Part shown: one piece after another, positions 1-23,357 of the stretch | Layout: every line of letters begins with the position of its first letter | Position numbering within the stretch: the stretch's first letter is position 1 | Origin: a virus | Lineage: Duplodnaviria; Heunggongvirae; Uroviricota; Caudoviricetes | Virus record (IMG/VR): IMGVR_UViG_2545824717_000010 | Reading direction: 5' to 3' (one strand) | Length of the DNA stretch: 23,357 bases | Made by a program: the position numbers and the translations under genes | The notes under the pieces: generated by a model | Database searches by the model: none | What the model saw: only the letters and a program-made list of their open reading frames with translations | What the model was told of the DNA's origin: nothing

Positions 1-1002
1 TTACCCTCTATTGTCAAAAGGGTTCAATTCAACAGCAGCCTCTAAATGACCTGGAGCAAAATGCGCATAACGCATAGTCATTTTTATATCGCTATGCCCC
101 AGTATTTTTTGCAACACAAGAATATTTCCGCCCCGCATCATAAAATGACTGGCAAACGTGTGACGTAGCACATGAGTTAATTGCCCATCAGGAAGCTCGA
201 TCTTCGCTCTCTTAATTGCAGCGTCAAAAGCCTCATAACATGGTGAAAATAGCGCTCCTCGTTTTTTAGGAAGCATAGCCTGCAATTGAGGTGAAATCGG
301 TACAGTGCGGTTCTTCTTTCCTTTAGTTTTAACAAATGTGATTCGACCGGGCAGTACTTGAGATTGCTTTAATCCTTCTGCTTCACTCCACCGAGCACCC
401 GTCGCAAGCCCAATACGGACAACAACCCCCAAATCTTTATTCCGTGACTCATCACACGCAATCAGAAGGCGCTCAATCTCATCTACATACAGAAACGCCA
501 GTTCCTTTTCTTCCTCACGAAACTTGCGAATACCAGTCAGGGGGTTTTCACCAGACCACTCCCCAAGGCGCTTCAGTTCGGCAAAAACAGCATGTAGATA
601 TGACTGCTCGCGATTAACGGTTGCTTCACTAAGTTTTTTCTTCCCCTTGGGATTCCATTCTCCAGATAGCCTTCTTTCCCGATAAGTAGCAAACATATTT
701 TTGTCAAACTGAGAAGCAAATGGATCTCCCAGCCTGGAACAAATCGCCTCAAGTTTGACTTTGCGCTCTGCACCAGAGGACAAGGTTTTACCGTACATCT
801 CAAACCAACGAGCAATCAACTCAGAAAGACGAGGACCAGAACCATCTTGAAACTCGTCTCCAACTCTACTATTCATTAAACGGCGCTCATAAGAGAGCGC
901 CTCACTTTTTGTCGCAAACTGTTTACGAATGCGTTTTCCCGATGCCCCGTAGGGATAACATTCGCAAAGCCATTTACCTGATGGAATCTTACGAACCGAC
1001 AT
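1..1002 (-). CDS. int: Tyrosine integrase, P2 family
   Basis: 333 aa; C-terminal recombinase motifs (LATGARWSEA, HVLRHTFASHFMMRGGNILVLQKILGH, MTMRYAHF with catalytic Tyr); strong resemblance to P2 Int as recalled. Stop codon sits at window positions 1..3. Confidence 0.9.
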   Translation of the reverse strand: MSVRKIPSGKWLCECYPYGASGKRIRKQFATKSEALSYERRLMNSRVGDEFQDGSGPRLSELIARWFEMYGKTLSSGAERKVKLEAICSRLGDPFASQFDKNMFATYRERRLSGEWNPKGKKKLSEATVNREQSYLHAVFAELKRLGEWSGENPLTGIRKFREEEKELAFLYVDEIERLLIACDESRNKDLGVVVRIGLATGARWSEAEGLKQSQVLPGRITFVKTKGKKNRTVPISPQLQAMLPKKRGALFSPCYEAFDAAIKRAKIELPDGQLTHVLRHTFASHFMMRGGNILVLQKILGHSDIKMTMRYAHFAPGHLEAAVELNPFDNRG

Positions 1003-1007
1003 TTTAG

Positions 1008-1355
1008 TTACTTATCACATAAATCAAATGCAGCCTTAGTGACATCCCCCAGACTCTTTTTTAACCCTGGGGCGGCATCATTATCTAGCCAAAATGGATT
1101 ATTGTTATCTAACGGTAACGCACCAAATGTTTTACCTTTTATTCGAGCCAAACCTGTAAGTGCATATAACTTATTATCGTCAAAATTCATCACATAAGGA
1201 TTACCATCAAGACACTGTAATTGAACCTCATCAGTATTAAATGGCCATACCCCATTGAAACTCTCACGTTCAATAGTTTTAAAAGGCATTGCGACGGCGG
1301 AAAAAGAAAACATAGATAAAAAAGTAACTAATAGTTGAACCTTTTTTACTTTCAT
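1008..1355 (-). CDS. Small secreted/periplasmic protein, unknown function (cargo)
   Basis: 115 aa; N-terminal signal peptide (MKVKKVQLLVTFLSMFSFSAVA, AxA-type cleavage site), two Cys (near N- and C-terminus of mature part); AT-rich; 5 bp upstream of int start. From memory it may resemble YebY-like small periplasmic proteins, unverified. Confidence 0.6.
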   Translation of the reverse strand: MKVKKVQLLVTFLSMFSFSAVAMPFKTIERESFNGVWPFNTDEVQLQCLDGNPYVMNFDDNKLYALTGLARIKGKTFGALPLDNNNPFWLDNDAAPGLKKSLGDVTKAAFDLCDK

Positions 1356-1384
1356 ATCATTACCTCAATTTAGCTCAAGTAAGA

Positions 1385-2035
1385 TTACAAATTAAAAAAC
1401 GCCCTAGAAATGAAACCGCCTACCAAACCCCCTACGCAGATAAAGAATATTATTTCTTTTGGATAAAGTCGGATTAATTCTGAAGCACGAAGTCGGACTT
1501 CTGGTAAGGTCGAACTCTCTGTGTGGCTTGATGCCGATTGTTGCTCTAACCACGACAATGCAGACTGTAACTGAGAACGAGTAAGATCGTTTAAACGTCC
1601 TGTACCGAAATTGATATGGCAATACCGCAGAAGTTTTTGTCGAAGTCCACAGTCTTCACTGTTACGTAGTAATAAACTTACAAGAGCCTTACAGGCATCA
1701 TGATCTTTACATCGCTCAAGCATTGCATGCAGAAAACTCTCCGCTGTTTTATATTGATTTACTGTCATATCATCAATACCAGCTACACCAATCTCCGCAT
1801 GTACTTTTTGCCAAATAATAAACGCTTCAGTATTGCTAGCTTCTGCAATAGCAGCAACCAAGCTATTTAGCTCCTTACGCTGAACCTTAAGCAAAGGGCG
1901 ATCGTCATCATCATTATTCGAAGGGATTGCGATATTGACGGTCTGAGAACCATCATATCGCTCTATCTGAATATTCTTTTCGTGAAAATCACGCCCAGCA
2001 ACGCGATTGTTTGAACCGTTTGAGTTGACGGCCAT
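1385..2035 (-). CDS. Tail-anchored membrane protein, unknown function (cargo)
   Basis: 216 aa; soluble N-terminal domain with acidic DDDD stretch; single C-terminal hydrophobic segment (IIFFICVGGLVGGFISRAFF); AT-rich; 15 bp downstream of the HTH regulator gene. Confidence 0.6.
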   Translation of the reverse strand: MAVNSNGSNNRVAGRDFHEKNIQIERYDGSQTVNIAIPSNNDDDDRPLLKVQRKELNSLVAAIAEASNTEAFIIWQKVHAEIGVAGIDDMTVNQYKTAESFLHAMLERCKDHDACKALVSLLLRNSEDCGLRQKLLRYCHINFGTGRLNDLTRSQLQSALSWLEQQSASSHTESSTLPEVRLRASELIRLYPKEIIFFICVGGLVGGFISRAFFNL

Positions 2036-2050
2036 GTCACCTCCCTACTA

Positions 2051-2455
2051 TCACCTACCCTTAGTTTCGTTATAGTCACGACCAGCGATACGGTTATTAC
2101 CACCAGAAATATTTAACTCACGTCCTGATGGCTGAGTTTCCTTTTCACTGATCGCACCTTTTAAAGCCCCAATCACCGCGTTTTTCACATCTAACGAAGC
2201 TGCTCGAAAGCGAGTAATCAACTCCTGCTCATCATCGTTATAAGTTTCAGGTGAGTGAATTCCCAACACAACATACTGAACATCAAGGCCAAAACGAGAC
2301 AGCGCTGCCAAATACGCAGCATCAGGAAAGCTATCTCCTTTCTCATATCTAAGCTGAGTTAGCTTTTTGACTCCACCAATGTCGCTCATGGCAACTTGAC
2401 TAAGTCCCAATCTTTCCCTTTCCTCACGCAACCGCTGACCAATATCATTTTTCAT
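2051..2455 (-). CDS. HTH (XRE-type) transcriptional regulator, putative prophage repressor
   Basis: 134 aa; N-terminal helix-turn-helix pattern (QRLREERERLGLSQVAMSDIGGVKKLTQLRYEKG); divergent from the early operon; first gene of an operon ending in int, as P2 C-int. Confidence 0.7.
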   Translation of the reverse strand: MKNDIGQRLREERERLGLSQVAMSDIGGVKKLTQLRYEKGDSFPDAAYLAALSRFGLDVQYVVLGIHSPETYNDDEQELITRFRAASLDVKNAVIGALKGAISEKETQPSGRELNISGGNNRIAGRDYNETKGR

Positions 2456-2464
2456 ACAAAAACC

Positions 2465-2493
2465 TTGACAGGTATCTTTTTTGATACCAAAAT
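2465..2493 (+). promoter_or_regulatory. Candidate early promoter (-35 TTGACA, 17-bp spacer, -10 CAAAAT) with operator palindrome GGTATC-T6-GATACC in the spacer
   Basis: TTGACA at 2465..2470; perfect 6-bp inverted repeat at 2471..2488; lies in the divergent intergenic region between the repressor-like gene and the early operon. Confidence 0.4.
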
Positions 2494-2530
2494 GATTTCA
2501 CGAGCTATTAGATGATCACAATATACCACT

Positions 2531-2737
2531 ATGAAACAAGTTCTTCACGATACCAGATCACGCATTCCGCGTAACACCGCCACAGGTCCAAGACTGGCAC
2601 TTCGGCTGTCCCTCGAGGAGCGAGCCGTCATCGATGAAATGGCAGCTAAAGAACAACGCTCATCCTCTAACATGGCGCGCATGATCTTCCTTCGCGGCCT
2701 AGAGCTAACCCAGAAAGAACAAAACAAATCTTCCTGA
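2531..2737 (+). CDS. Small early regulator, possible ribbon-helix-helix fold (Cro/Cox-like role)
   Basis: 68 aa; predicted beta-strand (LALRLSL) followed by two helices (EERAVIDEMAAKEQ, NMARMIFLRGLE); first ORF of the rightward early operon; no obvious Shine-Dalgarno. Confidence 0.45.
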   Translation: MKQVLHDTRSRIPRNTATGPRLALRLSLEERAVIDEMAAKEQRSSSNMARMIFLRGLELTQKEQNKSS

Positions 2738-2753
2738 TCAGGAGGCTAGTGGG

Positions 2754-2957
2754 ATGTCAGGTATAACCATCAATATCAATGTGAATGCCCCCTATGTATC
2801 CCTGCAGAAATATGCAGAGATAACAGGTATCCCTCTTAATACATGCAAAAAGATGTTGGCTGACGGTCGAATTATTATCCGCCCCAAACGCGCCAAAATG
2901 GAAAAGCCTGAAGTAAACCTTGTGGCGATGTTAAAAGACGCTTTGGCTAACAGCTAA
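2754..2957 (+). CDS. Small HTH DNA-binding protein, Cox/excisionase-like
   Basis: 67 aa; strong RBS AGGAGG upstream; segment YVSLQKYAEITGIPLNTCKKMLADGRI resembles the HTH region of P2 Cox-type proteins as recalled. Confidence 0.5.
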   Translation: MSGITININVNAPYVSLQKYAEITGIPLNTCKKMLADGRIIIRPKRAKMEKPEVNLVAMLKDALANS

Positions 2958-2978
2958 AACAATGAACAGAGCACCATC

Positions 2979-3329
2979 ATGAAAAAAAACGCTAATAATC
3001 CATACTCCAAATTTCGTAATGGCGTAGAACGCCATGTACACCACGTCGCTACCAGTGCATCACGTAGTAACAGTCGCTATAACCTGAACGAGACGCACGC
3101 AACACCGGATGGCCACGCTGTAAAACAAATCGGCGAGCATGCCTGGCTGATTGAGAAAGCTGGAATCGTGGTCCACAAATGCCCACGCAATCCGTTTACC
3201 GGAAACCGCATTTTTGCATTGAACTGCGGCGACAATCACTTCGGGCAGGATTTCACATTATACGAAGCACTTCGCACGGTTGATCGTCTGCTTCGCGGGC
3301 AAAGTTTTATTAAACAGGCTGATTTATAA
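2979..3329 (+). CDS. Hypothetical early protein
   Basis: 116 aa ORF in early operon; His/Cys-rich (HVHHV, HKCP, NCGDNH), possible metal-binding. Confidence 0.5.
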   Translation: MKKNANNPYSKFRNGVERHVHHVATSASRSNSRYNLNETHATPDGHAVKQIGEHAWLIEKAGIVVHKCPRNPFTGNRIFALNCGDNHFGQDFTLYEALRTVDRLLRGQSFIKQADL

Positions 3330-3339
3330 CAGGTGCTTT

Positions 3340-3618
3340 ATGACCAAAGAGCATGCACAAGGTGTATTTATCCGTTTTATTGATTTTCGCGGTGAACTGT
3401 TATTACGCGCATCAGCCATTGACGGAGTTGTTCCATCCGAAAAAAACGTAGCTACTTACGTTTATCTGAACGGTACGCGCCTGACTGTGGAGCTTCCGTA
3501 CCAGACCGTACGAGAAATCATTAGCGAAGCTGAAAAGGCACGTCAGGTTAATGGCGATGAACCCTATATCGAAATTATTTGTATGGATTCAGAAGCTGAA
3601 ATTCAGAAAGCAGATTAA
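3340..3618 (+). CDS. Hypothetical early protein
   Basis: In-frame ATG at 3340 avoids overlap with the previous gene (the ORF track start at 3280 overlaps it); 92 aa. Confidence 0.45.
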   Translation: MTKEHAQGVFIRFIDFRGELLLRASAIDGVVPSEKNVATYVYLNGTRLTVELPYQTVREIISEAEKARQVNGDEPYIEIICMDSEAEIQKAD

Positions 3619-3629
3619 AGGGCGTTGCG

Positions 3630-3872
3630 ATGGGCAAAGAATATAAAACTCTCATTAACAAAGCACTTGAACGATTTTATTTTCGCTTAAGTGCATCAGG
3701 CGCTCATGCTGAACATGCAGCCCGTGACTCATTGACTAGGGCAATCCGGAGTTTGTATGACGTTGCTTTTTACGCTGATGATCTGGATGCACTGAACGAA
3801 CTTTCCGAGCTGATCTGTGCCGCAGAATGCGGGGAACACATTGAACCGTATAAGCTGGGGAATATCGCATGA
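3630..3872 (+). CDS. Hypothetical early protein
   Basis: 80 aa ORF, same strand and tight spacing in early operon. Confidence 0.45.
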   Translation: MGKEYKTLINKALERFYFRLSASGAHAEHAARDSLTRAIRSLYDVAFYADDLDALNELSELICAAECGEHIEPYKLGNIA

Positions 3873-3982
3873 GTATATTTATCTCATGGCTTGTTCTGAT
3901 TATTTCGGTGGTTTGCGCAATTGGTATTATGCGAATTATTCATTCAGTAAAAAAGATTGAACGTTTTTTCACTGGCGAATAA
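3869..3982 (+). CDS. Small hydrophobic peptide (37 aa), possible membrane protein
   Basis: ATGA start/stop overlap with the upstream gene; translation MSIFISWLVLIISVVCAIGIMRIIHSVKKIERFFTGE has one predicted TM helix; below the ORF-track length cutoff. Confidence 0.3.
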   Translation: MSIFISWLVLIISVVCAIGIMRIIHSVKKIERFFTGE

Positions 3983-4075
3983 CAGCATAAACAAAACACC
4001 AGATTAAATACGAAAACCTGAAAACAATCCGCATTCGCGGAGGCGTTCGCACACGTAAATAACGGAGATACAAAA

Positions 4076-4444
4076 ATGTACGCAAAAGAAGAAGGCATTA
4101 TTCACAACCTGAATGAAATCGCAGATATGCAAGGTGAAGTAGCAAAAGAAGCCATGGCGAATGGCCACATGGACACCGCAACTCTCTCATTAATAATCGC
4201 AAAAACTGCTACTGAAGCCGCTGAAATCATCGAAAAACAGGCCCACGAACTGGAAGTTCTCAGGGCACAGCGAACAAAAGAAAATTCGCCCGCCACCAAT
4301 ATCGGCAAGCGAGTTCGCCTCACTGTTGCTGACGACAAAGTTTACATCATCGTGGCTGAAGACCAGGAGAAACTCTCAATAAAGACAATCTCCGCCAGCC
4401 CCGCTCTGGAAGTTAATAAAAAAGAAGTCCACTTCATTGACTGA
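4076..4444 (+). CDS. Hypothetical early protein
   Basis: 122 aa ORF; RBS-like GGAGA upstream. Confidence 0.5.
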   Translation: MYAKEEGIIHNLNEIADMQGEVAKEAMANGHMDTATLSLIIAKTATEAAEIIEKQAHELEVLRAQRTKENSPATNIGKRVRLTVADDKVYIIVAEDQEKLSIKTISASPALEVNKKEVHFID

Positions 4445-4456
4445 CGGAATAACGCA

Positions 4457-4786
4457 ATGGAGAAGCTGAAATATCACATGGCTCTGATGAGCCACATATT
4501 GAAAAGCGCAAGTGGCTTTTATGTATACCCGTTCAGTCCTTCATGGGATGCGGAGCTACAGCAGCTACTGAATGAAGGCATTCTCATCGCAACGAGCAAG
4601 TACAACGCGATTTTTCATCACAACGGCAACGTCGTTGAAGTATGGATTGCTAGTCGCTGGTACGGCTACGGCTGGCTGAACCGCGTTAACGGACGCGAGA
4701 CTGACGCCCGTTGCACCCGCCCACGCTTTCGCACCATGTACCGCCTGCATCAAATGGTGCAGGCCTTCCAGGCAAAGGAAACGTAA
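4457..4786 (+). CDS. Hypothetical early protein
   Basis: 109 aa ORF, Trp/Tyr-rich. Confidence 0.5.
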   Translation: MEKLKYHMALMSHILKSASGFYVYPFSPSWDAELQQLLNEGILIATSKYNAIFHHNGNVVEVWIASRWYGYGWLNRVNGRETDARCTRPRFRTMYRLHQMVQAFQAKET

Positions 4787-4989
4787 TGGCAATTAAGCGT
4801 TTTTCCGTCATTCGTTTCACCTCCAGAGGGCGTGAATACGAAGTTGACGAACGGCTGATTAAAACGCTCGACCGTCACCGTTCGCAACCTGACGCGCATC
4901 ACATTTGTCTCACTGACGACACTTACTTCTGCGCCACCAACGTGGTGCAGGTGAACCTTATCCGACAGGTACAGGAGTCACGCAGATGA
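4786..4989 (+). CDS. Hypothetical early protein
   Basis: 67 aa from ATG at 4786 (overlaps previous stop), AAGGAAA RBS-like upstream; the track ORF 4711..4989 is the same frame with an upstream start that overlaps the preceding gene. Confidence 0.4.
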   Translation: MAIKRFSVIRFTSRGREYEVDERLIKTLDRHRSQPDAHHICLTDDTYFCATNVVQVNLIRQVQESRR

Positions 4990-5231
4990 CCATTCTGGAC
5001 TACATCACAGCCAATCCGGGCTGTAGCGGTGGAGAAATCGCCGCAGCACTGAATACCCCAACCACAGCCATTAATGCGGAGTTACGCCGACTCTGGCGCA
5101 GCGGTTCAGTCATAAGAAAAGAGCGCAAAACAGGCGGTCGCTTTTCTTATCAGGTAAACCCGATGCCGTTTGGGTGTAGCAACCCACTAACCCAGATGTT
5201 CAACCAGCTACTGAGGGAAATCAGAGCATGA
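4986..5231 (+). CDS. Small putative winged-helix DNA-binding protein
   Basis: 81 aa; ATGA overlap with upstream gene; pattern GCSGGEIAAALNTPTTAINAELRRLWRSGSV suggests HTH/winged helix. Confidence 0.45.
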   Translation: MTILDYITANPGCSGGEIAAALNTPTTAINAELRRLWRSGSVIRKERKTGGRFSYQVNPMPFGCSNPLTQMFNQLLREIRA

Positions 5232-5372
5232 GCACCTCCAACTGCCGGAAACCACGTCGGGCTTCAGCAGCTCATCCGGCAGCAAAACAAACTCCATTAA
5301 TTCCTGTTCCGGGCCTTTCCTGCACCTTGCGGCGGGAGGCCTTCGCACATCTGTAACAAGAGGATTGCCGCA

Positions 5373-5738
5373 ATGATTCTCGCCAACGACTTTCTTGAAT
5401 ACCTGCTCAACACAGAGCGTGATCTTGCCGTTCGCGTGCGTGAACGTTATGACATGTACCTGAAATCCCTGCCTGTACCGCAGCTCGCTGACGGAAAGAT
5501 TGTTATTGATGGTCGCTACATGATTGACAGCCACGAGGGAAATTACAGGCTTTACCGCATTGAAGGCGGCACCCCGTCCGTTATTGGCATTTACCAGCGC
5601 CCATCCTCTGCGATCGTCGATGTGATTGCCGACAGCATCCGCATCACACACCACCATGCCGACACAGAAGACACTGTGCTGGAGATTCAGCGGCTGGCTG
5701 CCGTTTGCCGTGACACTCTGAATGGCATGACGAAGTAA
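5373..5738 (+). CDS. Hypothetical early protein immediately upstream of A
   Basis: 121 aa ORF; RBS-like AGAGGA upstream. Confidence 0.5.
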   Translation: MILANDFLEYLLNTERDLAVRVRERYDMYLKSLPVPQLADGKIVIDGRYMIDSHEGNYRLYRIEGGTPSVIGIYQRPSSAIVDVIADSIRITHHHADTEDTVLEIQRLAAVCRDTLNGMTK

Positions 5739-5744
5739 ATCAGT

Positions 5745-8570
5745 ATGACGACAGAGTACATCAGGGACTGGCAACAACCGCGCCACGCAGTAGGACGTGA
5801 AGGAACGGAGATCCCCGCACCTGAATCCGCACTTTCCTCCTGGCTGGATGCCTACCGGGCAGAGAACGAGCGCCGCCAGGAAATGGCTGATGCGGCGTTC
5901 TCCGCCACGCCGCTGGGCAACCTGATTAATAAAAGCCTGGACGCACAGGAAAAACAGGACAAAACAATCACACTGGCAGGAGACGCCAGAAAACAGGCAC
6001 GCGGCGCGGTAGATGAGGCCATGGCCTCACTGCGCCTGCTGCCGTCCTATCTGCGCGATCCGCTTATTCGCCACCTCTCCTTCCTGCGCAAAAAACAGGA
6101 AGCCGATCGTCAGAAAGGAAAAAACGCCAGGCAGGCAGAACGCTATGCGCGTGGGACCCTGCGCAAAATATTCGAACGTCTGGAGCGCACCGATCACCGC
6201 TGGCTGACATCGGGTTATCGCTCCCTTGCCGGACGTGACCGCCTGGACGATTTGCTTTCCCTGCCGCAACTCAACAAACACCAGATACAGACGCTGGCCA
6301 CCATGACGGCGGCGATGTTCAGCAGCACCTTCGAAAAACTCTGCGATGGTTTTGGCGCGACTGATGGCGAGCTGACCATGGATGTAACGCTGAAGGTGTA
6401 TCAGATGCTGGCCCGCATGGCATTACATCTGCACACCATGCCGCCACATTATGACGCACTGACAACAGACAAAGACCGGAGGAACGAACCAGACACGGAG
6501 CTGCTGCCGGGCGCAATTCTTCGCCTGACCTGTGCGGAATGGTGGAAGCGCAAACTGTGGCTTTTACGTTGCGAGTGGCGGGAAGAACAACTCCGCGCCG
6601 CCTGTCTGGTTTCCAGAAAAACATCGCCCTATCTGAGCCAGGACGCGTTAAGCGAGTTTCGCGCACAGCGCGAGAAAACACGCGATTTCCTGAAAAGTTT
6701 CATGCTGGAAAACGAAGACGGGTTCACGATTGATCTCGAGACAGTGTATTACGCGGGAGTAAGTAACCCGGTTCACCGTAAGGCAGAAATGATGGCCACC
6801 ATGAAGGGGCTGGAACTTCTGGCCGAAGCCCGTGGCGACAAAGCGGTGTTTCTGACTGTCACCTGCCCGTCAAAATACCACGCCACAACAGAGAACGGTC
6901 ATCCGAATCCCAAATGGAACGGGGCCACCATGCGCGACTCCAGCGATTATCTGGTTAACACGTTTTTTGCGGCGGTCCGCAAAAAACTGAACCGCGACGG
7001 CCTGCGCTGGTATGGCATCCGCACGGTGGAGCCTCACCATGACGGCACCGTGCACTGGCATATGATGGTCTTTGCTCATCCGGAAGAAATCGACAGCATC
7101 GTGGCCATCACCCGCGATATTGCCATTCAGGAAGACCGCCACGAGCTGGGCAATGATATTACTCCGCGCTTTAAGGTGGAGTATGTCGACGGCTCAAAAG
7201 GCACACCAACCAGCTATATCGCGACCTACATCGGAAAAAACCTGGACAGCCGCGCCGTCGATGGCATCGACCCGAAAACGGGCAAGCCACGCGTTGACCA
7301 CGAAACCGGAAAATCAATGGCCGAGAGCGTGGAGCGCGCCATCGGCTGGGCGCGCCTTCACCGGGTCCGTCAGTTCCAGTTCTTTGGCATCCCCTCCCGT
7401 CAGGTGTGGCGTGAACTGCGCCGCCTTGCCAGCCAGATGGCACGCAATCCGGAAGGCCCGCAACGGCTGAAAGATGATGCAATGGATGCGGTACTCGCTG
7501 CCGCCGATGCCGGGTGTTTTGCCTCCTACATTGAAAAACAGGGTGGCGTGCTTGTTCCACGCAAGGACTACCTGATTCGCACCGCCTACGACCTCGCAGA
7601 TGAGCTGAACGATTACGGCGAACAGAGCGTACAGATTTACGGGATCTGGTCACCACTCATCGGGGAATCCTCCCGTGTGTGCACGCATCCGGATAACTGG
7701 AAGTTGGTAAGACGTAAACCAGAACCAGAAGACAACGCCCACGAAAATGGTTTTGACCTTCAGGGCGGCCCTGCCGCCCCTTGGACTCGTGGCAATAACT
7801 GTCCCCGTGTACAGGAAACAGGCAACAGCGGGACAGAACAGTCGAAAGAACGGCCAGCACCGTGGCCGCAGCTTCCTGACGGCGTTGAAGTGAACGAATG
7901 GATGCGCTCACTGAAACGGCACGAACGCCGGGCGCTGATGCGTTCGCTTCGTGACAAACAGGCAAAAAACAGCAGTGATGAAATGCAGAGCTGGACACAG
8001 AGCCGCAAACAGCAGCGGCCTTTGCCTGATAACCACGAATTACTCGCTAAAGAATGGCGGGAATCTGCCGAATCTCTCGGCCTGCATATCGGTGAACAGC
8101 AGATGCAGCACCTGTTACGGGGAGGCAGCCTGTACGTTGACGGCAGCATCATTGCACCGCAGGGATTTGAAATTGTACGCAAACCGGATACCCGCCCGGC
8201 CAGCCGAATCACGCAGCTCTGGCAGCGCCTGAGCCGTAATCACGGCGTAAGCAGCACAGAGATCCGTCATAACCCGGTCGCCAGCTATCTGGCACAGCTG
8301 GGGGCATCAGACCCCGAAGCCGCCGCACGTCTGGCATCCACACTTCAGCAGGACCAGAACACCATGAAAACCCCCGTTACCGTGCTTTCTGACATGCTGC
8401 GCGCCATCCGTGACGCAGAGCACGCACAAAGAATCAATGAAACCACTGAACGCGCCCGCCGCAAGGCTACTTTGCTCCAAAAGAGAGGCAAACAGCACTT
8501 TAGTAATCAAAATGATGATGAGAAAAAACAATTACAAAGTTGGATATGCCTTTTCCATCATGAGGGATGA
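5745..8570 (+). CDS. A: Replication initiation endonuclease (rolling-circle, HUH class), P2 gpA homolog with extended C-terminus
   Basis: 941 aa; HUH metal motif VHWHMMVF (about 7050..7080); tyrosine motif YIATYIGKN (about 7210..7236); position before the cargo locus as in P2. Longer than P2 A as recalled (about 760 aa). Confidence 0.85.
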   Translation: MTTEYIRDWQQPRHAVGREGTEIPAPESALSSWLDAYRAENERRQEMADAAFSATPLGNLINKSLDAQEKQDKTITLAGDARKQARGAVDEAMASLRLLPSYLRDPLIRHLSFLRKKQEADRQKGKNARQAERYARGTLRKIFERLERTDHRWLTSGYRSLAGRDRLDDLLSLPQLNKHQIQTLATMTAAMFSSTFEKLCDGFGATDGELTMDVTLKVYQMLARMALHLHTMPPHYDALTTDKDRRNEPDTELLPGAILRLTCAEWWKRKLWLLRCEWREEQLRAACLVSRKTSPYLSQDALSEFRAQREKTRDFLKSFMLENEDGFTIDLETVYYAGVSNPVHRKAEMMATMKGLELLAEARGDKAVFLTVTCPSKYHATTENGHPNPKWNGATMRDSSDYLVNTFFAAVRKKLNRDGLRWYGIRTVEPHHDGTVHWHMMVFAHPEEIDSIVAITRDIAIQEDRHELGNDITPRFKVEYVDGSKGTPTSYIATYIGKNLDSRAVDGIDPKTGKPRVDHETGKSMAESVERAIGWARLHRVRQFQFFGIPSRQVWRELRRLASQMARNPEGPQRLKDDAMDAVLAAADAGCFASYIEKQGGVLVPRKDYLIRTAYDLADELNDYGEQSVQIYGIWSPLIGESSRVCTHPDNWKLVRRKPEPEDNAHENGFDLQGGPAAPWTRGNNCPRVQETGNSGTEQSKERPAPWPQLPDGVEVNEWMRSLKRHERRALMRSLRDKQAKNSSDEMQSWTQSRKQQRPLPDNHELLAKEWRESAESLGLHIGEQQMQHLLRGGSLYVDGSIIAPQGFEIVRKPDTRPASRITQLWQRLSRNHGVSSTEIRHNPVASYLAQLGASDPEAAARLASTLQQDQNTMKTPVTVLSDMLRAIRDAEHAQRINETTERARRKATLLQKRGKQHFSNQNDDEKKQLQSWICLFHHEG

Positions 8571-8592
8571 GATGTGAATCGCTAACCGAATA

Positions 8593-8622
8593 TTGTGTTG
8601 AATAGAATGCAATTGATATAAT
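8593..8622 (+). promoter_or_regulatory. Candidate sigma70 promoter for the cargo operon (-35 TTGTGT, 18-bp spacer, -10 TATAAT)
   Basis: TTGTGT at 8593..8598 and perfect TATAAT at 8617..8622, about 135 bp upstream of the MTase start. Confidence 0.45.
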
Positions 8623-8650
8623 TCCCCTTAATTCATTGAAAACTGGATTT

Positions 8651-8668
8651 TTTGCATAACTATGCAAA
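8651..8668. promoter_or_regulatory. Perfect 8-bp inverted repeat TTTGCATA-AC-TATGCAAA (operator-like) between promoter and MTase start
   Basis: Read directly; reverse complement of TTTGCATA is TATGCAAA; 2-bp centre. Confidence 0.4.
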
Positions 8669-8755
8669 TATCTATGGACGGCGACGATGTTTTTTATCGG
8701 GAAAACTCAAGTGCCATGTTAAGATTATGTTTATTTTTTACTGAGAAAATCGTGG

Positions 8756-9601
8756 ATGACAAAGCCTTCTCATTTTAGAACCCCTCTTCGTTATCCGGGA
8801 GGTAAGGCAAAATTCTTGCCACATATTGAACAAATACTCCGCAACAATGATCTCATTGGTGGATGTTATGCTGAACCTTATGCAGGTGGAGCCGGTGTAG
8901 CATTAGGTTTGCTCCTTAACGGTCTTGTTGAAAATATCTTCATAAATGATATTGATCCTGCCCTTTATTCTTTTTGGTTTGCAGTGGTTAATCATAACGA
9001 TCTGTTATGTGAAATGATTGATGAAGTTCCTGTGACTATTGAAAATTGGCATACTCAAAAGGAGATACTCCTAAACAATGATAAATATAGTATGCTTGAA
9101 GTCGCATTATCTACTTTCTTTTTAAATAGAACAAACCGTTCAGGAATACTTAAGGCTGGCGTTATTGGAGGGAAAGAACAAAAAGGACCATGGAAGTTAG
9201 ATGCAAGATTCAACAAAAAAGAGTTAATTAAAAGGATTGAACTAATTGGTGCATATAAGGAGAAAATTTACGTATCGAATTTTGATGCTGTAGATTTTCT
9301 GCTACACCAAAAAGCATTGCTACCCAAAAATAGTCTAATATATCTTGATCCACCTTATTATGTTAAAGGAGCAGAGTTATATAGAAATTTTTATAAACAT
9401 GATGATCATGTAAAAATCGCTAATACACTACGGGAAATTCAACTACCTTGGGTTGTGTCTTATGACAATGTGCCTGAAATAAAAAGCATATATCATGAAT
9501 TCAATATGACTGATTATACGCTTAATTATACTGCACAAGATAAGAAAAAAGGTCTAGAAATTATCATTTATAATCATGGTATAAAAATCCCTGACATTTA
9601 A
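8756..9601 (+). CDS. N6-adenine DNA methyltransferase, D12/Dam family (alpha class)
   Basis: 281 aa; N-terminal RYPGGK motif; SAM-binding motif I EPYAGGAGV (about 8870..8896); catalytic motif IV DPPY (9347..9358); markedly AT-rich versus flanks. Target sequence cannot be inferred. Confidence 0.85.
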   Translation: MTKPSHFRTPLRYPGGKAKFLPHIEQILRNNDLIGGCYAEPYAGGAGVALGLLLNGLVENIFINDIDPALYSFWFAVVNHNDLLCEMIDEVPVTIENWHTQKEILLNNDKYSMLEVALSTFFLNRTNRSGILKAGVIGGKEQKGPWKLDARFNKKELIKRIELIGAYKEKIYVSNFDAVDFLLHQKALLPKNSLIYLDPPYYVKGAELYRNFYKHDDHVKIANTLREIQLPWVVSYDNVPEIKSIYHEFNMTDYTLNYTAQDKKKGLEIIIYNHGIKIPDI

Positions 9602-9618
9602 ATTTAAGGATGATATAG

Positions 9619-11316
9619 ATGATTAAAGAAATTAGTTTTAAAAAATTTAAGAAACTGATAGATATTGACTTCTCATTCAATGAAGACATCAATATAATAT
9701 CAGGAACCAATGGGACATGTAAGACAACATTGCTTCATTTAATTAGCAATGGTTTCCAAATGCCACCATCTCGATCACAAAATTATTCAAATAGTAATTG
9801 TGTTAGAGTTATAAAATCTATAAACAAAATAGCCAACCCCAAAATGGAAGCAATTGTTAGGGAATCAAAAAATTACACCGATCCGGCAGAGGGAACAAAA
9901 GGTGTGTTATTTTCTATTAACTATTTGGATCATAGCACACTAGACTTCAGAAAGCACAACTCAAAAAATCCAGACGAAGCGCAACGGTATGCTATCAAAC
10001 CAGTATACCCACGCGGAAAAGAAAAACAATCACTTCCAGCTAAACCAGTTTTATATCTTGGATTATCGCGACTATTCCCAATTGGTGAAACTAAAGACGA
10101 CGCCCTTACAAAAATTCCGTTAAACCTACCAGAAGAGTATGTTGGTTATATATCGAAAATATATAATGAACTTTTGGGAATTAATATTATAAATATAGAA
10201 TCAAACAATATCGGTGATTTTAAAGCTGGCCCATTATTTGATACCGATAACCCAGCAATTGATTCTAATACCATATCATCCGGGGAAGACAATATATTCA
10301 TTATAATCAAGGCATTAGTTAGCCTTAGGTATTATTTTGAATCACTTATTCAATCCACTGATCAAAAAGAAAGCATTCTGTTAATAGATGAATTTGATGC
10401 CACTTTACATCCTTCTTTACAGATAAGATTATTAGATAAAATTTATCAATACGCAAAAGATTATAAGATTCAAGTATTTTTCACAACGCACAGTCTGACA
10501 TTGCTAGAGTATGCTTTTCATAAAAAATACCATGTTGTCTATCTAATTAACAATATTACAAAGGCTCTGCTTTTGGATAATCCTGATATATTAAAAATAA
10601 CAATGTATCTGAAAACACAAACAAAGGATGAGATATACACAAGGAACAAGATACCAGTTTTCACGGAAGATGAAGAAGCTCGCTTTTTATTTAATGAAAT
10701 ACTTGGTTATTGGATAAGCAAATATCCAAATTTTGCTATAGTTAGTAATTCATTTCACTTAATTGATTGTTTCATTGGTGCAGACAATTTAAAAACTATT
10801 TTTAATGATTCTCATCTTAAGGAAACCTCGTTAAAATCAATTTGTATTCTTGATGGAGATCACAGCCCTGAGGATCAGAGAGGAATTATATCACTGCCGG
10901 GTGAAAAAGCTCCAGAACAATTGATATTTGAGCATTGTGAGCACCTTTATAATACCGACGACTCTTCCTTCTGGGAAAATCAGGATATAATTAACAATGG
11001 TTTTTCGAAAGAGTTATACTTACTCAAGATACGTCCTCAATTACAATCAATTGAAACTGAAATTCAGAAAAGAAAAGACAACCATGAGTCTACATCCGGT
11101 TTAAGAAGAAGATTAAATAAGAAAATATTCAATCAGCATATTGAATTCTTTAGAATGATTACAAGAAACTGGTTAGACAAACCAGAAAATCAGAAATCTC
11201 TCCAGTATTTTTACAATGGATTACGATCCTTATTCTACCGGGTTACACCAACAAACGGCATTGACAGAAAAATTTGGGATTTTGACTATAACAAAATCAT
11301 TAAAGAGGATAAATAA
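9619..11316 (+). CDS. ABC-type ATPase fused to a TOPRIM-like nuclease domain (OLD/PARIS-like architecture)
   Basis: 565 aa; Walker A GTNGTCKTT (about 9703..9729); Walker B LLIDEFD (about 10381..10400); TTHS motif; C-terminal region with conserved Glu (VFTEDEEA, about 10654..10680) and DxD (ILDGDH, about 10846..10860) consistent with TOPRIM; starts 17 bp after the MTase stop; very AT-rich. Confidence 0.75.
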   Translation: MIKEISFKKFKKLIDIDFSFNEDINIISGTNGTCKTTLLHLISNGFQMPPSRSQNYSNSNCVRVIKSINKIANPKMEAIVRESKNYTDPAEGTKGVLFSINYLDHSTLDFRKHNSKNPDEAQRYAIKPVYPRGKEKQSLPAKPVLYLGLSRLFPIGETKDDALTKIPLNLPEEYVGYISKIYNELLGINIINIESNNIGDFKAGPLFDTDNPAIDSNTISSGEDNIFIIIKALVSLRYYFESLIQSTDQKESILLIDEFDATLHPSLQIRLLDKIYQYAKDYKIQVFFTTHSLTLLEYAFHKKYHVVYLINNITKALLLDNPDILKITMYLKTQTKDEIYTRNKIPVFTEDEEARFLFNEILGYWISKYPNFAIVSNSFHLIDCFIGADNLKTIFNDSHLKETSLKSICILDGDHSPEDQRGIISLPGEKAPEQLIFEHCEHLYNTDDSSFWENQDIINNGFSKELYLLKIRPQLQSIETEIQKRKDNHESTSGLRRRLNKKIFNQHIEFFRMITRNWLDKPENQKSLQYFYNGLRSLFYRVTPTNGIDRKIWDFDYNKIIKEDK

Positions 11317-11553
11317 TGTATTCTAATAGGATATAAACATCAAAGCTATATTTTTTACACATATCAAGAGTAAAAAATAATTTAACTTTTACATAACGAC
11401 CTCTTTTACAAATAAGTAGAAAAGGTCGTTATAACTCTCATCTCCATAGCATGTAATTTTCTTTGCATATTTTCACATAACAGTCAGGGATGTATTTATA
11501 AGCAACGTCGTATACATAGGCTCAATTTTTCTATAAATAAGCACTCCGTTCGG

Positions 11554-11583
11554 TTTGCACAATAGTGCACAAATTTGCACAAT
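11554..11583. repeat. Three tandem 10-bp direct repeats (TTTGCACAAT / AGTGCACAAA / TTTGCACAAT)
   Basis: Read directly; units 1 and 3 identical; one-helical-turn periodicity; located at the AT-rich to GC-rich transition on the right side of the cargo island. Confidence 0.6.
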
Positions 11584-11952
11584 TTTTTTGAACGACTTTT
11601 GCCCTTCCGGCCCGCATGGCGGCTGGATCCGTCAAGGATCCGTGCGTGCACAAAAAAACGCGCTTTTTCTGCGCGCAGGTGACGGGGGAACAGCCCGCGT
11701 TTCAGGGGGTAAATAGCATTCCCTGAACGATGTCGCAGAGACACAACAGAATGGCCATATTTCTCACGCTGAGCATGAAAAAGGCGTGAGGGCTTTTGAT
11801 TTGATGGGGTGAAAGGTAAGGCCGTCAAAATCGCACTGAGGCAGCGAGAACATACAGTCAACGCGGTGGAATTGCGTAAGAGTCTGACCGTCGATGGTGG
11901 CGATAAACTGGAAGGCGTCGTGAAATTATCTGATTGATACAGGAGCTGGAGA

Positions 11953-11981
11953 GCCGGGGCATAAATTTTTTATGCCCCGGC
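11953..11981. repeat. Perfect 13-bp inverted repeat GCCGGGGCATAAA-TTT-TTTATGCCCCGGC
   Basis: Read directly; no U-tract on either side, so not a canonical intrinsic terminator; about 100 bp upstream of the 12081 gene. Confidence 0.6.
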
Positions 11982-12080
11982 GAAGCAGCAGACAAGCGAA
12001 GCGCGTCAGCGATACGGCACCTTGCCGACCATACTTCATAAGTGCAAAATACGAGCAAAGAAATCAATGGAGGCTGTCTT

Positions 12081-12605
12081 ATGGTCATTAATTACAAGCA
12101 GTTAAGAGAAAAACGGGAGCAGGTAAAGGAGAGCTTTCGCCGCAATGAAGATCTGACCCCGCTTGTACGCCTTGCCCAGGGCATTGTTGATGCTTATGAA
12201 ATCTCGCTGGAGCTGCCATCACAGACCTGGACAGATAGCGACGGTAATCGCCAGCATTACGTTTCATGCGGACTGGAAGCAGCCGAAGGATTTCGCAGAA
12301 TGCCTTTATCCCAGATCCCTGCCGCTACCCCCAAAGCACGGGGCAGCAATGATGAGCGAAAACTGACTTTTAGTATTGAAACGGTGGTTGACGACACACC
12401 TGGCGAAGTCGCGTTCGTACACACTCCTGTTTCGATCGCAATGTATAACGATGAAATACAGGTTCGCGTTAATAATAATATCGTGCCACTTAAAGAAGGT
12501 AATTCACCCTACACCACCGTTTGTGAAGCCATTCAATATTACGTTCTCTCTGAAATTGATAATCTCAAGCCTGACGGCACCCAGAAAATGGTTCAACTCT
12601 GGTAA
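12081..12605 (+). CDS. Hypothetical protein (unassigned cargo gene between packaging region and portal gene)
   Basis: 174 aa from ATG at 12081 with RBS GGAGG 7 nt upstream (the track ORF starts at 12042 in the same frame); followed by an intrinsic terminator; no family recognised. Confidence 0.55.
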   Translation: MVINYKQLREKREQVKESFRRNEDLTPLVRLAQGIVDAYEISLELPSQTWTDSDGNRQHYVSCGLEAAEGFRRMPLSQIPAATPKARGSNDERKLTFSIETVVDDTPGEVAFVHTPVSIAMYNDEIQVRVNNNIVPLKEGNSPYTTVCEAIQYYVLSEIDNLKPDGTQKMVQLW

Positions 12606-12611
12606 AAAGGA

Positions 12612-12636
12612 CAGCCCCATCACGGGGCTGTTTTTT
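12612..12636. terminator. Bidirectional intrinsic terminator between convergent genes
   Basis: 7-bp GC stem CAGCCCC/GGGGCTG with 5-nt loop followed by TTTTTT on plus strand and by TTTTT on the minus strand (complement of AAAAA at 12604..12608); overlaps the Q stop codon. Confidence 0.7.
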
Positions 12637-13666
12637 CATCAAGAAGAGCATAAGAGTTAAAACGGATCACCTCTTCGCCAAGCCAGTCATTGATGTGCTT
12701 CATAGCCTCCATGACGGGCATCAGCTCGTTAATTGCGTAAACCCGCGCTGCCTTCTCCACATCGCCAAACGCACTTTTTTCGCCCGGCATCGCCCCCATC
12801 AGTTGCGGCGGAACGCGGTGCGCAGCCAGCACATCATCACGGGATGCCGCCTTAACATTCATGAATTCATCTTTTGCGGTGATCTGCTGGAACGGCAAAA
12901 TTTGCACCCCCTCTTTGCCCCCGTTGGGCGCATGAATGAGCACGTTTTTAAACGCACCACCACCACGTGCCCCCTGTAGCGTTTCTTTCAGGGAGTCCAT
13001 GCTTTCGCGGTTTACCTGCGCTGCACCGATGTAGATGATGCACCCGGCGTGGGATCCGTTGTCGTAGTACAGTTTTCTGAACATGTCCGCCGAATGAGAA
13101 AGGCTGGCCGAGAGTAATGCGCCAAGATATTCCGGCATGCCGTAGATTTCCTGGTTAATATCCGGATTCATCAGGTGGCACACTTTGCCAGGACGAAACT
13201 GAAACGCGTCCTTGCCATCCTGCACATACCACCATGATTCAAGATCGCTTCCGCGTCGCATGTATTTCGCCAGGGCGTGCCGTAATTTAAGCGGTTCGCC
13301 GAGCATATTGCTTCGAAGCTCAAGGAATGCGTTACCGAACACAAACCAGTCCAGCGCCAGCGCCGAGAAATCCTGCCGGGAAAGCAGCGGGTGCGGGATG
13401 TAGCAACCGAGTAATACATTGCGCTTAAAGTAAAGCGCAGACTGATGCCAGGACGTTTGCCGGGCAGCTCTTGCCAGACCGTACCAGTCCACCGGGGTTT
13501 CATACCACCGCCCGTTATCAGCACAGTACATATTGTCCAGCAGGTCATGCCCGGTCAGGCGATAAGGACCATCAAATGTGAATGCACTGAGCGATGATTC
13601 TTTCCTGAGCGCATCAGCGAGATCAATGCGTGAACTCATGCGCACTTTTTTATTTTTTCTGCTCAT
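12620..13666 (-). CDS. Q: Portal protein, P2 gpQ homolog
   Basis: 348 aa, similar length to P2 Q; position adjacent to the terminase gene; recalled sequence similarity. Confidence 0.85.
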   Translation of the reverse strand: MSRKNKKVRMSSRIDLADALRKESSLSAFTFDGPYRLTGHDLLDNMYCADNGRWYETPVDWYGLARAARQTSWHQSALYFKRNVLLGCYIPHPLLSRQDFSALALDWFVFGNAFLELRSNMLGEPLKLRHALAKYMRRGSDLESWWYVQDGKDAFQFRPGKVCHLMNPDINQEIYGMPEYLGALLSASLSHSADMFRKLYYDNGSHAGCIIYIGAAQVNRESMDSLKETLQGARGGGAFKNVLIHAPNGGKEGVQILPFQQITAKDEFMNVKAASRDDVLAAHRVPPQLMGAMPGEKSAFGDVEKAARVYAINELMPVMEAMKHINDWLGEEVIRFNSYALLDEKTAP

Positions 13667-15417
13667 CAGAACTCCATAACTGTGAAACGCTCGTTTTCTC
13701 CTTCGCCGCCAATTGGTTCGTTAATGACAGCAAGCATGGTTGCCCACGCAAGGTCGCCGTGGCTGATCCCCCTCGCGCGGTCCGTTTCGTAAGTGATAAA
13801 GCCGCCCGGTGTTTTCACCTTACGCACGGCGTTAAAGGCTGCGACCAGCTCGCGTTCGGCGCGATCGTATTCCCACCGCCCGGCACGCATTATTTGCAGC
13901 ATTTTCAGTACCAGCGACCGTTTTGATGACAGCGTGAAGGTGTACGGAATAGCAGCAGGGAAAAACCGTTTCACTATCTGATAAACAGCCTCCCCGTTCC
14001 CGCCCGTCACATCAATGCCGATGTGTTCCACGTTGTAGCGACACGTGAACTCTTCAATGACTCTGGCCTGTTCTTCAAACTCCAGCCCCTGAACGCGTCG
14101 CGTCTCCACCGTTCGAAAACGGCCACCAGGAACAGACGGAGGAACCACCACGGACACAGCGCCGCTGTCGCCGTTGCCACTGCTGCCGTTTGCGTCATAC
14201 CCAATCCATACCGGACGATTCCCCATCGGGCGGGGAGCAAAAGGTTTCCAGTCTTTCCAGTCGTCGTATCCGTCAACGCCGCAGCCAATCAGGATATTCA
14301 GGTTAAATGCCGATTCCCCTTCGCGGACAAACTCACACATGTAGAGATTGAGGAACTCGTCTTCGGTGTTTTCATCGCGGATTTCGTCAATATCGGTGTG
14401 TTTCCAGCCGTGATTAACCACATCTTCCAGCGTGACAATCTGCCGCCATGTCCGGTCAGGGCAGATAAGTCCGTTATGCAGCGTTTTCCAGTCCACAGAA
14501 AAACGCTGGCGTTTATGCGAGGCCTTTTTCTCGTTCCAGCGGTCGCCGTTCCAGTAGGCGTATGCCTCGTGCGTTTCGGTGGATGGCGTGGAGAAGTAGG
14601 TGCGCCGCAGTCCGCTGAGGGTTGCCATAGCGCCAGCCACCTTGCGCAGTTCAGCAAAGCGACTGACCCAGAAAAATTCATCAAAATAAAAATTGCCCGT
14701 ATAGGACTGTGCCGACGCAGCAGAAGTGCCGAGAAAATGCAGCTCTGCGCCGTTGGAGAGGATGATTTTATCGCCCCCTTTCAGCTCCACATCAACTTCA
14801 GCCGCGGCCTTCTGAATAATGCTTTTAAACTGGAACGCCTGACGACGCGACGCAGACAAAAAAATCTGGTTACGCTGGTAAGGTTGCGCCACATCGTCAC
14901 GCAGCGCCATCAGCAGCGCTTCCTGTGCAAAATACCAGGTCGCCCCAATCTGTCGGGATTTCAGGATCATCCTGTTACGTATCCCGGCTTCCCTGCAAAG
15001 GGTCAGGGAGTCAAACCAGCCCCGCTGATGCCACTCCAGCCTGCTGATGATTTTTTCCCGCAGTGCGGCAATCTGTTCCGGCGTGAAATGATTTTTGAGT
15101 TTTTTCGCCCGGCCTTTCTTTCCTGCGGCCATCACATCCGGCTGGCCATCATGCAGCTTTTTAAGCTGCCGGGTCAGCAGGTCTATTTCCTTAAAGTCAC
15201 CGCCTGTTTTATTCTGTTTTTCAGTAAGCTGGATGAGGCGCGCATCAATGGACTGCGTGACACGCTGCACGGGTGGCGTTTCATCCCACTGGTCGCGTTT
15301 TTTCCACGCATAAATCGTGTTCGGGTTTATTCCCATCAGACGTGATATTTCTGCGGGCGGATAACCCTGCCAGTAAAGTTGCCGCGCACGCTGGCGCACA
15401 AAAGCGTCCTGAATCAT
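13666..15417 (-). CDS. P: Terminase large (ATPase) subunit, P2 gpP homolog
   Basis: 583 aa; N-terminal MIQDAFVRQRARQLYWQGYPPAEISRLMGI matches P2 P as recalled; divergent from the O operon. Confidence 0.9.
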   Translation of the reverse strand: MIQDAFVRQRARQLYWQGYPPAEISRLMGINPNTIYAWKKRDQWDETPPVQRVTQSIDARLIQLTEKQNKTGGDFKEIDLLTRQLKKLHDGQPDVMAAGKKGRAKKLKNHFTPEQIAALREKIISRLEWHQRGWFDSLTLCREAGIRNRMILKSRQIGATWYFAQEALLMALRDDVAQPYQRNQIFLSASRRQAFQFKSIIQKAAAEVDVELKGGDKIILSNGAELHFLGTSAASAQSYTGNFYFDEFFWVSRFAELRKVAGAMATLSGLRRTYFSTPSTETHEAYAYWNGDRWNEKKASHKRQRFSVDWKTLHNGLICPDRTWRQIVTLEDVVNHGWKHTDIDEIRDENTEDEFLNLYMCEFVREGESAFNLNILIGCGVDGYDDWKDWKPFAPRPMGNRPVWIGYDANGSSGNGDSGAVSVVVPPSVPGGRFRTVETRRVQGLEFEEQARVIEEFTCRYNVEHIGIDVTGGNGEAVYQIVKRFFPAAIPYTFTLSSKRSLVLKMLQIMRAGRWEYDRAERELVAAFNAVRKVKTPGGFITYETDRARGISHGDLAWATMLAVINEPIGGEGENERFTVMEF

Positions 15418-15571
15418 TGCTCCCCCTGAGTAATTACAGGAAGATTACCCGCGCGCGAAACCGTTCTCCTTAACCCCCTGTTCTGGCCGTTTTCTTACAA
15501 CAAAAGCCCTTTGTATCAGCCTGTTACGCTTTGCCATCATGACTGAAGAACCAGTCAGAGGGGCAAAAACT
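15418..15571. promoter_or_regulatory. Divergent late promoter region (expected Ogr-dependent promoters for the P-Q and O-N-M-L operons)
   Basis: Intergenic region between divergent P and O; contains an imperfect dyad TGTT-N16-AACA; exact activator site not confirmed. Confidence 0.35.
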
Positions 15572-16408
15572 ATGGCTAATGAAAAAAAGACATCCCGCAA
15601 AAAGTTTCGCGTGGCTGTCTCCGGATCAACTGTTGATGGCCGCGAAATCAGTCCGGTACATCTGCGTGAAGCCGCCGAGAACTTCAACCCGGATGTTTAC
15701 GCTGCCCGCGTGAACGTTGAGCACTATCTCTCGCCATGCCCGTCAAGCGAATTTTCCGCAATGGGCGATGTCACCGCGCTGAGTACGGAAGATATTACGG
15801 AAGGCCCGCTGGCCGGACGTACTGCGCTGTATGCAGAAATCGAACCGACCGAGCGCATGAAGCAGCTTGTCGCTGACGGCAAGAAAATCTATTCCAGTAT
15901 CGAACTGCACCCGCAGTTCTCCGTTAACGGGCGCGCCTATCTGGTCGGGCTGGCGATGACCGACACCCCGGCAAGCCTGGGCACTGAGCGCCTGAAATTC
16001 ACGGCACAGCAACGTCAGGCGGTGATGACGTTCAACAGTGTCCAGGGTGAAGCACCGCTTATCTCCGAAGCCATCGAGTCTGAAATCATCGAAATGGCAG
16101 AACAACGCCAGGAAGAAGGCACCCAGTGGTTTAACCGCGTAATGGGGATTATTGGCCGTGGCCGCAAAGCGGATGACGCCAGTTTCTCCCGCATTCAGGA
16201 AGCGGTGGAAGGCGTCGCAACGTCACAGGCCGACATTATCGACCGTTTTAATGCACTGGAAACCCGCCATCAGCAGGACAGCCAGAAAATCACTTCACTG
16301 ACCACAGAGCTGGCAGCACTGAAGGAAAAACTGCGCACGCAGGACGGCGATCCGCAGAACCGGTTCACCGCAACGGGCGCAGCCTCCGACCAGCTGGCTG
16401 ACTTCTGA
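15572..16408 (+). CDS. O: Capsid scaffolding protein, P2 gpO homolog
   Basis: Start at ATG 15572 (MANEKK..., RBS GAGGGG upstream) by analogy with P2 O N-terminus; 278 aa. Confidence 0.85.
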   Translation: MANEKKTSRKKFRVAVSGSTVDGREISPVHLREAAENFNPDVYAARVNVEHYLSPCPSSEFSAMGDVTALSTEDITEGPLAGRTALYAEIEPTERMKQLVADGKKIYSSIELHPQFSVNGRAYLVGLAMTDTPASLGTERLKFTAQQRQAVMTFNSVQGEAPLISEAIESEIIEMAEQRQEEGTQWFNRVMGIIGRGRKADDASFSRIQEAVEGVATSQADIIDRFNALETRHQQDSQKITSLTTELAALKEKLRTQDGDPQNRFTATGAASDQLADF

Positions 16409-16431
16409 TAAGACAAAGGAGCAAATTTTTT

Positions 16432-17484
16432 ATGAATCTGGTGATGTCAGATATTACCCGCAACAAGCTGGGTTGCTATATGGCGCAGCAGGCGTCGCTT
16501 AACAATATCCCGGTTTCCGCACTGGTATCGCGATTTACCGTGGAACCCTCGGTACAGCAGCGTTTTGAAAACGCCTCAAAGGAAAGCACCGAATTTACAA
16601 AAAGAATTAACGTGATCGGCGTGACCGACCAGAAAGGCGAAAAAATCCTCCTGGACACCACCGGGCCAATTGCACGCACGAATACCAGTTATGACGGAAC
16701 AAAACGCCGTAACCCGAATAACGTGGTTGATCTGAAAAACCGCAAATACCAGTGCGAACAGGTGAACTACGACACGTTTATTTCGTATCCGCAGCTTGAT
16801 GCCTGGTCGGCACACCCTGATTTTCAGTCCCGCATCAGCGCACAGATTGCCCGACAGGTGGCGCTTGACCGCATCATGATCGGTTTCAACGGCACGTCTC
16901 ACGCGGATGAGTCCAACTTCAGCACCAACAAGCTGCTTCAGGACGTTAACGTGGGATGGCTGGAGCACATCAGAACCGACGCCAGCGAACGCGTTATGAA
17001 TGACGTGACGCTGACCTCCCGCAACATGGACAACACCGTGGCGCACGCGGGTAAGTATGCGAACGCTGATGCACTGGTACAGGACGCGCGTTCATCCCTG
17101 CTGGATGAATGGCACAAGGAAGCTGACGACCTCGTGGTGATTATGGGGCGCAATCTGTTTAACTCGCTGCGTCTGCCCGTGCTGAACAGCATCAGCGGCC
17201 AGAATCCCAATGCGGAATTACTTGCCGGGCAGCTCATCCTGTCATCGCGCACCATTGGCGGGCTGGGCGTGTTCCTTGCGCCATTCTTCCCGGATGCAAC
17301 GATGCTGATCACCTCGTTCAACAACCTGTCGATTTACTGGCAGAAAGGTTCAATGCGTCGTCTGATGAAAGACGAACCGGAATACAACCGCATCGCCACC
17401 TACCAGTCCATCAATGACGCTTATGTCGTTGAAGACTATGGCAAGTGCGCGATGGTCACTGGCCTGAAGTTCGCCGACAGCTAA
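16432..17484 (+). CDS. N: Major capsid protein, P2 gpN homolog
   Basis: 350 aa; RBS AAGGAG; sequence resembles P2 N (RFTVEPSV, IMIGFNGT, LSIY motifs as recalled). Confidence 0.9.
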   Translation: MNLVMSDITRNKLGCYMAQQASLNNIPVSALVSRFTVEPSVQQRFENASKESTEFTKRINVIGVTDQKGEKILLDTTGPIARTNTSYDGTKRRNPNNVVDLKNRKYQCEQVNYDTFISYPQLDAWSAHPDFQSRISAQIARQVALDRIMIGFNGTSHADESNFSTNKLLQDVNVGWLEHIRTDASERVMNDVTLTSRNMDNTVAHAGKYANADALVQDARSSLLDEWHKEADDLVVIMGRNLFNSLRLPVLNSISGQNPNAELLAGQLILSSRTIGGLGVFLAPFFPDATMLITSFNNLSIYWQKGSMRRLMKDEPEYNRIATYQSINDAYVVEDYGKCAMVTGLKFADS

Positions 17485-17529
17485 TCAACTCACGGCGGGC
17501 ATCATGCCCGCCTGTAACGGAGAGAAAAA

Positions 17530-18330
17530 ATGATTACTCCTGCACAGCAACACTGGCAGAACGTGATGGCACAGCGCGCAGGCCGGGCGAATGAAGGCGT
17601 GGACCACGCCGCGCGTACCGCGCATGAAGAGGTGCTGTATCGTCTGCGTCTGGCACAGGCCCGGCTTAAGGGCGTACAGGCCAGAAGCGCGAAAGCCGCC
17701 ATCAAAAAAGAGTTGTTGCCGGACTTTTCCGGCTGGATTGAAGGAACGCTGGAGGCTGACGGCGGGCAGCAGGATGAAGTGATTGCCACGCTGATGGTGT
17801 GGGCAATTGACTGCGGCGATCTTCCGCTGGCGCTGCGTATTGGTACGTATGTGGTCCGTCACAACCTCATTATGCCGGATAACTTTGGACGTACTGCCGC
17901 CACGGTACTGACCGAAGAAATCTGTAATCCGGTACTGACGCAGGCCGGGACGGATGCCGACGCGGATTTGTCCGCCTTTATCGAACCACTGGACACCCTC
18001 CGGGAGATTGTCACCGACCAGGACATGCCGGACGAAGTGCGCGCCAAATTATGCAAGGCGTGCGCCTTTGCCCGTCGTGGCCTGACCGATGCAGACAACA
18101 TGGCCTTATCACTGAAGCTGCTGCGCGAAGCGATGCACCTGAACCCGAACGCAGGTGTGAAACGCGAGATTGCAACCCTTTCCCGCGCCCTGAAAAAAGC
18201 CGATTCCGCAGCCGCACCAGAAGATGCCAGCACACCGCAGGCGCAGGACGAAAGCAGCAAAAGTAAAAAGACAACGCGGAAGCCTGCAACACGAAAAACC
18301 ACCGCGACGCAGAAGGCGAAGCGCGGTTAA
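17530..18330 (+). CDS. M: Terminase small (endonuclease) subunit, P2 gpM homolog
   Basis: 266 aa; position after N; basic C-terminal tail. Confidence 0.8.
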   Translation: MITPAQQHWQNVMAQRAGRANEGVDHAARTAHEEVLYRLRLAQARLKGVQARSAKAAIKKELLPDFSGWIEGTLEADGGQQDEVIATLMVWAIDCGDLPLALRIGTYVVRHNLIMPDNFGRTAATVLTEEICNPVLTQAGTDADADLSAFIEPLDTLREIVTDQDMPDEVRAKLCKACAFARRGLTDADNMALSLKLLREAMHLNPNAGVKREIATLSRALKKADSAAAPEDASTPQAQDESSKSKKTTRKPATRKTTATQKAKRG

Positions 18331-18431
18331 CGACTGACCCCGTCAGCGGGCGGCGTGCGCGGTGTTCCGGTTTGACTCCGTGACCGTTTACACCGCGCAC
18401 CCACCGCCCGATTTTTTCAGGAGTGAACCCC

Positions 18432-18926
18432 ATGAGTATGGTTGCCAGAACCAACCCCGGCCCCGCAGAGGACGACATCACCGATACCGATGATGGTGAT
18501 ACCCGTATTTCAGCGGGCGCATTCTGGCCGGATATTGTGCTGCGTGAGCTGCGTCTGGCGATACGACTGCCTAGCCGTGTGACCACCTCCCGCCTGCTGC
18601 ATACCGCCACCGGGGCCGTGGCACACGTTACCCGCGAGCTGGAAGCGTGGCAGAAGGAACAGCAGGCGGCTGGCCATCAGACGCTGGCCGATGTTCCGGC
18701 ACCCGTAATTAACGGAGAAAGCGTCAATCTCTGGCACTGGCGCAATGCTGTTTATACCGCCACGCGCGCCCTGATTCTGGAGCGTTACCGCGATGCGGAC
18801 ACAACGGACAAGGGCGACCGCCGGGCGGACGCACTGGATATACAGACATCGGATTTGTGGCGTGATGTGAGCTGGGCCATCTCTGACATTCTGTGTCGCC
18901 CGCGAATCTTTGCGGAGTTGTGCTGA
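18432..18926 (+). CDS. L: Head completion/stabilisation protein, P2 gpL homolog
   Basis: ATG at 18432 with RBS CAGGAG 8 nt upstream (the track ORF starts at GTG 18423); about 164 aa; position after M. Confidence 0.8.
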   Translation: MSMVARTNPGPAEDDITDTDDGDTRISAGAFWPDIVLRELRLAIRLPSRVTTSRLLHTATGAVAHVTRELEAWQKEQQAAGHQTLADVPAPVINGESVNLWHWRNAVYTATRALILERYRDADTTDKGDRRADALDIQTSDLWRDVSWAISDILCRPRIFAELC

Positions 18927-19126
18927 TGAAAGTGAAGGCACTGGAAGGCGACACCGTGGATTCGCTCTGTTTCCGGTACTACGGCACGACGCAGGGCGTC
19001 ACCGAAAAGGTGCTGGATGCCAACCCCGGACTCTGTCAGCAGGTATTTCTGGACGCCGGGCAGGAAGTTGAGATGCCGGAGCCGGAGAAGAAGAAACGAG
19101 AAATGATTCAGTTGTGGGGGGAGTAG
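18926..19126 (+). CDS. X: Tail protein X homolog (small LysM-like protein)
   Basis: 66 aa from ATG 18926 overlapping the L stop (TGATG); similar size to P2 X. Confidence 0.75.
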   Translation: MKVKALEGDTVDSLCFRYYGTTQGVTEKVLDANPGLCQQVFLDAGQEVEMPEPEKKKREMIQLWGE

Positions 19127-19128
19127 CA

Positions 19129-19452
19129 GTGAGCACCATTCAAACAGGGATCACAGAGCAGGTTATTGCGTGGCTCTTTGACCACCTGCCAACGGTGTAT
19201 GCAGTAGGCGCGGCGGTCAGCATTTCCGCGCTGATGAGTCTTTATGACGGACGAACACTGGTTCAGACCGTAACGGGATCGCTGGCGTGCGGCGTTCTTG
19301 CCATGGCCGTGGCCGGGTCGTTGCGCTTCTTCGGGGTTCCTGAAGATGCCGTGACGTTTATCGGCGCATCAATCGGTTTTATGGGTGCAGAGAAAGCACG
19401 CGACAAGGTTATTGCGGCCTTTAATCGCAGGGTGAAGGAGAAGGACGAATGA
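19129..19452 (+). CDS. Y: Holin (class I-like, multiple TM segments)
   Basis: GTG start at 19129 preceded by GGGGGAG (alternative GTG at 19114); hydrophobic segments and charged C-terminus; immediately upstream of the endolysin with ATGA overlap. Confidence 0.7.
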   Translation: MSTIQTGITEQVIAWLFDHLPTVYAVGAAVSISALMSLYDGRTLVQTVTGSLACGVLAMAVAGSLRFFGVPEDAVTFIGASIGFMGAEKARDKVIAAFNRRVKEKDE

Positions 19453-19841
19453 GCAACACATTTAAATTCAGCAGCCGGAGCGAAAAGAATTTGCAGGGCG
19501 TAAATCCTGATCTGGTGAAAGTGACCCGACGGGCACTGGAAATCTCGGAAGTGGATTTTGGTATCACCGAAGGGTTGCGCAGCCGTTACCGCCAGAAGCA
19601 ACTGGTGGCCACGGGTAAGAGCCAGACCATGAACAGCCGCCACCTTACGGGGCATGCCGTGGATGTTGTGGCTTATATCGGCAGCCAGGTGTCATGGGAA
19701 TGGCCGCTGTACGAAAAAATCGCAGCAGCATTCAGACAGGCCAGCCGGGAACTGAATATTCCGGTGGAATGGGGCGGCGACTGGAAGACCCTGAAAGACG
19801 GACCGCATTTTCAGTTACCACACGGAGCCTATCCGGCATGA
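19449..19841 (+). CDS. Endolysin, M15-family peptidase (L-alanyl-D-glutamate peptidase type)
   Basis: 130 aa; motifs SRHLTGHAVD and DGPHFQ match the zinc-binding H..D...H pattern of VanY/T5-endolysin-like peptidases as recalled. Confidence 0.8.
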   Translation: MSNTFKFSSRSEKNLQGVNPDLVKVTRRALEISEVDFGITEGLRSRYRQKQLVATGKSQTMNSRHLTGHAVDVVAYIGSQVSWEWPLYEKIAAAFRQASRELNIPVEWGGDWKTLKDGPHFQLPHGAYPA

Positions 19842-20245
19842 AGCTCTGGCCCACGCTTGGCGTCGCTTTCCTTCTGATTGCCGGATGGGGAACATCCATG
19901 CGTCTGTCGTGGTCGCTGGGCCGGGAGAACGCCAGAAACGAAGCACAGGCCAGCACCCTGAAAAGTACCGTCGACACCCTGAATATCATCAGCACCGGGG
20001 TACAGGATATGCAGCAGGTGCTGGCGCAACTCCGCGTGGAAAATCAACAGCGAAATCAGGACGGAGAGGCCAGACGTGAACAGCTACGCAACGATATTGC
20101 AAAAGATGAATGCGCCCACGCTTTGCCTGACGCTCGTTTTACTGACAGGTTGCGCAGGCACGCAGAACGCGCCACTGTCAGCGCCGTCAGTCCGGCTTAT
20201 ACCGCAGACGCTGACCATACCGGTAACGCCTCCCCCCTTCCCTGA
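19838..20245 (+). CDS. lysB: i-spanin (Rz/LysB-like)
   Basis: ATG 19838 overlaps the endolysin stop; N-terminal TM anchor (LWPTLGVAFLLIAGWG) then coiled-coil-like periplasmic domain. Confidence 0.7.
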   Translation: MKLWPTLGVAFLLIAGWGTSMRLSWSLGRENARNEAQASTLKSTVDTLNIISTGVQDMQQVLAQLRVENQQRNQDGEARREQLRNDIAKDECAHALPDARFTDRLRRHAERATVSAVSPAYTADADHTGNASPLP

Positions 20246-20396
20246 CACTCCCACATGGGGAAATCTCGGTATATGGGGCGACCGCCTTCTGGATGCACTG
20301 GAAACCTGTAACGCGGATAAACGGGCCATTGAATTACTGGAACAGCGCAGGCTGCAACGACTGAACAACGAGGACAACAACCATGCTGAAAACTGA
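20106..20396 (+). CDS. lysC: o-spanin lipoprotein (Rz1/LysC-like), overlapping the i-spanin gene in another frame
   Basis: ATG 20106; signal peptide with lipobox LLTGC; Pro-rich mature region; overlapping-frame arrangement typical of two-component spanins. Confidence 0.7.
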   Translation: MNAPTLCLTLVLLTGCAGTQNAPLSAPSVRLIPQTLTIPVTPPPFPDTPTWGNLGIWGDRLLDALETCNADKRAIELLEQRRLQRLNNEDNNHAEN

Positions 20397-20613
20397 TTCC
20401 CTGCGTGAAGCCATGACCCGTTCATGCCGATGGTGTCAGGCTAACCCGGAAAAATTCACCATCTTCGTGGAGAGCGGCAACATTGAAACGACAGGAGAAA
20501 CCCCATCGTTTGTTTACCGCTATCAGATGGTGATGTTTGTCATGGATTACGCCGGGGAGCTGGATGACCTCACGCTGCCGCTGCTGGCGTGGTTATACAC
20601 CTCAAAGATGTAG
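20383..20613 (+). pseudogene. R: Truncated tail completion protein R (N-terminal about 64 codons, then junction-derived sequence)
   Basis: N-terminus MLKTDSLREAM resembles P2 R start as recalled; ORF ends after 76 codons where the sequence becomes the reverse complement of an FI fragment. Confidence 0.55.
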
Positions 20614-21458
20614 GCGTTCGTTTCCGGTGTGCGGTTGCCCCAGAAGCGGAACCCGTTACGACGAATAATGGTCGTGATTTCTTTGTTGTTAAGGCTGTTG
20701 GCATCGCTGTCTTCGGCCTGCAACGACCAGAACACATGCCGGGACATCCCCAGCACATTTTTAACCGGAACGTTGGACAGTGATTTGTGCCAGCCCTGCT
20801 CATGGTCAATGTACGCACGAAGGCCGCACGCATAAGCAGGCGCGGGGAACGTTTCGTTTTTGCCACTTTTCGGGTTGTAGGCGATGAAGTCCGGCCATAA
20901 GAGCATCACCTCACGTTCGTTGAATTTCTGGCGGTAGGTAATTGCCTCTGCCATCGTGTTACAGCCATGACATGAGGCATACACAAACGCGCGCAGTTTA
21001 CCCGCAATCACGCACAGGGATTTTGTCACCGCCTCCGTGTCCAGCTCCGGCGCGGCCAGAATACGCGGACGGTATCCGATGCTTTCATCCTGCTCTGCAA
21101 CAAGCAGCGCATACATCCCCGTATAGCTGCCGTCAGATTCAGAACCACCGATAACCAGTTGATCCTGCGTCTTTCCGTTTTCTTCTTTGTGTTCAGCCAC
21201 GCGAACGACGATCACCTTTGTGCTCACCTGGTCTGCGATGGCCTTAAGCGCACGATAAAGCGTCCCCGTTGTCCCGCATTTTCCCAGCACGTCATTGACG
21301 CGGGTCAGCAGTGTGGGCTTGTTCAGCGGGAACAGCTTCGCGTCCGCATCATCCGCCGTTGCCACGATACCGATAACGCTGGAATCAACATCGTTAATCG
21401 CTGTTACCAGGTCGGTACTTTCCGTAACACGGGCACCATGAAAACGAGTTTCACTCAT
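20547..21458 (-). pseudogene. FI: N-terminal fragment (about 290 codons) of tail sheath protein FI, in inverted orientation
   Basis: Translation matches the recalled P2 FI N-terminal region (FPLNKPTLLT, GWHKSLSNV, TLIRRNGFRFWGNRT-like blocks) but is on the minus strand and ends in junction sequence; FII, E, T, U and S, V, W, J, I, H, G are absent. Confidence 0.7.
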
Positions 21459-21615
21459 AGCTTCAGCCCCTTGTATCCGTTAAATGATTCGGCAACAATC
21501 ATCACCCACCACGCGCGTAATCTCACCCCTGCGCCGTTCTCCCGCCACGGCGACAACAAAAAGCAGTAACCCCCTCCGCACGCACATGCGACCATGCCGC
21601 ACAGGGAGGGAGCAG

Positions 21616-22725
21616 ATGACCGACACCACCATGCAATTGCTCAGTCAGGGCACAGACCCCGTAAAAATGCCGGATTTTGATATTCTCGCGGAGGGTAAAA
21701 CGCTGTCAGGCGTGGCAGAGCGCCTGATGAGCCTGTCACTGACCGACAACCGGGGATTTGACGCGGACCAGCTCACCATCACGCTGGATGATGCGGATGG
21801 TCAGTTGCAGCTACCGCCACGGGGCGCGCGCCTGACGGTTCTCATTGGCTGGAAAGGAGAACCGCTGACAGAAAAAGGCACTTACATTGTTGATGAAATC
21901 GCTCACGAAGGACCGCCGGACAGGCTGACTGTTTCAGCCAGAAGCGCAGATTTTCGGGATGAATTTAACGTTAAACGTGAGGTGTCCTGGCATGATGTGA
22001 CCGTTGAGCGTGTGGTATCCGCCATCGCTCATCGGTATGGTCTGAAACCGCAAATCAGCGAAATGCTGATGGATATCGAAATCGACCACGCCGACCAGAC
22101 CGAAGAAAGCGACATGTCCTTCCTTACGCGCATGGCGGAAATGCTGGGCGCAATCACCACGGTAAAAAGCGGCAATCTGTTATTCATCATGCCAGGTGGT
22201 GGCGTGAACGCACAGGGCCAGCCGTTGCCCTCGTTCGCCATTACACGCAGCAGCGGCGATCGCCATCAGTTCCGCATTGCTGACCGCGAGGCGTATACGG
22301 GGGTACGCGCCTACTGGCTTGATCTTAATTACGGGAAAAAGAAAAAAGTCAGCGTGAAACGCCGTAAACCGCCAAAACCCAAAAAGGAGAAAAGCAGCAG
22401 CCGTGAAGGTGATTATATGGAAGGCGCGGAAGGCAATGTGTTTGTGTTACGCAAGACTTATCAGAACGAGCAGGCAGCAAGACGCGCAGCGGCGGCAAAG
22501 TGGCAGCAACTACAACGCGGAGCCGCATCATTCTCCATCACGCTGGCGCGTGGACGTGCAGAACTCTACCCCGAAATGCATGGCACGGTAACAGGATTTA
22601 AAAGCGAGATTGATAATAAGGACTGGATCATTGCAAAAGCCGAGCACACCATTGATAACAGCGGTTTTACCACGCAGCTTGAGCTTGAGGCAAAAATCCC
22701 GGAATGGATAGCGGAAACAGAGTGA
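21616..22725 (+). CDS. D: Tail protein D homolog
   Basis: ATG 21616 with strong RBS GGGAGGG; about 369 aa; immediately upstream of ogr as in P2. Confidence 0.8.
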   Translation: MTDTTMQLLSQGTDPVKMPDFDILAEGKTLSGVAERLMSLSLTDNRGFDADQLTITLDDADGQLQLPPRGARLTVLIGWKGEPLTEKGTYIVDEIAHEGPPDRLTVSARSADFRDEFNVKREVSWHDVTVERVVSAIAHRYGLKPQISEMLMDIEIDHADQTEESDMSFLTRMAEMLGAITTVKSGNLLFIMPGGGVNAQGQPLPSFAITRSSGDRHQFRIADREAYTGVRAYWLDLNYGKKKKVSVKRRKPPKPKKEKSSSREGDYMEGAEGNVFVLRKTYQNEQAARRAAAAKWQQLQRGAASFSITLARGRAELYPEMHGTVTGFKSEIDNKDWIIAKAEHTIDNSGFTTQLELEAKIPEWIAETE

Positions 22726-22765
22726 GCAACTTAGAATAGGCAGCACCACGTTAAGGGAGGTCGCT

Positions 22766-23026
22766 ATGTTCCGTTGTCCGCTTTGTGGCGCATCTGCCCG
22801 TATCCGCACCAGTCGTCCGGAAAATGATTCAAACACCGTGCGGCAAAAGTATTACCAGTGTAACAATCTGGAATGCGGCGTATGCTTCTCAACACTGGAA
22901 GCTTTCCATAAATTCACATCAAAACACGCCTCCGGCGTTCACTCTTCAGAAGGTATCCCGTGGCATGAGCTGCCAGCTTCACACAGGGGAAACAATCAGA
23001 TGAGTTTGCCTTTATCTCAGAATTAA
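22766..23026 (+). CDS. ogr: Ogr/Delta-family zinc-finger late transcription activator
   Basis: 86 aa; N-terminus MFRCPLCG; Cys-x2-Cys ... Cys-x4-Cys zinc-binding pattern (C4, C7, C32, C37); RBS AGGGAGG. Confidence 0.85.
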   Translation: MFRCPLCGASARIRTSRPENDSNTVRQKYYQCNNLECGVCFSTLEAFHKFTSKHASGVHSSEGIPWHELPASHRGNNQMSLPLSQN

Positions 23027-23216
23027 CAGGCAGAATTGCCGGAGTAACAAAAAAGCGATAGATTACGCGCGGGTGCCTTTCGGCTGATGGTCGGAGGGAA
23101 TACCCGAAGGCCAGATGTGGAAAGGCCCCGGAAAACATTTCTGTTTAACCGAGGCCCTGACCATCTAACCTTAGCAAGTGATAGGTTAGCGCCTCCCTGA
23201 AAAAGGAGCAAGCGCT

Positions 23217-23357
23217 ATGTCGCAAAAATCGCTTATGGCCATCACGTTCTGCGTGACGGCAATCCTCATCATCTGGATGCTGCACGGTTCGCTGTGTGAA
23301 ATACGGATGAGCTTCTGGGGAGCGGAGTTTGCGGCGTTCTTACAGTGTAAGCAGTAA
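23217..23357 (+). CDS. Hok/Gef-family type I toxin-like small membrane protein
   Basis: 46 aa MSQKSLMAITFCVTAILIIWMLHGSLCEIRMSFWGAEFAAFLQCKQ: N-terminal TM helix, SLCEIR motif and G..E.AAF motif characteristic of Hok/Gef peptides; RBS AGGAG 8 nt upstream; stop codon at the last 3 nt of the window. Confidence 0.7.
   Translation: MSQKSLMAITFCVTAILIIWMLHGSLCEIRMSFWGAEFAAFLQCKQ

Follow-up and report, generated by a model that had tools for sequence, protein, structure and literature searches.

Gene Organization and Predicted Transcription of the Locus

The window, i.e., the whole analyzed stretch of 23,357 nt, originated from a common Escherichia coli P2-like prophage. Four minus-strand open reading frames were located at its left end: an HTH gene (134 aa, 2051..2455), ORF216 (216 aa, 1385..2035), ORF115 (115 aa, 1008..1355), and int (333 aa, 1..1002), with gaps of 15 nt (ORF216/HTH), 29 nt (ORF115/ORF216), and 5 nt (int/ORF115). 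The coordinates and gaps given in the initial annotation were thereby confirmed. The last gene of the leftward operon, int, encoded a tyrosine integrase (Pfam Int_N, 5e-32; Phage_integrase, 2.5e-22; phrog_1, 1.4e-76). The GC contents of ORF115, ORF216, the HTH gene, int, and the whole window were 35.3%, 41.3%, 44.0%, 45.1%, and 49.6%, respectively. Both ORF216 and ORF115 had been described as AT-rich relative to int. This held for ORF115, which was clearly AT-rich compared with its neighbors and the window (GC3 of 26.7%), and which had the lowest GC content among the genes of its operon in the window and relatives alike, whereas ORF216 was only 3–4 points below the neighboring genes.

The HTH protein was an XRE-type immunity repressor, with matches to HTH_31, HTH_19, and HTH_3 and to the repressor families phrog_8, phrog_4, and phrog_3. 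Its position was that of the P2-type immunity repressor, over a putative operator inside the early promoter. The operator-like palindrome GGTATC-N6-GATACC (2471..2488) lay within the spacer of a promoter-like site of the rightward early promoter, TTGACA-17-CAAAAT (2465-2493), and was kept in relatives although both of its arms had changed there (GGTACG..CGTACC and GGTATT..AATACC). In the AF2 model of the repressor, the HTH domain occupied aa 1-64, followed by helices (aa 74-105) and a disordered tail (aa 105-134).

No terminator-like site was found on the minus strand from 2455 down to 1, so the sequence is compatible with one leftward transcript carrying HTH-ORF216-ORF115-int. By direct reading, an extended -10 element, TGgTATATT (2520..2528, minus strand), might serve as the promoter of these four genes; it had no -35 hexamer and was unchanged across four diverged lineages. 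As for SOS control, the sole LexA-box match in the window was inside gene A, at chance level.

Domain Architecture and Membrane Anchor of ORF216

ORF216 matched phrog_5825 (7e-101) and the Flk_N family (PF27202), the latter through the precomputed assignment of P0001 (98% identical to ORF216), which represents its cluster at 90% identity; the same assignment was held by nearly all listed homologues. The NCBIfam profile for Flk (NF007987) aligned with aa 35-166 at profile positions 18-149 of 339 (E 3.7e-15). The score of 56 bits was far from the curated cut-off of this equivalog (353 bits). Moreover, proteins of Flk length (329-416 aa) matched the profile in two stretches, whereas ORF216 and other proteins of 190-225 aa matched it in one. 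The identity of ORF216 as Flk proper was ruled out by this score and by its single Flk_N domain.

The helical Flk_N domain covered aa 45-170 (1526..1903, minus strand). A sequence search of the PDB gave no match, and a viral fold library gave weak matches only (E >= 0.015). In a fold comparison, the first Flk_N sub-domain resembled peptide-binding helical bundles and Ant/ORF6C modules. The model was all-helical, with neither an HEXXH motif nor a peptidase family match, and no toxin or defense family was matched among the family profiles and PADLOC models.

A single C-terminal membrane anchor had been proposed, and the present analysis bore this out (aa 194-216; 1388..1456, minus strand). The sole strongly hydrophobic stretch was IIFFICVGGLVGGFI (aa 195-209, Kyte-Doolittle value of 2.63), and AF2 modeled aa 192-215 as a helix. 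In the homologues, the chain stopped 0-7 residues past the anchor. From these features ORF216 is predicted to be almost wholly cytoplasmic, with at most seven residues beyond the membrane.

Pairing of ORF216 with the Repressor

A gene for a Flk_N protein with a membrane anchor was located 8-15 nt 3' of a tailed HTH gene at all 13 loci compared, from 10 genera. Furthermore, 96 loci comprised 49 distinct related arrangements, and the tailed repressor and its Flk_N partner occurred together in 48 of them. The gap in paired loci was 8-18 nt, except for two remote pairs (an overlap and 32 nt), and the pair was spread over the Enterobacterales and beyond. The repressors had at least three types of HTH domain with 41-58% identity among them, while the tail was conserved throughout. 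As a control, a repressor of the same HTH type that lacked the tail (P0364) was examined, and its prophage was without a Flk_N gene. In addition, the integrase of one related locus (L011) was 95% identical to that of the window, compared with 41% for the HTH protein and 64% for the Flk_N protein, and the third gene was unrelated, which is the behavior of a cassette. In a Ralstonia phage, the repressor and Flk_N genes were convergent and the Flk_N protein had no membrane anchor; therefore, membrane tethering is not universal.

Fused forms were also present. The HTH and Flk_N domains were joined in phrog_17822 (P0255), and the anchored Flk_N protein was joined to a periplasmic domain in phrog_10002 (P0154). 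This periplasmic domain showed 35% identity (E 3e-24) to a separate lipoprotein encoded downstream in another locus (L026). A full three-part fusion (HTH, Flk_N with anchor, and periplasmic domain) was not seen. Read-through between the HTH gene and ORF216 in the window was rejected: the two are in the same frame, but the stops TGA TAG TAG lie between them, and the frames differ in 3 of the 13 related loci.

Mirrored Peptides of the Repressor and ORF216

The C-terminal peptide of the repressor (aa 115-130, NISGGNNRIAGRDYNE; 2066..2113, minus strand), which was conserved across repressors with differing HTH domains, was mirrored by an N-terminal peptide of ORF216 (aa 4-20, NSNGSNNRVAGRDFHEK; 1976..2026, minus strand). 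The latter was recognized by its similarity to the repressor tail and by residues S5, G7, N10, R11, D16, and E19, which were invariant in 31 homologues. In the window, the two peptides read NNRIAGRDYNE (repressor) and NNRVAGRDFHE (ORF216), with z=9.6 against shuffles. Similar values (z = 5-12, 0/1000 shuffles) were obtained for the tail and the partner N-terminus in eight of nine pairs. When the partners of seven lineages were permuted, two of the 5040 possible pairings scored this high, the true pairing being one of them. About five motif classes were distinguished (NRIAGRDY, QFAGRDIVN, VGQxIAGN, NNVQIG, and ASGxxAQAAG), and both peptides switched class jointly. The co-variation was seen between these deep motif classes only, and fine-scale residue co-variation was not evident inside the enterobacterial group.

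An origin of the motif by recent DNA duplication was rejected, since a search for direct repeats gave none and the codons of the two peptides differed at synonymous positions; therefore, the similarity is not a recent repeat. Both peptides were predicted to be disordered and adjoined confidently folded domains in the AF2 models, which docked neither peptide onto a domain. Co-variation of two paralogous peptides would also be expected if each bound a common third factor.

ORF115 and the Cargo Slot Adjoining int

ORF115 was a member of the DUF2511/YebY family, with a match to PF10709 of 28.4 bits (gathering threshold 21) that aligned aa 28-113 with profile positions 2-87 of 87, and a match to phrog_2950 (8.7e-40). 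A phmmer comparison with YebY (PDB 7n0j; E 0.0027) aligned W37, C48, and C113. The protein contained exactly two cysteines, C48 and C113, which aligned with the disulfide pair of YebY. By direct reading, a Sec signal peptide was predicted at aa 1-22 (MKVKKVQLLVTFLSMFSFSAVA, followed by MP; 1290..1355, minus strand), with MKVKK at its start, a hydrophobic maximum at aa 8-22, and an AxA-type cleavage site (AVA before MP). These features were in agreement with the signal peptide and the two cysteines noted previously, and the view that both proteins are envelope-associated was upheld, through the signal peptide of ORF115 and the anchor of ORF216. The YebY family is periplasmic, and E. coli YebY has a Cys48-Cys113 disulfide; in Enterobacteriaceae, yebY homologues flanked by a recombinase gene and a phage repressor gene were already recorded (PMC8689200). 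The neighbors of ORF115 were int and ORF216, and the copper-linked yobA-yebZ-yebY operon context was absent. Among the PADLOC defense models, none matched ORF115 or ORF216, and the PHROG families of both are of unknown function.

The slot adjoining int held at least nine unrelated gene families in relatives, and the expectation that the repressor-int interval carries accessory genes was well founded. About half of these families were exported or membrane proteins, and two of them recurred in a prophage without the Flk_N module. Because the slot is hypervariable, ORF115 is true swappable cargo, and it is the sole cargo gene between the repressor and int here. In three to four lineages ORF115 co-diverged with ORF216 (61-70% compared with 62-65% identity); it is therefore an old resident there and not a recent insertion. 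ORF216 and ORF115 had been presented together as two inserted cargo genes. This description fits ORF115, which sits in the variable slot, and fails for ORF216, which accompanies the repressor in 48 of the 49 arrangements and carries the co-varying peptide. Conservation of the kind expected for core genes was found for ORF216, in company with its repressor class, and not for ORF115.

Proposed Function of the Operon

The arrangement is proposed, with a probability of about 0.55, to be a two-layer lysogeny operon composed of a repressor-ORF216 immunity module and a hypervariable cargo slot. In the first layer, the XRE repressor and ORF216 would form a two-protein immunity module. ORF216 is most likely a membrane-anchored regulatory partner of the repressor, and it probably helps control lysogeny, because it accompanies this repressor type and shares the co-evolving peptide with it. 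Its cytoplasmic Flk_N domain would be held at the inner membrane face by the C-terminal anchor. The disordered repressor tail and the disordered N-terminus of ORF216, as mirror copies of a motif of ~16 residues, may link the repressor to ORF216, whether they pair directly with each other or compete for a single docking site, which might lie on the bundle of Flk_N helices. Through tethering, sequestration, or release of the repressor at the membrane, ORF216 might then set how much of it is active, which would make ORF216 part of the lysis-lysogeny switch. Such an action would be like that of host Flk, which keeps its cytoplasmic partner FlhA-C in one state. The second layer would be the cargo slot between the repressor-ORF216 pair and int, filled here by ORF115. 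This YebY/DUF2511 protein is presumably produced in the lysogen, exported by the Sec pathway, and closed by a disulfide bond. Its probable activities are the binding of a periplasmic ligand or peptide and a role in lysogenic conversion or exclusion; action in superinfection exclusion is one possibility.

It was also considered that ORF216 and ORF115 are independent cargo, driven by the lysogeny promoter, with an envelope function in superinfection exclusion or in some other form of lysogenic conversion. The envelope association of both proteins, their lower GC content than int, the accessory genes in the same interval of other P2-like prophages, and the exported or membrane nature of about half of the third-slot families are consistent with this explanation. 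In other temperate phages, sie genes likewise adjoin the repressor (Ltp, Sie2009, and lambda rexAB). However, ORF216 was tied to one repressor class and shared a co-evolving peptide with it, the ORF216-type gene was absent where the tail was absent, fused HTH and Flk_N repressors are known, ORF216 would expose at most seven residues outside the cytoplasm, and neither protein matched a PADLOC model. Independent cargo is thus unlikely as an account of both genes.

A toxin-antitoxin or abortive-infection-like pair appears still less probable. Here the repressor tail would neutralize ORF216 as a membrane effector, and membrane damage by the freed ORF216 would follow once the repressor was lost or titrated, as when the prophage is lost or an antirepressor enters. 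The layout resembles that of type II systems, since an XRE protein with a disordered C-terminal tail has its partner within 8-15 nt; weak MqsA/HipB-type HTH matches were obtained, and the partner is membrane-anchored. Nevertheless, toxin and defense families gave no match, and ORF216 combines a single short anchor at its tail with a large soluble domain of helices, which is homologous to that of the non-toxic host regulator Flk (PMC13344023). Moreover, the Ralstonia homologue had no membrane segment, and the HTH protein takes the place of a P2-type immunity repressor over an operator-like site in the early promoter.

A bolder and equally improbable extension of the two-layer operon is a split trans-envelope relay, in which the repressor would be coupled to envelope events via a periplasmic protein, the tail-anchored Flk_N protein, and the mirrored peptide. 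The periplasmic signaller would be the DUF2511 protein here and a lipoprotein or a fused periplasmic domain elsewhere, and the Flk_N protein would hold or release the repressor, giving SOS-independent induction or immunity control. If the three proteins act jointly, they would recall the ToxR/CadC-type one-component regulators, which combine a DNA-binding domain, an anchor, and a periplasmic module in one chain. The present genes differ from that type in being separate, with a C-terminal anchor, almost no periplasmic part in the anchored protein, and a DNA-binding domain of the XRE and not the OmpR type. If the relay existed, host Flk would have descended from the phage module by domestication and duplication, and holding a partner at the membrane would be a general function of the Flk_N domain.

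It is very unlikely that ORF216 is a Flk mimic altering lysogen motility or secretion through the type III export gate of the host flagellum (or of the LEE). In favor of a mimic are the homology to Flk, which extends over 132 residues, and the tail-anchored topology common to both; an interaction with FlhA-C and a block of the secretion switch have been described for Flk (PMC13344023), and some databases label homologues 'flagella biosynthesis regulator'. However, the module was abundant in a normally non-flagellate species, Klebsiella pneumoniae, where P0098 occurred on 754 contigs. The score of ORF216 is far under the Flk cut-off, its single Flk_N copy compares with two in Flk, and the mirrored peptide and the strict repressor link would be left unexplained.

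Comparison with Known Systems and Distribution

The C-terminal hydrophobic segment of Flk makes it tail-anchored (PMC13344023), and it is matched by aa 194-216 of ORF216. Flk (Fluke/RflH), the flagellar type III secretion-switch inhibitor of Salmonella and E. coli, has the helical Flk_N domain in common with ORF216, and the two presumably follow a common logic, in which a protein held at the membrane binds a cytoplasmic partner and fixes its state. Flk has two Flk_N copies in ~333 aa, compared with one copy in the 216 aa of ORF216, and is without the N-terminal AGRD-type peptide. Unlike Flk, ORF216 is a gene of a prophage immunity operon that also occurs in non-flagellate Klebsiella.

The gene order of XRE repressor, partner, and integrase is also that of the ImmR-ImmA-Int operon of ICEBs1 and related Gram-positive phages. 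There, the partner acts on the repressor, and all are co-expressed with the integrase on one lysogeny transcript. ImmA, a soluble metalloprotease with an HEXXH motif, cleaves ImmR, whereas ORF216 is all-helical and membrane-anchored without HEXXH, and no proteolysis is implied. The rex genes of lambda (cI-rexA-rexB) share a lysogen transcript with the repressor gene; a membrane protein is among their products, and roles in exclusion and in switch modulation have been reported. There is no sequence or fold relationship to the present module, RexB is polytopic, and no mirrored peptide common to the rex products and CI is known. The relatives of ORF115 are E. coli YebY (yobA-yebZ-yebY; PDB 7N0J) and MlbQ of lantibiotic self-resistance. 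Like YebY, ORF115 has Trp37, the Cys48-Cys113 pair, and a Sec signal peptide; unlike YebY, it has no yobA/yebZ neighbors, is AT-rich and prophage-borne, and shows only remote similarity.

In the usual view, the lysogeny switch of P2-like phages is built from a small repressor and Cox, joined in some phages by an antirepressor under SOS control. The repressor-ORF216 module has apparently been undescribed so far, and a repressor class that travels with a membrane-anchored, peptide-linked partner would add a new kind of lysogeny control point. In addition, the phage proteins show the Flk_N domain at work outside the flagellar context, which bears on Flk, whose mechanism is still being worked out. 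The slot adjoining int is a cargo hotspot and a place to seek new conversion or defense genes; it appears distinct from the published P2 defense hotspots.

Among 50,697 isolated phage genome records, the two genes under study occurred only in the prophage-derived record 520873, where both were frameshifted. About 9% of complete E. coli genomes contained the module, among them O157:H7 EDL933 (prophage CP-933T). As a module that is not rare in E. coli and abundant in K. pneumoniae, it is directly testable in standard strains.

Organization of the Leftward Operon and the Switch Region

The window was a P2-type prophage of the P88 group (Xuanwuvirus, Peduoviridae). As the initial annotation had described, its leftward operon contained four minus-strand genes: the XRE-type repressor gene HTH (2051..2455, 134 aa), ORF216 (1385..2035), ORF115 (1008..1355), and int (1..1002), separated by 15, 29, and 5 nt, respectively. 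No terminator-like sites were found on the minus strand from HTH to int. Pc drives the joint transcription of the repressor gene C and int in P2. The single C-terminal TM anchor claimed for ORF216 was recovered as the sole hydrophobic segment (aa 194-216) at the very end of the protein, and ORF115 possessed the expected two cysteines and a Sec-type signal peptide (cleavage between AVA and MP). The GC contents of ORF115, ORF216, HTH, int, and the whole window were 35.3%, 41.3%, 44.0%, 45.1%, and 49.6%, respectively. Accordingly, the AT-richness attributed to both inner genes was strong in ORF115 and not strong in ORF216. HTH and ORF216 shared a reading frame, with the stop codons TGA TAG TAG in succession and GGAGGTGAC between them (2036-2053); the same-frame arrangement was found in 10 of 13 related loci, and a different frame in the other three.

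A rightward promoter-like site (TTGACA-17-CAAAAT, 2465-2493) was located upstream of the Arc-like and Cox-like genes, and its spacer contained the perfect palindrome GGTATC-N6-GATACC (2471-2488). In the alignment of relatives, both arms had changed and yet the palindrome was kept (GGTACG..CGTACC in Serratia and GGTATT..AATACC in Kosakonia). An operator following the specificity of its repressor would show this pattern, and the palindrome is likely the operator. For the leftward promoter, we infer a candidate in the invariant TGgTATATT (2520-2528, minus strand). The switch region fits the P2-type layout. In addition, the RefSeq annotation has a minus-strand ORF of 45 aa at 2545-2682, but the true gene is probably the plus-strand ORF of 68 aa (2531-2737), which matched phrog_3431, a family of Arc-like repressors (E 1e-28).

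Pairing of ORF216 with the Repressor

The Flk_N-TM gene began 8-15 nt past an XRE repressor in 13 loci, which came from E. coli, Klebsiella, Serratia, Rosenbergiella, Mixta, Izhakiella, Enterobacter, Kosakonia, Erwinia, and Symbiopectobacterium. The earlier view of ORF216 as inserted cargo was not borne out, because the repressor and Flk_N genes were paired in every intact locus (96 loci, 49 distinct arrangements); the only locus without an intact pair, L023, was a pseudogene. The HTH domains of the paired repressors were of at least three types, with 41-58% identity to that of the window. Downstream of this domain, they had in common the helix FRxAPLAVKAAALAALTAG and a tail ending in ..INVSGxGNRVAGRDYNENKK. 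The repressor P0364 served as a natural control: it had the same HTH type without the helix and tail, and no Flk_N gene was present in its P2-like prophage. Furthermore, an HTH repressor and a Flk_N-like domain occurred in one protein (P0255, phrog_17822) on an inovirus-like contig. Flk_N-TM was likewise joined to a periplasmic domain in P0154 (phrog_10002), and this domain was 35% identical (E 3e-24) to a separate lipoprotein directly downstream in locus L026.

The repressor tail mirrored the invariant N-terminus of its partner, M.VNS.G..NR.AGRDF.EN. The two mirrored peptides of the window were NISGGNNRIAGRDYNET and NSNGSNNRVAGRDFHEK, both predicted to be disordered by AlphaFold2. The DNA encoding them differed at synonymous sites; therefore, the likeness was kept at the protein level. 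The repressor tail and partner N-terminus were GGEFAARDIVNH and DGQFAGRDIVNN in L024, SGQFAGNQIINN and QGQFSSRDIINI in L026, QVFHGKVGQSIAGNV and QVFREDVGQAVAGDL in L112, QIFHGSVGQVIKGD and QSFHGDTGVVAGGD in L114, QVNITASGPRAQAAGRKIVN and RINVEASDGGQSAANDINN in L113, and GGSNNVQIGSV and DGNGNVQIGKV in Ralstonia phage YO077_2. Local alignments of the tail with the partner N-terminus scored 5-12 standard deviations over shuffles in eight of nine pairs, and among 5040 pairings of seven lineages, two (the true one included) scored as high as the true one. These alignments indicate that the two peptides change together between lineages.

We consider ORF216 to be a functional partner of the repressor rather than cargo (probability about 0.75). 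Held by its membrane anchor, ORF216 would act as a regulatory partner, with the mirrored peptides as the link, either by mutual pairing or by competition for one docking site. Through this link, it may determine or gate how much active repressor is available. Direct binding through the mirrored peptides has roughly even odds, and any particular direction of the effect on the repressor is doubtful.

In Ralstonia phage YO077_2 (L111, 2399-3935), the Flk_N-like protein had no membrane anchor, and its gene was convergent with that of the repressor; the peptide NNVQIG was still common to both proteins. The gene after that of the repressor instead encoded a zinc-ribbon protein carrying a single transmembrane segment.

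The Third-Position Cargo Slot and ORF115

The third position, which separates the Flk_N gene from int, is a cargo slot. In the 87 loci with a recognisable int, it held at least nine unrelated families, which bears out the annotation of ORF115 as cargo. They included DUF2511, a BRCT-domain protein of 288-295 aa, phrog_3989, DUF8087 (phrog_17127), a polytopic membrane protein (phrog_3403), a VasI-like exported protein, a tail-anchored coiled-coil protein, and others; about half were exported or membrane proteins. In all relatives checked, no gene of the operon was as AT-rich as the one in the third slot. Compared with the window, locus L011 had 95% identity in int, 41% in HTH, and 64% in Flk_N, and its third gene was unrelated, which indicates exchange at the int boundary. 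Two slot families (in cassettes L096 and L076) were also present, as zinc-ribbon and coiled-coil proteins, in prophage L158, which lacks the Flk_N module. In this related P2-like prophage with a tail-less repressor, the two proteins (117 aa and tail-anchored 140 aa, respectively) were encoded between the repressor and int (3357-4132). The BRCT domains of the slot proteins (L004, 5647-6513; L020, 4663-5538) were of the NAD-dependent-ligase kind. These proteins belonged to Klebsiella, Enterobacter, and Kosakonia cassettes, and one weakly matched the candidate defence model PDC-S48 (E 1.4e-8).

ORF115 matched Pfam DUF2511/YebY (28.4 bits, cut-off 21) and phrog_2950 (8.7e-40). When it was aligned to the YebY structure 7N0J, Trp37, Cys48, and Cys113 were in register. 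YebY is periplasmic, and its equivalents of Cys48 and Cys113 are disulfide-bonded (PMC8689200); a passing remark in the same study places yebY homologues of some Enterobacteriaceae between a recombinase and a phage repressor. ORF115 is a predicted periplasmic cargo protein, and the YebY/MlbQ link suggests that it may bind a ligand or peptide. DUF2511 and Flk_N diverged in parallel among E. coli, Serratia, and Rosenbergiella (61-70% and 62-65% identity, respectively); therefore, DUF2511 is an old resident of that sub-lineage. Mainly because of ORF115, the two inner genes might instead be independent exclusion genes, which we regard as unlikely. That the repressor and ORF216 form a toxin-antitoxin-like pair is less probable still.

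Relationship of ORF216 to Flk

ORF216 matched phrog_5825 (7e-101), and the recent Pfam family Flk_N (PF27202) was assigned to the cluster in which it falls at 90% identity and to almost all homologues listed. The NCBIfam Flk model matched aa 35-166 (E 3.7e-15) at a score of 56 bits, where the cut-off is 353. When 1.84 billion representatives were searched exhaustively with a profile, no more than 140 relatives emerged. AlphaFold2 predicted a helical domain with confidence (aa 45-170, pLDDT 86-93), together with a disordered N-terminus (aa 1-41) and a helix at the C-terminus. The first Flk_N sub-domain showed weak sequence-level matches to ORF6C and Ant/Rha-type antirepressor families.

Flk interacts with FlhA-C and holds the export gate of the flagellum in its early mode (PMC13344023). 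That ORF216 mimics Flk and acts on type III export is its least probable reading; the abundance of the module in Klebsiella weakens it. One Flk_N copy was found in proteins of 190-225 aa, the ORF216 type, and two in Flk-length proteins (329-416 aa). Unlike ORF216, host Flk proteins (P0164, P0166, P0168, P0183, and P0186) had two copies and no peptide of the AGRD type. Diversity was greater among the single-copy phage-type proteins than among host Flk proteins, with members in Ralstonia and metagenomic phages; therefore, Flk may descend from a phage immunity-module gene.

Distribution of the Prophage and Other Genes

Over bases 1-3400, the window was identical (100%) to the chromosome of E. coli TW10598, and its identity to the phage 520873 record was 96.9%. 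At least 80% of this 3.4-kb stretch was found in 507 of 5426 complete E. coli genomes, O157:H7 EDL933 among them. The EDL933 copy adjoins yecA, and we take it to be prophage CP-933T of the EDL933 map. Phage 520873 (L001, NC_049344, 1039-3065) was the sole phage-database record with the module of the window. Its int was in two parts, and ORF115 and ORF216, both unannotated, were each in three pieces; therefore, this is probably a prophage that has decayed or was mis-sequenced.

Directly past the replication gene A (5745-8570), an AT-rich region (8756-11316, 31-39% GC) contained two genes. The first encoded a D12 methyltransferase matching PD-Lambda-5_B (E 8e-122), and the second a 565-aa AAA_15/OLD-like ATPase matching PtuA, GajA, and AriA-type models. 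Together they look like a defence pair in a known P2 hotspot.

Follow-up and report, generated by a model that had tools for sequence, protein, structure and literature searches.

The window, by which we mean the whole 23,357-nucleotide stretch of DNA that was analysed, is an E. coli P2-like prophage, and the repressor gene and the membrane partner gene described here both lie on its minus strand (Table 1). Beyond the partner gene the leftward unit continues, across gaps of 29 and 5 nt, into a DUF2511 gene and then the integrase gene, and no terminator-like site was found in the unit downstream of the partner gene (1-1355). The repressor gene is divergent from Arc-like, Cox-like and gpA genes on the opposite strand, with int downstream of the repressor; at Mu-like loci, ner-like and transposase genes are arranged divergently to the repressor. 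A putative sigma-70-like promoter (TTGACA-17-CAAAAT, 2465-2493, plus strand) was recognised by consensus match only, and it is overlapped by an imperfect inverted repeat (2444-2462 / 2478-2496), which is likewise a consensus-level call with a presumed function. The window repressor occupies the position of a prophage immunity repressor (P2 C, 186 CI, Mu c), and a role in immunity is predicted for it.

Table 1. Positions of the repressor, its membrane partner, the mirrored peptides and the flanking features in the window
Feature	Position	Strand	Basis
XRE/cI-type HTH immunity repressor (predicted role), 134 aa	2051-2455	minus	ORF call, family matches, AlphaFold model
Tail copy of mirror motif, repressor aa 114-130, LNISGGNNRIAGRDYNE	2066-2116	minus	
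Junction between repressor and partner, 15 nt	2036-2050	minus	
Head copy of mirror motif, partner aa 2-19, AVNSNGSNNRVAGRDFHE	1979-2032	minus	
Membrane partner ORF, tail-anchored Flk_N protein (predicted topology), 216 aa	1385-2035	minus	
Partner N-terminal head region, aa 1-45, conserved, predicted disordered, includes second segment IQIERYDGSQTVNIAIPS	1901-2035	minus	
Partner Flk_N helical domain, aa 46-171	1523-1900	minus	
Partner C-terminal transmembrane anchor, aa 192-215 (predicted)	1391-1462	minus	
Divergent control region between repressor and Arc-like/Cox-like early operon	2456-2530	no strand	
DUF2511 protein, same leftward unit as repressor and partner	1008-1355	minus	
Tyrosine integrase, same leftward unit as repressor and partner	1-1002	minus	

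In the repressor, an HTH domain (aa 5-64) is followed by two more helices (74-102) and a C-terminal tail that is disordered (103-134); the repressor ORF ends ...GRELNISGGNNRIAGRDYNETKGR. It matched phrog_8 (E = 2.5e-14) and, in NCBIfam, the RstR and DicA families, together with weak HTH-level matches to the MqsA and Y4mF antitoxin families. Its Pfam matches were to HTH_31/HTH_3, the HTH_31 match (E = 8e-5) having a score of 23.2 that lies below the curated cut-off of 27. AlphaFold modelled a five-helix HTH protein with pLDDT above 90, in which the tail copy of the motif, LNISGGNNRIAGRDYNE followed by the basic end TKGR, was unstructured (pLDDT about 50) and undocked from the folded domain. No S24 peptidase domain was matched in Pfam, NCBIfam or the AlphaFold model; beyond the HTH domain the protein has just two helices and the tail.

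The partner begins M-AVNSNGSNNRVAGRDFHE (its ORF start reads MAVNSNGSNNRVAGRDFHEKNIQIERYDG). It matched Flk in NCBIfam (PRK10715, E = 3.7e-15, aa 35-166) and E. coli K-12 Flk by BLASTP (E = 3e-10, 28% identity over 124 residues), and its homologues carry precomputed PF27202 (Flk_N) matches. The AlphaFold model showed helices over residues 50-171 (pLDDT about 85) and a C-terminal helix at 192-215, which is the hydrophobic sequence EIIFFICVGGLVGGFISRAFF at the extreme C-terminus. The earlier note had described the downstream gene as encoding a membrane protein, and this predicted transmembrane helix agrees with that description; the partner would probably have a single C-terminal membrane anchor, with the remainder of the protein in the cytoplasm. 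The head region had pLDDT below 50 over aa 1-41 and was undocked from Flk_N, and neither tail nor head copy showed beta structure in the monomer models. The host Flk protein lacks the head motif: its alignment to the partner begins at partner residue 45, and the first 25 Flk residues are unrelated. No toxin, defence or sensor family was found in the window partner (Pfam, NCBIfam, PADLOC), and partners from other loci gave no known family of these kinds (Pfam and PADLOC). Neither an NB-ARC or NACHT domain nor a Bell/HeLo domain was found in the partner, whose globular part is Flk_N. Flk_N tail-anchored proteins are expected to act on the flagellar type III secretion switch; no flagellar context was found for the partner gene, which sits in a prophage immunity operon.

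A full-length Smith-Waterman comparison of repressor and partner gave its best local alignment between tail residues 114-130 and head residues 3-19, where 10 of 17 positions are identical; the score was 62. Shuffled partner sequences scored 29.1 ± 4.7, and 1 of 20,000 shuffles reached 62 (p about 1e-4). The duplicated peptide motif reported in the earlier note is thus real, its score standing far above the shuffles, and the interval given there (1985-2098) takes in both copies, which we refined to the separate tail and head spans in Table 1. Six-frame translation of the whole window revealed no third copy.

The junction between the genes reads TGA TAG TAG GGA GGT GAC ATG. That is, the repressor stop TGA (2051-2053) is followed by two extra in-frame stops, and a Shine-Dalgarno sequence, GGAGG, lies in the 15-nt spacer six nt ahead of the partner ATG at 2035. 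The two ORFs share a reading frame in the window, as would suit a nucleic-acid or translation device in which mRNA structure, ribosome arrest, read-through or bypassing links the translation of both genes; moreover, R-[IV]-A-G is faintly similar to the RAGP arrest motifs found in SecM-type leaders, through which downstream membrane-protein genes are regulated. We give such a device next to no chance of being the explanation. Read-through is blocked by the three consecutive stops, on which ground a read-through fusion was rejected. At other loci the gap varies from -8 to +35 nt and the relative frame differs from locus to locus, the junction RNA fold (1975-2110) was no more stable than its shuffles (z = -0.12), and the likeness of the two copies is in amino acids, not nucleotides. 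A SecM-type arrest peptide was also rejected, because arrest needs no second copy in the downstream protein.

The motif was present in homologues of both proteins, and it is conserved in the repressor and partner families across Enterobacterales. Regulator C-termini had the consensus ...SG.GNR[IV]AGRD[YF][NH]E.KK, and they nearly always closed with a K/R cluster (NENKK, NKKNK, RRRKTK, GKGKKRK). The N-termini of Flk_N partners had the consensus M.VNS.G..NR.[AS]GRD[FY][NH]E and, unlike the regulator tails, no basic cluster. Among 51 homologues, head residues N10, R11, D16 and E19 were invariant and G14 and R15 nearly so, and column conservation ranked the head residues among the most conserved in the partner protein. 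A phmmer search of 1.84 billion representatives with the 45-aa head recovered only Flk_N heads and two chance repeat proteins, with no regulator tails at E <= 0.001. As a separate observation, the AGRD core is charged and strictly conserved, and it could equally be a linear motif for a third protein, a point that counts against the reading favoured below.

DNA identity between the two copies was 59% over aligned codons (L086-L088, which carry the same pair as the window), and identical residues had the same codon at 198 of 472 positions versus 179 expected. Values of dN/dS were 0.23 for the tail, 0.29 for the head and 0.20 for the Flk_N domain, and purifying selection acts on both copies. Near-chance codon sharing and these dN/dS values together rule out recent DNA copying, which bears out the earlier view that the similarity is conserved at protein level and is not a recent DNA duplication. 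Recent gene conversion was rejected as well, the synonymous sites being randomised while the amino acids were kept.

We surveyed about 170 prophage loci, which yielded 64 unique tightly linked repressor/downstream pairs and 32 loosely linked pairs, and scored a mirror at a threshold of at least 35. A tail/head mirror was found in 49 of the 64 tightly linked pairs versus 2 of the 32 loosely linked ones; among the 15 tightly linked pairs under the threshold, some had visibly weaker mirrors and some had none. The mirror was present in gp17/gp18 of phage BcepMu. In phage records, a tblastn search with the window partner matched phage 520873 only, searches with the Pseudomonas (L004) and L171 partners gave no matches, and the named phages recovered were those of the BcepMu/phiE255 group only. 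Each lineage had its own version of the motif, tail and head reading, respectively, YTVDYGNAQIGQASAGDIVNKNG and KTVSFGGAQIDQAAAGDINNYYG in L023, QQFNGPVGTVTSGDVVNH and QQFHDRVHQVAAGDIKNF in L004, KQVFHGAVSGGVAARDIINN and MQEFQGNVDGGVAGRDIVNQ in L151, and FTVSGDNNRVAGRDYKGK and FNVGGNNNRVAGRDYHEH in L130.

The mean score of 29 non-redundant true pairs was 38.8, versus 21.9 (sd 8.9) for mismatched pairs, phylogeny being ignored in this comparison. The true head ranked first for 9 of these 29 (permutation p <= 5e-5, again ignoring phylogeny). In a blind test, four further regulators with unusual tails were chosen, and matching heads were found in 4 of 4. Within the NR.AGRD class, the variable hydrophobic position was identical in 10 of 19 pairs (5.6 expected, p = 0.018) and the F/Y position in 13 of 19 (8.6 expected, p = 0.035), both values ignoring phylogeny; the polar positions of the same 19 pairs showed no co-variation. 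Homologous Flk_N proteins bore at least five head classes, each fitting the local repressor. Other partners with a head were BcepMu gp18-like proteins with a periplasmic Cys domain, multi-TM proteins of 118-183 aa, and a Zn-ribbon plus TM protein, in addition to Flk_N plus TM proteins. In P2-like and Mu-like prophages alike, tail and head motifs vary together within each pair, and they do so over unrelated partner families. The occurrence of the head on unrelated families of membrane proteins, together with the head-less host Flk, indicated that the head is a portable module tied to the adjacent repressor.

These results bear on the idea that the similarity is an evolutionary leftover with no present function, produced when a duplication of the repressor 3'-end captured the downstream gene, or by gene fission. 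The two copies are adjacent direct repeats at the protein level, as such an origin would leave them. Nevertheless we judge a leftover very improbable: synonymous sites are saturated and the amino acids kept, dN/dS in the copies is comparable to that of Flk_N, head residues are among the partner's most conserved, and a leftover would sit poorly with several head classes on homologous Flk_N proteins, each matched to its own repressor, or with a mirror on several unrelated partner families. The ancestral gene fission offered in the earlier note fared poorly, and we rejected it. Fission would not yield a duplicated peptide, the mirror occurs on at least six unrelated downstream protein families, the host paralogue Flk has no head, and no HTH-partner fusion proteins were found among the homologues examined.

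The peptides could instead be a shared tag, the protease degron suggested in the earlier note being one form of it, read by a third party of host or phage origin (ClpXP, Lon, FtsH, an adaptor or a chaperone), so that the two proteins are degraded or otherwise handled in parallel with no mutual contact. Both copies are terminal, disordered and conserved, as expected of a tag, and a degenerate core, G.V.G.[VI]AG[RG]D[IV].N, is common to many motif classes. The K/R clusters that nearly always end the regulator tails recall the basic signal that ClpX reads at the C-terminus of MuA, and also the degradation of the Mu repressor by ClpXP under the control of its tail. We nonetheless think a shared tag unlikely. 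One conserved host factor would not explain the lineage-specific matching of tails to heads, the P2-like and Mu-like loci have no third gene in common that could co-vary, the window holds no third carrier of the motif, and the heads lack the basic cluster.

Heterotypic docking is a further alternative, in which the peptide would bind Flk_N or the helical domain of the repressor, and the head would mimic the tail within its own molecule, as an autoinhibitor or competitor. Molecular mimicry can yield similar sequences without homotypic contact, and Flk_N is a protein-interaction module in the host Flk (PMC13344023). We consider this improbable: heads also occur on partners with no Flk_N domain, and AlphaFold, with 51-sequence alignments, docked neither the head on Flk_N nor the tail on the repressor core.

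The explanation that we favour, and that we regard as on balance the probable one, is that matched recognition peptides pair like with like, most plausibly as beta structure, and couple the immunity repressor to its membrane partner. Each peptide, of about 17-25 residues and rich in N and G, would be disordered alone. Tail and head would bind directly and homotypically, in-register beta pairing being most plausible, and the contact might be of the cross-beta (amyloid-like) kind, as in BASS and HET-s/NWD2 signalling pairs. Pairing would tie the lysis-lysogeny repressor to a membrane-anchored protein. We infer both the tail-head contact and the direction of signalling. The 'partner-binding peptide' suggested in the earlier note comes near to this explanation, the contact itself being the inferred part. 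Several results weigh against it: the monomer models show no beta structure in either copy, the heads have no general pseudo-repeat, neither protein falls in a family that defines known amyloid signalling, and 15 of the 64 tightly linked pairs lie under the mirror threshold. An overlapping stop and start, or a tiny gap between them, would give co-translation of the two proteins at fixed ratios, as in BASS pairs.

We prefer a sub-model in which the membrane partner would act as an input device for a membrane or envelope cue, capturing or templating repressor tails and so removing the repressor from action. This would provide an induction route for repressors that have no S24 self-cleavage domain. 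Almost as likely is the reverse, in which the repressor tail would restrain a membrane-acting effector, in the style of a toxin-antitoxin or abortive-infection system.

Tentatively, and with considerable doubt, we also propose that the mirrored peptides form a prion-like (cross-beta) relay between the membrane protein and the master repressor of the prophage. In one direction, a clustered partner would nucleate its heads, which would template repressor tails into an inactive assembly, and induction would be switch-like and RecA-independent. In the other direction, an altered state of the repressor would trigger the membrane partner. With a motif of its own in each lineage, co-resident prophages would be kept insulated from one another. 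In the literature searched we found no description of a repressor tail mirrored in the head of its partner.

Few natural induction signals are known for the many P2-like and Mu-like prophages whose repressors are short and have no self-cleavage domain. A peptide matched between the repressor and a co-translated membrane protein provides a testable route by which signals from the envelope or from infection could act on the lysis-lysogeny switch, or by which the state of the repressor could control a membrane effector. The arrangement is common: of 5,426 complete E. coli genomes, 506 carried at least 80% of the 3.4-kb query that spans the immunity region, and the Flk_N partner cluster P0218 alone occurred on 754 contigs. 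If the contact is cross-beta, amyloid signalling would reach beyond NLR/effector immunity pairs into the control of transcription in unicellular bacteria. If the prion-like relay holds, it would be the first amyloid-type signalling with a transcription factor, and it would occur widely among the P2-like and Mu-like prophages of Proteobacteria, BcepMu gp17/gp18 included. The lineage-specific motif classes resemble a natural set of orthogonal interaction tags, and the search signature, a C-terminus mirrored in the N-terminus of the next gene, can be used genome-wide without assuming NLR or Bell partners.

Comparison with known systems places the pair apart from self-cleaving repressors such as LexA and lambda CI, as the window repressor has no C-terminal S24 domain. 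In sigma/membrane anti-sigma operons such as rpoE-rseA, a regulator gene is followed by that for a single-pass membrane protein, often with overlapping stop and start, and the cytoplasmic N-terminus of the anti-sigma protein binds the regulator; an anti-sigma domain is a folded complement to its sigma factor rather than a copy. The present loci are alike in having a DNA-binding regulator and then a membrane protein, in some cases with a periplasmic domain, but here the regulator is a repressor and the two peptides are similar and disordered. In type II toxin-antitoxin modules with an XRE-HTH antitoxin (HipB, HigA, MqsA), antitoxin tails wrap folded toxins, with no peptide mirroring. These modules also have an HTH protein with a disordered C-terminal tail, encoded upstream of and translationally coupled to a second protein; here, however, no known toxin family lies downstream, and the HTH protein is at the position of a prophage immunity repressor. 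In phage Mu, the C-terminal tail of the repressor governs repressor fate in trans. In lambda cI-rexA-rexB (10.1101/2021.04.19.439022), a membrane protein is reportedly transcribed together with the lysogen's immunity repressor and acts back on the switch. Neither the lambda genes nor the Mu repressor have a sequence relationship to the present pair or a mirrored peptide. The host Flk protein has the same Flk_N helical domain and, like the partner, a membrane anchor at its C-terminus (PMC13344023), but it has 331 aa, a duplicated domain and no head motif, and it is not beside a repressor. The prophage partner showed no link to flagella.

The closest likeness is to the amyloid signalling pairs (BASS1-11, HET-S/NWD2 HRAM, Bab/Agp), from which the present pairs differ in several ways. 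Upstream, the present pairs have a small XRE repressor where the amyloid pairs have an effector; downstream, they have a membrane protein in place of an NLR/STAND or TPR sensor. They have neither a Bell or HeLo domain nor a general pseudo-repeat: some amyloid families, such as HRAM, BASS1 and BASS6, have a one-sided motif pseudo-repeat, whereas a second motif unit (a HET-s-like two-rung pseudo-repeat) was found in 0 of 48 heads at p <= 0.01, with a marginal second GRD unit (p about 0.02) in Yersinia/Hafnia-type heads. The hosts here are unicellular Gamma- and Betaproteobacteria, and the cross-beta fibrils or transmissible foci of amyloid pairs, with one side templating the other, are hypothetical for the mirrored peptides. 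The likenesses begin with the motif itself, which in both cases is of 15-25 aa and joins a C-terminus to the N-terminus of the next collinear gene. BASS motifs are biased toward N, G, Q and V (and I) and against K, P and L (10.1101/2020.01.06.895854). The present motif is likewise N/G/Q/V-rich and L/P/K-poor, being enriched in N (3.9x), G (2.35x), V (1.28x) and Q (1.24x), though not I (0.89x), and depleted in L (0.09x), P (0.32x) and K (0.55x). In both, the neighbouring genes overlap or lie very close together, and the distance is no more than 10 bp in 57% of amyloid-motif pairs (Dyrka et al.). Lastly, both have a motif that is portable across partner domains, one partner at the membrane and a prophage location, and Bab/Agp is itself an abortive-infection amyloid motif pair borne on an E. 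coli prophage (10.1101/2024.11.07.622273).

The window's repressor, an XRE helix-turn-helix (HTH) regulator, ends in ...GRELNISGGNNRIAGRDYNETKGR, and the membrane partner encoded next begins with MAVNSNGSNNRVAGRDFHEKNIQIERYDG. The best local alignment of the two full-length proteins placed residues 114–130 of the repressor tail against residues 3–19 of the partner head (10/17 identities, score 62). Shuffled partner sequences scored 29.1 ± 4.7, with only one shuffle in 20,000 reaching 62, and no third copy of the motif was present in any frame of the window. These results confirmed the peptide duplication that the earlier note had described across the regulator/membrane-protein boundary. At the junction (TGA TAG TAG GGA GGT GAC ATG) the repressor stop is followed by two further in-frame stops and then GGAGG. 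Both ORFs share one reading frame, and the tripled stop looks like a hard block that would keep read-through from fusing the two proteins carrying the mirror. The same triple stop contradicts an RNA or translation device as the basis of the mirror, an idea that we find scarcely credible: the frames vary between loci, the RNA fold is unremarkable (z = −0.12), and the similarity is at the protein level.

The mirror lies in an E. coli prophage of the P2-like (Peduoviridae) type, within its immunity region. A chromosome segment of E. coli strain 51489 was 100% identical to the window's first 3.4 kb; at least 80% of this segment was found in 506 of 5,426 complete E. coli genomes, and Escherichia phage 520873 matched it at 96.9% identity. 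That phage was the only isolated-phage record for the Flk_N (partner) gene (NC_049344.1, 2462–3065); the match came in three pieces covering residues 1–202 with no annotated feature, and the gene may be frameshifted or merely unannotated there. The repressor, partner, DUF2511 protein and integrase are transcribed in that order, and the opposite strand carries an Arc-like gene, a Cox-like gene, DUF4761 and the P2 gpA replication gene. From this synteny we infer that the HTH protein is the positional counterpart of P2 C or 186 CI. The 75-nt control region holds a sigma-70-like promoter serving the opposite-strand operon. The −35/−10 elements of this early promoter (TTGACA at 2465) are flanked and overlapped by a 19-nt inverted repeat, imperfect at 74% complementarity, that contains GGTATC-TTTTTT-GATACC; it is a candidate operator that the repressor or Cox/Arc could bind. 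The DUF2511 protein has an N-terminal hydrophobic, signal-like segment, and its gene is flanked by the Flk_N gene and int, all within one transcription unit. Cargo genes separate gpA from the structural genes: one for a D12-class adenine methyltransferase (PADLOC PD-Lambda-5_B, E=8e-122) and, after it, one for a 565-aa ABC/OLD-type ATPase (AAA_15/AAA_21; weak matches to the PtuA, AriA and GajA families). Together the two genes probably form an anti-phage system in the P2 hotspot.

Features of the window, and tail and head peptides of mirrored pairs from compared prophage loci
Feature	Coordinates	Strand	Details
Tyrosine integrase	1-1002	-	
DUF2511 protein	1008-1355	-	phrog_2950, E=9e-40
Partner protein	1385-2035	-	216 aa
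Head copy of motif	1979-2032	-	
Junction	2036-2053	-	
XRE/cI-type HTH protein	2051-2455	-	134 aa
Tail copy of motif	2066-2116	-	
Inverted repeat	2444-2496		
Cargo genes	8756-11316	+	
Locus L023			tail YTVDYGNAQIGQASAGDIVNKNG, head KTVSFGGAQIDQAAAGDINNYYG
Locus L004			tail QQFNGPVGTVTSGDVVNH, head QQFHDRVHQVAAGDIKNF
Locus L001			tail QVFHGDINGQFAGNKIVNN, head QEFNGTAQGQFSSRDIINI
Locus L002			tail GEGQIAGGNIYTT, head TAEQIAGRDIYNI
Locus L151			tail KQVFHGAVSGGVAARDIINN, head MQEFQGNVDGGVAGRDIVNQ
Locus L130			tail FTVSGDNNRVAGRDYKGK, head FNVGGNNNRVAGRDYHEH
Locus L171 (blind test)			tail AGDVNGQVFEGDATNTAPVTFTI, head EGDYHGQMADTINNHAPVLTIHM
Locus L173, BcepMu gp17/gp18	2088-3283 (NC_005882.1 9226-10421)		tail ...QEQVFHGSVGQAVKVEGNLDQQG..., head ...GKQEFNKPVGQAIQAGEANIADRS...

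Both copies of the peptide were conserved. Among the 120 matches listed for the regulator, the close enterobacterial homologues had C-termini of the form ...[IV]N[VI]SG.GNR[IV]AGRD[YF][NH]E.KK, and essentially all of the 120 listed for the partner began M.VNS.G..NR.[AS]GRD[FY][NH]E. In a 51-sequence partner alignment N10, R11, D16 and E19 were invariant and G14 and R15 nearly so. The strength of the tail/head likeness was shown by MAFFT, which placed the regulator tails on the partner head when given a fused sequence. Almost all regulator tails end in a K/R cluster directly after the motif (NENKK, NKKNK, RRRKTK, GKKKPKG, GKGKKRK) that the partner heads lack; its possible roles are gatekeeping against aggregation, contact with membrane or DNA, and signalling to a protease. 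Tail and head DNA were 50–81% identical across aligned codons, and the same codon was used at 198 of 472 identical amino acids, where pooled codon usage predicts 179, a pattern that points neither to recent duplication or gene conversion nor to repeat avoidance. The values of dN/dS (tail window 0.23, head window 0.29, Flk_N domain 0.20, HTH 0.06) indicated that both copies are translated and under purifying selection. The homologue check that the earlier note proposed thus found the motif conserved in both protein families, and the note's view that the likeness lies in the protein and not in a recent DNA duplication held. Its suggestion of an ancestral gene fission was not supported, because the selection data contradict a functionless leftover of duplication or fission, which we regard as very improbable.

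Because distant regulators have other Gly/Asn-rich tails, we fetched their loci (165 initially), which lie in gamma- and betaproteobacterial prophages of both the P2-like and the Mu-like kind; the Mu-like ones have rve transposase and ner-like genes. The directly downstream gene (gap −8 to +35 nt) started with a peptide mirroring the tail at that locus rather than the E. coli motif. Without phylogeny correction, the mean score in 29 non-redundant pairs was 38.8 for true pairs versus 21.9 (sd 8.9) for mismatched ones, and the true head ranked first in 9 of the 29 (permutation p ≤ 5e-5). Scores of at least 35 were reached by 49/64 unique tightly linked pairs versus 2/32 larger-gap pairs, likewise uncorrected for phylogeny; the larger-gap pairs, mostly chromosomal Pseudomonas regulators with helical tails and an adjoining response regulator, served as negative controls. 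In a blind test, all four further regulators with unusual tails had matching heads. Within the NR.AGRD class, the window-type version of the motif, tail and head shared the variable hydrophobic residue in 10 of 19 pairs (5.6 expected, p = 0.018) and the F/Y choice in 13 (8.6 expected, p = 0.035), both without phylogeny correction, and the polar positions of these 19 pairs showed no co-variation. Homologous Flk_N proteins carried at least five head classes, every one matching the neighbouring repressor's tail, which indicates that the match is upheld either through co-evolution or through replacements repeatedly favoured by selection. By either route, the tail/head matching is itself functional.

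The AlphaFold model of the repressor contains an HTH at residues 5–64 (pLDDT >90), two more helices (74–102) and an unstructured tail (103–134, pLDDT ~50); no S24 peptidase domain was found in it. The partner matched phrog_5825 over its full length and the flagellar regulator Flk at residues 35–166 (NCBIfam, E=3.7e-15), and its homologues carry a precomputed Pfam assignment to PF27202 (Flk_N). The model of the partner has an unstructured head (1–45, pLDDT <50), a helical Flk_N domain (50–171, pLDDT ~85) and a C-terminal transmembrane (TM) helix (192–215). The AlphaFold monomers contained no beta structure in tail or head. Across loci the head was carried by proteins of several unrelated kinds, with few exceptions membrane proteins: Flk_N with a TM anchor (about 200 aa); a Flk_N-like segment with a coiled coil, one TM helix and a small periplasmic Cys-containing domain (260–340 aa); multi-TM proteins (144–183 aa); and a Zn-ribbon plus TM protein (118 aa). 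No partner tested matched a known toxin or defence family. Gp18 of phage BcepMu belongs to the 260–340 aa class, and its gene overlaps, stop and start, that of gp17, annotated as a cro/cI-type regulator. BcepMu is a sequenced, named transposable phage, and gp46/gp47 of phiE255 are the same module; the two phages would be convenient experimental systems for the mirrored pair. A Salmonella enterica locus (L167, 767–2801, GCA_020212165.1) has three tandem HTH regulators before one Flk_N partner, whose head is NKIAGRDYHEN. Two regulators with differing HTH N-termini both carry the tail NRVAGRDYNEKK, indicating that the peptide acts as a portable module in regulators and partners alike. The third regulator, 135 nt away from the partner, has a degenerate tail, ISDARNISDTGNNENK.

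We lean towards a direct pairing of tail and head, like with like, that would link repressor and membrane partner, because the two peptides are disordered, conserved, similar rather than complementary, located on co-translated proteins and co-varying by lineage. In-register beta stacking requires such similarity; a peptide-in-groove contact does not. Docking of the peptides on a folded domain, with one mimicking the other, appears improbable, as some partners have no Flk_N and the predicted models showed no such docking. A shared degron or adaptor tag would suit peptides in terminal, disordered positions and tails with a basic end; it is the less unlikely of these alternatives but still rather unlikely, since it leaves the pair-specific matching unexplained and no third gene co-varies. 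If tail and head pair, we would slightly favour a membrane partner that acts on the repressor, a direction suggested by the variable, sensor-like non-cytoplasmic parts of partners that share a common output peptide, and by repressors without a self-cleavage domain. Nearly as plausible is the reverse, in which the repressor would restrain a membrane effector by toxin-antitoxin-like or abortive-infection logic; HTH antitoxins have the same operon layout as the repressor/partner pair.

A cross-beta or prion-like form of the tail-head pairing is possible, though doubtful. Besides Flk_N heads, a phmmer search with the 45-aa head returned two chance look-alikes inside known beta-rich repeats (P0244 and P0251). 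One, a eukaryotic Ig-domain protein, repeats ...CEANNIAGRDFHEIKLNV..., the F-G hairpin region of an Ig domain; the other, a phage-like protein, repeats ...YDGSQAVTVNIP..., which resembles the head's second half (ERYDGSQTVNIAIPS). They are compatible with a beta conformation of the head without proving it.

The open-access and bioRxiv literature that we searched contained no description of a repressor-tail/partner-head mirror and no functional work on Flk_N prophage proteins or BcepMu gp18. The composition of the motif (N enriched 3.9-fold and G 2.35-fold; L, P and K depleted) shows the same skew that has been described for amyloid signalling motifs of bacteria and fungi, and the signature by which those motifs were discovered, a C-terminus matching the next product's N-terminus in collinear, often overlapping genes, is the layout seen here. 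Bab/Agp, an E. coli prophage-borne example, has been shown to work by amyloid templating (10.1101/2024.11.07.622273). This agreement in composition and genomic signature is a further reason for favouring like-with-like pairing. The mirror system thus shares the motif, layout and composition of amyloid signalling pairs; its partners have no NLR/STAND and no Bell/HeLo domain, and the amyloid-type pseudo-repeat was looked for and not found. With neither those partner domains nor the pseudo-repeat, the system should not be filed as a member of the BASS family; it may work like one.

Follow-up and report, generated by a model that had tools for sequence, protein, structure and literature searches.

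A perfect palindrome in the early-promoter spacer is the predicted repressor operator of a P2-like Escherichia coli prophage

Which protein acts on the perfect 18-bp palindrome that lies between two divergently oriented genes of a P2-like prophage, and could that protein hold the early promoter shut? The DNA analysed here, called the window throughout, is the whole 23,357-nucleotide stretch of IMG/VR record IMGVR_UViG_2545824717_000010. It forms the left part of a P2-like prophage and is 98% identical to Escherichia phage 520873 (Peduoviridae, Xuanwuvirus); the region is present in 523 of 5426 complete E. coli genomes, O157:H7 strains included. On the leftward side of the gap the genes run integrase (1-1002), DUF2511, Flk-like membrane protein and XRE repressor, and on the rightward side Arc-like ribbon-helix-helix protein, Cox-like protein, small early genes and the gpA replication endonuclease. 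This order is that of the immunity, or switch, region of a P2-like prophage, in keeping with the first-pass annotation, which had read the gap as a lysogeny/lytic switch region. The genes on which the argument turns are the following.

2051-2455, minus strand: 134-aa XRE-type immunity repressor (Pfam, phrog_8, profile, AF2, Foldseek, 232 homologues)
1385-2035, minus strand: 216-aa Flk-like protein with a C-terminal membrane anchor (phrog_5825; NCBIfam Flk, E 3.7e-15, below cutoff)
2531-2737, plus strand: first early gene, 68-aa Arc-like ribbon-helix-helix protein (phrog_3431, E 9.8e-29)
2754-2957, plus strand: 67-aa Cox-like excisionase/repressor (phrog_575, E 1.2e-27)

The 68-aa ORF is annotated as Arc-like in NC_049344, and its homologues occupy the same position in enteric relatives; we presume that its product is a counter-repressor of the Cro/Cox type. 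In the RefSeq/PGAP annotation of near-identical E. coli prophages this ORF is left uncalled, and a short antisense 'hypothetical protein' (2590-2727, minus strand) is called instead. The match of the Arc-like ORF to its PHROG is full-length, and relatives conserve the ORF; the opposing call is likely a mis-annotation in hundreds of genomes. BLASTP found no similarity between the 67-aa Cox-like protein and P2 Cox or 186 Apl. The Flk-like gene comes next after the repressor in the leftward operon, and Pfam Flk_N matches its homologue in two related loci (L083 and L084). Much further to the right, between gpA and the portal gene, lies a known variable hotspot of P2; here it holds, at 8756-11316, a methyltransferase matching PD-Lambda-5_B (E 8e-122) and a 565-aa AAA ATPase of the PtuA/GajA/AriA type. 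The pair is probably anti-phage defence cargo, and near-identical prophages carry ParM and partition genes in its place.

The gap itself (2456-2530, 75 bp) separates the repressor ORF from the Arc-like ORF and contains these elements.

2463-2466, minus strand: probable Shine-Dalgarno AAGG of the repressor (CCTT on the plus strand), 7 nt before the ATG, read from the sequence
2465-2470, plus strand: -35 hexamer TTGACA of the rightward early (Pe-like) promoter, from sequence reading and a promoter scan
2471-2488, no strand: O1, the predicted primary operator, a perfect palindrome GGTATC-TTTTTT-GATACC
2488-2493, plus strand: weak -10 hexamer CAAAAT, with a 17-bp spacer to the -35

Reading of the sequence thus bore out the consensus -35, the 18-bp palindrome and the weak -10 that had been described at the outset. 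The palindrome consists of GGTATC (2471-2476), a run of six T (2477-2482) and GATACC (2483-2488), and it occupies the promoter spacer, from about -29 to -12 relative to a predicted start near 2500. TTGACA/CAAAAT is the sole sigma-70-like site that the promoter scan returned in 1900-3100, matching at 10 of 12 positions.

The window holds 16 perfect 6-6-6 palindromes, where Markov resamples give 6.7 +/- 2.5. Such a palindrome is by itself not rare here, and the case therefore rests on its position and on comparison with relatives. The hexamer GGTATC/GATACC is likewise over-represented, with 15 copies against 6.6 +/- 2.3 expected; apart from O1, the excess sites of both kinds are not operator-like. 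The two excesses are what could be said for regarding the palindrome as a chance feature of an AT-rich gap, with the regulator acting elsewhere or not being the immunity repressor. That reading is scarcely credible in our judgement, as the chance expectation of a perfect 6-6-6 palindrome within this 75-bp gap is 0.017 and the architecture is conserved across bacterial classes. A search for the exact 18-mer pattern gave a single copy in the window, and again a single copy in the complete ~33-kb prophage carried by a near-identical E. coli strain.

The comparison with relatives started from 232 repressor homologues, whose alignment was used to scan a genome collection and gave 80 loci. TTGACA, an 18-bp palindrome and (C)AnAAT stand in the same register in 45 of 83 loci with homologous repressors (L002-L081, L083, L084 and the window), where the selection rule used would yield about 1.4 by chance. 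The loci with this architecture come from Gamma- and Betaproteobacteria, including Enterobacterales, Gilliamella, Pasteurellaceae, Aeromonas, Pseudomonas, Halomonas, Bordetella, Burkholderia and others, and their palindrome is mostly GGTA-N10-TACC, directly 3' of TTGACA. Among 33 distinct relatives, T1 and T2 of the -35 never vary, and conservation of G3, A4 and C5 is 90% or more. The -10 columns A25, A28 and T29 are at least 90% conserved in the same 33 and invariant in ten enteric loci, the hexamer in relatives being CATAAT, CACAAT or CAGAAT. The embedding of the palindrome in the promoter spacer, as originally proposed, is accordingly seen in a register kept from Enterobacterales to Pseudomonas, Bordetella and Pasteurellaceae. 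Judged by sequence comparison, the conservation of one architecture in such distant relatives puts the palindrome beyond chance.

The arms of O1 also change together. In 33 aligned operators, 96.1% of arm cells are symmetric, against 69.3% in shuffled and 30-43% in slid controls, and two-sided changes are present in 7 of 7 arm pairs; the 96.1% is inflated, since these genome operators were picked by a rule demanding at least 6 of 9 palindromic pairs. A second sample was drawn by scanning IMG/VR for TTGACAGGTA-N10-TACCANNAT with the inner positions left free, which gave at least 120 contigs and escapes the selection effect on symmetry for positions 5-9 only. In 71 distinct operator/protein combinations from this sample, symmetry was 92% at position 5, 83% at position 6 and 63% at position 7, where chance would give 25%. 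Several relatives carry perfect 9+9 palindromes without a loop (e.g. L006 and L050). Many of the IMG/VR contigs (L091, L105, L116, L119, L120, L134 and others) have their promoter and operator at exactly 2465-2493, as in the window; this sharing of coordinates means that the window probably starts at the same prophage boundary, with the int end adjoining yecA.

Two-sided compensatory changes would likewise be expected of a stem, and the repeat would be transcribed if the leftward transcript began near 2513 (see below). The palindrome could then be an RNA hairpin in the 5' leader of the repressor mRNA, acting on stability or translation, with compensatory changes that preserve the stem. We consider this very unlikely. 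The leader folds no better than its shuffles (z = -1.22; 21 of 200 shuffles were as good) and has no Rfam match, and the loopless palindromes of L006 and L050 do not suit a hairpin. Moreover, the outer GGTA/TACC is conserved as sequence, beyond what pairing asks; the register to the -35 and -10 is fixed; and base 5 of the half-site tracks a residue of a protein.

That protein is the product of the divergent gene at 2051-2455. Its Pfam matches to HTH_31, HTH_19 and HTH_3 (E 8e-5 to 1e-3) all fall below the curated gathering cutoffs, and a profile of its family matches the P22 C2 N-terminal domain with E 6e-7. In the AF2 model, residues 5-64 form a five-helix HTH with pLDDT around 90 and a recognition helix at 31-39; two more helices follow at 74-105, which we presume to dimerise, and then a disordered tail (105-134). 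The closest DNA-bound fold found by Foldseek is P22 C2 on its operator (3jxb), with TM 0.80-0.82 and rmsd 1.6 A. A five-helix HTH of the XRE/Cro-C1 (HTH_3) superfamily is thus detectable by both profile and fold, as the earlier assignment of the regulator to the HTH-XRE type had it. Pfam gave no Peptidase_S24 match in the protein. Residue 32 comes second in the predicted recognition helix. In the alignment it corresponds to Val33 of P22 C2, the residue that reads thymine methyl groups in the C2-operator complex. Escherichia phage 520873 is the only close source of a homologue among cultured phages, all other cultured-phage homologues being below 60% identity.

The tail of the repressor carries a further feature. 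The peptide NRxAGRD(Y/F) occurs there as NRIAGRDY (2069-2092, minus strand; residues ~121-128, 5-6 residues before the stop, in the disordered segment), and again at residues 10-17 of the Flk-like ORF (1985-2008, minus strand). Both copies are conserved in all enteric relatives examined, and the peptide might serve for docking, as a degron common to both proteins or as a handle for membrane sequestration. In a Burkholderia P2-like phage, the lytic cycle is reported to be triggered when an HTH gene is deleted, and likewise when either of two genes downstream of it in the same orientation is (PMC13026187).

Half-site base 5 goes with repressor residue 32. Among the genome loci the pairs are Leu with T (21), Gln with C (28), Lys with A (12) and Asn with C (4), with 3 exceptions; in IMG/VR they are Leu with T (45), Lys with A (30), Gln with C (29), His with G (6) and Asn with C (4), with 4 exceptions. 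The His-G pairing is not seen among the genome loci, which also hold operator classes other than GGTA, namely Thr with C (4) and Arg with C (4). The correlation is partly inherited by descent; in a tree built without the recognition helix, residue 32 has switched between Leu and Gln independently at least four times. One of these switches is seen in P0004, an E. coli variant of the same prophage type, whose repressor has a C-terminal half almost identical to that of the window and whose recognition helix IRKQTQL goes with the operator GGTACG-T6-CGTACC. As sequence evidence for a protein-site pair, covariation of this sort is of the strongest kind, and it points to the divergently encoded HTH protein as the binder of O1.

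The products of the early operon deserve weighing as binders too, because proteins of the RHH and Cox types do work at switch regions, and a gene for each lies a short way downstream; the Arc-like or the Cox-like protein might bind the palindrome and autoregulate the early promoter, leaving the XRE repressor out. The first rightward gene, however, varies: enteric loci have an Arc-like gene there and most other relatives a Ner-like one, and the palindrome and its register are kept where a Ner-like HTH gene stands there and no Arc-like gene does. The inner operator bases also vary among loci whose Arc-like and Cox-like proteins are very similar, and this variation follows the XRE recognition helix. 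We therefore give little credence to a lytic-side binder. The pairing of regulator and palindrome proposed by the first-pass annotation is, by contrast, supported on both counts, namely the covariation of base 5 with residue 32 and the survival of the palindrome when Ner replaces Arc.

A second candidate operator lies on the repressor side of O1.

2441-2458, no strand: O2, a candidate auxiliary, degenerate operator AATATCATTTTTCATACA, matching at 9 of 14 arm positions

O2 lies 30 bp from O1 centre to centre, about 3 helical turns, and overlaps the start codon of the repressor (2453-2455) and codons 1-5. In the search behind it each locus was scored with its own O1 for a degenerate copy 30-35 bp towards the repressor gene. 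Matches at 10 or more of 14 arm positions numbered 13 at offsets -30 to -35 and 2 elsewhere within +/-70, and the best O2 scores summed to 311 against 215.8 +/- 6.0 for random windows in a permutation test. The score was 8.89 with the operator of the same locus and 6.92 with foreign operators. Residues 2-4 of the repressor are variable and appear free to encode O2. We infer cooperative binding of O1 and O2 on the same helix face, with possible roadblock autoregulation.

Additional half-sites nearby, which had been suggested as a matter for searching, turned out at 2549, 2760 and 2826 to be coding coincidences. GATACC at 2549-2554 is part of the Arc-like gene; L083, with a repressor of different specificity, retains it, while L082, with one of the same specificity, has lost it. 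As for the two near-sites, 2826-2843 (2 mismatches) and 2760-2777 (3 mismatches), they coincide with codons for the Cox-like peptides TGIPLNT and GITINI, which are conserved, and both sites vanish through synonymous changes in L082, whose repressor shares the specificity of the window's. When the complete ~33-kb prophage of strain 51489 was scanned allowing up to 3 mismatches, 7 sites came up where 8.2 would be expected; the ogr-like gene has none nearby, and no site other than O1 is strong. A search for an SOS link gave one LexA-type CTGT-N8-ACAG, inside gpA, which is no more than chance, and no tum-like antirepressor was identified in the window.

As for the promoter of the repressor gene, a simple consensus scan detected none in the window and found none in non-enteric relatives. 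The probable Shine-Dalgarno of the repressor directly abuts the -35 TTGACA of the opposing promoter, with CCTTGACA conserved in many relatives; given this abutment, the leftward transcript should start to the right of about 2470. There, a candidate can be read from the sequence.

2520-2528, minus strand: candidate extended -10 TGGTATATT of a leftward repressor (Pc/pL-like) promoter

It would place the leftward start near 2513, facing the rightward start. It falls in a block, GA(T/A)CACAATATACCACTATGA (2510-2533, running through the Arc-like start codon), that is invariant or nearly so in ten enteric loci with differing O1, and L015 retains TGTTATAGT at the leftward -10 despite three substitutions. 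A Shine-Dalgarno for the Arc-like gene is missing from the block, which may serve as the repressor promoter, as a site for the Arc-like protein, or as both. An extended -10 on the minus strand suggests face-to-face promoters as in P2 and 186, a topology that agrees with the annotated switches of those two phages.

The anatomy, conservation, arm symmetry and residue-base covariation are computational observations; from them we infer that the protein binds, in what stoichiometry (dimer or tetramer), where transcription starts and what O2 and the leftward promoter do. We postulate, with a probability of about 0.85, that O1 at 2471-2488 serves the divergently encoded 134-aa repressor as its primary operator, and that the repressor shuts the early promoter from it. 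A repressor dimer would put one recognition helix (31-39) into each GGTATC half-site, and since O1 spans the whole 17-bp spacer, bound repressor would exclude RNA polymerase. Occlusion of the rightward early promoter, as first suggested, thus finds support in an operator that fills the spacer in a conserved register. This promoter would drive the Arc-like, Cox-like and gpA replication genes, so that occupancy of O1 would keep the prophage lysogenic and confer immunity. O2 would probably take a second dimer cooperatively and sharpen repression, and at high repressor level it may obstruct leftward transcription of the repressor gene. The repressor gene, in turn, is probably read from the weak extended -10 promoter at 2528-2520 that faces the early promoter; with the early promoter shut, interference with repressor synthesis would be relieved too, as in P2 and 186.

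A protein bound within a spacer need not repress. MerR-family operators are palindromes between -35 and -10, and the shared position raises the thought that the regulator activates the promoter by distorting its spacer. The spacer here is an optimal 17 bp, not 19-20, and the -35 is already consensus; the protein is of the XRE type without similarity to MerR and sits in the genomic position of an immunity repressor. MerR-style activation is for these reasons most improbable, and repression from O1 remains our reading.

The mechanism that we propose is an ordinary, textbook one, and it confirms rather than overturns what is known of phage repressors. This repressor family of P2-like prophages seems to be uncharacterised so far. 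In the literature searched we found nothing on this repressor or operator, on regulation of the CP-933T or Sp13 switch, or on a palindromic operator in Peduoviridae, nor any experiment on binding, footprints or transcription starts with this repressor or a close homologue. A survey of the regulatory regions of P2-like phages in 2011 found only the P2 and 186 types clear, the repressors of some members being unidentifiable (PMC3448106). The prophage type is carried by about 10% of complete E. coli genomes, and its switch was previously undescribed; what is new here is a concrete predicted operator, a candidate second one and a candidate facing promoter. The relation between residue 32 and base 5 predicts which prophages should be heteroimmune, and the finding as a whole is useful for annotation and immunity prediction. 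The compact cassette of a consensus -35, a programmable 18-bp palindrome and a -10 could also be reused for orthogonal repressor-promoter pairs.

It is tempting to go further, to a proposal that we ourselves regard as unlikely: that these repressors make up a third, widespread kind of immunity module in P2-like and certain other prophages of Proteobacteria, in which Leu, Gln, Lys or His at residue 32 reads T, C, A or G at half-site position 5 and so makes heteroimmune variants, and in which induction works not by RecA cleavage but through the tail peptide NRxAGRD(Y/F) that is duplicated at the N-terminus of the co-transcribed Flk-like protein. If true, this would be a new way of controlling a phage repressor, for example by membrane sequestration or a shared degron.

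How does the predicted switch compare with those already known? Within the Peduoviridae, a counterpart by position is P2 C (and the C proteins of W-phi and P2 Hy dis), which likewise heads the leftward operon, with int on one side and the early operon on the other. P2 C is also small and without a cleavage domain, and works with two operators at Pe and convergent Pe/Pc-like promoters (PMC3448106), an arrangement that the prophage here may share. The resemblance of the proteins is slighter: identity is 33% over the first 46 aa only (pairwise E 5e-5), Foldseek gives P2 C (2xcj) a TM of 0.65 with a weak E of 2.6e-2, and P2 C is absent from the PDB profile search at E <= 0.01. The sites differ as well, just as the first-pass annotation had held, P2 O1 and O2 being annotated as direct 8-mers in NC_001895 and its operators being described as direct repeats in a further paper (PMC2995052). 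The two 8-bp direct repeats of P2 C (99 aa) flank the -10, whereas the inverted repeat described here lies inside the spacer, the second site is upstream of the -35, and neither O1 nor O2 extends beyond the -10. The first early gene is Arc-like here and cox in P2.

The pR-pL switch of phage 186 also belongs to the Peduoviridae. Its lytic and lysogenic promoters stand face to face, as is suggested for the prophage here, so that shutting the first is of indirect benefit to the second, and its pL -35 region lies inside the first early gene, as that of the candidate leftward promoter would. Its CI protein (192 aa), in contrast, has no similarity to our repressor in the HTH region and binds three sites at pR together with the distal FL and FR; here there is no conserved distal site, and no equivalents of cII or tum were found in the window.

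Other prophage repressors offer partial parallels. DicA of the Qin prophage and RstR of CTX-phi are repressors of about 110-135 aa without a peptidase domain, encoded divergently from a Cro-like gene; their N-terminal profile matches are weak (26-27 bits against cutoffs of 80-101), which places our protein outside those families, and there is no relation between the C-terminal halves. Over the full length, Foldseek ranked SinR best, likewise an XRE HTH followed by a helical oligomerisation segment, but the match has E 2e-3 and an rmsd of 8.4 A over the full length, and SinR is a host developmental regulator and not a phage repressor.

There is a likeness, too, to P22 C2, 434 cI and lambda cI. 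The repressor shares their five-helix XRE domain, with its best sequence and structure matches to the N-terminal domain of P22 C2, and its specificity residue stands in the place of C2 Val33. Shared also are a two-fold symmetric 18-bp operator that overlaps the early promoter, AT-rich central bases that are probably not contacted, and a weaker operator adjoining. Unlike the lambdoid CI and C2 proteins, it has 134 aa and no S24 peptidase or RecA-cleavable domain; two operators lie 30 bp apart in place of three about 24 bp apart; the promoters are probably face to face and not back to back; and the genome that houses it is P2-like. In its way of working, the pair described here is a lambdoid repressor-operator pair of the P22 C2/434 kind, set outside that family by its want of an S24 domain.

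What the first reader, a model, noticed from the sequence alone, without database searches (positions are those of the whole stretch)
8440..8760. Left junction of the cargo island lies inside the 3' end of gene A; A carries a long C-terminal extension
Seen: the A ORF is 941 aa, and its last roughly 30 codons (about 8470..8570, encoding ...KRGKQHFSNQNDDEKKQLQSWICLFHHEG) switch abruptly to AT-rich composition like the downstream cargo. This suggests the cargo insertion replaced the native 3' end of A. The C-terminal roughly 300 aa after the HUH/Tyr core is Gln/Arg-rich and unassigned. A promoter-like TTGTGT-18-TATAAT and a perfect palindrome TTTGCATAACTATGCAAA sit between A and the MTase, so the cargo probably has its own regulated promoter rather than relying on read-through from A.
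Basis: partly seen in the sequence, partly recalled or inferred. Interest (0 to 1): 0.5.

Follow-up and report, generated by a model that had tools for sequence, protein, structure and literature searches.

The report
Cargo swap overwrote phage A-gene tail
In this P88-type (P2-like) E. coli prophage, a swapped-in methylase/ATPase defence cassette replaced the last 33 codons of the replication gene A, an ordinary event at a known phage hotspot whose unusual feature is that the border lies inside an essential gene.

Summary
The window is a P88-like (Xuanwuvirus) prophage. Similarity to P88 and about 1,300 E. coli prophages stops at 8467, inside gene A, and resumes at 11556. GC falls from 0.59 to 0.35 at that point.

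About 97% of relatives carry a different, GC-normal tail (...RKADLLRGGLTSGNKKQTETGLTNPVNEQKTRSDI) followed by parM/parR, so the window's tail is derived. The unit 8468-11555 is 99.4-99.97% identical across backbones that differ by 2-6% on both sides. It therefore moves as one block through recombination in conserved flanks. This is the known gpA-gpQ hotspot of P2-like phages.

Two corrections:
- **The long C-terminus is unrelated to the cargo.** P88 A has 940 aa. P2 homology runs to residue 706, and the inferred ori (about 7775-7802) is untouched.
- **The better-supported promoter is a different one.** An extended -10 (TGTTAAGAT, 8717-8725) is conserved in cassette relatives from unrelated elements.

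Tolerance of the swap fits relaxed constraint on the native tail.

The parts
5745..8570 (+). Replication gene A (941 aa). Pfam Phage_GPA covers residues 179-503 and P2 gpA homology covers residues 77-706.
   Evidence: ORF and translation. Pfam E=8e-131. 95.6% nt identity to P88 A up to 8467. blastp to P2 gpA at 31% identity.
7775..7802 (+). Inferred replication-origin nick region (GCCCCTTGGACTCGTGGCAATAACTGT), about 680 nt upstream of the junction.
   Evidence: The P2 record annotates the ori nick at 29892. The P2 sequence GCGCCTC|GGAGTCCTGTCAATAACTGT aligns here at protein and DNA level. This rests on homology only.
8467..8468 (.). Left junction: last base shared with P88-like relatives, then first base of the swapped unit.
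   Evidence: In backbones that differ 5-6% in A, SNPs run up to 8440 and then none occur through 8755.
8468..8570 (+). Foreign AT-rich tail of A: residues T909-G941 plus the stop codon, GC 0.35.
   Evidence: No protein with this tail outside this lineage among 1.84 billion representatives.
8571..8715 (.). Lineage-private spacer of unknown origin between the A stop and the conserved cassette.
   Evidence: No match in phages or plasmids, and none in E. coli genomes other than the 14 carriers. Cassette homologues share nothing upstream of about 8716.
8593..8622 (+).
   Evidence: Read. TGATATAAT at 8614-8622. Not listed by the consensus scan because the -35 matches 3 of 6.
8651..8668 (.). Inverted repeat TTTGCATA-AC-TATGCAAA (8-bp arms, 2-bp centre).
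   Evidence: It is the only copy in the window even with 3 mismatches allowed. Shuffle controls.
8717..8725 (+). Proximal extended -10 (TGTTAAGAT), 31 nt before the methylase start codon. It marks the left edge of the conserved two-gene cassette.
   Evidence: TG-n-TA-nnn-T is invariant in 7 cassettes at 70-84% protein identity from unrelated contexts (alignment A2). Similarity to those cassettes starts at 8716-8731.
8756..9601 (+). D12-class N6-adenine DNA methyltransferase (281 aa).
   Evidence: Pfam PF02086, E=1.6e-20. PADLOC PD-Lambda-5_B, E=8e-122.
9619..11316 (+). ABC-type ATPase (AAA_15/AAA_21, 565 aa) with an unassigned C-terminal half.
   Evidence: It is always paired with the methylase in homologous cassettes.
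11556..11585 (.). Right border of the swapped unit: three TGCACAA units at 10-bp spacing, after which P88-like sequence resumes.
   Evidence: The same right border occurs in 35+ P88-like loci.

Best explanation
**What it is.** The window is a P88-like (Xuanwuvirus, Peduoviridae) prophage. Its accessory locus between replication gene A and the cos/portal region has been replaced by a 3.09-kb AT-rich unit (8468-11555).

**What was replaced.** In the usual form of this phage, A ends in a GC-normal 33-residue tail. The DNA of that tail overlaps the first of two 42-nt repeats upstream of a parM/parR partition module, and variable cargo begins only after parR. Here the replacement reached further left. 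It removed the native tail, the repeats, parM/parR and whatever followed.

**How A ends now.** The A reading frame runs into the incoming DNA and stops at the first in-frame stop codon, 33 codons later. This gives a chimeric but full-length A of 941 aa.

**What the unit contains.** It has 248 bp of unknown origin: the new tail, a promoter-like site and an inverted repeat. Then comes a compact two-gene cassette, a D12 adenine methylase plus an ABC-type ATPase. The same cassette circulates in plasmids, integrative islands and chromosomal defence islands, and it carries its own extended -10 promoter immediately upstream of the methylase gene.

**How it spreads.** Once formed, the unit spread among diverged P88-like backbones by homologous recombination. 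The arms are the conserved 3' part of A on the left and the TGCACAA-repeat/cos region on the right.

**Why it is tolerated.** The swap is tolerated because the last roughly 33 codons of A are under weak protein-level constraint, and because the ori and the catalytic core lie well upstream.

**Status of each step.**
- Shown here: the junction positions, the identity of the native tail, the block-wise near-identity of the unit, the relaxed constraint on the native tail, and conservation of the proximal -10.
- Inferred: that the chimeric A is functional, that the proximal promoter drives the cargo in the lysogen, that the cassette is a defence system, and that the first acquisition was an illegitimate join.
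For: **Junctions**
- They lie at 8467/8468 and 11555/11556 in every comparison.

**Native tail**
- It is present in 78 of 87 loci.
- 1,300 E. coli records carry it, against 14 with the window's tail and 21 with a third tail.
- It is also present, diverged in step with A, in a Salmonella locus. The replaced segment there has GC 0.51, against 0.32 in the window.

**Block transfer**
- The unit 8468-11555 is 99.4-99.97% identical across loci.
- In the same loci the adjacent 1.5 kb of A is 93.7-98.5% identical and the right flank 93.8-97.6%.
- SNPs run up to 8440 and then stop.

**Relaxed constraint on the native tail**
- Codon positions 1+2 vary at 31% of sites, against 11.5% upstream (Fisher p=1.4e-4).
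- Overall variability is 36% against 18%.
- Frameshifted and truncated tails occur among relatives.
- A third tail class is 25 aa shorter and is annotated as an intact gene in E. coli genomes.

**Length of the new tail**
- An open run of at least 34 codons into shuffled AT-rich DNA occurs 9% of the time, so the length needs no special explanation.

**Native arrangement**
- The native tail overlaps a 42-nt repeat upstream of parM/parR.
- The usual left border of variable DNA is just after parR.

**Cassette**
- It occurs in unrelated contexts with a conserved TGnTAnnnT directly upstream.
- The methylase matches PD-Lambda-5_B at E=8e-122.

**Origin and published context**
- The ori homologue lies about 680 nt upstream of the junction.
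- The A-to-portal locus is a published hotspot. About a quarter of P2-like phages carry a partition system there (PMC9122126; PMC13586616; PMC9519451).
Against: - No experiment shows that the chimeric A works or that these prophages are inducible.
- The 14 genomes and about 24 metagenome/viral contigs could include defective copies. Three contigs (L175, L129, L181) are clearly degraded.
- The source of 8468-8715 was not found, so an illegitimate first join is inferred rather than shown.
- A few codons beyond the junction still resemble the native sequence (RKATLL vs RKADLL). The third tail class keeps 15 of 30 nt. This hints at a diverged A allele rather than random DNA.
- The proximal -10 has no good -35, and TGNTANNNT as such is no more frequent in the window than chance. 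Its support comes from conservation across only seven sequences.
- The ATPase partner does not match the PD-Lambda-5_A model among the top hits, so the defence role is by analogy.
Confidence: 0.78

Rival explanations
1. The AT-rich tail is the natural 3' end of a diverged A allele from another, AT-richer P2-like phage. On this reading the cargo and that allele's 3' end entered together by recombination between two partly similar A genes, so nothing was truncated. One A terminus was exchanged for a homologous but divergent one.
For: - The frame is kept, and the first residues after the junction resemble the native ones (RKATLL vs RKADLL, with synonymous-type differences GCT/GCA, TTG/CTG, CTC/CTG).
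- The third tail class (L007 type) keeps 15 of 30 nt and the pattern A-R-K-K-x-x-L-L beyond its break.
- Both AT-rich classes share Asn (A at 8437) where all native-tail loci have Ser.
- Total length is 941 aa against 940 aa.
- The scaffold L174 has the tail followed by different DNA after 8584.
Against: - A full HMMER scan of 1.84 billion representative proteins with the last 100 aa found the tail only in fragments of this same lineage. It found no diverged A protein reaching into it.
- No DNA match to 8468-8720 exists in phages, in plasmids, or in E. coli genomes other than the 14 carriers.
- The resemblance covers only 4-6 codons.
- L174 is a 548-nt metagenome scaffold that also differs from the window at its other end. 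It may be an assembly chimera.
Confidence: 0.2
2. One reading: the distal TTGTGT-18-TATAAT promoter drives the cargo, and the inverted repeat at +22 to +39 is an operator through which a regulator controls it.
For: - The -10 is perfect and has a TG extension.
- An 8-bp-arm inverted repeat is uncommon in a 185-nt stretch, appearing in 1.8% of shuffles.
- It sits where a repressor would block elongation or open-complex formation.
- Both elements are unchanged in the one diverged copy (ZH177), which has 4 substitutions elsewhere in the spacer.
Against: - The -35 matches only 3 of 6 positions.
- Such -10 matches are frequent in AT-rich DNA: a second TGATATAAT lies inside the ATPase gene on the other strand.
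- The repeat is unremarkable against the whole AT-rich segment, appearing in 39% of shuffles.
- There is no second copy in the window.
- The cassette has no regulator gene: only two genes and no HTH domain.
- Neither element is present upstream of any homologous cassette.
- The unit is too uniform for conservation to say anything.
Confidence: 0.25
3. The cargo has no functional promoter of its own and is expressed only by read-through of the early (A) transcript during lytic growth. The promoter-like sites are chance features of AT-rich DNA.
For: - No terminator-like site lies between A and the methylase gene.
- Both cargo genes are co-oriented with A.
- Promoter-like hexamers are at chance frequency in the region.
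Against: - The TGnTAnnnT block is invariant at the same distance from the start codon in seven cassettes whose upstream neighbours are unrelated or divergently oriented. Read-through from a common upstream gene cannot explain this.
- A methylase expressed only after induction would leave the lysogen's DNA unmodified. That fits poorly with a methylase-linked defence.
- P2 old/tin at the same locus have their own mapped transcript starts.
Confidence: 0.12
4. The polarity is reversed: the AT-rich tail is ancestral, and the par-linked tail is the later insertion.
For: The partition module is itself accessory in P2-like phages generally, being present in about a quarter of them (PMC9122126).
Against: - The par-linked tail has backbone-like GC. 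It is present in E. coli, E. albertii, Citrobacter and Salmonella relatives and has diverged in step with A.
- The AT-rich unit is nearly identical across backbones that differ by up to 6%. It is found in only 14 of about 1,335 E. coli prophages.
Confidence: 0.03

Closest known systems
The gpA-gpQ (cos-proximal) accessory/defence hotspot of P2-like phages: the P2 'TO region' with tin and old (Rousset et al. 2022, PMC9122126; Vassallo et al. 2022, PMC9519451; PMC13586616)
   Same: - It occupies the same position, between replication gene A and the portal gene next to cos.
- The flanks are conserved and the content is highly variable.
- The cargo is AT-rich, defence-like and compact.
- The pattern of near-identical cargo in diverged backbones matches the rapid swapping described in PMC13586616.
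   Different: - Those studies define the locus by gene, as everything between A and Q. In the parts I searched they do not place a border inside A.
- Here the left border is 103 nt inside the A ORF, so the swap creates a chimeric A protein.
Phage P88 (NC_026014) and other Xuanwuvirus genomes: A (940 aa) followed by parM/parR
   Same: - The backbone is 95-98% identical on both sides of the variable segment.
- A has the same length and the same long C-terminal region.
- The right border is the same TGCACAA x3 array.
   Different: - P88 has the native tail, two 42-nt repeats, parM, parR and two small genes where the window has the AT-rich tail, spacer, methylase and ATPase.
- In P88-like phages variable DNA normally begins after parR.
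PD-lambda-5 anti-phage system (Vassallo et al. 2022), described there as a compacted prophage RM+Abi-like system
   Same: - The methylase is a full-length match to the PADLOC PD-Lambda-5_B model (E=8e-122).
- It is a two-gene prophage-borne arrangement with an NTPase-type partner.
   Different: - The partner ATPase's best PADLOC matches are generic (HEC-04, PtuA, AriA, GajA at about 1e-16). No strong PD-Lambda-5_A match appears in the top 25.
- Activity was not tested.
Morons of lambdoid phages: accessory genes inserted between core genes with their own promoter and terminator (concept recalled from the literature, not checked here)
   Same: It is an AT-rich insert with its own promoter-like element, presumably expressed from the prophage.
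   Different: - No terminator was detected on either side of the left junction.
- The insert is not cleanly intergenic, because it overwrites the end of a core gene.

Membership tests
P2-like gpA-gpQ accessory/defence hotspot | Lies between replication gene A and portal gene Q, next to cos | tested here: met
   A is at 5745-8570 (Pfam Phage_GPA). The portal and terminase genes are at 12620-15417 on the minus strand and align to the P88 portal and terminase.
P2-like gpA-gpQ accessory/defence hotspot | Content differs among otherwise collinear, closely related prophages while the flanks stay conserved | tested here: met
   At least four different contents lie between the same borders (window, P88, L083, L007). 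The distribution of borders over 86 loci is.
P2-like gpA-gpQ accessory/defence hotspot | Cargo confers anti-phage defence | not testable with these tools
   There are only family matches: PD-Lambda-5_B and AAA_15/AAA_21 ATPase.
Phage_GPA replication initiator (P2 gpA family), P88 lineage | GPA nickase domain, and collinear homology to P2 gpA including the ori-encoding stretch | tested here: met
   Pfam E=8e-131 over residues 179-503. blastp to P2 gpA covers residues 77-706. The nick-site homologue is at about 7775-7802.
Phage_GPA replication initiator (P2 gpA family), P88 lineage | Native P88-type C-terminal tail (...RKADLLRGGLTSGNKKQTETGLTNPVNEQKTRSDI) | tested here: not met
   It is replaced from residue 909 onward. 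The protein is a chimera of P88-type A with 33 foreign residues.
PD-lambda-5 defence system | Methyltransferase component (PD-Lambda-5_B) | tested here: met
   PADLOC PDLC04018, E=8.3e-122, residues 6-280 against profile positions 3-277 of 291.
PD-lambda-5 defence system | Partner component (PD-Lambda-5_A) | tested here: inconclusive
   It is not among the 25 best of 103 PADLOC matches for the 565-aa protein, whose best hit is HEC-04 at 1.3e-16. A weak match further down the list cannot be excluded.
Extended -10 sigma-70 promoter | TG one base upstream of a -10 hexamer with A at position 2 and T at position 6 | tested here: met
   Proximal TGTTAAGAT at 8717-8725 is conserved in 7 of 7 cassettes. 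Distal TGATATAAT is at 8614-8622.
Extended -10 sigma-70 promoter | A transcript starts 6-8 nt downstream | not testable with these tools
   No transcript data are available.
Controller-protein (C-box) regulated restriction-modification promoter | A small HTH controller gene in the cassette whose product binds a palindromic box upstream | tested here: not met
   The cassette has only two genes, neither with an HTH domain. Small ORFs in 8560-8760 are unremarkable. The inverted repeat is absent from all homologous cassettes.
Type II (ParMR) partition locus | parM and parR genes with upstream repeats | tested here: not met
   These are present in P88 (Pfam StbA_N 1.8e-82, Plasmid_stab_B 1.6e-24, 42-nt repeat x2). 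They are absent from the window, where that segment is replaced.

The most novel reading that the evidence does not exclude
The last roughly 33 codons of gpA in P88-like phages may not really belong to the replication protein. They could be a weakly constrained overlap zone shared with the neighbouring accessory module. In the native form this DNA doubles as the first repeat of a probable parC site. Every module exchange that crosses the zone would then give the essential initiator a new C-terminus. If the tails are not neutral, cargo swaps at this hotspot would also retune phage replication. A tail could, for example, alter the cis-acting behaviour or stability of A, or translation of A through the zone could affect binding at the par repeats or expression of the cargo.
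Probability: 0.12. Interest if true: 0.45.

Novelty: new member of a known kind. Interest (0 to 1): 0.27.

Why it matters
Its main value is as a worked example of how the well-known P2-like defence hotspot exchanges its content.
- **Recombination arms:** they are the 3' part of an essential gene and a short repeat array near cos.
- **Border position:** it can fall inside the essential gene because the gene's last 33 codons are poorly constrained.
- **Practical consequence:** gene-based extraction of hotspot cargo ("everything between A and Q") will miss the true unit borders and the chimeric A termini. It may also clone the wrong promoter with a system. For this cassette the conserved promoter lies within 40 nt of the start codon.
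- **Scope:** none of this changes what is known about the hotspot.

Tried and rejected
- **Tail-only protein search (46 aa):** the word-indexed search of the 5.8-billion collection returned no candidates. It is uninformative, because 90%-identity clusters are probably represented by native-tail proteins.
- **Full HMMER scan with the last 100 aa:** it gave only 9 hits. All were the P88-type A, fragments of it, or spurious long proteins. No diverged donor allele was found.
- **blastn of 8468-8720:** sensitive mode against phages and plasmids gave nothing. E. coli genomes gave only the 14 carriers.
- **Scan of 2.9 million viral contigs for TTTGCATANNTATGCAAA:** it found 81 contigs. Fourteen also carry the window's tail and the rest are mostly unrelated. 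By my own rough estimate this is near chance for 16 specified bases, so it gives no lead to a binding protein.
- **RNA structure:** folding 8629-8760 gave z = -0.26. Rfam at E<=1 gave no match in 8300-9000. An RNA element was therefore rejected.
- **Terminator scan of 8300-9000:** none found.
- **Proteins P0123 and L174:** the apparent 99-aa protein continuing past the A stop does not translate with the bacterial code. The 548-nt scaffold diverges from the window after 8584. It is either a second context for the tail or a chimera, and this is left unresolved.
- **Microhomology-mediated join at TGCT (8473-8476):** rejected, because 8468-8472 already differs from the native sequence.
- **Shared protein at both borders:** I considered whether the inverted repeat shares a binding protein with the TGCACAA repeats at the right border. 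TTTGCAYA occurs 6 times, 5 of them at the borders, but 9% of shuffles reach 6. This is too weak to claim.

Full report
**1. What the window is**

The ORF map shows an integrase, an early region, a 941-aa ORF at 5745-8570, two AT-rich ORFs, and then portal and terminase genes on the minus strand followed by head genes. Megablast of 7900-9000 hits only Xuanwuvirus (P88-like Peduoviridae) phages. The annotated P88 record shows the same gene order. The 941-aa ORF is the replication endonuclease A, with Pfam Phage_GPA at E=8e-131 over residues 179-503.

**2. The observation**

GC is 0.59 in the 100 nt before 8468 and 0.35 in 8468-8570. That matches the spacer (0.33), the methylase gene (0.34) and the ATPase gene (0.32) (profile).

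Every comparison places the break at the same base:
- Alignments to the 14 phage records end at 8464-8467.
- 1,333 E. coli chromosome records match up to 8467, and only 14 continue.
- Pairwise blastn to P88, Shae_phiSM, P88_4B11, E. albertii and Salmonella loci ends at 8467-8468 and resumes at 11556.

Base 8468 is the third position of codon 908. The first altered residue is therefore T909, and 33 residues are foreign.

- The -35 matches consensus at only 3 of 6 positions, so the scan tool skipped the site. The -10 is a perfect TGATATAAT.
- The "palindrome" has 8-bp arms around a 2-bp centre that is not symmetric.

**3. Which tail is native**

I collected 87 related loci (and the three annotated phage regions) and read the A frame through to its stop.
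- About 80 loci end ...RKADLLRGGLTSGNKKQTETGLTNPVNEQKTRSDI or a close variant.
- 5 loci have the window's tail.
- 1 locus (L007) has a third tail, ...RINETTKHARKKISLLHRTR.

Clustering the DNA downstream of the break gives 78 loci in one group, 6 (including the window) in a second, and two singletons.

In 5,426 complete E. coli genomes the counts are as follows.

| Tail class | E. coli records |
|---|---|
| Common tail plus downstream DNA | 1,300 |
| Window's unit | 14 |
| L007 type | 21 |

Together these account for essentially all P88-type A 3' ends.

The common tail has backbone-like GC (0.51 for the whole replaced segment). It is also present in a Salmonella relative, where both A and the tail have diverged to about 88%. 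It is therefore the native tail and the window's tail is derived.

**4. What was replaced**

In P88 the native tail is followed by parM (Pfam StbA_N, 1.8e-82) and a parR-type gene (Plasmid_stab_B, 1.6e-24).

A 42-nt direct repeat occurs twice, at L001 6602-6643 and 6675-6716. Each copy contains a roughly 19-bp palindrome. The A stop codon (6668) lies between the copies. The native end of A thus overlaps what looks like the partition site.

Across 86 loci, the run of homology that starts in A usually ends just after parR (L001 about 8013-8050). The right-hand homology begins at L001 8792 in most loci. The normal variable cargo therefore lies between parR and a TGCACAA x3 array. The window's replacement is an unusually large one that also removed the par module and the A tail.

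Rousset et al. note that about a quarter of P2-like phages carry a partition system at this locus (PMC9122126). They and others describe the A-to-portal interval as a defence hotspot (PMC9519451, PMC13586616).

**5. The unit moves as a block**

Exact-pattern scans for the tail found 15 viral and 9 metagenome contigs. In all that could be read, the tail is joined to the same cargo.

| Segment, compared with the window | Identity across these loci |
|---|---|
| Unit 8468-11555 | 99.4-99.97% |
| 1.5 kb of A just upstream | 93.7-98.5% |
| Right flank | 93.8-97.6% |

In the most diverged backbones SNPs occur up to 8415/8440. None occurs from there through 8755.

This is the signature of recent transfer of one unit, tail included, into different backbones by crossing-over in the conserved flanks. 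The crossover points differ between backbone groups, with last SNPs at 7741, 8297 or 8440.

**6. Why A tolerates it**

Among 48 distinct native-tail sequences, sites upstream of the junction vary mainly at third codon positions (23/25/66 variable sites at positions 1/2/3). In the tail the three positions vary almost equally (10/10/15), and overall variability doubles.
- First and second positions vary at 31% against 11.5% (Fisher p=1.4e-4).
- Several relatives have frameshifted or shortened tails.
- The L007-type tail is 25 residues shorter, yet the gene is annotated as intact.

An open run of at least 34 codons into shuffled AT-rich DNA occurs in 9% of trials. The new tail's length therefore needs no selective explanation.

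The P2 record marks the ori nick at 29892 inside A. The matching stretch in the window is at about 7775-7802, roughly 680 nt upstream of the junction. The inferred origin and the nickase core are therefore untouched. Whether the chimeric A actually works was not tested.

**7. The "long C-terminal extension"**

P88 A has 940 aa, so the length has nothing to do with the cargo.
- P2 gpA (761 aa) aligns to window residues 77-706.
- Other P2-like phages align to about residues 690-860.
- The last 100 aa have no relatives outside the P88 lineage among 1.84 billion representatives.
- Residues 701-907 are somewhat rich in Q (8%) and R (12%).
- No Pfam or NCBIfam family matches this part.

The region is a lineage trait of unknown function.

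**8. The cargo and its promoter**

The two genes encode a D12 adenine methylase and an ABC-type ATPase. The methylase matches PD-Lambda-5_B at 8e-122. The ATPase carries AAA_15/AAA_21 domains, and its C-terminal half is unassigned.

Methylase homologues at 70-84% identity always have the same ATPase partner downstream. They sit in unrelated settings:
- a relaxase-bearing element;
- integrase islands next to ssrA;
- next to a toxin-antitoxin pair;
- chromosomal loci in Pectobacterium and Klebsiella.

Their nucleotide similarity to the window begins at 8716-8731. An alignment of seven upstream regions shows an invariant TG-n-TA-nnn-T block followed by a T-run. Nothing is conserved further upstream. 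In the window this block is TGTTAAGAT at 8717-8725, 31 nt before the start codon. It is the best-supported promoter for the cargo and marks the left edge of the travelling cassette.

They are found only in this lineage.

The evidence on the repeat does not settle its role:
- It is unusual for a 185-nt stretch (1.8% of shuffles) but not for the whole AT-rich unit (39%).
- It has no second copy in the window.
- It has no partner regulator gene in the cassette.
- It gives no significant RNA fold and no Rfam match.

No terminator separates A from the cargo, so read-through during lytic growth is likely in addition to any cargo promoter.

**9. Origin of the first join**

The source of 8468-8715 was not found. 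A few codons beyond the junction still resemble the native ones, and the L007-type tail keeps 15 of 30 nt. A diverged A allele as donor therefore remains possible, at about 0.2 by my estimate.

The 548-nt scaffold L174 matches the window up to 8584 and then differs. It would support that view if it is not an assembly chimera.

**10. Verdict**

The points worth recording are:
- the border lies inside an essential gene;
- the native tail overlaps a probable partition site and is weakly constrained;

Interest is low to moderate.

Noticed in passing
window 11556-11585: Three TGCACAA units at 10-bp spacing (TGCACAATAG TGCACAAATT TGCACAATTT) form the right border of the variable segment in every P88-like locus compared. 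They look like a protein-binding array near cos, and their function is unknown. TTTGCAYA occurs 6 times in the window, 5 of them at the two borders of the variable segment, but 9% of shuffles reach 6.
   Followed up: partly
window 12010-12644: This is a second, smaller insertion relative to P88, Shae_phiSM and E. coli E110019, just upstream of the portal gene. It holds ORF 12042-12605 (187 aa, no Pfam match), followed by a hairpin and T-run.
   Followed up: partly
L001 (P88) 6602-6716: In the native arrangement a 42-nt direct repeat occurs twice upstream of parM, each copy with a roughly 19-bp palindrome (ACGGGAnTnAnGAATCCCG). The first copy lies inside the A coding sequence and the A stop codon falls between the copies. 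It is probably the partition site, overlapping an essential gene.
   Followed up: partly
L175 4742-8455; L129 3962-7597; L181 1842-5477: These are degraded prophages in which most of A (and in two cases much more) is deleted. The stretch equivalent to window about 8375-12009 is retained: the A 3' end, tail, methylase and ATPase. This suggests the cassette is kept after the phage decays.
   Followed up: partly
L174 1-548: This 548-nt metagenome scaffold matches the window at 99.4% from 8252 to 8584, 14 nt past the A stop, then continues with unrelated DNA that looks like the 3' end of another gene. It is either a second context for the AT-rich tail or an assembly chimera.
   Followed up: partly
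window 8521-8526 (A-run in the tail); L194 and L173: E. coli ZH177 has a +1 indel and viral contig L173 a -1 indel in the A6 run of the foreign tail, which would change the last roughly 15 residues of A again. These may be homopolymer sequencing errors.
   Followed up: no
L083 5001-5949: One P88-like locus keeps the native A tail and the par repeats. Its parM is cut after about 17 codons and replaced by a two-gene minus-strand pair that looks to me like a Doc/Fic-type toxin with its antitoxin (family not checked with any tool). This shows a further left breakpoint inside the par module.
   Followed up: no
L007 463-3086 (also 21 E. coli genomes, e.g. L193): The third tail class is linked to three minus-strand genes (269, 114 and 491 aa) with no Pfam match. 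This is an uncharacterised cargo at the same hotspot that converges on A.
   Followed up: no

Follow-up and report, generated by a model that had tools for sequence, protein, structure and literature searches.

Proteins of the OLD family, including P2 Old, Thermus OLD (6p74), GajA, the retron-Eco8 effector and PARIS AriA/AriB, have a common layout: the ABC ATPase is N-terminal and contains an insert, and it is followed by a C-terminal TOPRIM domain in which a Glu and a DxD motif are conserved. The gene contexts described for this family are the singletons of class 1, which act alone (PMC10568477), the association with a UvrD-like helicase in class 2 (Gabija), the association with a retron reverse transcriptase and a noncoding RNA in class 3, and the split DUF4435 partner of class 4 (PARIS). 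GajA and the retron-Eco8 effector cut DNA (PMC8136825, PMC12887533) and PARIS AriB is a TOPRIM tRNase (PMC11464382). P2 Old has been reported to be an abortive tRNase whose trigger is the sensing of DNA structures by its ABC head (preprint 10.64898/2026.07.10.737580). In PARIS, the anti-restriction protein Ocr is what is sensed (PMC9122126).

PD-lambda-5 is a validated anti-phage system from P2-like prophages (Vassallo et al. 2022, Nat Microbiol; PMC9519451). The anti-phage activity was shown only for the A and B pair of ECOR7, protection was broad (9 of the 10 phages tested), and the authors interpreted the pair as a compact "RM+Abi" system. Cloning of PD-lambda-5 required an mrr-deleted host, implying that its methyltransferase (MTase) is active in vivo.

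The window (the whole stretch of 23,357 nucleotides that was analysed) carries two open reading frames on the + strand, at 8756-9601 (281 aa) and 9619-11316 (565 aa). These genes, their motifs and the 17-bp gap between them were found as given in a preliminary description of this DNA, which had also correctly stated that both genes are more AT-rich than the phage backbone: the composition profile revealed a GC content of 0.29-0.36 across positions 8501-11500 and of 0.50-0.59 in the flanks. The left edge of the AT-rich island is the stop codon of gpA (8570). The right edge was set by alignment to hundreds of other P2-like prophages, which match at 99.7% but not before window position 11553 (query base 254). 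The island lies between the gpA replication-endonuclease gene (5745-8570) and the portal gene (12620-13666, minus strand). This position corresponds to the tin/old locus of phage P2, where Old itself resides, and to what Vassallo et al. termed "P2 defence hotspot #1" (PMC9519451). The preliminary description had given this location as after A and before cos; for the latter, a search for a P2-type cos site at up to 3 mismatches gave no match. The open reading frames listed for the island include no helicase, reverse transcriptase or DUF4435 gene, and an Rfam scan of the whole window gave no match. The features of the locus are as follows.

8571..11552, no strand assigned: AT-rich cargo island (~31% GC) between gpA and the conserved P2-like backbone.
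8614..8622, + strand: possible promoter, a putative extended -10 element TGATATAAT read from the sequence, ~135 nt 5' of the MTase start.
8756..9601, + strand: D12-class (alpha) N6-adenine DNA methyltransferase of the PD-Lambda-5_B family, 281 aa (Pfam, PADLOC).
9602..9618, + strand: 17-bp spacer with an AAGGA ribosome-binding site (Shine-Dalgarno), read from the sequence.
9619..10650, + strand: ABC-ATPase head, residues 1-344, with an insert at residues ~45-215.
10651..11007, + strand: TOPRIM-like nuclease domain, residues 345-463, with E350/D351/E353 and D412-G-D414.
11008..11316, + strand: C-terminal helical bundle, residues 464-565, and stop codon; R497, K501 and W518 are conserved (AF2 models, conservation).
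11565..11590, + strand: hairpin with a T-run behind it, resembling a terminator and located a few bases into the conserved backbone (consensus scan).

The spacer and its ribosome-binding site indicate an operon layout for the two genes. The element TGATATAAT is missing from the output of the consensus scan because its -35 element is weak, and the hairpin may tentatively be regarded as the operon terminator.

The product of the first gene contains the motifs PLRYPGGK, AEPYAGGAGV and YLDPPYY, from which a D12 adenine MTase had been predicted. The Pfam search bore this out, with a match to PF02086 at E = 1.6e-20 (74.4 bits; gathering cut-off, 22). In PADLOC, the protein matched the PD-Lambda-5_B model (PDLC04018) with 404 bits (E = 8.3e-122) and the Type II MTase model MTase_II (PDLC03358) with 359 bits, and the oMTase models weakly. 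It scored under the cut-off of the TIGR00571 Dam subfamily (70.5 versus 114.85 bits), so that GATC specificity is not implied; judged by these profiles, the enzyme belongs to a D12-class subfamily separate from the Dam (GATC) orthologues. PGGK, G44-G45, N64-D65 and D198-P-P-Y201 were at least 95% conserved among 64 homologues, and the protein is 53% identical to the MTase encoded at L004, a probable PD-lambda-5 locus. Kinship to the non-specific prophage methylase M.EcoGII was considered and rejected, because the latter is a class-beta enzyme (PMC7544214) and the MTase is a class-alpha D12 enzyme.

The product of the second gene contains the motifs GTNGTCKTT, LLIDEFD, TTHS, VFTEDEEA and ILDGDH. 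Its N-terminal part, which matches AAA_15 (3.1e-12) and AAA_21 (1.4e-10) in Pfam, has the Walker A, signature, Walker B and H-loop elements of an ABC-type ATPase; at the level of sequence, the MTase and ATPase domain assignments are far beyond chance. The presence of a TOPRIM domain had been proposed from two short motifs. No Pfam model detected the domain (residues 311-565; no match at E<=10), but comparison of predicted structures supported this proposal: the C-terminus adopts a TOPRIM fold that includes the conserved Glu and the DxD metal site. Across the ATPase family, neither E350 nor D412-G-D414 varies. Matches of the ATPase profile to PDB sequences were confined to the ATPase motifs, the hhalign comparison with P2 Old aligned 46 columns, all of them around Walker B, and a phmmer search of 1.84 billion proteins with the C-terminal domain returned its own clade only. 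The domain is thus, by these searches, too divergent for Pfam or HMM detection. It forms a small family, of 160 clusters at 50% identity, that stands apart from classical OLD, GajA and AriB, and the C-terminal helical bundle invariably accompanies the TOPRIM-like domain. OLD-family proteins were the best structural matches of both the full-length protein and the C-terminal domain, with AriB among the top matches of the latter and with GajA and the retron-Eco8 OLD equally close to the ATPase protein; the AriA models of PADLOC matched it weakly (~54 bits). Modelling therefore supports the assignment of the 565-aa protein as an OLD-type ABC-ATPase/TOPRIM protein and predicted nuclease.

The MTase had also been proposed to be dedicated to the ATPase, and the co-occurrence analysis substantiated this coupling. 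An MTase of the same family adjoins the ATPase in 68 of the 70 evaluable loci, in either gene order or convergently, and these loci belong to Firmicutes, Proteobacteria, Actinobacteria, Spirochaetes, Fusobacteria, Deferribacteres, Planctomycetes and other phyla. The MTase was present beside the ATPase in all 15 E. coli genomes that encode this ATPase, among them those of strains AR_0013 and FDAARGOS_1285. The genomic coupling is obligate in one direction, since the ATPase is almost never found without the MTase whereas the MTase family also occurs without the ATPase, a pattern typical of a toxic effector needing its modifier. The two proteins co-evolve (r = 0.57, a value reached in 0 of 999 Mantel permutations), and the catalytic residues of both enzymes are all kept down to 20% identity. 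The co-occurrence and the co-evolution support, at the sequence level, functional coupling of the two genes rather than chance proximity. The cassette was also seen as a unit on unrelated elements: its carriers include the P2 hotspot, an ICE, an e14-like prophage, other prophages and integrase islands, and elsewhere it occurs with other defence-like genes. Salmonella and Klebsiella islands contain the MTase-then-ATPase cassette with an 18-bp gap. The MTase-first loci of the genome scan were not P2 prophages, indicating that gene order does not depend on a P2 setting. The searches turned up neither ATPase-MTase fusions nor proteins with a fused C-terminal domain.

The pair and PD-lambda-5 are alike in consisting of two genes, an MTase of the PD-Lambda-5_B family and an NTPase-nuclease of ~500-565 aa, and the E. 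coli homologues of PD-lambda-5 (L004, L093 and L096) occupy the same insertion site, between the replication endonuclease and portal genes of P2-like prophages. They differ by the partner, which is the ParB/Srx-HEPN protein PD-Lambda-5_A in PD-lambda-5 and a dissimilar ABC-ATPase/TOPRIM protein in the pair, by gene order, which is reversed, and by the experimental validation, which belongs to PD-lambda-5. PD-Lambda-5_A was absent among the best 25 PADLOC matches of the ATPase, all of which were generic ATPase models at <=58 bits, whereas a bona fide A protein scored 558 bits on the PD-Lambda-5_A model; BLASTP comparison of the ATPase with the bona fide protein gave E>1. Partner exchange is apparent, since the MTases paired with PD-Lambda-5_A nest among the ATPase-paired MTases. 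Four loci hold the ATPase, PD-Lambda-5_A and the MTase together, linking PD-lambda-5 to the pair. The pair looks like an undescribed sister of PD-lambda-5, with another nuclease partner on the same methylase. Detectors for which A is required as well as B would be expected to miss it.

The pair fits none of the OLD classes 1 to 4, its neighbour being a D12 MTase. In agreement with the preliminary description, which had placed it outside the named systems, the MTase/OLD-like pairing is unnamed in searchable papers, PADLOC 2.0 and NCBIfam models, a check that excludes the ABC ATPase classification of Krishnan et al. 2020 (NAR 48:10045), which may describe OLD-ABC/MTase neighbourhoods; the relationship of its MTase to PD-lambda-5, however, makes the pair a relative of a named system. 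The OLD-like gene of the PluTI element was rejected as an OLD-MTase pair, as it belongs to a Gabija-like helicase/OLD pair beside an ordinary R-M system (PMC2875022).

Type II (or ATP-dependent) R-M systems resemble the pair in the adjacency of an MTase and a nuclease, the variable gene order, the location on mobile AT-rich foreign DNA and the dependence of the effector on the MTase. They differ by nuclease architecture, since we know of no characterised restriction endonuclease built as an ABC-ATPase/TOPRIM protein. PrrC and RloC, which are ABC-ATPase-nuclease proteins embedded in R-M loci, share with the pair the fusion of a nuclease to the C-terminus of an ABC-type ATPase, a genetic tie to DNA-modification genes and an "RM+Abi" logic. 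Unlike the pair, in which the nuclease is TOPRIM-like and the sole companion is a small D12 MTase, they carry HEPN-like anticodon nucleases and are located inside Type I hsd operons.

We propose, with a probability of about 0.5, that the pair is a two-gene methylation-gated, R-M-like defence module, which a P2-like prophage carries as cargo in its gpA-portal hotspot. This reading is based on the coupling of the two genes, the asymmetric dependence of the ATPase on the MTase, their co-evolution, the retention of catalytic residues, the OLD-family fold, the PD-Lambda-5_B identity of the MTase, the nesting of partners and the three-gene loci, the defence-hotspot context and the existence of DNA-cutting OLD relatives. 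The D12 MTase would methylate adenines in both lysogen and prophage DNA, and we infer that this methylation is the self mark that restrains the effector. The 565-aa OLD-family protein would be that effector, its ABC-ATPase head engaging DNA; unmarked DNA, such as that of an incoming phage, would trigger an ATP-dependent rearrangement licensing the C-terminal two-metal TOPRIM nuclease, whose favoured target would be the invading DNA itself. The pair would then be the functional counterpart of PD-lambda-5, in which the MTase of the same family works with a ParB/HEPN NTPase-nuclease, and the MTase may be a common chassis for two NTPase-nuclease effectors that are interchangeable or stackable.

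The coupling evidence fits equally well with methylation-gated abortive infection, in which the ABC head would sense unmethylated foreign DNA and the TOPRIM domain would cleave host tRNAs or RNA, thereby arresting translation and killing or stalling the cell. An RNA target would be in keeping with the reported abortive tRNase activity of P2 Old, the occupant of this locus in P2 (10.64898/2026.07.10.737580), with that of AriB (PMC11464382), with the "RM+Abi" label given to PD-lambda-5 (PMC9519451) and with the HEPN domain, typically an RNase, of PD-Lambda-5_A. GajA and the retron-Eco8 OLD are just as near in structure, yet they cut DNA, and the sequence gives nothing separating an RNA from a DNA substrate. 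To our knowledge, no Abi effector has been described that is gated by host methylation, and we regard abortive infection as rather unlikely, although a serious candidate. Alternatively, methylation may not be read by the nuclease at all: in a PrrC/EcoprrI-type guard, binding of the MTase would keep the OLD-like protein inactive until a phage factor (DNA mimic, SAM hydrolase or methylase inhibitor) disabled or titrated the MTase. The PrrC/RloC precedent in R-M loci and the weak AriA matches of the ATPase, considered with the sensing of Ocr by PARIS (PMC9122126), are in favour of a guard, and a protein-protein complex would also predict tight adjacency and co-evolution. Against it, the catalytic motifs of the MTase are strictly conserved, which a mere scaffold would not need, no MTase-ATPase fusions were found in our searches, and a DNA mark is more easily shared by one MTase lineage with two unrelated partners than two protein interfaces would be. 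A guard of this type appears improbable.

The mobility of the pair invites another explanation, that it is a selfish addiction module stabilising its mobile element by post-segregational killing, with little or no phage defence. The constant location on mobile elements (P2 hotspot, ICE, e14-like prophage and integrase islands) and the GC content foreign to the host are in its favour, and the reliance of the ATPase on the MTase, like that of a toxin, is the expected signature of such a module. These properties are compatible with defence rather than exclusive of it, the gpA-portal hotspot of P2 is populated by defence systems, and PD-lambda-5, a homologous system, gave protection from 9 of the 10 phages tested (PMC9519451). 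Addiction alone appears improbable. There is, finally, the possibility that the locus contains two independent cargo genes, namely an orphan MTase shielding phage DNA from host restriction and a stand-alone class 1-like OLD. Orphan D12 methylases are often carried by phages, the PADLOC oMTase models match the MTase weakly, and class 1 OLD proteins do act alone (PMC10568477). Independence is incompatible, however, with the finding of the two genes side by side in 68 of 70 loci, in both orders and in many phyla, with co-evolution and with movement as a unit between unrelated elements. The orphan-MTase alternative raised in the preliminary description is thus effectively refuted by co-occurrence, and independent cargo is highly improbable.

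For the R-M-like reading, the association of one MTase lineage with two unrelated NTPase-nucleases points to a DNA mark as the shared signal and, if the reading is confirmed, would provide a comparative handle on the broad-spectrum PD-lambda-5 system. The system is small (2.6 kb), originates from E. coli and occupies a hotspot where native-promoter cloning has already worked, making the key experiments straightforward. Confirmation would also mean that a cassette found in many phyla, and on several mobile elements of E. coli, probably escapes the detection tools now in use. In the wider view, which we consider an evenly balanced proposition, the OLD-family ABC-ATPase/TOPRIM protein would supply the restriction activity, or else a methylation-gated abortive activity, of a widespread immune system that consists of two genes and depends on modification, defining a fifth OLD gene-context class with a nuclease architecture new among restriction enzymes, and the D12 MTase would be a shared self-marking chassis on which unrelated effectors (OLD-like or ParB/HEPN) are swapped or stacked. 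The triggers of OLD proteins are a live question, since P2 Old, PARIS, Gabija and retron-Eco8 each sense different things, and the pair would, if confirmed, extend the OLD nuclease family by a class linked to methylation.

The window is an E. coli P2-like prophage, 100% identical to strain TW10598 over the regions searched, and its cassette is 99.9 to 100% identical to the E110019 counterpart. Both open reading frames of the preliminary description were recovered, and all the motifs that it quoted are present in the translations.

8756-9601, + strand, methyltransferase (MTase) ORF, 281 aa
9619-11316, + strand, ATPase ORF, 565 aa
8570 to ~11552, AT-rich island, from the gpA stop codon to the point where the conserved backbone resumes

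The two ORFs are separated by a spacer of 17 bp containing an AAGGA ribosome-binding site. As initially described, the cassette is more AT rich than the phage backbone, with a GC content of ~31% in the island (0.29 to 0.36 per 500-bp window) versus ~55% in the flanks. The backbone from ~11552 on is common to hundreds of P2-like prophages. The insertion site, between the genes for the replication endonuclease (gpA) and the portal, coincides with the tin/old locus of phage P2, in agreement with the "after A" part of the position first proposed, and corresponds to "P2 defence hotspot #1" as defined by Vassallo et al. (PMC9519451). A search of both strands of the whole window for the 19-nt cos sequence of P2 (GGCGAGGCGGGGAAAGCAC), allowing 3 mismatches, found no match, and the cos sequence of this phage is probably another one. 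The tail of the island contains a near-perfect inverted repeat (TAACGACCTCTTTT ... AAAAGGTCGTTA; 11396-11431, + strand), ~80 nt past the ATPase stop codon and not followed by a T-run. This repeat may have a regulatory function as a hairpin or may be left over from the cargo boundary.

Other genes of the window were also inspected. A 187-aa ORF (12042-12605, + strand) between the island and the portal gene matched phrog_5091 (unknown function, 227 bits) and no Pfam or PADLOC model. This ORF, possibly one more gene of the hotspot, adjoins the portal gene in ~397 E. coli genomes besides TW10598 and is missing from the otherwise identical E110019 hotspot, in which the portal gene is ~610 bp closer. 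Three ORFs on the - strand (1008-2455) lie between the integrase gene (1-1002, truncated at the window edge) and the + strand early genes, with a GC dip to 0.35 at 1001-1500. They code for a DUF2511 protein (115 aa), a phrog_5825 protein (216 aa) weakly resembling membrane proteins, and an HTH protein (134 aa). This region appears to be a second, small site for cargo or morons, since the integrase gene directly precedes an HTH repressor gene in E110019. The gpA protein (5745-8570, + strand) comprises 941 aa versus 761 aa in phage P2, and has long N- and C-terminal extensions since its Phage_GPA domain spans only residues 179 to 503.

The 281-aa protein is a D12-class N6-adenine MTase (PF02086, 74 bits versus a cutoff of 22). 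It is not a Dam orthologue, since its score of 70.5 is below the TIGR00571 cutoff of 114.85. Its best match anywhere was the PADLOC model PD-Lambda-5_B (404 bits), which describes the MTase of the validated anti-phage system PD-lambda-5.

The 565-aa protein has an ABC-type ATPase head, detected by Pfam (AAA_15 and AAA_21), and its C-terminal 250 residues matched no Pfam model. The TOPRIM assignment of the preliminary description was supported by structure comparison and not by Pfam. PADLOC returned generic ATPase matches only (≤58 bits; HEC-04, PtuA, retron ATPase-Toprim, AriA, and GajA models), and the PHROGs family is phrog_3940 ("unknown function," 452 bits). A Foldseek search with an AlphaFold model based on 35 homologues (pLDDT, 79.8; ~90 in the C-terminal part) gave GajA (E = 4.8e-10), the retron-Eco8 OLD effector, and Thermus OLD (6p74) as its top matches over the full length.

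Structure table for the ATPase protein (entry, protein, value)
6p74, Thermus OLD, 5.7
9i2f, retron Ec67 protein, 5.7
8v46_D, PARIS AriB, 5.3
6nk8, class 2 OLD (C-terminal region), 5.2

In the model, E350/D351/E353 and D412-G-D414 are located at strand ends, and these residues are invariant across homologues. Together with the structural matches, this supports the proposed OLD-like combination of an ABC ATPase and a TOPRIM domain. The TOPRIM-like domain is very divergent: hhalign against P2 Old aligned 46 columns only, around Walker B, and phmmer with the C-terminal domain against 1.84 billion representatives retrieved only 160 clusters, most of them with the domain at the C terminus of ~550- to 610-aa proteins.

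The ATPase was accompanied by the MTase in all 15 of its occurrences in complete E. coli genomes. In a survey of 80 loci with ATPase relatives (25 to 60% identity) from a species-representative genome collection, an MTase of the same family (35 to 57% identity) adjoined the ATPase in 68, bearing out the coupling first proposed. The ATPase preceded the MTase on the same strand in 54 loci, followed it as in the window in 6, and was convergent in 3 and divergent in 1; an extra gene separated the two in 4. Among the 12 MTase-less loci, the contig ended within 93 bp after the ATPase in 9 and upstream in 1, leaving genuine absence within 4 kb in only 2, from Rhizobium (L047, 3971-5737) and Pseudorhizobium (L049, 4001-5695). 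These exceptions to the MTase dependence of the ATPase encode intact family members (41% identity) with all catalytic residues kept; the former neighbors genes for an AbiTii-like protein (158 bits) and a HerA-like ATPase, and the latter a convergent gene for a 501-aa protein with no PADLOC match. Catalytic residues of the MTase and of the ATPase protein were each at least 95% conserved among 64 pairs. Pairwise identities of the two proteins were correlated (r = 0.57; 0 of 999 Mantel permutations as high). A reading of the pair as two independent genes is effectively ruled out. Hosts include Firmicutes, Proteobacteria, Actinobacteria, Spirochaetes, Fusobacteria, Deferribacteres, Planctomycetes, and others. 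A Desulfosporosinus prophage (L005) carries two D12 MTase genes, one directly after the ATPase gene (6744-7571, + strand) and a second, coding for 260 aa, ~2.2 kb upstream on the opposite strand (2002-2784, - strand).

Close relatives from Salmonella and Klebsiella (71 to 77% identity) form MTase-then-ATPase cassettes with an 18-bp gap in integrase islands, which in Klebsiella (L101 and L102) adjoin smpB and contain other defense-like genes. A second E. coli ATPase subfamily (~25% identity to the window's protein; 47 to 55% among members) forms ATPase-then-MTase pairs (L094, 1649-4288; L095, 1849-4561; L003, 3096-5745) next to icd at the integrase end of an e14-like prophage, in an island flanked by an integrase gene, and within an ICE. 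The island-type MTase is among the commonest E. coli matches, including strains 042 and JJ1887. RefSeq names these genes only "AAA family ATPase" or "ATP-dependent nuclease" and "DNA adenine methylase."

The preliminary description had found no named system for the pair. No name for the pair as such was found in the sources searched, but kinship with PD-lambda-5 had been missed. That system, obtained from ECOR7 and described as "ParB/HEPN, methyltransferase" (2461 bp), was cloned in an mrr-deleted host, which was required (PMC9519451). Three probable PD-lambda-5 loci (L004, L093, and L096) occupy the same P2 hotspot and encode, in 2460 bp, a 501-aa protein (558 bits on PD-Lambda-5_A, the ParB/HEPN partner) and a 294-aa MTase. 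The MTases of L004 and of the window are 53% identical, whereas the partners, ParB/HEPN and ABC ATPase/TOPRIM, showed no similarity in sequence comparison. In a lambdoid prophage, an MTase with 49% identity is convergent with a PD-Lambda-5_A homologue, and PD-Lambda-5_A-paired MTases nest in an MTase tree among ATPase-paired proteobacterial MTases. The extra gene in all four three-gene loci is PD-Lambda-5_A (up to 893 bits), in the order ATPase, A, MTase (L045, 4001-8527, Fontibacillus; L067, 1895-6065, uncultured Bacilli MAG; L083, 4001-8165, Tenericutes MAG; L090, 4001-8177, Vallitalea). The nested tree and these loci indicate that one MTase lineage serves two unrelated NTPase-nuclease partners, alone or together. 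The three-gene loci may be the full "RM+Abi" form, with PD-lambda-5 and the window's pair as two-gene reductions.

The ATPase is almost never found without the MTase, whereas the MTase does occur without the ATPase. Such one-sided dependence is characteristic of an effector tolerated only with the modification or with the modifier itself. The strictly conserved MTase catalytic motifs, and the pairing of a single MTase lineage with two unrelated partners, for which a protein-protein interface is a harder explanation, point to the DNA mark as what matters. Together, these observations favor a methylation-gated, restriction-modification-like module (probability of about 0.75), in which the MTase would mark self DNA and the OLD-like protein would act on, or in response to, unmarked DNA. 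A PrrC-like guard and a purely selfish addiction role of the pair are possible alternatives. The specific version of the methylation-gated reading in which DNA itself is cut has, taken over all readings, about an even chance. The sequence fits either substrate of the TOPRIM domain. GajA and the retron-Eco8 effector cut DNA (PMC8136825, PMC12887533), and P2 Old (preprint 10.64898/2026.07.10.737580) and PARIS AriB (PMC11464382) are reported to cut tRNA once the ABC head senses a trigger.

A 2023 review of OLD classes lists singleton, helicase-linked, and retron-linked contexts and does not mention a methyltransferase-linked one (PMC10568477). None of the full texts searched describes an adenine MTase dedicated to an OLD-like ATPase, Krishnan et al. 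2020 being outside the scope of that search, and neither PADLOC 2.0 nor NCBIfam holds an ATPase-specific model. The cassette is not categorically new, since its MTase, insertion site, and overall logic match those of the named and validated PD-lambda-5. Judged from its sequence, it is a strong and easily tested candidate defense system.

Follow-up and report, generated by a model that had tools for sequence, protein, structure and literature searches.

A probable cos site with three phased TGCAC boxes in a P88-like prophage of the P2 family

The question raised by this locus is whether the non-coding interval 11317–12080, which separates a cargo island from the portal gene, contains the packaging site of the prophage and, if so, which of its repeats belong to that site. 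Throughout, the window is the whole stretch of 23,357 nucleotides of viral DNA that was analysed (IMG/VR record IMGVR_UViG_2545824717_000010); it is a prophage that belongs to the P2 family and, within it, to the P88 (Xuanwuvirus) type. A preliminary description had proposed the entire 764 bp interval as a probable cos region on account of a tandem repeat, a pair of direct repeats and a palindrome. This proposal stands for a part of the interval: only about 165 bp, at 11556–11720, very probably form the cos site, i.e. the DNA-packaging and cleavage site, of this P88-like (Xuanwuvirus-type) P2-family prophage. The cargo tail (11317–11555), the spacer (11721–11952) and the hairpin (11953–11981) lie outside it. 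This reading is supported by synteny, by homology to the defined ends of P2, 186 and P4, by conservation and by sharing with satellites. At the level of sequence comparison its location, homology, positional conservation and presence in satellites are established, and the protein that binds the boxes and the exact positions of the nicks are predicted.

The genes that surround the interval are the following.

1–1002, minus strand: integrase-side ORF
5745–8570: GPA-family replication gene (ORF map and Pfam)
8756–11316: low-GC cargo consisting of two genes (ORF map)
12620–13666, minus strand: portal gene Q (ORF map and Pfam)
13666–15417, minus strand: large terminase gene P (gpP), with an N-terminal HTH (PF06056/HTH_23)
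17530–18330: small terminase gene M (gpM; PF05944)

One cargo gene codes for a D12 adenine methyltransferase with a match to PD-Lambda-5_B at 8e-122 and the other for an AAA_15/AAA_21 ATPase. The gene order in the window is therefore replication gene (GPA), cargo, cos site, portal, large terminase and small terminase. The annotation of P2 has the same arrangement, with cosR after old and cosL before Q, so that the cohesive ends fall between old and Q. In P2-like phages in general, cos separates the gpA-proximal (defence) hotspot from gpQ (PMC9122126). The site described here likewise has the gpA-proximal accessory hotspot on one side and Q on the other, and both Q and P read away from it. A cos site at such a position in a P2-like phage is to be expected, and the present one is a sequence variant. 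A cos homologue at another place, which the preliminary description had named as an argument against its proposal, did not turn up: no other cos-like sequence was found in the 23 kb window.

Within and next to the interval, the following elements can be distinguished.

11317..11555, no strand: AT-rich 3' tail of the cargo (defence-hotspot) island, outside cos, with a GC content of about 0.29
11556..11582, plus strand: distal cos boxes, three copies of TGCACAA at an exact spacing of 10 bp (11556, 11566 and 11576), a candidate terminase recognition array
11583..11589, plus strand: T7 tract right behind box 3, kept across lineages
11600..11624, no strand: GC-rich element with partial dyad symmetry (CCCTTCCGGCCCGCATGGCGGC), moderately conserved
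11625..11643, plus strand: two copies of GGATCCGT at 11 bp spacing, a lineage-specific variable spacer with the lowest conservation in the module
11647..11659, plus strand: proximal cos box, TGCAC followed by an A7 tract (TGCACAAAAAAAC), 31 nt before the predicted cosN
11670..11677, plus strand: GC flank (TGCGCGCA) on the left side of the predicted cleavage site, conserved (alignment and conservation profile)
11678..11696, plus strand: predicted cosN or cohesive end, GGTGACGGGGGAACAGCCC, with staggered nicks expected to give a 5' overhang of about 19 nt
11697..11720, plus strand: right flank of cos (GCGTTTCAGGGGGTAAAT...) and end of the satellite-shared module, where the blastn match to the island L008 stops (11720)
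11721..11952, no strand: non-coding spacer specific to P88-like phages, neutral-looking
11953..11981, no strand: perfect 13 bp palindrome, with arms 11953–11965 and 11969–11981
12010..12644, plus strand: insertion of 635 bp relative to P88, with breakpoints determined by blastn

The left boundary of the site is sharp. In megablast and blastn searches of phage genomes, there is zero homology to P88-type relatives to the left of 11553–11556, and the matches to P88, PhiR44_2, 569R5 and others begin at 11553–11556, which is box 1. Upstream of this box the sequence is wholly different among 103 unique relatives. An imperfect hairpin at 11393–11432 falls within the cargo tail. The start of box 1 is the end of the cargo, which sets the right boundary of the defence-gene hotspot to the base.

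The termini of the P2, 186 and P4 records are the cohesive ends of these genomes, and we joined their right and left ends and aligned them with the window and its relatives, as the preliminary description had suggested for P2 and 186. In two papers (PMC3931495 and PMC9122126) the cohesive ends of P2, 186 and P4 are given as 19 nt 5' ends, GGCGAGGCGGGGAAAGCAC / GGCGTGGCGGGGAAAGCAT, and credited to Ziermann & Calendar (1990); a conserved cos core of 55 bp is also described (PMC3931495). The alignment yields a layout that is common to P2, 186, P4 and the window: three TGCAY boxes are followed by a variable segment of about 55 bp that holds a GC-rich, partly palindromic element, then by a proximal TGCAY with a run of A's, and finally by a G-rich 19-mer between GC-rich flanks. 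The distal boxes read ATGCAT..GTGCAT..TTGCAT in P4, GTGCAT..GTGCAT..TTGCAT in 186 and TTGCAT..GTGCAT..TTGCAT in P2. In the open literature on P2-family cos sites, from which the original 1990 paper stands apart in this comparison, we found just the 55 bp core and the 19 nt end described and not the distal boxes. The boxes at fixed offset lie outside the 55 bp conserved region quoted there. The paper on P88 makes no mention of cos, and no determined ends were found in the literature for the variant seen in the window.

The distal boxes correspond to the 10 bp tandem repeat of the preliminary description, which is indeed present as TTTGCACAAT/AGTGCACAAA/TTTGCACAAT at 11554–11583 and has TGCACAA as its core. 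The whole 23 kb contain six copies of TGCACAA, four of them within 11556–11653, of which the fourth is at 11647. The phased array TGCAC-N5-TGCAC-N5-TGCAC occurs once in the window and in none of 100 shuffles. Measured from 11678, the distal boxes are located at −102, −112 and −122 and the proximal box at −31; the latter is the counterpart in the alignment of TGCATTAAAAC in P2, P4 and 186. The window thus carries a proximal TGCAY box with an A-tract about 30 nt upstream of cosN, as other P2-family sites do, together with three phased TGCAY boxes about 100–125 nt upstream of cosN, a family feature that was derived in the present analysis. The tandem repeat is thus the form that an element of fixed position in P2-family cos sites takes in the TGCAC type, and the suggestion that it is a cos element is borne out by its alignment with the TGCAT boxes of P2, 186 and P4.

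The fixed position of the boxes was followed in three sets of sequences. The 103 unique relatives mentioned above were collected from IMG/VR and anchored on boxes 2 and 3. Among them conservation is high at 11556–11590 (boxes and T-run), moderate at 11600–11613 and lowest at 11615–11645; it is high again at 11646–11658 (TGCACAAAAAAAC) and at 11670–11700 (GCGCGCAGGTGACGGGGGAACAGCCCGCG) and decays after about 11715. Of the three distal boxes, the first shows the least conservation. In the distant Enterobacter phage phiT5282H (Novemvirus) only the segment 11556–11699 is kept, at 75% identity, and GCGCAGGTGACGGGGGAACAGCCC is identical. The second set came from a scan of one genome per species in which the 22 nt cosN core was the only query. 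It gave 19 loci in 11 named genera (Kluyvera, Erwinia, Pantoea, Mixta, Kosakonia, Enterobacter, Apirhabdus, Citrobacter, Izhakiella, Escherichia and Salmonella); a twelfth genus label, Vagococcus, probably stems from a contaminant contig. All 19 loci, although picked on the cosN core only, have the three distal boxes at the same distance from cosN. For the third set, viral contigs were scanned with the P2/186 cosN 18-mer alone, which gave 110 unique upstream regions of the P2 type. TGCAT piles up in these regions at −29 (106 regions), −101/−100 (91), −111/−110 (82) and −124 to −120 (about 80), and the DNA between the boxes varies freely. Three short boxes at even spacing are hence a constant component of cos across the P2 family and its satellites. 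The absence of any variable cosN site among class-A relatives was discounted as evidence of conservation, because these sequences had been selected on the cosN core. The cos module is found in 1148 of 5426 complete E. coli genomes. Of the matches that take in the cargo junction, the closest is that of E. coli E110019.

The predicted cosN, GGTGACGGGGGAACAGCCC, is a G-rich end of about 19 nt that occurs only once in the window, shares 13 of 19 bases with the cohesive end of P2 and is enclosed by GC-rich flanks (GCGCGCA and GCG), as expected for an end related to GGCGAGGCGGGGAAAGCAC. A resemblance of a G-rich segment at 11681–11699 to the P2 end had been noted in the preliminary description; the spot is right, and the coordinates are three nucleotides off. 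GGTGACGGGGGAACAGCCC is identical in phage phiT5282H and differs by one nucleotide, at position 18, in the satellite-type island L008. An intermediate cosN, GGCGAGGCGGGGGAGCAAG, is found in the related lineage L009 with the same flanks and with TGCAC boxes. The cosN class of the window is one base shorter between the conserved flanks than the L009/P2 type, and there is an ambiguity of about 2 nt in its register: the first base would be 11678 by sequence homology and 11676 by the distance to the proximal box, which is 29 in the P2 type. No record of the phage collection was found to have a terminus at the predicted cosN. LR595891 is the one linear record whose start falls within the region; this start corresponds to 11600, and the two ends of the record are circularly continuous, so that it is an arbitrary linearization and not a physical end. 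We also considered a hairpin abutting cosN as in P2 and P4. A terminator-like hairpin at 11658–11676 on the minus strand was dropped as a candidate, as it is not conserved in L007, L008 and L009.

The module is shared with satellites that have no terminase of their own. The satellite-type island L008, of about 12 kb and located beside hpt in E. coli JML285, matches the window by blastn only at 11556–11720 (80.6% over 170 bp), and no further DNA similarity was found between this island and the 23 kb window. The island encodes an integrase and a toprim primase, has an Icd-like and an ogr/Delta gene and lacks both portal and terminase. The helper layout (A, cos, Q, P) is seen in 13 of the 19 species loci. 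In five (L137, L143, L146, L149 and L152) the layout is that of a satellite: Q and P are missing, and there is a gene similar to P4 epsilon or to the P4 integrase, or else a distant homologue of the P2-family capsid about 2 kb from cos. L136 is a probable further satellite as judged by sequence similarity only, with no tblastn hit. Enterobacter hormaechei B17-3 and Izhakiella australiensis each harbour one helper-type and one satellite-type locus with the same cos core. For P2 and P4, cos is the only homologous region (PMC9122126). The sharing seen here repeats this situation and is the strongest functional argument that can be made short of experiments.

P2-type terminases act on circular monomers as their substrate, in which they differ from the terminase of lambda. 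In the prophage studied here gpM would be the small subunit of the terminase and gpP, with its N-terminal HTH, the large one. It would recognize the TGCAC array, in which the three distal boxes (−102, −112 and −122) lie on one face of the helix and are joined by the proximal box (−31), each group being followed by an A/T tract. Staggered nicks would then be made at the G-rich cosN GGTGACGGGGGAACAGCCC (11678–11696, ±2 nt) to give 5' cohesive ends of about 19 nt. The portal-side end would become the left end of the virion DNA, while the cargo island would come to lie at the right end. That the terminase binds the repeats is itself an inference, for which either gpM (PF05944) or the N-terminal HTH of gpP (PF06056/HTH_23) is the candidate.

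The most serious alternative concerns the boxes and not the site: the protein bound to them may not be the terminase but, for instance, a nucleoid protein of the host, a regulator of the phage or a recombinase behind the exchange of cargo at the hotspot, with the terminase needing only the core of about 55 bp. We consider this unlikely, though well within the range of what has to be weighed. In every relative the cargo meets the module exactly at box 1, box 1 is less well conserved than the other two, and a recombination linked to cos has been speculated upon for this hotspot (PMC9122126). The literature has a conserved core of just 55 bp (PMC3931495), and the distal boxes could also be dispensable or serve otherwise. 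Against this, the distance from the boxes to cosN is fixed in both TGCAC and TGCAT lineages while the DNA in between is free to vary, and satellites keep the boxes despite having different neighbouring genes. A junction at the edge of an essential element would also be produced by selection alone. Furthermore, no IHF consensus (WATCARNNNNTTR) is present within 11540–11720, although there are five matches elsewhere in the window.

We put forward tentatively, as a possibility somewhat short of an even chance, that the phased TGCAY boxes at about 100–122 bp from cosN and the proximal box are together a cosB-like specificity determinant of P2-family terminases. The box variant (TGCAT in P2, 186 and P4; TGCACAA in P88-like and Novemvirus-like phages) would then set which satellites a helper packages, and the TGCAC type would be exploited by a distinct satellite family with its own distant P2-family capsid gene. 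The box type tracks the terminase lineage, but phylogeny confounds the relation. L009, which combines TGCAC boxes with a P2-like cosN, has a gpM and a gpP that are nearer to those of the window (52% and 67%) than to those of P2 (37% and 46%), a comparison that fits such tracking but does not discriminate.

The segment between the distal and proximal boxes contains two further elements. The direct repeats reported at about 11625–11645 exist, as copies of GGATCCGT at 11625–11632 and 11636–11643. Their proposed role in cos is not upheld, since they occupy the least conserved part of the module and are confined to the P88-like lineage. The cos regions of the Novemvirus type, the L009 type and the satellites have unrelated sequence in place of this stretch, with GGTCTGACCCCGGATCGG as the counterpart in Novemvirus-type phages and CCCGGAGGGCG in satellites. 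From this comparison, the GGATCCGT repeats are a feature of the spacer of the P88-like lineage. At the position of the neighbouring GC-rich dyad (11600–11624), alignment by eye shows different small palindromes in other lineages with a common (C/T)TGGCG motif. A covarying hairpin at this place was considered and dropped: the palindromes differ by lineage and the pattern, again as seen by eye, is irregular.

Downstream of cosN, the stretch that leads from its end to the palindrome (11698–11950) has 107 variable columns out of 253 among 61 unique relatives. The perfect 13 bp inverted repeat at 11953–11981 is present as first described, and together with its flanks it folds at −29 to −32 kcal/mol. 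Its perfection and high stability, its location about 260 bp from cosN and its retention even though an insertion now parts it from the portal gene might suggest a functional component of cos, for instance a terminase or host-factor site comparable to cosQ or the I elements of lambda. This is very unlikely. No such palindrome was found in the satellite, Novemvirus-type and L009-type cos regions, which have the same or a similar cosN and boxes, and its inclusion in the cos region by the preliminary description is therefore not retained. In P88-type genomes, as in P88_4B11, it is found 25 nt past the portal stop codon, where P2 and 186 have tQ and tW annotated. Like these, it is a GC-rich hairpin directly distal to the portal stop in P88-type relatives; unlike these, it has no U-tract on either strand and is displaced in the window by about 640 bp from Q through the insertion. 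The palindrome is best read as the ancestral portal-distal hairpin outside cos. It has the stem of an intrinsic terminator without a T-run on either strand, and the terminator scan is silent on it; on position alone, it is possibly a terminator or an mRNA 3' stabilizer. The 635 bp insertion that separates it from Q is present in the window and in four relatives that are 99% identical, and it replaces about the last eight codons of the portal gene. Its ORF at 12081–12605 matches phrog_5091, for which no function is assigned, and gives no Pfam or PADLOC hit. The insertion also contains a bidirectional terminator at 12611–12631 with the stop codon of Q in its loop.

A further alternative is that the interval is only an intergenic regulatory or terminator zone, the promoters and terminators of which serve the cargo and the inserted ORF, and that packaging starts at a site elsewhere or is of the headful type. 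Terminator-like hairpins and promoter-like hexamers do occur in the interval, at about the frequency expected by chance, and the first TGCAT box of P2 coincides in part with the old promoter according to annotation and sequence. Nevertheless, the module can be aligned to the cohesive ends annotated in P2, 186 and P4, is common to satellites and distant lineages that have different neighbouring genes, has no second cos-like sequence beside it in the window and is accompanied by a terminase of the P2 cos type, which makes this alternative very unlikely. Finally, it is hardly credible that the small ORFs at 11496–11861 (minus strand, 121 amino acids), 11858–12088 (minus strand, 76 amino acids) and 11809–11937 (plus strand, 42 amino acids, annotated in some relatives) are real genes and the repeats coding sequence, even though relatives carry inconsistent 'hypothetical protein' annotations over the region: the first crosses the homology break at 11555 and length polymorphisms of the A/T tracts, the second crosses the insertion breakpoint at 12010, the third has variable sites spread as 17/20/19 over the codon positions and a 1 nt indel in four sequences, and the annotations differ in strand and frame between near-identical genomes. 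None of the three is a gene, and the preliminary description, which had already regarded the two minus-strand ORFs as spurious, was right in this; the objection it had foreseen, that the repeats could be part of a conserved coding sequence in relatives, is not borne out.

With the packaging site placed at 11556–11720, the ends of the virion genome and the origin of the map would be fixed for P88-like prophages of the P2 family. The module is compact, at about 165 bp, and is a candidate for the construction of cosmids or transducing particles with this type of helper. The TGCAY boxes at fixed offset are a candidate for the element by which P2-family terminases recognize cos, and may explain how satellites and helpers are matched.

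Compared with P2, 186 and P4, the site has the same genomic position between hotspot and portal, a G-rich 19-mer, a proximal TGCAY with an A-tract about 30 nt upstream, three phased TGCAY boxes about 100–122 nt upstream and the sharing between helper and satellite. It differs in that the boxes of the window are TGCAC(AA) and not TGCAT, with a strict 10/10 spacing instead of 12–13/10. Its cosN, the ends of which are predicted only, agrees at 13 of the 19 positions and has one base less between the flanks. Other sequence takes the place of the inverted repeat found directly beside cosN in P2, P4 and 186, and the distance from cosN to the ancestral portal stop is about 315 bp in the lineage of the window and not about 165 bp. 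The likeness to the cos site of lambda (cosQ–cosN–cosB, with R sites and an IHF site) is one of organization: in both, a nicking site is adjoined by an array of short repeats, presumably for the small terminase subunit. There is no relation in sequence, and the module of the window has no IHF consensus between the nicking site and the boxes, as a cosB of the lambda type would. In contrast to lambda, the box array of the window is located on the side of cosN that becomes the right end of the genome, away from the portal and terminase genes.

The cos module of the window (11556–11720) also occurs in satellite-type islands that form a family and measure about 12 kb each; it is the only part that these islands have in common with their P88-like and Novemvirus-like helpers. 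The family comprises an island in Escherichia coli JML285 that adjoins hpt (L008:131–12640) and the loci L126, L137, L143, L146, L149 and L152. The islands lack a portal and a terminase and carry genes for an integrase, an Icd-like protein, a toprim primase and an ogr/Delta protein, while P4 epsilon-like or integrase-like genes are present in some of them. They also encode a distant homolog of the P2-family major capsid protein (35–39% to gpN; phrog_70), and the 236-amino-acid open reading frame located just before this gene has no family match. In the literature that we searched, no description was found of P4-like satellites with a P2-type capsid gene of their own.

Within the cos module, a small GC-rich palindrome is located between the distal and proximal boxes at 11600–11624. 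The aligned positions of the Novemvirus-type phage phiT5282H (L007), the JML285 island, the P2-like prophages L009 and L032, P4 and 186 each have such a palindrome in the same place, with a sequence that differs per lineage (examples are CCAGTACTGG, CCAGCGCTGG, CGCCAG-AG-CTGGCG and GCGCC-N6-GGCGC) and with (C/T)TGGCG as a common motif. Judged from sequence, this is a candidate site that could be either a dyad-symmetric protein-binding site or a structural element. In the P2-like lineage of L009 (7000–7130) and L032, distal and proximal boxes of the TGCAC type occur together with a cohesive-end sequence that is nearly of the P2 type, GGCGAGGCGGGGGAGCAAG; this suggests that cosN type and box type are free to vary independently of each other.

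Two database records that carry the module deserve comment. The linear GenBank record of Xuanwuvirus P88_4B11 (LR595891; L001:1, L004:1501) is opened within it at the equivalent of 11599/11600, past the T-run and ahead of the GC-rich element. As this is not the predicted cohesive end, the linearisation appears to be arbitrary. The second record is a Firmicute-assigned contig ('Vagococcus sp. WN89Y', NZ_JBQPOM010000071.1; L141) containing a P88-like prophage with the same cos and a portal fragment that is 98% identical to that of the window; the contig is probably an enterobacterial contaminant of the assembly.

On the portal side, the window differs from P88 by a 635 bp insertion (12010–12644) that separates the portal gene from the ancestral post-portal hairpin. 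The insertion carries an open reading frame of 174 amino acids (12081–12605; phrog_5091) for which no match was obtained in Pfam or PADLOC. It also brings in a bidirectional terminator (12611–12631) and re-encodes the last approximately eight codons of the portal gene, the stop codon of which is located in the terminator loop.

On the other side, the low-GC cargo (8756–11316; GC of about 0.3) occupies the P2 defence hotspot and leaves 240 bp between its end and cos box 1. Its first gene encodes a D12 adenine methyltransferase (match to PD-Lambda-5_B at 8e-122) and is followed by that of a 565-amino-acid AAA_15/AAA_21 ATPase resembling PtuA, AriA and GajA; the cargo looks like a two-gene defence system. 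An imperfect 17 nt inverted repeat (11393–11432; 88% complementary) begins 77 nt past the ATPase stop codon within the AT-rich cargo tail and could be the terminator of the cargo operon, a candidate that has no T-run. In P2 itself (33424–33469; L006:1925–1970), the −35 hexamer that follows from the mRNA starts annotated for old-tin, TTGAAT on the minus strand, overlaps the first distal TGCAT box; the cargo promoter and the cos array of P2 therefore share DNA.

What the first reader, a model, noticed from the sequence alone, without database searches (positions are those of the whole stretch)
12081..12636. Unassigned gene with its own RBS and bidirectional terminator wedged between the packaging region and the portal gene
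Seen: a 174-aa ORF with GGAGG RBS, convergent with Q and ending in a clean stem-loop plus T-tract (12612..12636). As I recall P2, Q lies directly beside cos with no gene in between, so this looks like an additional cargo slot. I recognise no family or motif in the protein.
Basis: partly seen in the sequence, partly recalled or inferred. Interest (0 to 1): 0.5.

Follow-up and report, generated by a model that had tools for sequence, protein, structure and literature searches.

The report
Optional one-gene cassette beside phage portal
This is a real but optional extra gene of unknown function, carried by about a third of one group of P2-type E. coli prophages between the DNA-packaging site and the portal gene; it lies in an already known variable region and is an ordinary phage add-on gene, worth testing for a role in phage defence or counter-defence.

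Summary
A 174-codon ORF (12081-12605, +) has a GGAGG ribosome-binding site 7 nt upstream. It ends in a strong hairpin with T-runs on both strands (12606-12637) and is convergent with portal gene Q.

It is a real gene: dN/dS is about 0.09, and it matches phrog_5091 (unknown function) over its full length at E = 1e-67. The window is a P88-like (Xuanwuvirus) P2-family prophage.

The gene sits in a 636-bp cassette (12010-12645) that is missing from P88 and P88_4B11. Of 1145 complete E. coli genomes with this junction, 396 carry the gene and 766 have an empty site. Presence is independent of the cargo on the gpA side. The cassette also supplies the last eight codons and the stop codon of Q.

Distant relatives (22-33% identity) sit in typical add-on slots of other Enterobacterales prophages. 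Six are just upstream of the holin in lambdoid phages, three are inside myophage tail modules, and one is just after gpA.

Nothing matched in Pfam, NCBIfam, PADLOC, PDB or BFVD. Rousset et al. 2022 already list the protein as "hypothetical" in the gpA-gpQ hotspot.

Verdict: a non-essential single-gene moron. I infer a role in phage conflict, acting by binding a partner; this is not shown. Low to moderate interest.

The parts
12010..12645 (+). Whole cassette (636 bp) that is present or absent among P88-like phages
   Evidence: Alignment with P88 and P88_4B11. Junction sequences: homology ends after GCGCGTCAG (12001-12009) and resumes at about 12646. No flanking direct repeats.
12010..12068 (+). 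5' leader of the cassette, with a candidate weak sigma-70 promoter: TTGCCG 12022-12027, 17-nt spacer, CAAAAT 12045-12050 (8 of 12 matches)
   Evidence: Read from the sequence. It falls below the scan threshold of 9 of 12, so this is inference only.
12069..12073 (+). Shine-Dalgarno sequence GGAGG, 7 nt before the ATG
12081..12605 (+). CDS of 174 aa: a soluble, mildly acidic (pI 5.0) alpha+beta protein of family phrog_5091
12606..12637 (.). Bidirectional intrinsic terminator. It ends the cassette gene and very probably the convergent P-Q late transcript.
12620..12646 (-). Last eight codons plus stop of portal gene Q (LLDEKTAP*), supplied by the cassette. P88 has LLDTQPTS*.
12006..12008 (-). Sequence corresponding to the Q stop codon of the empty-site version (TCA = TGA on the - strand); in this phage it lies upstream of the cassette
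12620..13666 (-). Context: portal gene Q
   Evidence: PF04860; annotated in relatives.
11556..12009 (.). Context: conserved non-coding block that holds the probable cos site (about 11556-11699), a conserved 42-codon ORF (11809-11937) and a perfect 13-bp hairpin (11953-11981)

Best explanation
The feature is a single-gene moron, an optional self-contained cassette. It consists of a leader with a possible weak promoter, a Shine-Dalgarno site, a 174-codon gene and a bidirectional terminator. It is inserted into the extreme 3' end of portal gene Q, on the Q side of cos, in about 30-35% of P88-like P2-family prophages of E. coli.

Shown:
- The gene is protein-coding and under purifying selection.
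- It is dispensable for making virions, because isolated phages lack it.
- It varies independently of the gpA-side cargo and has no constant partner gene.
- Its terminator sits where the convergent Q-P late transcript ends.

Inferred: the product is a small cytoplasmic alpha+beta protein. Conservation lies mostly in core aromatic and hydrophobic residues, and there is no catalytic motif. It therefore most likely acts by binding another protein rather than as an enzyme, and serves the phage or lysogen in conflict with other phages or with host immunity.

Within that, I slightly favour a prophage-expressed exclusion or defence function, because the cassette is autonomous and flanked by terminators in P2-like and lambdoid relatives and lies in a defence-rich interval. 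Counter-defence is the main rival. The biochemical target is unknown.
For: Presence or absence at one point in otherwise collinear phages:
- P88 and P88_4B11 lack the gene.
- 396 E. coli genomes are occupied and 766 have an empty junction, out of 1145 with the junction.
- In all 41 IMG/VR loci the order is cos block, gene, then portal; in the 39 P88-like ones the cos block lies about 62-68 bp upstream and the portal 14 bp downstream.

Real gene: dN/dS is 0.09, against 0.024 for the portal. The 60-63% identical Salmonella homologues have the same architecture next to a 74% identical portal.

Independent of the gpA-side cargo: only 2 of 41 loci share the methylase plus ATPase cargo. That cargo also occurs with an empty junction in NZ_CP032204.

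Cassette character elsewhere:
- All four lambdoid relatives scanned have their own intrinsic terminator between the gene and the holin.
- Relatives sit in add-on slots of unrelated phage types.

Soluble, no known domain: pI 5.0, no hydrophobic segment. AF2 model pLDDT 80, pTM 0.73. No Pfam, NCBIfam or PADLOC hit.

The interval is a published defence hotspot (PMC9122126; PMC13586616).
Against: - No promoter reaches the scan threshold. Expression in the lysogen is not shown.
- GC content is 0.47, close to the phage core (0.52-0.54) and unlike the AT-rich defence cargo next door (0.32-0.34).
- The site is empty-or-occupied, and the gene has co-diverged with the portal between E. coli and Salmonella. 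This differs from the fast swapping typical of defence cargo.
- One Serratia relative overlaps the upstream baseplate gene by 4 nt, which suggests late co-expression with structural genes and so a lytic-cycle role.
- There is no homology or fold match to any defence or anti-defence protein.
Confidence: 0.55

Rival explanations
1. Counter-defence. The protein is made for the phage's own benefit during lytic growth and neutralises a host or rival-prophage immune component by binding it. One example would be sensors triggered by late proteins such as portal, terminase or tail proteins.
For: - It is small, acidic, without a known domain, and has a fold with no solved relative.
- Six lambdoid relatives lie between the late antiterminator and the holin, so they would be transcribed with the late operon.
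- Three relatives lie inside tail or baseplate modules, one with a 4-nt overlap to the upstream gene.
- GC content is near the phage core.
- The gene has a long association with the portal across E. coli and Salmonella lineages.
Against: - In this window it is convergent to the late Q-P operon, not co-transcribed with it, and is sealed off by a terminator.
- Counter-defence genes usually act early.
- Very few anti-defence genes are detected in P2-like phages (PMC13586616).
- There is no similarity to any known inhibitor.
Confidence: 0.25
2. Lysogenic conversion unrelated to phages. The protein alters host physiology or fitness, or is released on lysis, as cargo at the Q-holin position of Stx phages is.
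For: The cassette is autonomous. Six relatives occupy the position between antiterminator and holin, where Stx phages carry toxin genes (position of the toxin genes is from general knowledge; contexts are). The gene is common in human-derived E. coli isolates among the rows listed.
Against: There is no signal peptide or membrane segment and no toxin, enzyme or regulator domain. Nothing links the gene to virulence. Host-source bias was not tested.
Confidence: 0.1
3. Packaging or head-assembly accessory. Because it lies beside cos, portal and terminase, the protein helps cos recognition or portal function.
For: Position only. Two divergent family members (22% identity) have been inserted at two different points of the same 400-bp cos-Q spacer.
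Against: - It is absent from isolated P88-type phages (P88, P88_4B11), from P2, and from the prophages in 766 genomes.
- Most relatives sit far from packaging genes, next to the holin or in tail modules.
- It is convergent to Q-P.
Confidence: 0.04
4. It is a component of the neighbouring gpA-side system (Dam-type methylase plus 565-aa ATPase at 8756-11316).
For: Both lie in the same gpA-gpQ interval and on the same strand.
Against: 39 of 41 loci that carry the gene have other gpA-side cargo. The methylase plus ATPase pair is in only 14 E. coli genomes, against 396 with the gene, and occurs with an empty Q-side junction. The conserved cos block and a hairpin lie between them.
Confidence: 0.02

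Closest known systems
Morons of temperate phages (Hendrix/Juhala sense): single extra genes with their own transcription signals inserted between core genes
   Same: It is present or absent at one point in otherwise collinear genomes. It has its own RBS and intrinsic terminator and is non-essential. Family members are scattered over different slots in unrelated phages.
   Different: A promoter is not shown. Its base composition differs only slightly from the flanks. Unusually, the insertion overlaps and rewrites the last codons of an essential gene (portal).
Cargo of the P2 cos-proximal gpA-gpQ hotspot (old/tin locus; Rousset et al. 2022, PMC9122126)
   Same: It lies between gpA and gpQ next to cos. 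The protein (WP_000236495) is listed in that paper's Table S5 as the last 'hypothetical' gene of many arrangements.
   Different: It sits on the Q side of cos, whereas old and tin lie on the other side. This sub-site is either empty or occupied rather than carrying many alternative cargos. No anti-phage activity is known for it, and it matches no PADLOC model.
P2 Tin and similar single-protein prophage exclusion factors
   Same: A single small soluble protein encoded in the same interval of a P2-type prophage. Such factors act by binding a protein of the incoming phage (for Tin, this is from general knowledge).
   Different: There is no sequence similarity, and nothing shows exclusion activity here.
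phrog_5091 (PHROGs v4, unknown function)
   Same: Full-length match, E = 1.4e-67. All 36 aligned relatives match the same family.
   Different: None: it is a member. The family has no known function or structure.
NTF2-like / cystatin-like alpha+beta cone folds

Membership tests
Moron (autonomous extra gene in a phage genome) | Present in some and absent from other closely related, collinear genomes at the same point | tested here: met
   396 occupied versus 766 empty E. coli genomes; P88 and P88_4B11 are empty.
Moron (autonomous extra gene in a phage genome) | Own transcription terminator | tested here: met
   Also met in Salmonella homologues and in four lambdoid relatives.
Moron (autonomous extra gene in a phage genome) | Own promoter, with expression from the repressed prophage | tested here: inconclusive
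   No site reaches 9 of 12 matches in 12010-12080. There is only an 8-of-12 candidate read by eye. Expression cannot be tested with these tools.
Moron (autonomous extra gene in a phage genome) | Base composition distinct from neighbours | tested here: inconclusive
   GC is 0.47, against 0.52 (cos block) and 0.53 (portal).
P2 gpA-gpQ hotspot cargo (Rousset 2022) | Located between gpA and gpQ of a P2-like prophage | tested here: met
   gpA is 5745-8570 and Q is 12620-13666. The protein is listed in Table S5 of PMC9122126.
P2 gpA-gpQ hotspot cargo (Rousset 2022) | High turnover: many alternative gene sets at the same site | tested here: not met
   At this junction, 766 empty plus 396 occupied genomes account for about all 1145. 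The only alternative seen is another member of the same family, about 70 nt upstream, in 29-31 genomes.
P2 gpA-gpQ hotspot cargo (Rousset 2022) | Anti-phage activity | not testable with these tools
   The accession was not found in any supplementary file other than Table S5, including Table S2 of tested systems. No paper was found for the accession.
Known anti-phage defence proteins (PADLOC-DB 2.0) | Match to a defence-system HMM | tested here: not met
   0 hits for the protein. One hit among 36 relatives, at E = 0.009.
phrog_5091 | Significant full-length HMM match | tested here: met
   E = 1.4e-67, residues 1-168 on profile positions 1-164 of 164. 36 of 36 relatives match.
Core structural or packaging gene of P2-like phages | Conserved at this position in all members | tested here: not met
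   Absent in P2, in P88 and P88_4B11, and in most E. coli P88-like prophages. Found in only 4 of 50,697 phage records.
NTF2-like fold superfamily | Significant structural superposition on members | tested here: inconclusive

The most novel reading that the evidence does not exclude
phrog_5091 could be a new single-protein family of phage-conflict effectors (exclusion or counter-defence) with a fold not yet seen in solved structures. It has been captured at least four separate times in the gpA-gpQ interval of P2-type phages, twice in the 400-bp cos-portal spacer. In this reading its activity is tied to late or packaging proteins, for example by masking portal or terminase from immune sensors, or by interfering with P4-type satellites that use the same cos site and capsids.
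Probability: 0.12. Interest if true: 0.6.

Novelty: new member of a known kind. Interest (0 to 1): 0.3.

Why it matters
The exact protein is common. It is in 396 of 5426 complete E. coli genomes and was seen on at least 1000 contigs, yet it has no assigned function, no domain and no structural relative.

It lies in the best-studied defence hotspot of P2-type prophages, where untested genes of unknown function may hide anti-phage activities: in the parallel P4 satellite hotspot, 6 of 8 such unannotated loci tested protected against phages (PMC13586616). That makes it a cheap, well-defined candidate for a defence and counter-defence screen.

The finding also shows two smaller points:
- The Q-side edge of cos behaves as a separate two-state site that varies independently of the gpA-side cargo.
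- The portal tolerates replacement of its last residues by a sequence that doubles as a terminator.

Neither point changes current understanding.

Tried and rejected
Searches with no informative result:
- Pfam, NCBIfam and PADLOC, on the protein and on 36 relatives.
- PDB sequence profile search: best E = 0.07, on a helical stretch of EMC2.
- Foldseek against PDB and BFVD: nothing at E <= 0.001.
- Foldseek against afdb50: library not available.
- Rfam on 11200-12800: no hit.
- Literature searches for the RefSeq and UniProt accessions and the PHROG number: none found.
- A search on Xuanwuvirus/P88 found nothing relevant.

Rejected ideas:
- Partner of the methylase plus ATPase cargo. The two are distributed independently.
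- Structural or packaging gene. It is absent from viable phages.
- Transposition-type insertion. There are no flanking direct or inverted repeats.
- The longer GTG 12042 start. It is not conserved.

Uninformative tests:
- A search for the P2 late-promoter dyad TGT-N12-ACA gave 2 matches in the window against 5 expected by chance, and none upstream of the gene.
- P2's own cos has no detectable similarity to this phage's cos block, so cos could not be placed by homology to P2.
- The genome-collection scan with the 36-sequence alignment failed for lack of a conserved stretch. The 12-sequence subset found only two Xenorhabdus loci.

Full report
**1. What is in the sequence**

The window is a P2-family prophage of the P88 type (Xuanwuvirus, Peduoviridae).
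- The region 11553-12700 is 99.5% identical to Escherichia phages PhiR44_2, vB_EcoM-569R5 and 705R2 and to an ST131 P88-type phage.
- gpA (5745-8570), portal Q (12620-13666, -) and terminase P (13666-15417, -) are collinear with P88.

- It runs from ATG 12081 to TAA 12603-12605, 174 codons. GGAGG lies at 12069-12073, 7 nt upstream.
- The longest-ORF listing starts at GTG 12042. All homologues start MVINY, and the deposited annotations use the 525-nt version.
- The gene ends in a hairpin with arms 12606-12618 and 12624-12636. It folds at -21.3 kcal/mol on the + strand (z = -4.9, 0 of 200 shuffles as good) and -17.4 kcal/mol on the - strand (z = -3.8). T-runs follow on both strands, so 'bidirectional terminator' is a fair description.
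- The portal stop codon (12620-12622) lies in the loop of this hairpin.

**2. It is a real gene**

- Among 24 distinct nucleotide alleles from related loci, dN/dS is about 0.09 (mean dN 0.012, dS 0.136). The adjacent portal gives 0.024.
- The protein matches phrog_5091 (unknown function) over its full length at E = 1.4e-67.
- The exact sequence is seen on at least 1000 public contigs, always named 'hypothetical'.

**3. It is an optional cassette**

Boundaries and what the cassette replaces:
- P88 and P88_4B11 lack the gene. Homology with them ends after GCGCGTCAG (12001-12009) and resumes near 12646.
- The cassette is therefore 12010-12645, 636 bp.
- The TCA at 12006-12008 corresponds to the Q stop codon of the empty-site version.
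- In occupied genomes the cassette supplies the last eight Q codons and a new stop: LLDEKTAP* instead of LLDTQPTS*. EKTAP* is the reverse complement of the terminator's 3' arm and T-tract.
- No direct or inverted repeats flank the cassette.

Distribution:
- 1145 of 5426 complete E. coli genomes have this junction. Of these, 396 carry the gene and 766 have at least one empty junction. The site is essentially two-state.
- In all 41 IMG/VR loci that carry the gene the order is cos block, gene, then convergent portal. In the 39 P88-like ones the cos block lies about 62-68 bp upstream and the portal 14 bp downstream.
- Only 2 of the 41 share this window's gpA-side cargo.
- That cargo is a Dam-type methylase plus a 565-aa ATPase. 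It is found in only 14 E. coli genomes and also occurs with an empty Q-side junction. The gene is therefore independent of it.

**4. Position relative to cos**

- The only conserved non-coding block between the variable gpA-side cargo and Q is 11556-12009.
- The linear P88_4B11 record has its ends at window 11599/11600.
- The sub-block 11556-11699 is shared at 75% with Enterobacter phage phiT5282H.
- I therefore place cos at about 11556-11699, with the gene on its Q side. The cut site itself is not shown, and P2's cos has no detectable similarity.
- In P2, nothing but terminator tQ lies between cosL and Q. old and tin are on the other side of cos.

**5. The wider family**

- A profile search of 1.84 billion representatives found 89 proteins, 23 of them below E = 1e-10. 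Most are 155-175 aa and 22-33% identical.
- They share the motifs AY..SL.LP...W.D..G...YV..G, TV(I/V)DD.P.GG and VC..IK. All 36 aligned relatives match phrog_5091.

Their contexts are all prophages of Enterobacterales:

| Context | Where |
|---|---|
| P2-like, convergent to the portal, own hairpin terminator | Salmonella, 60-63% identity |
| P2-like, about 70 nt further from Q, upstream of the conserved hairpin | E. coli, 29-31 genomes, 22% identity (hhalign 98.4%) |
| P2-like, directly after gpA | Trabulsiella, 46% identity |
| Lambdoid, between late antiterminator and holin (six distinct cases) | Yersinia, Klebsiella, Xenorhabdus, metagenomic contigs |
| Tail or baseplate module of E217-like myophages (three different points) | Xenorhabdus, Serratia; one with a 4-nt overlap to the upstream gene |

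- In the four lambdoid cases scanned, an intrinsic terminator follows the gene and precedes the holin.
- No neighbouring gene recurs, so this is a one-gene module.
- Only 4 of 50,697 phage records carry a family member.

**6. The protein**

- It is soluble (maximum 19-residue hydropathy 0.86) and mildly acidic: pI 5.0, and relatives range from 4.3 to 6.3.
- The AlphaFold2 model has pLDDT 80 and pTM 0.73. It shows two N-terminal helices, a curved antiparallel sheet of about eight strands and a C-terminal helix.
- Foldseek against PDB and BFVD gives nothing at E <= 0.001. afdb50 was unavailable.
- There are no Pfam, NCBIfam, PADLOC or PDB sequence matches.
- Family-wide invariant positions are mostly aromatic or hydrophobic (Y39, L43, W50, T101). 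The DD pair is not invariant. This fits a binding scaffold better than an enzyme, but that is inference.

**7. How it most likely works**

Shown: it is a non-essential, self-contained cassette with its own RBS and a terminator placed where the convergent late Q-P transcript ends. The same hairpin should therefore end both transcripts and insulate them from each other.

Not shown: a promoter. Only an 8-of-12 sigma-70 candidate exists (TTGCCG 12022-12027, 17-nt spacer, CAAAAT 12045-12050), which is below the scan threshold.

Inferred: the protein acts by binding a partner in phage-phage or phage-host conflict.
- For lysogen-expressed exclusion or defence: the autonomous terminator-flanked cassette, and a position in a published defence hotspot (PMC9122126; PMC13586616).
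- For counter-defence: late-operon positions in other phages, GC content near the phage core (0.47 against 0.32-0.34 for the neighbouring defence-like cargo), a two-state rather than many-cargo site, and co-divergence with the portal.
- I put about 0.3-0.35 on exclusion or defence, 0.25 on counter-defence, 0.1 on another conversion function and below 0.05 on a packaging role.

**8. Comparison with what is known**

- The interval gpA-gpQ is the known cos-proximal hotspot of P2-like phages.
- Rousset et al. list this very protein (WP_000236495) 167 times as 'hypothetical' at the end of arrangements. It appears in no other supplementary file of that paper, including the table of tested systems.
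- No paper mentions the accession, the UniProt entry or the PHROG.
- The finding is thus a new, uncharacterised member of a known kind: a moron, or hotspot cargo.
- The modest new details are the independent two-state Q-side sub-site, the terminator embedded in the portal's last codons, and repeated capture of the same family in the cos-Q spacer.

**9. Verdict**

The gene is ordinary in kind and its function is open. Interest is 0.3.

Noticed in passing
window 8756-11316: The gpA-side cargo is a Dam-family adenine methylase (281 aa; TIGR00571 E = 1.7e-19, below cutoff) plus a 565-aa AAA_15/AAA_21 ATPase. The ATPase matches phrog_3940 and has weak PtuA/AriA/GajA/MAD3-like hits. GC is 0.32-0.34 against 0.50 for the window. 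This looks like a two-gene defence candidate. It is found in only 14 complete E. coli genomes and has only a trace of similarity to P2 Old.
   Followed up: partly
window 12620-12646 (- strand): The portal's last residues differ with the state of the site: LLDEKTAP* here and LLDTQPTS* in P88. In Salmonella relatives they are LLEEK* or LLEENKTGLYL*. In the occupied versions the stop codon lies in or next to the terminator of the convergent gene. The extreme C-terminus of gpQ seems freely replaceable.
   Followed up: partly
L004 3243-3953 (NZ_OY754371); equivalent to window about 11937-11953: A 22%-identical member of the same family (hhalign probability 98.4%) is inserted at a different point of the cos-Q spacer, upstream of the conserved hairpin. 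It is annotated as fused in frame to the conserved 42-codon ORF and is present in 29-31 E. coli genomes.
   Followed up: partly
window 11809-11937 and 11953-11981: A 42-codon ORF and a perfect 13-bp-arm hairpin (-31.6 kcal/mol, z = -7.4, no T-run on either strand) are conserved in all P88-type phages, with or without the cassette. Their role is unknown; a remnant Q terminator, a packaging element or a small gene are possibilities.
   Followed up: no
window 11556-11699: The P88-type cos block has no detectable similarity to the P2 cos region but is 75% identical to a stretch of Enterobacter phage phiT5282H. It contains three GCACAA-type repeats and a terminator-like site at 11565-11580 right after the variable cargo.
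   Followed up: partly
window 11731-11748: TGTCGCAGAGACACAACA matches the TGT-N12-ACA dyad of P2 late promoters, about 60 nt upstream of the 42-codon ORF. It is one of only 2 matches in the window, but about 5 are expected by chance, so it is not significant.
   Followed up: no
L049 8001-8498 (Serratia marcescens AP028497); L047 5968-6498; L065 6001-6477 (Xenorhabdus): Family members sit at three different points inside the tail or baseplate module of E217-like myophages. In L049 the start overlaps the preceding hub-like gene by 4 nt, which suggests translational coupling with structural genes.
   Followed up: partly
L045 912-1437: The Salmonella homologue in this viral contig aligns over only 126 residues and appears frameshifted around 'GAAAAATACCGTCCCCC', so it may be a pseudogene copy.
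   Followed up: no

Follow-up and report, generated by a model that had tools for sequence, protein, structure and literature searches.

The tail region of the window (the whole 23,357-nt stretch that was analysed, IMG/VR record IMGVR_UViG_2545824717_000010) has very probably been shaped by one illegitimate deletion of ∼11–13 kb at a TAT microhomology in a P88-like prophage, an event that would explain the entire structure. The element is best classified as a defective derivative, and not a viable member, of the P88-like E. coli prophages (Xuanwuvirus, Peduoviridae; P2 family).

Comparison of window positions 20000–22000 with a phage collection by megablast returned P88 and its Xuanwuvirus relatives, not P2, and the match to the P88 group ran uninterrupted over 20591–22000, which comprises the FI fragment, the intergenic region and D. 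Six colinear blocks are shared with P88 by blastn, with 97.3–97.9% identity in the late region; colinearity spans portal to R on one side of the scar and FI to hok on the other, at 97–98% nucleotide identity, and the head, lysis, D and ogr genes of P88 are all found full length in the window. P88 differs in its integrase (39% identity), in its immunity region, which contains a different C repressor, and in the cargo of the A–cos hotspot, where it has ParM/partition genes and the window a methyltransferase and an ATPase. The P2-type Pfam domains detected in the window (PF04860, PF06056/PF03237/PF17289, PF05929, PF05125, PF05944, PF05926, PF05489, PF05954, PF04606, and PF05840) cover portal, GpP-like terminase, GPO scaffold, P2 capsid, GpM, GpL, GpX, GpD, Ogr/Delta, and the GpA replication protein.

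In the late region, window positions 12645–20596 correspond to P88 11379–19329 (97.9% identity by blastn) and positions 20591–23357 to P88 32308–35068 (97.3% identity), both blocks agreeing with P88 in strand and order. The size of the block missing between them (Table 1) varies with the reference because the relatives differ in fibre content; the nearest relatives are 96–100% identical and the deleted size of 10.7–13.0 kb is therefore an estimate. Fifteen genes are lost outright, namely S, V, W, J, I, H, G, two inverted alternative fibre genes, the invertase, U, T, E′, E, and FII; R has also lost its 3′ half and FI its C-terminal domain. Homology to P88 R continues to position 20596 (blastn and three-way alignment); in the three-way alignment the left parental sequence (P88 ..19329) matches through 20596 and the right parental sequence (P88 32311..) from 20594, and an identical junction, with TAT only, was obtained when strain 51489 served as the reference. 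Mapping of the breakpoints against a complete P2-like genome had been suggested by an earlier, sequence-only reading of this DNA, which placed the break at about 20578; blastn and the three-way alignment with P88 move it to 20594–20596, and a single deletion with a TAT junction accounts for it.

Pfam, PHROG and alignment data agree with that reading that a rearrangement scar joins an N-terminal part of R, the tail completion/terminator gene, to a fragment of the sheath gene FI on the opposite strand. Its start codons for FI (21458, minus strand; ORF with PF22671 and PF04984) and D (21616, plus strand; PF05954, phrog_52 E 5e-165) were recovered unchanged, as was the position of ogr after D (22766–23026; PF04606). 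Both genes are truncated as described, although R retains 71 native codons rather than about 64 and FI exactly 288 rather than roughly 290. The R′ ORF also matches PHROG 65 (tail terminator). FI′ is 97–99% identical to the sheaths of P88 and strain 51489 over residues 1–288, and the sheath C-terminal domain PF17482 (P88 residues 281–375) is entirely missing from it. The R′ and FI′ ORFs are convergent and overlap over 20547–20613; a promoter and terminator scan around the scar gave nothing better than shuffled sequence, with no convincing terminator between the two. For the R′ stub, the tail-terminator PHROG is outscored by phrog_36427 (367 positions, function unknown), whose positions 1–73 it matches at E 1e-37; this family may have been built from R-fusion or mis-called proteins.

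Table 1. Features of the deletion scar and of the retained late genes (window coordinates unless P88 is named)
Feature	Position	Strand	Description
Missing block, against P88	P88 19330-32313		12,984 bp
Missing block, against strain 51489			10,694 bp
Missing block, against AR_0013			11,405 bp
Tail gene X	18926..19126	+	PF05489; 96-97% identical to relatives; upstream of scar
Lysis cassette (holin, M15 endolysin, LysB, LysC)	19114..20396	+	Pfam/PHROG; full length against P88; adjoins R′
R′ remnant	20383..20595	+	native codons 1-71 of R, tail completion/terminator (full-length R in P88, 155 aa)
R′ ORF, whole	20383-20613	+	76 aa; PF06891 profile positions 1-73/133, E 5e-20
R′ ORF, foreign tail	20596..20613	+	5 codons (YTSKM) and stop, antisense of FI′
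Deletion junction	20594..20596	.	TAT microhomology common to both parental sequences
FI′ ORF, foreign tail	20547..20594	-	15 codons and stop, antisense of R′
FI′ remnant	20595..21458	-	native codons 1-288 (of 394) of tail sheath; start 21458
FI′ ORF, whole	20547-21458	-	303 aa; PF22671 and PF04984 only; phrog_23 E 1e-85
Divergent FI-D intergenic region	21459..21615	.	native; contiguous with FI and D in P88; not a breakpoint
D (tail/late control D)	21616..22725	+	PF05954, phrog_52; 98.6-99.7% identical over 369 aa
ogr, late-gene activator	22766..23026	+	PF04606; 100% identical to strain 51489 copy
Hok/Gef family toxin gene	23217-23357		prophage right end, as in P88 and relatives

R and FI are the only genes cut, all others being full length in comparison with P88 and/or strain 51489: int, the repressor-side genes, A, portal, large terminase, scaffold, capsid, small terminase, L, X, holin, endolysin, LysB, LysC, D, ogr, and hok. 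The sequence-only reading was thus right that the head, packaging, lysis, replication and integration genes had been kept; its statement that every tail gene had been removed holds for the tail module but not for X and D, which are intact and are annotated as essential tail genes in P2. Set against the complete virion gene set of the P88 group, the window lacks 15 tail genes and has R and FI truncated; set against intact relatives, it has lost essential genes and shows truncated remnants at a single junction, as a prophage made defective by deletion does. The att sites lie outside the window, a search for the 19-nt cohesive end of P2 found it conserved in neither P88 nor the window, and a strict Ogr-type motif (TGT-N12-ACA) is absent from the P/O and FI/D intergenic regions. 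A GTTCT-N12-ACAACAAAAG motif is found upstream of both O (15478–15506) and D (21534–21562) and represents a candidate late-promoter activator site. The excised genome would amount to ∼24.5 kb versus 34–38 kb in intact relatives, or ∼65–72% of the wild-type length.

The orientation of FI is central to how the scar is interpreted. P2 shares with the element its gene families and the order Q P O N M L X, lysis, R, and D-ogr, and in P2 the genes FI FII E E′ T U D form a single rightward operon, whereas in the P88 lineage FI to U are inverted and D stands separately. According to its annotation, P88 carries R, S, V, W, J, I, H and G on the plus strand, followed by an invertible fibre segment with a DNA invertase, and U, T, E′, E, tube and sheath on the minus strand, where 157 nt separate the sheath start from the start of D on the plus strand; this layout recurs in the intact prophages of E. 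coli strains 51489 and AR_0013. P88 can be induced with mitomycin and forms plaques (PMC5285337), and since it is viable with FI on the minus and D on the plus strand this arrangement is functional. Furthermore, the segment at window 20595–22000 (the 5′ part of FI, the intergenic region and the 5′ part of D) runs without interruption in 1,382 of the 5,426 complete E. coli genomes, and the FI/D junction, shared by so many genomes, is native. The window has this layout, with FI′ starting at 21458 on the minus strand, D at 21616 on the plus strand, and the first 288 codons of the leftward operon surviving. It had been proposed from sequence alone that an ancestor with the order R to G, FI FII E T U D in one orientation underwent an inversion with breakpoints in R and FI and then a deletion reaching the start of D. 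That order is correct for P2, against which alone the FI fragment does look inverted, but it is not that of the element's lineage, in which FI FII E T U are not on the strand of R to G. The element is 97–98% identical to P88 and colinear with it on both sides of the scar, its FI–D intergenic region is uninterrupted, so that no breakpoint lies at the start of D, and the FI(−)/D(+) arrangement is native both in P88, a viable phage, and in roughly one in four complete E. coli genomes; moreover, two events would be required where a single deletion between two same-strand colinear P88 blocks is enough. Inversion followed by deletion, which must be considered exceedingly unlikely, was ruled out on the ground that FI to U are natively inverted in the P88 lineage, and the apparent inversion arises because a P88-type prophage was judged against the P2 gene map.

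The proposed single deletion would have run from R codon 72 to FI codon 288 and would have left the native divergent FI/D promoter region, D and ogr untouched. FI, FII, E, E′, T and U are natively read leftward in this lineage, towards the tail-fibre/invertase region, and it is because of this native direction that a plain deletion puts the two remnants, R′ and FI′, in a tail-to-tail orientation on different strands. Most likely the deletion arose by illegitimate recombination, through slippage or end-joining at the microhomology; a multi-step history with the same product, such as successive deletions, is formally possible. Comparisons with P88 and strain 51489 detected no repeats or homology at the breakpoints beyond TAT, and there is no IS element at the junction. 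A different source of the deletion could be sought in the serine invertase (Gin/Cin/Hin family) that the phage itself encodes, which would have used pseudo-crossover sites within R and FI, given that the invertase and its two crossover sites are inside the deleted block and that the left parental sequence includes TTATCCGAAAAT, which we take to bear a loose resemblance to a crossover half-site (gix). A scan of P88 with the family consensus (TTNNCNNAAACCNNGGTTTNNGNNAA, ≤3 mismatches) detected only the native sites at 23826–23851 and 26897–26922, neither of them at a breakpoint, and ruled out recombination at invertase pseudo-sites; the crossover is, in addition, observed at the outer edge of the loose half-site and not at the central dinucleotide. 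Involvement of the invertase is accordingly rated very unlikely.

The two chimeric ORFs can be used as markers of the junction because both exist only if the exact junction exists. An exact copy of the junction-spanning 303-aa FI′ ORF was found on 42 public contigs (NCBI, ENA, Logan; protein collection), an outcome that answers the suggestion of the sequence-only reading to look for the scar in other strains, and the ORF is listed in 71 index blocks, two of which have contigs of >1 Mb (up to 4,872,115 bp); EFA5184168.1, EFD3133624.1, EGM8515305.1 and EIO7192978.1 are among the records behind the 42 contigs. The 76-aa R′ ORF is present in exact form on 27 contigs. Two carriers were fetched and are 99.98–99.99% identical to the window: GCA_049988575.1 (contig JAAPVD010000026.1) matches positions 10547–23357 and IMGVR_UViG_2547132277_000005 positions 17646–21731, each with one mismatch. 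At position 19336, in the holin gene, the window has G and both carriers have T, the sole difference in 12.8 kb, and from this SNP shared by the carriers it follows that the scar was inherited and that its carriers then diverged by point mutation. In GCA_049988575.1 the prophage occupies the chromosomal site of intact relatives, by the tRNA-Leu/Cys/Gly-pgsA region, with its attR side intact; in strain 51489 the 3′ end of tRNA-Leu forms part of the 121-nt repeat that makes up the att core. A search for the int-side flank of a carrier by means of the cargo methyltransferase returned only other prophages.

An artefact of assembly, whether a chimeric join or a collapsed contig present in no cell, would be conceivable in that several P2-family prophages are common in one E. 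coli genome (median of two matching places), which makes short-read mis-joins possible, that the IMG/VR carrier contig ends inside D, and that the junction is found in none of the 5,426 complete RefSeq E. coli genomes. Such an origin is nevertheless hardly credible and was ruled out by the recurrence of the chimeric ORFs (42 and 27 contigs), in independent sources and on megabase-scale contigs among them, and by the SNP that distinguishes carriers; the 3 bp shared by the parental sequences at the junction are also far too little for collapse in a k-mer graph. Beyond the complete genomes, the junction 34-mer and 24-mer gave no match in 185,579 species-representative genomes, and the 24-mer gave none in JGI metagenome contigs and a single contig in IMG/VR. 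Because the junction is so rare across genome collections, the data fit a recent event confined to one E. coli lineage, in which the scar appears to have been vertically inherited. This is routine prophage decay in one lineage.

As a consequence of the deletion the prophage would no longer be able to make tails. Because int, a cox-like gene, A, ogr and the head, terminase and lysis genes are intact, induction should still lead to excision, replication, Ogr-dependent late transcription, head assembly and lysis. An induced prophage would be expected to produce heads, perhaps filled, and to lyse the cell. The heads so released would lack tails and be non-infectious, except where a P2-family phage resident in the same cell provides the tails. 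As judged from P2/P4 packaging, a short genome in a P2-size head may be packaged inefficiently or unstably. The R′ and FI′ stubs are probably transcribed into each other, and the 76-aa and 303-aa chimeras may be expressed from these converging transcripts. A weaker possibility is that a sheath fragment devoid of its C-terminal domain would, if expressed, interfere with tail assembly in related phages.

The completeness of the head, packaging, lysis, replication, integration and regulatory genes, the persistence of the scar in many isolates, and the presence of defence-type cargo could be taken to mean that the element is an adapted tail-less one, kept through tail-borrowing spread in the manner of cf-PICIs, through a benefit to the host, or as a domesticated carrier of defence cargo. 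Precedents exist in the cf-PICIs, whose tail-less DNA-filled capsids can acquire foreign tails (10.1101/2025.02.11.637232), and in defective prophages that are packaged and transferred through inter-prophage interactions (PMC2669165). This interpretation is considered unlikely. R′ and FI′ persist as pseudogene stubs and X and D as orphan tail genes, the carriers are nearly identical (one SNP in 12.8 kb), and absence of the junction from all 5,426 complete genomes of E. coli and from 185,579 species-representative genomes, with one contig in IMG/VR, suits a recent clonal event better; a genome of ∼65–72% of wild-type length may also be poorly packaged into a P2-size head. Nothing here supports an adaptation to tail theft. 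That the element might act as an accidental, phage-derived analogue of a capsid-forming satellite, its own heads being completed by the tails of co-resident or co-infecting P2-family phages, is likewise improbable, and tail borrowing by its heads is speculative; if true, the element could still reach other strains together with its defence cargo, and the borrowed tail would determine its host range.

The cf-PICIs have their own capsid and packaging genes and no tail, and the gene content of the element after the deletion resembles theirs (10.1101/2025.02.11.637232). The element is, in contrast, a P2-family phage genome of ∼24 kb minus one block and not a PICI, and it is not free of tail genes, X, D and the R′ and FI′ stubs having been kept. 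A further likeness is found in defective prophages such as those of the O157 Sakai pool (PMC2669165), in which essential morphogenetic genes of an otherwise intact prophage have similarly been lost by internal deletion with gene stubs at the junction; like them, the element may still be inducible and packaged. It differs in having a single clean deletion without an IS element. Defective P2-like elements that retain defence genes have also been described (PMC13586616).

Several other loci were noted. The A-to-cos hotspot of the window (8756–11316) holds a two-gene cargo, comprising a D12 adenine methyltransferase that matches PADLOC PD-Lambda-5_B (E 8e-122) and a 565-aa AAA/SMC-type ATPase with PtuA/AriA/GajA-like matches; the exact methyltransferase has entries in 1,273 index blocks and belongs to P2-family prophages that are integrated at several different sites. 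Compared with P88 and with strains 51489 and AR_0013, the window has a 636-nt insert (12010–12644) at the portal stop codon, which carries an ORF (12042–12605; 174–187 aa) with no Pfam match; 396 complete E. coli genomes contain this insert too. Three minus-strand genes at 1008–2455, between int and the early region, encode a DUF2511/YebY-like protein, a 216-aa membrane/Flk_N-like protein and a 134-aa HTH repressor-like protein. Outside the element, an independent P2-family scar is found in CP050196.1 (14298–20772), where a 570-aa large terminase is joined directly to a 218-aa fragment of D, with loss of the head, lysis and tail genes, and where HxsD and two radical-SAM genes precede ogr. STL73951.1, from a 5.03-Mb E. 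coli contig of an NCTC genome, is a 285-aa sheath of P88 type to residue 265 that then diverges, and is an independent disruption of the same sheath gene in another strain.

Defective prophages formed by internal deletion are a well-known category, and the scar by itself opens no new biological question. As a natural tail-less mutant with its head genes retained, the element could be used for testing whether P2-family heads are completed by foreign tails in polylysogens. The main value of the analysis is a correction, in that a seeming inversion is a single deletion, and it provides a cleanly mapped route to a defective P2-family prophage, with a base-exact junction, a 3-bp microhomology and no IS element, that appears to have been inherited in a lineage.

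Follow-up and report, generated by a model that had tools for sequence, protein, structure and literature searches.

The window analyzed here, a stretch of 23,357 nt, belongs to a P88-like (Xuanwuvirus, Peduoviridae) P2-type E. coli prophage and ends at gene boundaries on both sides, with the int stop codon at base 1 and the stop codon of a small hok gene at base 23357. This last gene follows ogr and is an ATG-started ORF encoding the 46-aa peptide MSQKSLMAITFCVTAILIIWMLHGSLCEIRMSFWGAEFAAFLQCKQ; the last three bases of the window are its TAA stop codon. Residues 6–23 of the peptide form a hydrophobic stretch (N-terminal helix), followed by the motifs SLCEIR (residues 25–30) and AAF (residues 39–41). 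The peptide matches the Pfam profile HOK_GEF (PF01848) with 30.2 bits (E 3.5e-7, profile positions 5–42 of 42; gathering cut-off 22 bits), as well as PHROG 251 ('MokW-like host killing', E 1.6e-22). Because the peptide passes the Pfam gathering score and matches PHROG 251, the 46-codon gene after ogr is predicted to encode a membrane toxin of the Hok family. An earlier sequence-only reading of this DNA had described a Hok/Gef-like ORF of 46 aa with a TM helix, both motifs and a good ribosome binding site, and had named a profile search as a check; the HOK_GEF match above the gathering score and the AAGGAG Shine-Dalgarno (SD) sequence bear this description out. The 67 homologues of the peptide are called Hok/Gef wherever their source gives a name (one JGI entry reads 'protein HokA'), the identical locus is already annotated as Hok/Gef in RefSeq, and the phage P88 record contains a Hok/Gef annotation as well. 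Residues G24, C27, E28 and A39–A40 are invariant across 17 members of the subfamily, and the dN/dS of hok against diverged copies (0.15–0.38) is that of a peptide under purifying selection. The features of the locus are collected in Table 1.

Table 1. Elements of the hok locus at the right end of the window. Extended coordinates continue the numbering of the window beyond base 23357.
Feature	Position	Strand	Remarks
Putative hok promoter	23036–23064	+	-35 TTGCCG 23036–23041, 17-nt spacer, -10 TAGATT 23059–23064
tac-like element GGGUGCCUU	23071–23079	+	5' end of hok mRNA; partners fbi or 23119–23129
5' hairpin	23071–23129	+	Refolded (3'-truncated or nascent) mRNA; GGG.GCCUUUC pairs with GGAAAGGCCCC
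ucb-like box GAUGGUCGG	23086–23094	+	Pairs with 23157–23165 in the full-length fold
Upstream ORF, 37 codons	23087–23200	+	2 nt between its UGA stop and the hok SD; without an SD of its own
Predicted Sok-like antisense RNA, ~60 nt	23115–23176 (23176→23115)	-	By homology to the R1 layout
GAGGC	23151–23155	+	Position of the R1 mok SD; can pair with anti-SD GCCUC 23191–23195
dcb-like box CUGACCAUC	23157–23165	+	Partner of the ucb-like box, 9 bp
Target-type hairpin CUAACC/GGUUAG, loop UUAGCAAGUGAUA	23165–23189	+	Homologous to the R1 Sok-target hairpin
Predicted sok promoter	23183–23211	-	-35 TTGCTC 23211–23206, 17-nt spacer, -10 TAACCT 23188–23183
Hairpin sequestering hok SD and start	23187–23217	+	UAGCGC CUCC pairs with GGAG ... 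GCGCUA
hok SD AAGGAG	23203–23208	+	8 nt 5' of the ATG
hok coding sequence	23217–23357	+	
3'-UTR hairpin	Directly after the hok stop, outside the window	+	Read from L003 5358–5480
fbi AAGGCACCC	Extended 23414–23422 = L003 5415–5423	+	Outside the window
Terminator	Extended 23444–23471, outside the window	+	Read from L003 5358–5480

That the hok ORF ends at the window edge is an artefact of the way the window was cut, and 39 of the 80 best-matching related IMG/VR prophage contigs also end exactly at the hok stop. The last ~65–120 nt of the locus, and with them the fold-back element, are lost through this cut. To the sequence-only reading the locus was either host chromosome just outside attR or a toxin-antitoxin (TA) locus carried at the prophage end, and it proposed a search for the attL/attR direct repeat. 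We identified a 121-bp att direct repeat, made up of the 3' part of a tRNA-Leu gene (leuZ) and downstream sequence, that brackets int through hok. In a 99.9% identical genome (L003) the copies of the repeat lie at 6302–6422 and between int and yecA, and hok (5218–5358) is located ~945 bp inside attR; the integrase of the window is 100% identical to that of this att-mapped prophage.

In classical P2, ogr is the last gene before att. A hok gene beyond ogr, with a boundary that is invisible from the window alone, would fit host DNA; against this, the 121-bp repeat places the hok gene of L003 inside the element, the locus occupies the same position in phage genome records, and P2-like prophages integrated elsewhere (ihfA/pheT, guaA, and leuZ in Salmonella) also have hok after ogr. 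The host-chromosome origin is rejected by the att mapping and we consider it extremely improbable, so that of the two options the TA locus at the prophage end is the one that stands. The order D-ogr-hok is found, 96–99% identical, in 11 records of a phage collection (7 distinct phages), and phages with the locus include P88, P88_4B11, Chuche, PhiR44_2 and Shae_phiSM. Since the att repeat puts hok inside attR and P88-like phage records contain the module, hok/sok is best described, from its position, as phage cargo between ogr and attR and not as host DNA. Hundreds of E. coli genomes contain the locus. The prophage in the window is itself a tail-less deletion derivative that misses ~13 kb of tail genes.

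The ogr stop (23026) and the hok ATG are separated by 190 bp. The sequence-only reading had taken this entire stretch as the leader; the spacing is correct, but the transcribed part amounts to only ~146 nt, as the Rfam match and the conservation of the family both begin at 23071. We predict the hok transcription start at about this position, with an mRNA of ~352 nt. The Rfam model RF01794 (sok/hok leader) matches 23071–23230 on the + strand with 42.7 bits (E 3.1e-8), which falls short of its gathering score of 59. An R1-type locus scores 87.2 bits with the same model; that match is in hok-sense orientation as well, beginning at the mRNA 5' end and ending at the hok AUG. The possibility that the + strand match represents a sense-strand sRNA was rejected, since R1 is also hit in the hok-sense orientation and the model therefore describes the hok leader. 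From these matches, the homology of the leader to the hok mRNA leader of plasmid R1 is clear, with the present locus belonging to a divergent subfamily. In close P88 copies the module is similar from the -35 region onwards and in every relative from the -10 onwards, in each case as far as fbi and not beyond.

The putative hok promoter, which points to a start at ~23071, agrees with the consensus at 8 of 12 positions, which is below the scan threshold. Across 56 loci its -10 (TAGATT/TAGAAT) hardly changes, and the similarity of the family starts there. A consensus promoter scan picked up neither the hok nor the sok promoter of the locus. The same scan finds the hok promoter of R1 and misses the established R1 sok promoter, and is therefore uninformative for sok.

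The fold-back element lies outside the window, 57–65 nt past the hok stop, and was read in L003; by this rightward extension, which the sequence-only reading had asked for, fbi was recovered together with a pairing of the mRNA ends that covaries. The tac-like element is perfectly complementary to fbi over 9 bp, and the minimum free energy (MFE) fold of the full-length mRNA (-158.8 kcal/mol, z -7.97 versus 100 shuffles) pairs these two elements. In a set of 55 distinct homologues, many of which are close relatives, the end-pairing helix, 15 pairs long, reaches 95.4% pairing and includes 5 compensatory pairs; tac and fbi as such hardly vary, and the covariation comes from the adjacent 4–5 pairs. 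Over the whole fold, 92.2% of cells are paired, versus 38–44% when the partners are slid, and 34 pairs have changed on both sides across relatives.

The 5' end has a second potential partner within the leader. The fold of 23071–23130 (-35.1 kcal/mol, z -5.1) contains the alternative 5' hairpin, which is 95.1% paired in the relatives and shows 4 compensatory pairs; their 5' columns are those for which covariation with the 3' UTR is seen as well. Judged by these alignments, the 5' bases covary with two mutually exclusive partners (fbi and 23119–23129), which is the signature of an R1-type switch.

Two sets of complementary segments in the leader had been singled out in the sequence-only reading as being of the fold-back type, and all of them are real. 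The segment CTGATGGTC occupies 23084–23092, 2 nt to the right of the original estimate, and GACCATC lies exactly at 23159–23165; this long-range pair extends to 9 bp, is part of the MFE fold and shows compensatory changes. It corresponds to the ucb/dcb pair, and the CTAACC (23165–23170) and GGTTAG (23184–23189) segments correspond to the Sok-target hairpin. The ucb/dcb helix is 74.7% paired in the relatives with 5 compensatory pairs, although its register differs between subgroups, and its many G-U pairs are compatible with a + strand RNA only. The target-type hairpin aligns with the hairpin at positions 91–117 of the RF01794 model. Its loop opens with UUAG, a YUNR-type motif, and in most listed variants starts with UUAG, UUGA, UUCG or UUAA. 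The most variable stretch of the leader is 23161–23170, as expected for a region that determines antisense specificity.

In the full-length fold, the helices that bury the hok SD and start codon are 99.7 and 91.4% paired across relatives, and all changes in them are wobble-compatible. The anti-SD has a competing partner in GAGGC: the GAGGC:GCCUC helix is seen in leader-only and truncated folds and is 88% paired, and a single lineage (L105b) has altered both sides, from G-C to A-U, at pair 148–190.

On the opposite strand, a Sok-like gene is predicted, with its ends taken from the R1 layout. The predicted RNA would consist of a single-stranded 5' tail complementary to 23157–23176 and a GC-rich hairpin (the complement of 23124–23156), followed by a UUUCC tail. 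Its fold (-24.8 kcal/mol, z -3.7) has the design of R1 Sok folded alongside, and the hairpin is kept in relatives with compensatory changes. The -35 of the predicted sok promoter overlaps the hok SD, and the promoter is of the same type in spacing and sequence as the R1 sok promoter, TTGCGC-17-TATCCT (read in L108). Its -10 is invariant except in four relatives, which have TATCCT (L093, L097 and L100b, identical to R1) or TAAGCT (L018). By homology to R1, a Sok RNA with a conserved promoter and terminator is plausible.

A conserved mok frame was not found in any of the three frames of the 56 loci, and the position of mok in R1 has no start codon in this locus. An ORF that starts with ATG or GTG in the 5' leader and reaches the hok ribosome site is present in 30 of 56 relatives; it is absent from the Stx-phage copy, from 12 of the 14 Salmonella copies and from the single Klebsiella copy. 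The upstream ORF of the window (Table 1) is a possible surrogate for mok that is not conserved, and it is also broken in several P88-like copies. The K-12 hokA locus was compared for locating mokA, and its leader is split by IS150. The sequence-only reading was silent on the absence of a conserved mok frame.

Taken together, the locus is very probably an intact hok/sok-type type I TA module, carried as accessory cargo between ogr and attR by a P88-like P2-type prophage at tRNA-Leu (leuZ). The mechanistic precedent is R1 hok/sok (PMC9841398). In the folded full-length mRNA, the 5' end GGGUGCCUU pairs with AAGGCACCC at the 3' end and the ucb-like box with the dcb-like box, with the hok SD and AUG buried in a local hairpin. 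By analogy to plasmid R1, slow 3' trimming would strip the fold-back element, upon which the 5' end would form its own hairpin and the leader would refold, exposing the target hairpin and freeing the hok ribosome site. The short and unstable Sok-like RNA would, as in R1, bind the refolded leader and lead to cleavage by RNase III, such that the toxin is kept off while the element is present and transcribed. The activation step is uncertain, because mok, which is required in R1, is not conserved here; since no conserved mok frame couples translation, activation would probably take place directly at the hok ribosome site, with GAGGC competing for the anti-SD. The most likely role, as we infer it, is selfish prophage stabilization or host-killing upon loss of the prophage; alternatives would be exclusion of other phages or help in lysis upon induction, for which hokW-sokW of the Stx2 prophage Sp5 is a demonstrated case. 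As the prophage is tail-less, the question of a role in lysis or virion release does not arise for the copy in the window.

A variant of this explanation, rather than a replacement for it, is that the module is mok-less and that competing RNA pairings switch Hok translation directly, which we put forward tentatively. The anti-SD CCUCC would pair with the hok SD in the closed state and with GAGGC in the refolded state, and Sok lying over GAGGC and dcb would restore sequestration of the SD besides causing cleavage. Such a switch would be consistent with a leader that has no conserved ORF with start codon and SD before hok (an upstream ORF is lacking in 26 of 56 relatives) and that tolerates frame-shifting indels, with the strong SD of hok itself, and with the GAGGC:GCCUC helix and its one compensatory change. 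A good SD is a feature of R1 hok as well, however, where translation of hok nevertheless requires translation of mok up to the hok SD (PMC9841398). The window and about half of the E. coli copies moreover contain an ATG ORF, starting at 23087 or 23115, that runs to or through the hok ribosome site and is a candidate for mok; GAGGC and GCCUC are nearly invariant, their covariation comes from one lineage, and MFE predictions of alternative folds are weak evidence. In its widest form, the 46-aa HokA-like subfamily would be a naturally mok-less hok/sok variant with a three-way switch between the SD, anti-SD CCUCC and anti-anti-SD GAGGC, that has spread among P2-like and other prophages at their attR-proximal ends, sometimes as tandem arrays, and in which a private hypervariable Sok-target stretch (23161–23170) in each copy prevents cross-talk between co-resident copies; as a whole we regard this proposal as doubtful.

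The locus could also be an inactive relic whose toxin is no longer expressed, like several of the chromosomal hok loci of E. coli K-12, of which hokA is disrupted by IS150. The loss of the tail genes marks the prophage as defective, a clearly decayed second hok copy adjoins attR in a related genome, and the upstream ORF is stopped by a UGA in the window copy where many relatives read through. Yet the hok ORF, its SD and the promoters are intact, as are tac, ucb/dcb, the anti-SD and the Sok hairpin, all with the same or nearly the same sequence as in P88-like phage copies, the RNA helices are kept by compensatory change and the Hok peptide by purifying selection, and elsewhere 42 of 45 diverse Hok peptides were toxic (bioRxiv 10.1101/2025.08.07.668861). 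We therefore judge a relic to be unlikely, and favor the intact module.

This intact module resembles R1 hok/mok/sok (parB) in most of its parts: a small Hok with the SLCEIR core, a homologous leader with ucb/dcb boxes, tac/fbi end pairing with fbi equally far from the stop (65 nt here, 64–65 nt in R1), a hairpin immediately following the stop, a 5' hairpin in which tac can pair instead, an antisense promoter whose spacer measures 17 nt and whose -10 is TAxCCT, and a Sok that consists of a 5' tail and a long hairpin. The antisense -35 overlaps the hok SD here, whereas it directly abuts the hok SD in R1. Further differences are the length of the toxin (46 aa, versus 52 aa in R1), a leader shorter by ~27 nt, in which the hok AUG is at +147, the lack of a conserved mok frame equipped with an SD and AUG, the sub-gathering RF01794 score (42.7 versus 59), and a prophage instead of a plasmid as carrier.

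The best functional precedent for a phage-encoded Hok is hokW-sokW of the Stx2 prophage Sp5 / 933W, a likewise prophage-borne hok/sok and an experimentally shown type I TA system that depends on RNase III and Hfq; upon prophage induction Sok is lost and Hok is made, which helps lysis (PMC8621323). Identity of the present locus with the published hokW-sokW was rejected, as HokW is a different paralogue of 51 aa that starts with MKQQKAM, has another leader and is carried by a lambdoid and not a P2-like phage. P88 and PHROG 251 owe their 'MokW-like' label to name transfer by similarity alone. Stx phages additionally contain an 83%-identical copy of the 46-aa locus, which lies outside the scope of that study (PMC8621323).

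The best-scoring named subfamily for the peptide is HokA (NCBIfam NF007290), with 33.3 bits against an equivalog cut-off of 89, and on this score the 46-aa Hok is not a HokA orthologue. A comparison with chromosomal hok loci, as the sequence-only reading had suggested, thus leads to hokA/mokA/sokA of E. coli as the nearest, with a shared WM..SLCE....AAFL.CK pattern and GGGUGC...GCACCC end motifs. HokA differs in its length of 50 aa and in its context, as hokA lies at cspA-glyS and is disrupted by IS150 in K-12.

A recent catalogue lists 6290 Hok homologues in IMG/VR phages and prophages, reports a four-fold enrichment of hok in prophages and describes hok 'islets', tandem groups of 2–6 hok genes (bioRxiv 10.1101/2025.08.07.668861). 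Its categories cover the present locus and the tandem arrays seen here; it deals with peptides only, explicitly leaving out mok, Sok and mRNA structure, and the ogr-hok-attR arrangement of P2-like phages is absent from it (bioRxiv 10.1101/2025.08.07.668861). A literature search on hok in P2-like phages turned up no account specific to the ogr-att region. Tandem hok arrays were met among the relatives of the locus, among them three tandem copies from Salmonella (L105, at 2005, 2503 and 3001).

The locus is common, already annotated and ordinary, and the enrichment of hok in prophages, of which it is one more well-supported example, is already published. For annotation, it means that P88-like prophages reach past ogr, with a complete hok/sok module and another ~0.9 kb before attR. 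Prophage predictions based on gene calls split the module at the hok stop and lose the fold-back element that is needed to read its regulation. The covariation shows conservation of the R1-type 5'/3' switch within a divergent subfamily without a conserved mok. Being very common in E. coli, the locus would lend itself well to testing what hok does in prophages, be it retention, lysis timing or phage exclusion.

In the scan of viral contigs the best 80 matches were all at least 98% identical, and the diverse relatives were drawn from contigs encoding related Hok proteins. The scan of genome contigs returned only 7 loci. Three of these 7 carry non-enterobacterial labels (a Planococcaceae MAG, Vagococcus and Xanthomonas), probably reflecting contamination or mislabelling.

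The 46-codon reading frame that follows ogr at the right end of the window carries the SLCEIR and AAF motifs described in the sequence-only reading, and has a hydrophobic N-terminal half, an ATG start and an AAGGAG Shine-Dalgarno (SD) sequence. In a profile search, the kind of test that this reading had named as able to refute it, the peptide scored 30.2 bits with Pfam HOK_GEF (E = 3.5e-7), above the curated threshold of 22 bits, and it matched PHROG 251 (E = 1.6e-22). Its best NCBIfam model, HokA, gave 33.3, far below the equivalog cut-off of 89. The dN/dS of 0.15–0.38 indicates purifying selection on the peptide. The last 660 bases of the window are 96–99% identical to the D-ogr-hok region of P88, P88_4B11, Chuche, PhiR44_2 and Citrobacter phage Shae_phiSM (all Xuanwuvirus; Peduoviridae, P2-like phages), in whose records the gene is already named "hok/gef family" or "MokW-like host killing". 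Of 5426 complete E. coli genomes, 766 contain at least 80% of 22000–23357, with the ORF named "Hok/Gef family protein" by PGAP. The system is well known and this locus is a standard member of it, very common and already annotated; the earlier reading was right both in its observation and in interpreting it as a hok/sok-type locus. New here are the fold-back partner, recovered from sequence past the window edge, the mapping of the att sites, the covariation evidence for the switch in this hok subfamily, and the lack of a conserved mok, the overlapping leader reading frame.

The window begins at the stop codon of the gene for a 333-aa integrase (int, minus strand, 1..1002) and ends with the hok stop codon (23355..23357), which is also the contig end in 39 of 80 related IMG/VR contigs. 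The position of the ORF at the edge is therefore a by-product of prophage prediction delimited by gene calls, not biology; a window delimited in this way truncates the hok/sok module and omits approximately 0.95 kb of the element before attR. Sequence past the edge was supplied by E. coli 51489 (locus L003), which matches the final 1358 window bases with a single difference and has a 100% identical integrase. The element is flanked there by yecA and the leuZ-cysT-glyW tRNA cluster. The proposed search for direct repeats identified a 121-bp repeat at tRNA-Leu, comprising the 3' 55 nt of leuZ and 66 bp downstream including its terminator, which is present as attR (L003 6302..6422) and as attL between int and yecA (L109 12687..12807), and which brackets a prophage of approximately 34 kb between yecA and leuZ. 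The hok gene is therefore phage cargo, located approximately 945 bp inside attR; of the two placements considered in the sequence-only reading, a toxin-antitoxin at the prophage end stands and host chromosome outside attR does not.

Salmonella P2-like prophages integrated at other sites also have this subfamily after ogr; further copies lie at the end of a prophage whose tail module differs (L095), next to a plasmid-type relaxase gene, and alongside Phd/Fic genes on a Klebsiella contig. Since the region from hok to the att site varies among P88-like phages, it is apparently a slot for variable cargo. In L003 it contains, between the hok terminator and attR, a 93-aa ORF (5548..5829, minus strand) with a match to PHROG 27544 (unknown function) and a weak one to a "membrane associated protein" moron family. 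L003 also holds a second, decayed hok locus (6040..6260), past the window and approximately 100 bp before attR, with a promoter and leader approximately 74% identical to the hok leader and an internal deletion that fuses the region of the leader box dcb to the ..LCEIR.. codons. It may have been left by a tandem copy or by a prophage that occupied the leuZ site earlier.

The rightward extension, also proposed beforehand, recovered a hairpin, a fold-back complement and a terminator past the hok stop codon (see the table). The fold-back element is exactly complementary to GGGUGCCUU (23071–23079), where both the Rfam match and family conservation start, and the layout and distances of the 5' and 3' elements are the same in the reference system, hok/mok/sok of plasmid R1. 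Similarity starts in the -35 region among P88 copies and at the -10 in more distant ones, such as an 83%-identical Stx-phage copy, and ends directly after GGCACCC; the mobile module is bounded by these points.

Elements of the hok/sok module in the window and, past the hok stop codon, in L003
Feature	Position	Strand	Details
hok SD	8 nt 5' of ATG	+	AAGGAG; read from sequence
hok ORF	23217..23357	+	46 codons; ATG start; TAA stop, the final three bases of the window
3'-UTR hairpin	first element 3' of hok stop	+	GACGGGGGAGCAAUCCCCCGUC; L003
Fold-back element fbi	57–65 nt past hok stop	+	AAGGCACCC; L003
Intrinsic terminator	~20 nt beyond AAGGCACCC	+	L003
Predicted sok promoter	-35 23211–23206; -10 23188–23183	-	TTGCTC (overlaps hok SD), 17-nt spacer, TAACCT; alignment with R1
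Predicted Sok-like RNA	~23176->23115	-	fold: 5' tail and GC-rich hairpin

The RNA that starts at 23071 and runs through fbi (352 nt) has a folding energy of -158.8 kcal/mol (z = -7.97 against dinucleotide shuffles). This fold contains pairing of the 5' and 3' ends, a 9-bp helix (23086–23094 with 23157–23165) resembling that of the long-range boxes ucb and dcb, the complement of the Sok hairpin, and a local hairpin (23187–23196 with 23205–23217) that hides the hok SD and AUG. The complementary leader segments noted earlier are all present, two exactly where reported and one displaced by 2 nt. On an alignment of 56 loci (55 distinct) from E. coli, Salmonella, Citrobacter, Klebsiella and Stx phages, with total identity down to approximately 67%, the structure is 92.2% paired, compared with 38–44% when partners are slid, and both sides have changed in 34 pairs; these values are to be read with the near invariance of fbi and the 5' end element tac, the close relatedness of many sequences and the derivation of the structure from the query sequence. 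The end-pairing helix (15 pairs, 95.4% paired) has five compensatory pairs, including U-A to C-G and C-G to G-C, each in 15 sequences; there are five more in the 3'-UTR hairpin and seven in a long-range helix of the Sok-target region with the 3' UTR. When the leader is folded by itself, a 5' hairpin is predicted (23071–23129; 95.1% paired, four compensatory pairs). The central result is that alignment columns 68–72 at the 5' side covary with both their end-pairing and their 5'-hairpin partners, the pattern that a conserved two-state mRNA switch of the R1 type should leave (summarised in PMC9841398).

For the antisense RNA Sok, the Rfam "sok" model matches the plus strand of the window with 42.7 bits, short of the gathering score (59). 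When calibrated on an R1-type locus, the model proved to run in the hok sense and to cover the mRNA from its 5' end up to the hok AUG; the match therefore demonstrates homology of the leader. The predicted promoter (TTGCTC-17-TAACCT, against TTGCGC-17-TATCCT in R1) has a -10 that is invariant except for TATCCT in three relatives and TAAGCT in one (L018), and the predicted RNA resembles R1 Sok in having a 5' tail and a hairpin. The most variable part of the leader, 23161–23170, is the complement of the predicted tail and is unlike among three tandem Salmonella copies, which fits a specificity determinant of the putative Sok. In Salmonella P2-like prophages, two or three tandem hok loci follow ogr with a period of approximately 498 bp (L105-L107 2005..3141; L099/L100 3001..3635), each with its own sequence in the predicted Sok-target stretch; hok tandem "islets" have been reported (bioRxiv 10.1101/2025.08.07.668861).

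No start codon was found in the window leader where mok begins in R1. An upstream ATG ORF (23087–23200, plus strand) stops 2 nt short of the hok SD, and many E. coli copies have an equivalent that continues for 70–87 codons. Translation of R1 mok is required only as far as the hok SD (PMC9841398), so by analogy this ORF could serve as a mok surrogate. It lacks an SD, begins 17 nt from the mRNA 5' end and is interrupted or missing in 26 of 56 relatives. A direct RNA switch, with GAGGC (23151–23155) competing against the hok SD for the anti-SD, fits at least as well: the GAGGC/anti-SD helix is 88% paired and has a compensatory change in one lineage.

We commit to the reading that the locus is a functional R1-type hok/sok module. 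A recent survey found 42 of 45 diverse Hok peptides to be toxic and reported a four-fold enrichment of hok in prophages (bioRxiv 10.1101/2025.08.07.668861). Experimental work on a prophage hok/sok exists only for hokW-sokW of Sp5, a 51-aa paralogue, unlike the 46-aa hok of the window; on induction it loses Sok, makes Hok and doubles phage release (PMC8621323). Selfish prophage retention is the most likely role of the module, with lysis assistance or phage exclusion as alternatives. Approximately 13 kb of P88 (about 19330 to about 32270) is absent from the window (junction ~20596, within 18400..21600), namely the genes for baseplate, tail fibres, tape measure, tube and the C-terminal part of the sheath, and the sheath ORF (20547..21458, minus strand) is shortened to 303 aa. 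This makes the prophage defective, a derivative without a tail, in which the module could matter only for retention or exclusion.

Stx2-converting phages (L004 1480..1905) carry an 83%-identical copy of the 46-aa hok module, from the -10 through fbi, which is distinct from the studied 51-aa hokW of Sp5 and is unannotated ("none") in 18 of 19 Stx-phage records among the matches listed. Between the replication and portal genes of the window are genes for a D12-class adenine methyltransferase (8756..9601) and a 565-aa AAA_15/AAA_21 ATPase (9619..11316), in a slot that we take to be where P2-like phages hold variable anti-phage cargo, e.g., old and tin. Near-identical E. coli-type hok loci also occur in assemblies labelled Planococcaceae MAG, Vagococcus sp. 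and Xanthomonas pisi (L005, L006 and L009), labels that most likely reflect contamination or mis-binned contigs.
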